Source: Octopus sinensis (Eukaryota). Taken from it: DNA of 23,437 nucleotides. A model generated the notes under the pieces. The model had not been told where the DNA came from and searched no databases. It saw only the letters and a list, made by a program, of their open reading frames with translations. Made by a program: the position numbers and the translations under genes. Each line of letters begins with the position of its first letter. The first letter of the stretch is position 1. The DNA lies in contig NW_021836886.1 of the NCBI RefSeq assembly GCF_006345805.1, positions 1 through 23,437 on the forward strand, written 5' to 3'. This document shows positions 1 through 23,437 of the stretch, in pieces.

Positions 1-10132: not shown

Positions 10133-10516
10133 TGTAGCTGATACCGATATCATGTATCTGGCATCCATGCCGGTGGCACATAAAAGCACCAATTACACTC
10201 TTGGAGGTGGTCAGCATTAGGAAAGGTATCCAGCTGTAGAAGCCAAGCCAAGTCAGACTGGAATTTGGTGCAGCTCTCAAGCATACCAGTTCCAGTCAAA
10301 CCATCTAACCTATTCCAGCATGGAAAGTGGACACTAAATGATGAGGTTAATAAGCTGTTACACATCACATCCCAGTTGTAAAGACCGTAAGCTACCCTCA
10401 CTTCAAGTTACTACCCACCTAGTAATAAGGAAACCATTTCATACTACACCCCCTACTGTAGCTTGAACTTGAACCTATTGTTTTATATTTCCATGCTCTA
10501 CTACCACTACCACATA

Positions 10517-10912
10517 TCTTTATATATAAAAGTGAAGTTGTGTGTCTGTCTCCTACGATTTAGATTCCTAACTACTCTCACATTTTGCAGTGCAGTTTAA
10601 CCAAAACCGGGTATCTTATAGTCGTGATTCATATCAAGCCCTTCTGGGTATTAGCGCGCGTCTACGATGAGTCTACGATTTTTAAAATAATTTACCATAA
10701 TTTTTTTCCATTTTAATGCATTTTTTTCACAATTATAAGGGAGTAACTCTCTAAAAATGTCTACGATGAGTCAACGATTTAAAAAAAAAATTTACCATAA
10801 TTTTTTTTCCATTTTTAATGCATTTTTTTTGCTACTTTTTGGCTATAACTCGAAAAATGCTTATATAGTTATTTCCCTTACAAACCCGAGCAACGCCGGG
10901 CGATACTGCTAG
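10517..10912 (+). mobile_element. Non-autonomous Helitron
   Basis: A|TC start (TCTTTATATATAAAAG), subterminal hairpin CCCGAGCAACGCCGGG at 10885-10900, CTAG|T end, no TSD. Internal ~99-bp tandem repeat starting at 10660 and 10759. Confidence 0.88.
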
Positions 10913-11089
10913 TTAGGGATAAAAAGCAAATATTTTTGAGTCAAGGGGGGAGTTGAGTAAAGACCTAAAGTTGTAGGAGATAAAGATGAAATTCACTGTC
11001 CATCTACCACCTAAGAGTTAATTTGAACACAAATTCACATTACTGGGGATAACCTCAAGCCACTGCACCTACAAAGAGCCACACCCTAT

Positions 11090-11505
11090 GTGGTCACTTG
11101 ATCTGCAAGGAATAACCAAATCTCTCACAAGTCACATCACACACCATTGTTTTAGAAAGAGATGCTCCACACAGTGTGGTTCAGTTTCACACAAAGTAAA
11201 GAAGGGATGGTCACAACCGGAATACTGGATTAGGGTTAACTCAGGGTTAAAGAGCAAGACCGTCACCACTGCTGACTGATGGGACCCTCGAGGTGGTCAC
11301 TTGATCTGACAGCAATAGTAGCCAAATCACACAAAAATCTCGCCTGGCTTTAAGGACATTAGTTGATGTAATCCTAGATATACTTCTCCCTCCACAAATA
11401 AAACCATAGAATTGGTCTGTCCTTAATTTTTGCAGGTTCAAGGCAGAGACTTGAGGTTATGAACAACAGCAAGTAAGGACACATTCAATAAAGTAGTCCT
11501 AGATA
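11090..11505 (+). mobile_element. Degenerate family-D (SINE-like) repeats
   Basis: Two gtggtcacttgatctg..a(a/g)ccaaatc modules, plus ggacacatt..gtagtcctagata shared with the D arrays. Confidence 0.5.
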
Positions 11506-11506
11506 T

Positions 11507-11715
11507 TCTTATATTCGTTAATCTGTTTCAGTCATTTGACTGGAGTCATGCTGGAGCACTGCCTTTTAGTCGGAGAAATCAACCCCGGGACTTATTCTTT
11601 GTAAGCCTGGTACTCGGTCTATCGGTATCTTTTGCTGAACTGCTAAGTTACAGGGACGCAAACACACCAACATCGATTGTCAAGCGATGGTGGAGGGGAC
11701 AAACAGACACACAAA
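11507..11715 (-). mobile_element. Family-A SINE, 3' half
   Basis: Colinear with the 3' half of intact A copies. Confidence 0.85.
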
Positions 11716-11728
11716 TGTATACATATAT

Positions 11729-11949
11729 ACTCTTTACTCTTACTCTTTTACTTGTTTCAGTCATTTGACTGCGGCCATGCTGGAGCACCGCCTTTAGTCG
11801 AGCAAATCGACCCCGGGACTTATTCTTTGTAAGCCTAGTACTTATTCTATCGGTCTCTTTTGCCGACCCGCTAAGTAACGGGGACATAAACACACCAGCA
11901 TCGGTTGTCAAGCAATGCTAGGGGGACGAACAGACACACAAACACAGAA

Positions 11950-12003
<54 letters not shown>

Positions 12004-12165
12004 ACAACAGGCTTCATTCAGCTTCCATCTACCAAATCCAGTCACAAGGCATTGGTCGGCCCGAGGCTATAGTAGAAGACACTTGCCCAAGGTGCCACGC
12101 AGTGGGACTGAACCCAGAACCATGTGGTTGGTTAGCAAGCTACTTACCACACAGCCACTCCTATG
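11729..12165 (-). mobile_element. Family-A SINE, full length
   Basis: Reverse complement of the A head, central (TA)n and (AAGAGT)n tail. Confidence 0.92.
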
Positions 12166-12351
12166 TATCCACACATACACTGCATGAATAAAAGACGTAG
12201 GACAATGGTAGGGTTTGTATGATCAGAAGAGACCTGGGACTAAATAACAGCTAAGTACGTTAGATAATGTAAATCCTAGATAGACATACACTACCTGAAG
12301 AAGAGAGAACAGCCAGGTCACTGCTGGGACATCCTTTCAAAGTAGATATAT

Positions 12352-12670
12352 TCTTTTACTTACCTCAGTCATGCTGGAGTACTATCTGGAGGGGTTAGTC
12401 AAACAAACTGACTCCAGAACCTATATCAAGTGTAACACACATCAATCTCTTTTACCAAACTGCTAAGTCATCAGAAGTAAACAAACCAACTGTCAAGTGG
12501 TGGGGGTCAACAAAGTCACATGCAATGAGCTTCCTTGCAGTTTCCACCTATCAAATTGACTCAGGGCCCAAGGCTATAGTAAAAGTACACCTGTCCAAGG
12601 TGCTGCACAGTTGGACTGAACCTAAAACTAAATGGTTGCAAACTGAACTTCTAAGCAACATAGCTATGCC
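12352..12670 (-). mobile_element. Highly degenerate family-A SINE
   Basis: catgctggag..gctaagt..cagtttcc..aggctatagt..ccaaggtg..ggactgaacc occur in the family-A order. Confidence 0.7.
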
Positions 12671-12689
12671 CGAGTAAAAGGCAATAGAA

Positions 12690-12985
12690 TGATCACTGCT
12701 GGAATATCCATTTTATGTGGGGACTGACTTAGGGCTAAAAAAAAGAAGCAGGTAAGGACACAGTAGATAATGTATTCCTAGGTAGATATAAAATGTTCAC
12801 TGCTGGAATATCCATTTCATGTGGGGACGGGACGATTGGGACTGACTTAGGGTTAAAAAAGAAAAAAACAGGTAAGGACACAGTAGATAATGTACCCCTA
12901 GGTAGACATAAAATGGTCACTGCTTGGAAATTCATTTTAGGTGGGCACTGGATGATCACAACTGGACTGGGGCTGAACAAGAATC
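12690..12985 (+). repeat. Family-D tandem array (~105-120-bp units)
   Basis: TCACTGCT(T)GGAA recurs at ~12693, 12797 and 12918, with caggtaaggacacagtagataatgta in the first two units. Confidence 0.75.
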
Positions 12986-13079
12986 ATGACAAGACATTTG
13001 ATGTGGGCCATAAAAGAATCCAATTGACATCTCAAAGCCTTGCATGTATTATCCGTTTGTGTACATATATAAGATGGGC

Positions 13080-13225
13080 AAAGGCATGGCCGTGTGGATA
13101 AGAAGCTTGCTTTGCAATCACATGGATTTGGGTTCAGTCCCACTGCATGGTACCTTGGGCAAGTGCCTTCTACTATAGCTTTGTGAGTGGATTTGGTAGA
13201 TAGCAACTGAAAGGAGTCCAGAGTG
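13080..13225 (+). mobile_element. Family-A SINE 5' fragment
   Basis: ggcatggccgtgtgg..gggttcagtcccactgcatggtaccttgggcaagtg..ttgtgagtggatttggtaga. Confidence 0.8.
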
Positions 13226-13240
13226 TGTGTGTATTCATGT

Positions 13241-13573
13241 GAAGGTACATGGCTCAGTGGTTAGAGCATCAGGCTCACAACCATGTGGTTAAGAGTTCGA
13301 TTGTTAGACCGGGCTGTGTGTTGTGTTCTTGAGCAAGACACTTTATTTCACGTTGCTCCAGTTCACTCAGCAGTAGAAATGAGTTGTGACATCACTGGTG
13401 CCAAACTGTATCGGCCCCTTTGCCTTTCCCTTGGATAATATCAGTGGCATGGAGAGGGAGGCTGGTATGTATGGGCAACTGCAGGTCTTCCATAAAAACA
13501 ACCTTGCCCAGACTTGTGCCTCAGAGGGTAACTTTCTAGGCACGATCCCATGGTCATTCATGATCGAAGGGGG
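13241..13573 (+). mobile_element. Family-E SINE
   Basis: Homologous over its length to 5175-5503. A box TGGCTCAGTGG, B box GAGTTCGATT. Confidence 0.9.
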
Positions 13574-13789
13574 CCACCCTATATATGTTCACATATACAC
13601 ACATTCTATGATATTCGTAATAGGTTGTTGCCATTATACAAGAGCTGTTGTTGGTTTCCAGCCTACAATGAGGAGGAAGAGAGCGCTAGTCAGGTGGAGG
13701 GCAACTTCTTTGAATGCTTGACACACGGTTCCCCAGCAATGTTTTACTGGTGGAAGGCAAATGCCTGCAAAGTAGACAGGAAAAGCACT

Positions 13790-14567
13790 TTAACCCTTTA
13801 GTATTTAAACCAGCTATATCCGGCCAAAATAGTTAATCTGTTTTATGTTCAAACTGACCAGATCCAGGCCCTCACACCTACCCTACAATGTTATTCTATA
13901 TTAAGTAAGGTGGCGATCTGGCAGAAACGTTAGCACGCCGGGCGAAATGCGAAGCCGTATTTTGTCTGCCGTTACGTTCTGAGTTCAAATTCCGCTGAGG
14001 TCGACTTTGCCTTTCATCCTTTCGGGGTCGATAAATTAAGTACCAGTTACGCACTGGGGTCGATGTAATCGACTTAATACCTATGTCTGTCCTTGTTTGT
14101 TCCCTCTATGTTTAGCCCCTTGTGGGTAGTAAAGAAATAGGTATTTTGTCTGCTGTTACGTTCTGAGTTCAAATTCCGCCGAGGTCGACTTTGCCTTTCA
14201 TCCTTTCGGGGTCGATAAATTAAGTACCAGTTACGCACTGGGGTCGATGTAATCGACTTCATACCTATGTCTGTCCTTGTTTGTTCCGTCTGTGTTTAGC
14301 CCCTTGTGGGTAGTAAAGAAATAGGTATTTTGTCTGCTGTTACGTTCTGAGTTCAAATTCCGCCGAGGTCGACTTTGCCTTTCATCCTTTCGGGGTCGAT
14401 AAATTAAGTACCAGTTACGCACTGGGGTCGATGTAATCGACTTCATACCTATGTCTGTCCTTGTTTGTCCCCTCTGTGTTTAGCCCCTTGTGGGTAGTAA
14501 AGAAATATATATTAAGTAATTACACCATCAACATCTTGAAGATATGAGACAATGCATGATTAATTCA
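13790..14567. mobile_element. piggyBac-like MITE (family G), interrupted by a B array, right end missing
   Basis: Begins TTAA-CCCTTTAG and is a reverse-complement homologue of 17025-17223. It continues after the B insertion to ..gcatgattaattca and then breaks off. Confidence 0.7.
13909..14507 (+). mobile_element. Family-B SINE: one head plus three 184-bp bodies inside a single 12-bp TSD
   Basis: Bodies start GTATTTTGTC at 13957, 14141 and 14325. TSD TATATTAAGTAA at 13897-13908 and 14508-14519. Confidence 0.95.
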
Positions 14568-14649
14568 TGAGTTCAACACCCTAACCACTAAGCCATGCAC
14601 CTCCATACAGCTTGGCACCTGTGGCGTTGCAACCTATTTCTACAGCTAA
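14565..14649 (-). other. 85-bp templated insertion, exact inverted copy of 17938-18022
   Basis: Base-by-base comparison gives 85/85 identity to the reverse complement. Confidence 0.93.
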
Positions 14650-15250
14650 TGTAGTCCTAGATACACTATGCCTGAATAAAAGACTGGATGGTCATATCTG
14701 GAACATCTCTCACCATAGATCTGCTGGATGAGAGCTGACCTGGGCTTAAACAACAACTAAAACCATCACATTAGATAATGTAGTCCTAAATACACTATGC
14801 CTGAATAAAAGACTGGATGGTCATATCTGGAACATCTCTCACCATAGATCTGCTGGATGAGAGCTGACCTGGGCTTAAACAACAACTAAAACCATCACAT
14901 TAGATAATGTAGTCCTAGATACACTATGCCTGAATAATAGATTATTCACAGCTGGAACACATTTGATCATGGGTGTGTTGGATTAGGGATGACCTGGGGT
15001 TAAACAAGGAAAGACACAGATAATGTATTCCTAGATACACTATGCTTGAATAAAAAGCAGGATGGTCATGGTTGGAACATTTTCAATAATTACTCTGCTG
15101 TATTAAAGCAGACTTGGTGGTTAAACACTGCCACCAAAGACATTATATATCACACAGCCCGAGAGACAGAATGCCGGAATAAAAGACAGGATGGTCATAT
15201 CTGGAGCATCCCTTTTTATCGTAACAGGTCTAGCTGTCTCGGAGCAATCG
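14647..15250 (+). repeat. Family-D tandem array; the first two 129-bp units are near-identical
   Basis: TAATGTA(G/T)TCCTA at 14647, 14776, 14905 and 15021, with a diverged fifth unit. Units end in taaacaac. Confidence 0.85.
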
Positions 15251-15557
15251 ACAATTCTTTGGAAAAAAAAAAAACAAATTAAAAAATTTGAAAAAGTGTT
15301 GAAAATTTTAACGGAGTGAAGAGAAAAACTGGTGTGTGTATACAGCAGTAGGGGGTGGGGTGGTTGCTGTGCTGTAAAGAGTTCTACAGATCAATAAGAG
15401 GGTGTGTACAATTAGACAGGCTTGCTAGATTGGGATTACAAGTAGAGATTATGATGCAGGAGAATTCGAAAAAAAAAAATTTTTAATATCAAATATCATA
15501 TTTAATTATAACTGGAGTCAATTAAAACCGACCTATGGGCAATATACACAAACACAT

Positions 15558-16024
15558 ACTCTTTACTCTTTTACTTGTTTCAGTCGTTTGACTGCGGCCA
15601 TGCTGGAGCACCGCCTTTTTTAATCGAGCAAATCGACCCCAGGACTTACTCTTTGTAAGCCCAGTACTTATTCTATTGGTCTCTTTTGCCGAACCGCTAA
15701 GTGACGGGGACGTAAACATGCCAGCATCGGTTGTCAAGCAATGCTAGGGGGACAAACACAGACACACAAACATACACACACGCACTCACACACACACATG
15801 TATATGTATGCATGTATGTATGTATGTGTGTGTGTTTGTGTTTGTCCCCCTAGCATTGCTTGACAACCGATGCTGCTTTCAGTTTCCGTCTACCAAATCC
15901 ACTCACAAGGCTTTGGTCGGCCCGAGGCTATAGTAGAAGACACTTGCCCAAGATGCCACGCAGTGGGACTGAACCCGGAACCATGTGGTTGGTAAGCAAG
16001 CTACTTACCACGCAGCCACTCCTG
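15558..16024 (-). mobile_element. Family-A SINE with an internal fold-back duplication
   Basis: Full A structure. 15722-15760 is repeated in inverted orientation at 15837-15875. Confidence 0.92.
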
Positions 16025-16399
16025 TAGCAAGTTTTTTTTTTTTTGGTCACCATAAATAAGTACTGGGTTGGGATCAAAAAGATTAATCTATGTTCCAAAC
16101 ACTGTTATTTTACTAAATTCATTGTAAACATCATTTGAAAGAACGACATCATAATACTGCAGAAATATAGTAATAAAGGGGTTAAATTAACTATATATTT
16201 ATATAAATATAACTTGTTACCAGTTGAAATATGCTCAAGGCATATTTGAACCTGTAAGAAAGACATTCACTGTATTTAATCATGGAGAATATTTCTTGTT
16301 GTAGACAAATACACCAAAATACACACACACAGTGAGTACATCTTTGCAGATGATTGCCATATCTCCATGTTACCCCCATCAACCATCATCAGTTCCAAA

Positions 16400-16835
16400 C
16401 ATCTGACCATGACTCCTTAGGTGGTTTTCAAGTCCAGCATTCGATTTGCATGGTCTGCAGCAAACGAGACGGACAAAAGGAGGTACCCCTCTATTGGATT
16501 TATTGGGCCAATTTGTGGGATGTCGTCCTTATGTGCCCTCATATGCCTGTTAAGACCAAGTATTGATTTGCAGATCTTTTTGCACACCACACCTGTTGTC
16601 TCACCTAGCATTAGAGGGATAGAACTGCATACAGTTGGCCTTTTATGCGATTATAAATGAGTGATGCACCCAGATTTAGAGACCACACACGTCGCAGATC
16701 CAGCTCACTATGCCCTTATTTAAGTTCATACTGTGGCCTTTTCGAAGCTGGCATTTAAATTTTTCATAATCAAGACGTCTCTCTTCAAACATTCTGCAGT
16801 CTTCCTTCATGTATCCTCCCCATTTACCCCACTTT
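16400..16835 (-). pseudogene. Decayed LINE (probably RTE clade) ORF C-terminus with three C2H2-like zinc fingers
   Basis: Manual translation across frameshifts: MKEDCRMFEERRLDYEKFKCQLRKG..WICDVCG/SKSGCITHL*SHK; GVVCKKICKSILGLNRHMRAHK; FVRLVCCRPCKSNAGLENHLRSHG. Confidence 0.65.
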
Positions 16836-16917
16836 AAAGCAAGCAAGCATATCTATATATACATATACACACACATATATAAATATATACTGAATTGTGG
16901 CACATGACTGTCAATAC

Positions 16918-16959
16918 ATAAACCTGACGACTGTGTAATGCATGAAAGTACTAGTTTAT
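16918..16959 (+). ncRNA. Putative minimal type I hammerhead ribozyme
   Basis: AUAAAC-CUGACGA-c(UGU guaau GCA)u-GAAA-GUAC-UA-GUUUAU. Perfect 6-bp stem I, complete core, palindromic stem III AGUACU, CUA triplet (cut after 16953). Confidence 0.65.
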
Positions 16960-17024
16960 TTCAATATTGTAAAAATTGCAAATAGCAAAGCGTGAAAAAT
17001 CAGACTTAGTTGGAATTTCATTGA

Positions 17025-17223
17025 TTAACCCTTTAGTTAATTAATGCTTTTTTATTCAAATTGTTTTGAACTAATCAAGCATTATTCTTGTAGCTATGAG
17101 ATTTTGATGAGGTAGCTGTTAATTTTTAAAACGGTATTGTAGGGCTAGATCTTGCCAGTTTGAACATAAAACAGGCAGAATACTTCTGGCCGAATATGGC
17201 CGGTTTAAATGCTAATGGGTTAA
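17025..17223. mobile_element. piggyBac-like MITE (family G) with both ends
   Basis: TTAA-CCCTTTAG .. CTAATGGG-TTAA: TTAA on both sides with short inverted termini, and no coding capacity. Confidence 0.75.
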
Positions 17224-17553
17224 TATATTCTTCTATACACAATCATACAAAGTTGGATATATATACACACACCCACAGAGGTATATTTAGTTTTATTTGC
17301 ACACACAAATGTAAAATGAACTTTCACCAAATTCTGACAAGGTATCCATCAATGTTTGTTTAGCCATCACTATCCTATAAAATACCTCCACAAAGTGTTG
17401 TGTAACTAAATTCGAAAACAGGTAGTTAGTTGCGAAGTGAAATTCTTAAACGTATCAACCACGGAGCATTGCCTTCCCAAGCAGGAGGAACAGGAGATAG
17501 GTTGAATGAACAGCTCACAGCGTGGTAACTAATCCATGGTTAAATAAGATACC

Positions 17554-17783
17554 TATTTCTTTATTACCCACAAGGGGCTAAACATAGAGGGGACAAACAT
17601 GGACAGACATAGGTATTAAGTCGATTATATCGACCCAGTACGTAACTGGTACTTAATTTATCGACCCCAAAAGGATGAAAGGCAAAGTCGACATCAGCGG
17701 AATTTGAACTCACAACGTAACGGCAGCCGAAATACCGCTAAGCATTTCGCCCGACGTGCTAACGATTCTGTCAGCTCGCCACC
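17554..17783 (-). mobile_element. Family-B SINE monomer, 14-bp TSD
   Basis: TSD TTAAATAAGATACC at 17540-17553 and 17784-17797. One head plus one body. Confidence 0.93.
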
Positions 17784-17815
17784 TTAAATAAGATACCGTT
17801 GTACCTTACATATTT

Positions 17816-18421
17816 GAAGGCACATGGCTCAGTGGTTAGAGCGTCACACAATTGTGAAGTAATGGTTTTGATTCCAGGACTGGGCTGAGTGCTGTGTTCT
17901 TGAGCAAGACACTTTATTTCAAGTTGTTCCAGTTCACTTAGCTGTAGAAATAGGTTGCAACGCCACAGGTGCCAAGCTGTATGGAGGTGCATGGCTTAGT
18001 GGTTAGGGTGTTGAACTCATGATCGTAAGGTTGTAGTTTCAATTCCTGGACTGGGCGATGTGTTGTGTTCTTGAGCAAAACACTTCATTTTCCCGTTGCT
18101 CCAGTCCACTCAGCTGGCAAAAATGAGTAATCCTGAGACGGACCAGCATCCCGTCCAGGTGGGGAATTTCTATGCCACTGAAACCAGCCCATATGAACCT
18201 AGCATGGCTCAAGAAGGAACACTTTTTTAATGCCAAGATGTATCGGCCCCTTTGCCTTTCCCTTGGACAACATCAGTGGCATGGAGAGGAGGTTGGAGTG
18301 CATAGGTGACTGCTGGTCTTCTATAAACAACCTTGCCCAGACTTGTGCCTGGGAGGGTAACTTTCTAGGTGCAATCCCATGGTTGTTGATGACCAAAGGG
18401 GGTCTTTACCCTTTAACTTTG
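17816..18421 (+). mobile_element. Family-E SINE interrupted by a family-F SINE
   Basis: The E sequence resumes (cggcccctttgcctttccc) after the second TSD copy. Confidence 0.9.
17983..18230 (+). mobile_element. Family-F tRNA/CORE-like SINE nested in E
   Basis: It has its own A/B-box head and a different tail. TSD TGCCAAG(C/A)TGTAT at 17970-17982 and 18231-18243. Confidence 0.88.
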
Positions 18422-18810
18422 GGGTGCCTTTAAACATAGATTTAATTAATCAGGTCTGCTGTAGGAGTTAAACACTAATGGGAACACCAAGGAAGGTAGC
18501 CTTTAGGGAAATGACTTTGTAAACTTATTTCATTAGGGAACTCCTATGTACAATCTCCACCACTCATTTTGGTAAATAAACATTGAGTGGAACAAAAATA
18601 ATTTTAAAGGGATAATTCATGGAGACATACAGGGGTGTATGTGTGTGTCTGTGTGGTAAGAAGTTTGCTTCTCAATAAACATGGTTCTAGGTTTGTTACC
18701 ACTGCAAGTATCTACTATAGTCCTGGGTCAACCAAACCTTGAGTGAATTTGGTGGACAGAAACTAAAAACAGCTAATTGTAAATAAATATATTCAATATA
18801 TATATATATA

Positions 18811-19221
18811 GGCGCAGGAGTGGCTGTTTGGTAAGTAGCTTGCTAACCAACCACATGGTTCTGGGTTCAGTCCCACTGCGTGTCATCTTGGGCAAGTGTC
18901 TTCTGCTATAGCCCCGGGCCGACCAATGCCTTGTGAGTGGATTTGGTAGACGGAAACTGAAAGAAGCCTGTCGTATATATGTATATATATATATATGTAT
19001 GTGTGTGTGTATGTATTTGTGTGTCTGTGTTTGTCCCCCTAGCATTGCTTAACAACCGTTGCTGGCATGTTTACGTCCCCGTCACTTAGCGGTTCGGCAA
19101 AAGAGACCAATAGAATAAGTACTGGGCTTACAAAAGAATAAGTCCCGGGGTCGATTTGCTCGACTAAATGCGGTGCTCCAGCATGGCCGCAGTCAAATGA
19201 CTGAAACAAGTAAAAGAGAGA
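18811..19221 (+). mobile_element. Family-A SINE, full length, flanked by halves of an older degenerate A copy (~18640-18770 and ~19222-19345)
   Basis: GGCGCAGGAGTGGC head through the aaagagag tail. A degenerate A head lies upstream and a degenerate 3' half downstream. Confidence 0.9.
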
Positions 19222-19384
19222 ATGTGTGTCTGTGTTTGCCCCCACCACTGCTTGACAAGTGGTGTTGGCAAATGGAACAGAAAGACTAAGTACCAAACTT
19301 CAATAAAACCCTTCAAGGTGAGGCCCAAGCTTAACCACAGTCCAATGACCACAACCAATATGTTCAAACACACACACAGACACA

Positions 19385-19630
19385 TGATGGACTCTCCCGT
19401 CGAAGATGACAGAGGAGTGTTCAGCTTTTGCCAAATGACTTGCGCAAATGATTTCTTTATAGTGATCAAGTGTATGTGCCGGACATTAACTCATTCCTTC
19501 CATCAAATGCATGTTGCCTGTAGAAATGTAATGTGTATCACGCGTCAGGTGTTGAAGTGATCGTAGAGCAATGTGAAATGAAGTGTTTTTGCTCAAAAAC
19601 AAGGCACCACCCTAACCACTAGGCCATGTG
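19385..19630 (-). mobile_element. Degenerate tRNA/CORE-like SINE
   Basis: Minus strand cacatggcctagtggttaggg..ttgagcaaaaacacttcatttcacattgct matches the E/F-type head and core. Confidence 0.55.
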
Positions 19631-19710
19631 TGTGCTCTCTCTCTCTATCACACACACACGCACAGGTGGGGGGTGTGTGTGTGTGTGTGTGTTGTGTAGT
19701 TAAGAAGCTT

Positions 19711-19957
19711 GAAAAGCTCTATCTGCAACGATTTCATCTCAATCGAAGGAGAGGGGCTTTCTCCGTCCGGGTTGCGGATCCATGGAATAAGCTGCCGGAT
19801 GTGATGGTGAAGATGCCGACGACCGCTCGGTTCAAAGTCTCCCTTGACCACAAGTGGCCTGAACTCTTTACATGAACACCACCCTGTACATAACTCCATG
19901 TCCACCTACATGGCCTTGCTTTTTTGCTTTTTGAGCCAAAAAATTAACTAACTAACT
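19711..19957 (+). mobile_element. CR1-clade LINE 3' fragment with (TAAC)n tail, inserted in a degenerate family-A head
   Basis: KLYLQRFHLNRRRGAFSVRVADPWNKLPDVMVKMPTTARFKVSLDHKW matches the CR1 ORF2 C-terminal pattern (FSxRVxxxWNxLP..FKxxLD). Short 3' UTR and TAACTAACTAAC tail. Confidence 0.85.
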
Positions 19958-20374
19958 ACTAACCATGTTGTATTAAGTTCAGTCCCACTGTATGACAACT
20001 TGGGCAAGTGTCTGCTACTATAACCCCGCCTGATGTCAACCACAGCCTTGAGTAGATTATGTAGTTGGAAACTGAAAGAAGCCCATTGTGTGTGTGTGTG
20101 CGTGTGTGAGAGGGGGGGGAGTGTGTGTTCTGCTTCTATTGACTTCTTTTTCATACAAGTGGGATCGTTTGCTGCTAATCAGTGAAAATCTGTCCATTGG
20201 GGAAATATTACCTTGCTTGGAAACGGGCATTTGTCAGCAACAAGAAGGGCATCTGTCCACAGAGAAACCAACCTTAAATACCATTTGATCCATGCAACCC
20301 CCTCCCCTAACAAAACCAAAAAAAAACAAAACAAAGAAACAAACAAACAAGGAAGGCAAGTTACATCATGCAGT

Positions 20375-21190
20375 CCTGGATAATATGTCTGGATGGTCAT
20401 AGCTGGGACACAGCTTGGTCAAGGCTGTCCTCGGGAGAAATGGCAACAACAGTAATACAAAAGAACACACTAGATAATGTAGTCCTAGATACACGATGAA
20501 TAAAATGTAGGATGGCTACAACTGCAACAGCTTCAAAAATAGGTCTGCTGAATCAGGGCTGACTTGGAATTAAACAAGGATACATCGGATAATGTAGTCC
20601 TTGATATACGGTGCCTGAATAAATGACAGAATGGCCACTTGGAATATCTTTGATCATAGCTCTCTGCTGGATTGGGGTTGAACTAGGGCTAAACAACTGT
20701 GGCAAGGAACAGCACATCAGATAATGTAGTCCTAGATAAACCATTGGAATATAAGACAGGATGGCCATTGCCAGCCTCGTCTGGCCCCCTGCCGGTGGCA
20801 CGTAAAAAGCACCATCTGATCGTGGCCGTTTGCCAGCCTTGTCTGCCACATAAAAAGCACCCACTACACTCTCGGAGTGGTTGGCATTAGGAAGGACATC
20901 CAGCTGTAGAAACATTGCCAGATCAGACCGGAGCCTGGCACAGCCTCCTGGCTTCCCAGACCCCAGTTGAACCGTCCAACCCATGCTAGCATGGAAAACG
21001 GACAATGATGAAGATGATGATGGTCATAAAATGGAACATCTTTGATCAGACTTGCTGAATCAGGGCTTCCGGTTAAACAACAACAACAACAAAGGATACA
21101 TTCAATAACGTAGTCCTAGATACACTATGCTTGAAAACCTCTTGATAAGTTCTGCTGGATATGTTGTGGACCTGCGGCTAAATAACAGAC
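20375..21190 (+). repeat. Family-D tandem array (about 6 diverged units) interrupted by an RTE-type tail insertion
   Basis: (g)ataa(t/c)gtagtcct(a/t)gata recurs at ~20473, 20588, 20720 and 21105. Confidence 0.8.
20769..21018 (+). mobile_element. RTE-type 3' UTR fragment with (GAT)n tail
   Basis: Homologous to 9974-10132 and 10165-10345. Flanked by GATGG(C/T)CAT at 20760-20768 and 21019-21027. Confidence 0.8.
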
Positions 21191-21340
21191 AGAAATAGAG
21201 CAGGGAGGAAAATTTAGCCACCAGACAATAAATGCCACTTCACAGAGTTGATTGACTTATTAAGAATAGCAGCCAAATCCTTCCTAAATCAAACACCAGC
21301 TTATTTGGACAGTAGAGAGGGTAACATAAAGACTAACAAT

Positions 21341-21568
21341 AGCCGAGCTGGCAGAAACGTTAGCACGCTGGGCGAAATGCGTAGCCGTATTTTGTCTGCG
21401 TTACGTTCTGATTTCAAATTCTGCCAAGGTTGACCTTGCCTCTCATCCTTTCAGGGTCGATAAATTAAGTACCAGTTACGCACTGGGGCCGAAGTAATCG
21501 ACTTAATCCGTTCAACTGTCCTTGTTTGTCCCCTCTGTGTTTAGCCCCTTGTGGGCCGTAAAGAAATA
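21341..21568 (+). mobile_element. Family-B SINE monomer
   Basis: Head cgagctggcagaaacgttagcacg plus one body ending aaagaaata. Confidence 0.9.
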
Positions 21569-21753
21569 TATAACTAACGACTGTAAGTCAATGTGTAGCA
21601 TGAGACTCAACTGCCGAGTGCAGAAGAAAAGTCCACGTAAAACAATGCATCACATACAATTAACCACATGCAATGTGGTCACTGAGTGACACAAAAAAAC
21701 AGACTGGACAATGGGGGGAACCACAACATATCCAGACTACAAAACCATCACAT

Positions 21754-21957
21754 ACTCTTTTTACTCTTTTACTTGTTTCAGTCATTTGACTGCGGCCATG
21801 CTGGAGCACCGCCTTAAGTCGAGCAAATCGACCCCGGGACTTATTCTTTGTAAGCCCAGTACTTATTCTATCGGTCTCTTTTTGCCGAACCGCTAAGTGA
21901 CGGGGTCGCAATCACACCAGCATCGGTTGTCAAGCAATGCTAGGGGGACAAACACAG

Positions 21958-21992
<35 letters not shown>

Positions 21993-22154
21993 CGACAGGC
22001 TTCTTTCAGTTTCCGTCTACCAAATCCACTCACAAGGCATTGGTCGGCCCGGGGCTATAGCAGAAGACACTTGCCCAAGATGCCATGCAGTGGGACTGAA
22101 CCCGGAACCATGTGGTTGGTTAGCAAGCTACTTACCACACAGCCACTCCTGCGC
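21754..22154 (-). mobile_element. Family-A SINE, full length
   Basis: Reverse complement of the 18811-19221-type sequence. Confidence 0.92.
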
Positions 22155-22377
22155 TGCAGCTATTCACTGCATGCTACACTGTCCAGCAGTCCTCGGCTGA
22201 TAGACTGACATCAGAGTGTACATGTCCCGACTGCAACACTGCCACCACATGTGGTTAACCCCAGTGAGTGCCAATGAGAAGTGTGGTCTTCAACTAACGA
22301 ACAGAAACAGGCAGGACAGAGTGCTGTATGCATGTTGCACTCTCTCCACATGTCCAAACTACAATGCTGCACATTGG

Positions 22378-22463
22378 TACTGGATGGCCCTTCACATGGA
22401 GGAAAAGAGCAGGGCCCAAGTGAATTTGGTCAACTGAAATCATGTGGAAACCCATCACGTATG

Positions 22464-22504
<41 letters not shown>

Positions 22505-22841
22505 CAAGAAGTTGAGGTTATAAGAGATAATGGTGTTATTGAGACCCAAAGGTGTCAGTAATGCTGAATAAGGGCTATAGACAGACCATAGTTTACGCAT
22601 AAAATTCATATGCATGTATATATATACTCTTTACTCTCTTTTACTCCTTTACTTGTTTCAGTCATTTGACTGCGGCCATGCTGGAGCACCGCCTTTTAGT
22701 CGAGCAACTCGACCCCGGGACTTATTCTTTTTGTAAGCCCAGTACTTATTCTATTGGGCTCTTTTTGCCAAACCGCTAAGTGACGGGGACGTAAACACAC
22801 CAGCATCGGTTGTCAAGCAATGCTAGGGGGAAAAAACACAG

Positions 22842-22895
<54 letters not shown>

Positions 22896-23324
22896 GACAG
22901 GCTTCTTTCAGTTTCCGTCTACCAAATCCACTCACAAGGCATTGGTCGGCCCGGGGCTATAGTAGAAGACACTTGCCCAAGATGCCACGCAGTGGGACTG
23001 AACCCGGAACCATGTGGTTGGTTAGCAATCTACTTACCACACAGCCACTCCTGCGCCTATATATATATATATATATATATATATTTTATTTATTTAAAGA
23101 TATTGTTAATAATTTACAATAATATCAGTGGCTAGCATGTGTAAAGGAACAATAAAGGCAAAATTATTAATTAATAACGAAGGGTGCTACTTAGAGCACC
23201 AGCTTGCTAAAAATAGCAGTGAAAACTCAAAACCACAGTTTTACTAGATGGCCCTTCACATGGAGGAAAAGAGCAGGGCCCAAGTGAATTGGTCAACTGA
23301 AATCATGTGGAAACCCATCACGTA

Positions 23325-23365
<41 letters not shown>

Positions 23366-23437
23366 CAAGAAGTTGAGGTTATAAGAGATAATGGTGTTAT
23401 TGAGACCAAAGGTGTCAGTAATGCTGAATAAGGGCTA
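22378..23437 (+). repeat. Direct duplication, offset ~864 bp; the second copy runs off the window
   Basis: 22378-~22577 is repeated at 23242-23437 (GATGGCCCTTCACATGGAGG..GAATAAGGGCTA). Confidence 0.9.
22626..23057 (-). mobile_element. Family-A SINE, full length, in a (TA)n context
   Basis: Same structure as the other A copies, with TA tracts on both sides. Confidence 0.92.

Follow-up and report, generated by a model that had tools for sequence, protein, structure and literature searches.

The stretch analysed here, which we call the window, comprises 23,437 nucleotides of the Octopus sinensis genome (contig NW_021836886.1) and carries several copies of one SINE family. On its forward strand a single 12-bp target-site duplication, TATATTAAGTAA, found in the window at just two places (13897..13908 and 14508..14519), brackets one SINE head and three 184-bp bodies, and TRF delimits a repeat at 13957-14507 (period 184, 3.0 copies, 98% matches), which bears out the arrangement described in the earlier note. 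With the element numbered from 13908 (position 1) through position 233, the head (positions 1-48) occurs once, at 13908..13955, and is followed by body 1 (13956..14139, positions 49-232, with a tail ending in AAAGAAATA) and by two headless bodies entered at G49, body 2 at 14140..14323 and body 3 at 14324..14507, the AAAGAAATA end of the latter directly abutting the 3' duplication copy (a TA-class end). Words seen by eye at 13920-13931 in the head and at 13983-13995 in body 1 are A-box-like and B-box-like, respectively. Body 1 stands apart from the other two at positions 49, 63, 89, 169 and 201, and bodies 2 and 3 differ from each other at two, 194 (common to body 1) and 197 (private to body 2), a pattern that would fit a dimer with one later duplication, although the mosaic string of this array is a tie. 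Every unit of this subfamily carries TTTT at positions 53-56, which could halt pol III ahead of the B box.

A second array lies on the reverse strand at 4246..4800, where a truncated unit (4800-4622) is followed by 188-bp units at 4621-4434 and 4433-4246 (TRF: 4242-4797, period 188, 3.0 copies); its junction is the same, and AAAGAAATAGGTATTT is present twice in each of the two arrays. The earlier note was right about this shared junction and about a separate duplication, namely AGGCTTACAAAGAA at 4229..4242 (reverse strand; partner 4872-4885), but the array has no head, its 5' part being an inverted, twin-priming-like piece of positions about 70-141 (4801..4873, forward strand). The duplicated word belongs to the window's other SINE family, within a copy of which the whole array (4229-4885) sits. 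Behind the last tail stands a GGT that the other copy of the duplication lacks. Insertions of the SINE into that other family, in L139, L104 and window 4229-4885, lie at GGTAAG, AGAAAC and AGGCTT words.

The remaining copies comprise a single-body copy on the reverse strand at 17554..17786, whose duplication (17542-17553 and 17786-17797) starts with GGTAT after a C, matching the word at which the internal junction lies; a second single-body copy at 21344..21568 (forward strand) with a TA-class end; and a rearranged copy at 8295..8756 (forward strand; duplication GGTATGGAAAAATG at 8279 and 8757), which has internal repeats and GGT-rich inserts beneath one duplication. The window further contains unrelated short tandem repeats at 14647-14941 (129 bp), 9064-9529 (234 bp), 12720-12983 (120 bp) and 10660-10859 (100 bp), and, at about 6284-7701, a near-identical 736-bp duplication with copies of the other SINE family.

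Register and distribution of the junction

The repeated unit had been described as beginning with GT and finishing with AG. The true register of the junction is tail ...GAAATA | GGTATTT, the first G being position 49 of the SINE head (word TAGC|GGTATTT), and because the third body ends in ...GAAATA without a G, and TA- and AG-class ends likewise stop at ...AAAGAAATA, the unit is better read as G49...A232, with the G belonging to the sequence that follows. A splice-like AG|GT junction is thereby ruled out.

Exact words were counted on both strands of the 2.72 Gb genome. The junction 17-mer has 54,942 matches against 4 for the reversed control, a count that also takes in single copies whose duplication begins alike; a junction 23-mer extending into the body has 33,782 against 0 for its control, and the tail word has 114,946. 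The junction is thus fixed and genome-wide, as claimed, but it is not the only one: a second fixed junction leads from the tail to head position 16 (3,786 matches), the two entry sites being GC|GGTATT at 49 and GC|AGAAAC at 16. When 99 tails (from the first 100 listed) were followed downstream, 65 ran into unique flank, 29 entered at 49, three at 16, one elsewhere in sense and one in antisense; in 34 blind 10-kb stretches, one of ten tails was followed by entry at 49. For 203 junctions in pooled loci, a pool enriched for both classes, the alignment places 146 at 50/51 (49 in register) and 47 at 16/17, with the remaining 10 elsewhere.

Both junctions are also present in contigs of all four sequencing runs examined (three organism labels), no RNA run being listed among the carriers; since genomic chains carry the same junction sequence as a circle, and contigs show neither transcript ends nor strand, such contigs cannot tell one from the other. 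The A-box-like word precedes position 49 and is cut at 16, and the B-box-like word lies within the body, so that only the first unit of a chain would be predicted to have a full promoter.

Composition, age and growth of the chains

A duplication brackets 39 of 71 multi-unit elements, as opposed to 2 of 211 mismatched-flank controls, which upholds the view that multi-body copies moved as units; the share is 16/26 for chains with a tail-A end, 23/45 for those ending in another tail and 40/86 for single copies. Elements in the sample contain 1 to 10 units, and 48 of the 71 head-bearing multi-unit elements have two, only three having five or more. Arrays mix subfamilies and tails, and the last unit often has another tail. 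In 30 loci with a B1 tail, the B1 unit is headless after an A tail in 11, has its own head in 11, is truncated in seven and lacks an alignment in one. At least three other tails (B1, B2 and B3) have the first 167 positions in common with this SINE and look older. Full-length copies often stand head to tail behind an older tail-B copy, following its AT-rich tail (L001, L049, L053, L125, L154, L155 and others), an ordinary kind of SINE clustering, and short duplicated head pieces precede some full-length copies (L135, L060 and L183), possibly reflecting jumps at the RNA 5' end.

The internal makeup of the arrays bears directly on the proposal of a retrozyme-like route, in which excision or back-splicing of the body would yield a circle, about 185 nt long, for reverse transcriptase to roll on. 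The fixed junction would suit such a circle, as would near-identical units in some arrays (L061, L074 and L029) and a long hairpin formed by the head with its loop just before position 49 (z=-1.87). The circle is disfavoured, however, by 18 of the 29 arrays with at least three units, in which no middle unit can be derived from two others, by the foreign tails on which many arrays end and by L184, where the two junction types alternate in one array. Arrays moreover begin with a head, which a circle would lack, and folding of the unit is no stronger than that of shuffled sequences (z=+1.26). As the earlier note had reported, the unit is devoid of a hammerhead ribozyme, both in an Rfam search and in a search for the CTGANGA core; identity with a ribozyme or known RNA family was rejected, Rfam giving no meaningful match. 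We therefore consider the circle extremely unlikely.

In the other 11 long arrays a middle unit has at most 2 private changes. Its 5' part matches a later unit and its 3' part an earlier one in seven cases, the reverse in none, with four tied (the best triple per array being selected), a polarity of recombinant units that a circle does not give. L184 contains a repeated two-unit block with its 5' part from the last unit and its 3' part from the first, and in L108, L211 and L029 recombinant middle units with 0-1 private changes occur in elements that are about 10% diverged. The latter favour late exchange at the DNA level, short of proof, and slippage of reverse transcriptase on chain RNA would produce the same 5'/3' polarity.

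These recombinant units indicate that late duplication of units is real and raise the possibility that single copies were inserted and then duplicated in DNA, with the breakpoint fixed by microhomology. Such a process cannot yield a last unit of another tail or family under one duplication, as in the 23 bracketed elements of that kind, nor the association of tail subtype with target word described below; as a complete account it is very unlikely, and it explains the growth of chains, not their origin. The earlier assertion that post-insertion duplication would not reuse one breakpoint fails once a dimer exists, because exchange inside homologous bodies leaves the junction untouched.

First and last units also differ in age. 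Over the 94 columns common to all types, divergence is 0.049 in first and 0.076 in last units (n=84, one duplicated locus included; P=7e-7). This polarity comes from tail-B last units and could be inflated by heterogeneity among tail-B types; where both units have tail A, the values are 0.047 and 0.054 (n=32, P=0.22). Head-bearing and headless units, which have their subfamilies in common, are not told apart by any column at P<0.002; subfamily pairing is near random in 88 first-second pairs (permutation P=0.10 and 0.068) and, beyond one duplicated locus, these pairs include no sibling dimers. The suggestion of a multimeric source is supported as far as a multimeric source RNA is concerned, but an origin from a few multimeric masters with position-specific variants is rejected.

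Nested insertions, target words and a proposed cycle

At both entry sites, copies of the SINE are found nested within older copies in the order host head, duplication, new SINE, host body. The position-49 pattern (host head, short duplication, new head) has 59 genome matches, the first 30 of which represent 20 distinct loci; the junction follows the inner tail in 16 of the 20, host-specific letters are repeated on both sides in about eight, and four candidates are not nestings. For position 16 there are 16 matches, three of them clear nestings (two being dimers inside a host) and 13 not clearly so. Antisense nestings at the GGTAC word number 745, about 45-fold below the sense junctions, and are a dead end, unable to spread as chains. 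Rough scaling by the exact survival of the two pattern words (43/172 and 40/172) suggests a total of nested source loci on the order of 10^3, in agreement with a host head being kept in just 1-2 of 119 multi-unit elements. In front of some nested insertions (L224, L226, L239, G000:C3430 and C18) the SINE head is itself tandemly repeated without a body, with a period of 65-67 bp and up to nine matches listed, an arrangement that unequal exchange between the heads of host and new copy would produce.

The letters that follow a tail depend on its subtype. Inside arrays, where units are not independent, entry is at 49/50 after 124 of 137 TART tails and at 16 after 26 of 27 CAAT tails. At element ends, a few of which are junctions into diverged units overlooked by the alignment, TART tails (n=80) are followed by GG in 39, TA in 28, AG in six and other letters in seven, whereas CAAT tails (n=27) are followed by AG in 14, TA in nine, other letters in four and GG in none (P=3e-9 for GG). 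Single-copy insertions prefer the junction words too (C|GGTA and C|AGAA), matched to tail subtype. The letter before the duplication is C in 26 of 49 cases (P=4e-8 against a background of 0.18) and G in just two. Both head entry sites likewise have C before them, and the G-preceded GGTA at position 220, near the tail, accounts for just 20 junctions. In 5 of 60 good duplications, a G, GG, GGT or AGA follows the tail yet is absent from the 5' copy, as in the window's second array, and is therefore likely RNA-derived, so that the RNA probably runs beyond the tail.

R2 elements offer a precedent, since R2 RNA beyond the 3' end of the element pairs with the nicked target; R2 is autonomous and site-specific in rDNA. 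The non-autonomous element here, by contrast, would carry over a short target word from the site where it last inserted. It may well be that target preference is in this way written in RNA and heritable, 4-5 post-tail letters acquired by read-through from one site guiding the next insertion; GGTA and AGAA lineages would then home to the head of their own family, in a self-feeding chain reaction that gives roughly a third of tails a downstream body, and a third lineage would home to TA repeats.

We consider it probable that these elements represent a chain-forming SINE, which inserts into itself at fixed head sites, is read through, primes at any tail and subsequently grows by unequal exchange that keeps the junction. 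In such a cycle a new copy would land inside an older copy of the same family at head site 49 or 16, its head would likely be transcribed through its own tail into the host body, and head, body and host body would likely be copied onward as a single insertion; with the host head upstream of the new start and hence left behind, the product would be one head followed by n bodies. Whichever unit is used, reverse transcription would likely start at one set position after its ...AAAGAAAUA, while the few RNA letters that come next pair with the nicked target. Progeny would in this way be directed to GGTA or AGAA words, those of other SINE heads among them, and the loop would be fed. Further nesting, and unequal exchange within bodies with the junction kept, would lengthen the arrays. 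Direct support comes from the junction counts, target words, nested intermediates, age polarity and recombinant units; transcription by pol III past the tail, pairing of the RNA with its target, the enzyme involved and when the exchange took place are inferred.

Some observations speak against this cycle. About 10^3 equal nested sources would predict a few sibling dimers, host heads are few, the age polarity within tail A is not significant, and A-type letters open 15 of the 38 tail-B units that follow a 49 junction, compared with 6 of 85 B copies that have a head, a feature not expected from simple nesting. Many sources together with contraction of trimers would also explain the near-random pairing, the absence of siblings and the A-type starts. 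No partner LINE sharing the 3' tail was found in 50 reverse-transcriptase loci out of 150 listed, high tail scores there being due to SINE copies or a 15-nt fragment. A near-identical, high-copy reverse-transcriptase family on unplaced contigs (L257-L280), with open frames up to about 880 aa, does not share the SINE tail.

As no sibling dimers were found, template switching stays a live rival. Chains might be built anew during reverse transcription, with the cDNA of one SINE RNA switching, guided by homology, to an RNA that carries the junction, either within its second unit or at the letters behind its tail; nesting would then only have seeded the junction, a reading compatible with the cycle proposed above. 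Switching of template between SINE RNAs has been proposed (in the accessible part of PMC4824008), and twin priming and template jumping are treated in the accessible part of PMC2912911. The near-random pairing, the A-type starts of tail-B last units and the presence of the same subfamilies in head-bearing and headless units agree with it, as does a weak clustering of 5' ends around positions 48-54. Only 4 of 215 first alignments start at 50, however, and a reverse-transcription stop at 49/50 was rejected; also rejected was the idea that donor-type letters decay downstream of the position-16 junction, the set being biased by alignment starts and units retaining their own letters. Template switching would still require RNA running beyond the tail, nested intermediates with host-specific duplications do exist, and last units are older on average; it is accordingly possible, though rather doubtful, as the main source of the chains.

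Relation to known repeats and significance

With its head carrying pol III boxes and a central domain like the Meta/Sauria body, this SINE may be allied to the tRNA-derived octopus SINEs OR1/OR2 and the MetaSINE superfamily. PMC4824008 and PMC4758252 cite OR1 and OR2 as CORE-SINEs of octopus, and their accessible parts do not mention chains. SINEBase, in the accessible text of PMC3531059, describes a SINE as an interspersed element of <1 kb with at least 100 copies and at least 60% identity to tRNA, 5S or 7SL RNA over 60 nt. The 233-bp monomer, with its many thousands of tail words, falls within the size and copy limits, long chains exceeding 1 kb; ARAGORN found no tRNA, and Rfam gave no tRNA match at E<=10. 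Its duplications of 10-25 bp (median 16) and its 5'-truncated and 5'-inverted copies are marks of LINE-type insertion.

Like Alu and B1-dID, which are complex SINEs according to the parts of PMC3531059 and PMC10702118 available, the joined units move as one insertion; unlike these fixed families of complete or nearly complete units, downstream units here are headless, the elements sampled have 1 to 10 units and partners are freely mixed, and the position-specific left and right units that masters would give a fixed dimeric family are absent. The Dip/B1 multimers of the jerboa Allactaga bullata, as cited in the accessible part of PMC10702118, are comparable in that a large share of copies is tandem, up to eight, but those tandems are described as full-length, whereas here entry is at internal position 49 or 16 and one duplication surrounds the chain. 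In squamate SINE-derived satellites (sSat; accessible text of PMC10702118), arrays of a SINE part have a longer terminal unit and unequal recombination is invoked; that text contains neither 'TSD' nor 'reverse transcri' and reports no true dimeric SINEs. The octopus chains, by contrast, are short, dispersed and duplication-flanked, with two common junctions, and only a few long arrays come near the long homogeneous arrays, with four or more middle units, of a SINE-derived satellite. Metazoan non-LTR retrozymes (available part of PMC11722881) have units of 170-400 nt in tandem copies, as here, but their defining features are a hammerhead ribozyme and a circular RNA; in place of tandem copies of one unit, the octopus arrays are mosaic, with mixed tails. 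The family probably works like a complex SINE that is repeatedly re-formed by self-insertion and read-through, and behaves as neither a retrozyme nor a fixed dimer.

Tandem and dimeric SINEs are already known; no description of the proposed self-targeting loop or of these chains was found in the literature covered, subscription papers, Repbase and Dfam lying largely beyond that coverage, and the accessible text of PMC13282606 has no occurrence of 'multimer' or 'dimer'. Repeat libraries would divide such a chain-forming family into many artificial families; the accessible part of that recent octopus annotation counts 893 unclassified recently active SINE families, to which chains may have given rise. 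Read-through would also revive older SINE bodies and tails without a working head, and the results suggest that target choice in LINE-driven insertion may be set by RNA beyond the element end. The family provides a countable natural case for the origin of complex SINEs and SINE-derived tandem repeats, a single genome supplying the intermediates as well as a dead-end control.
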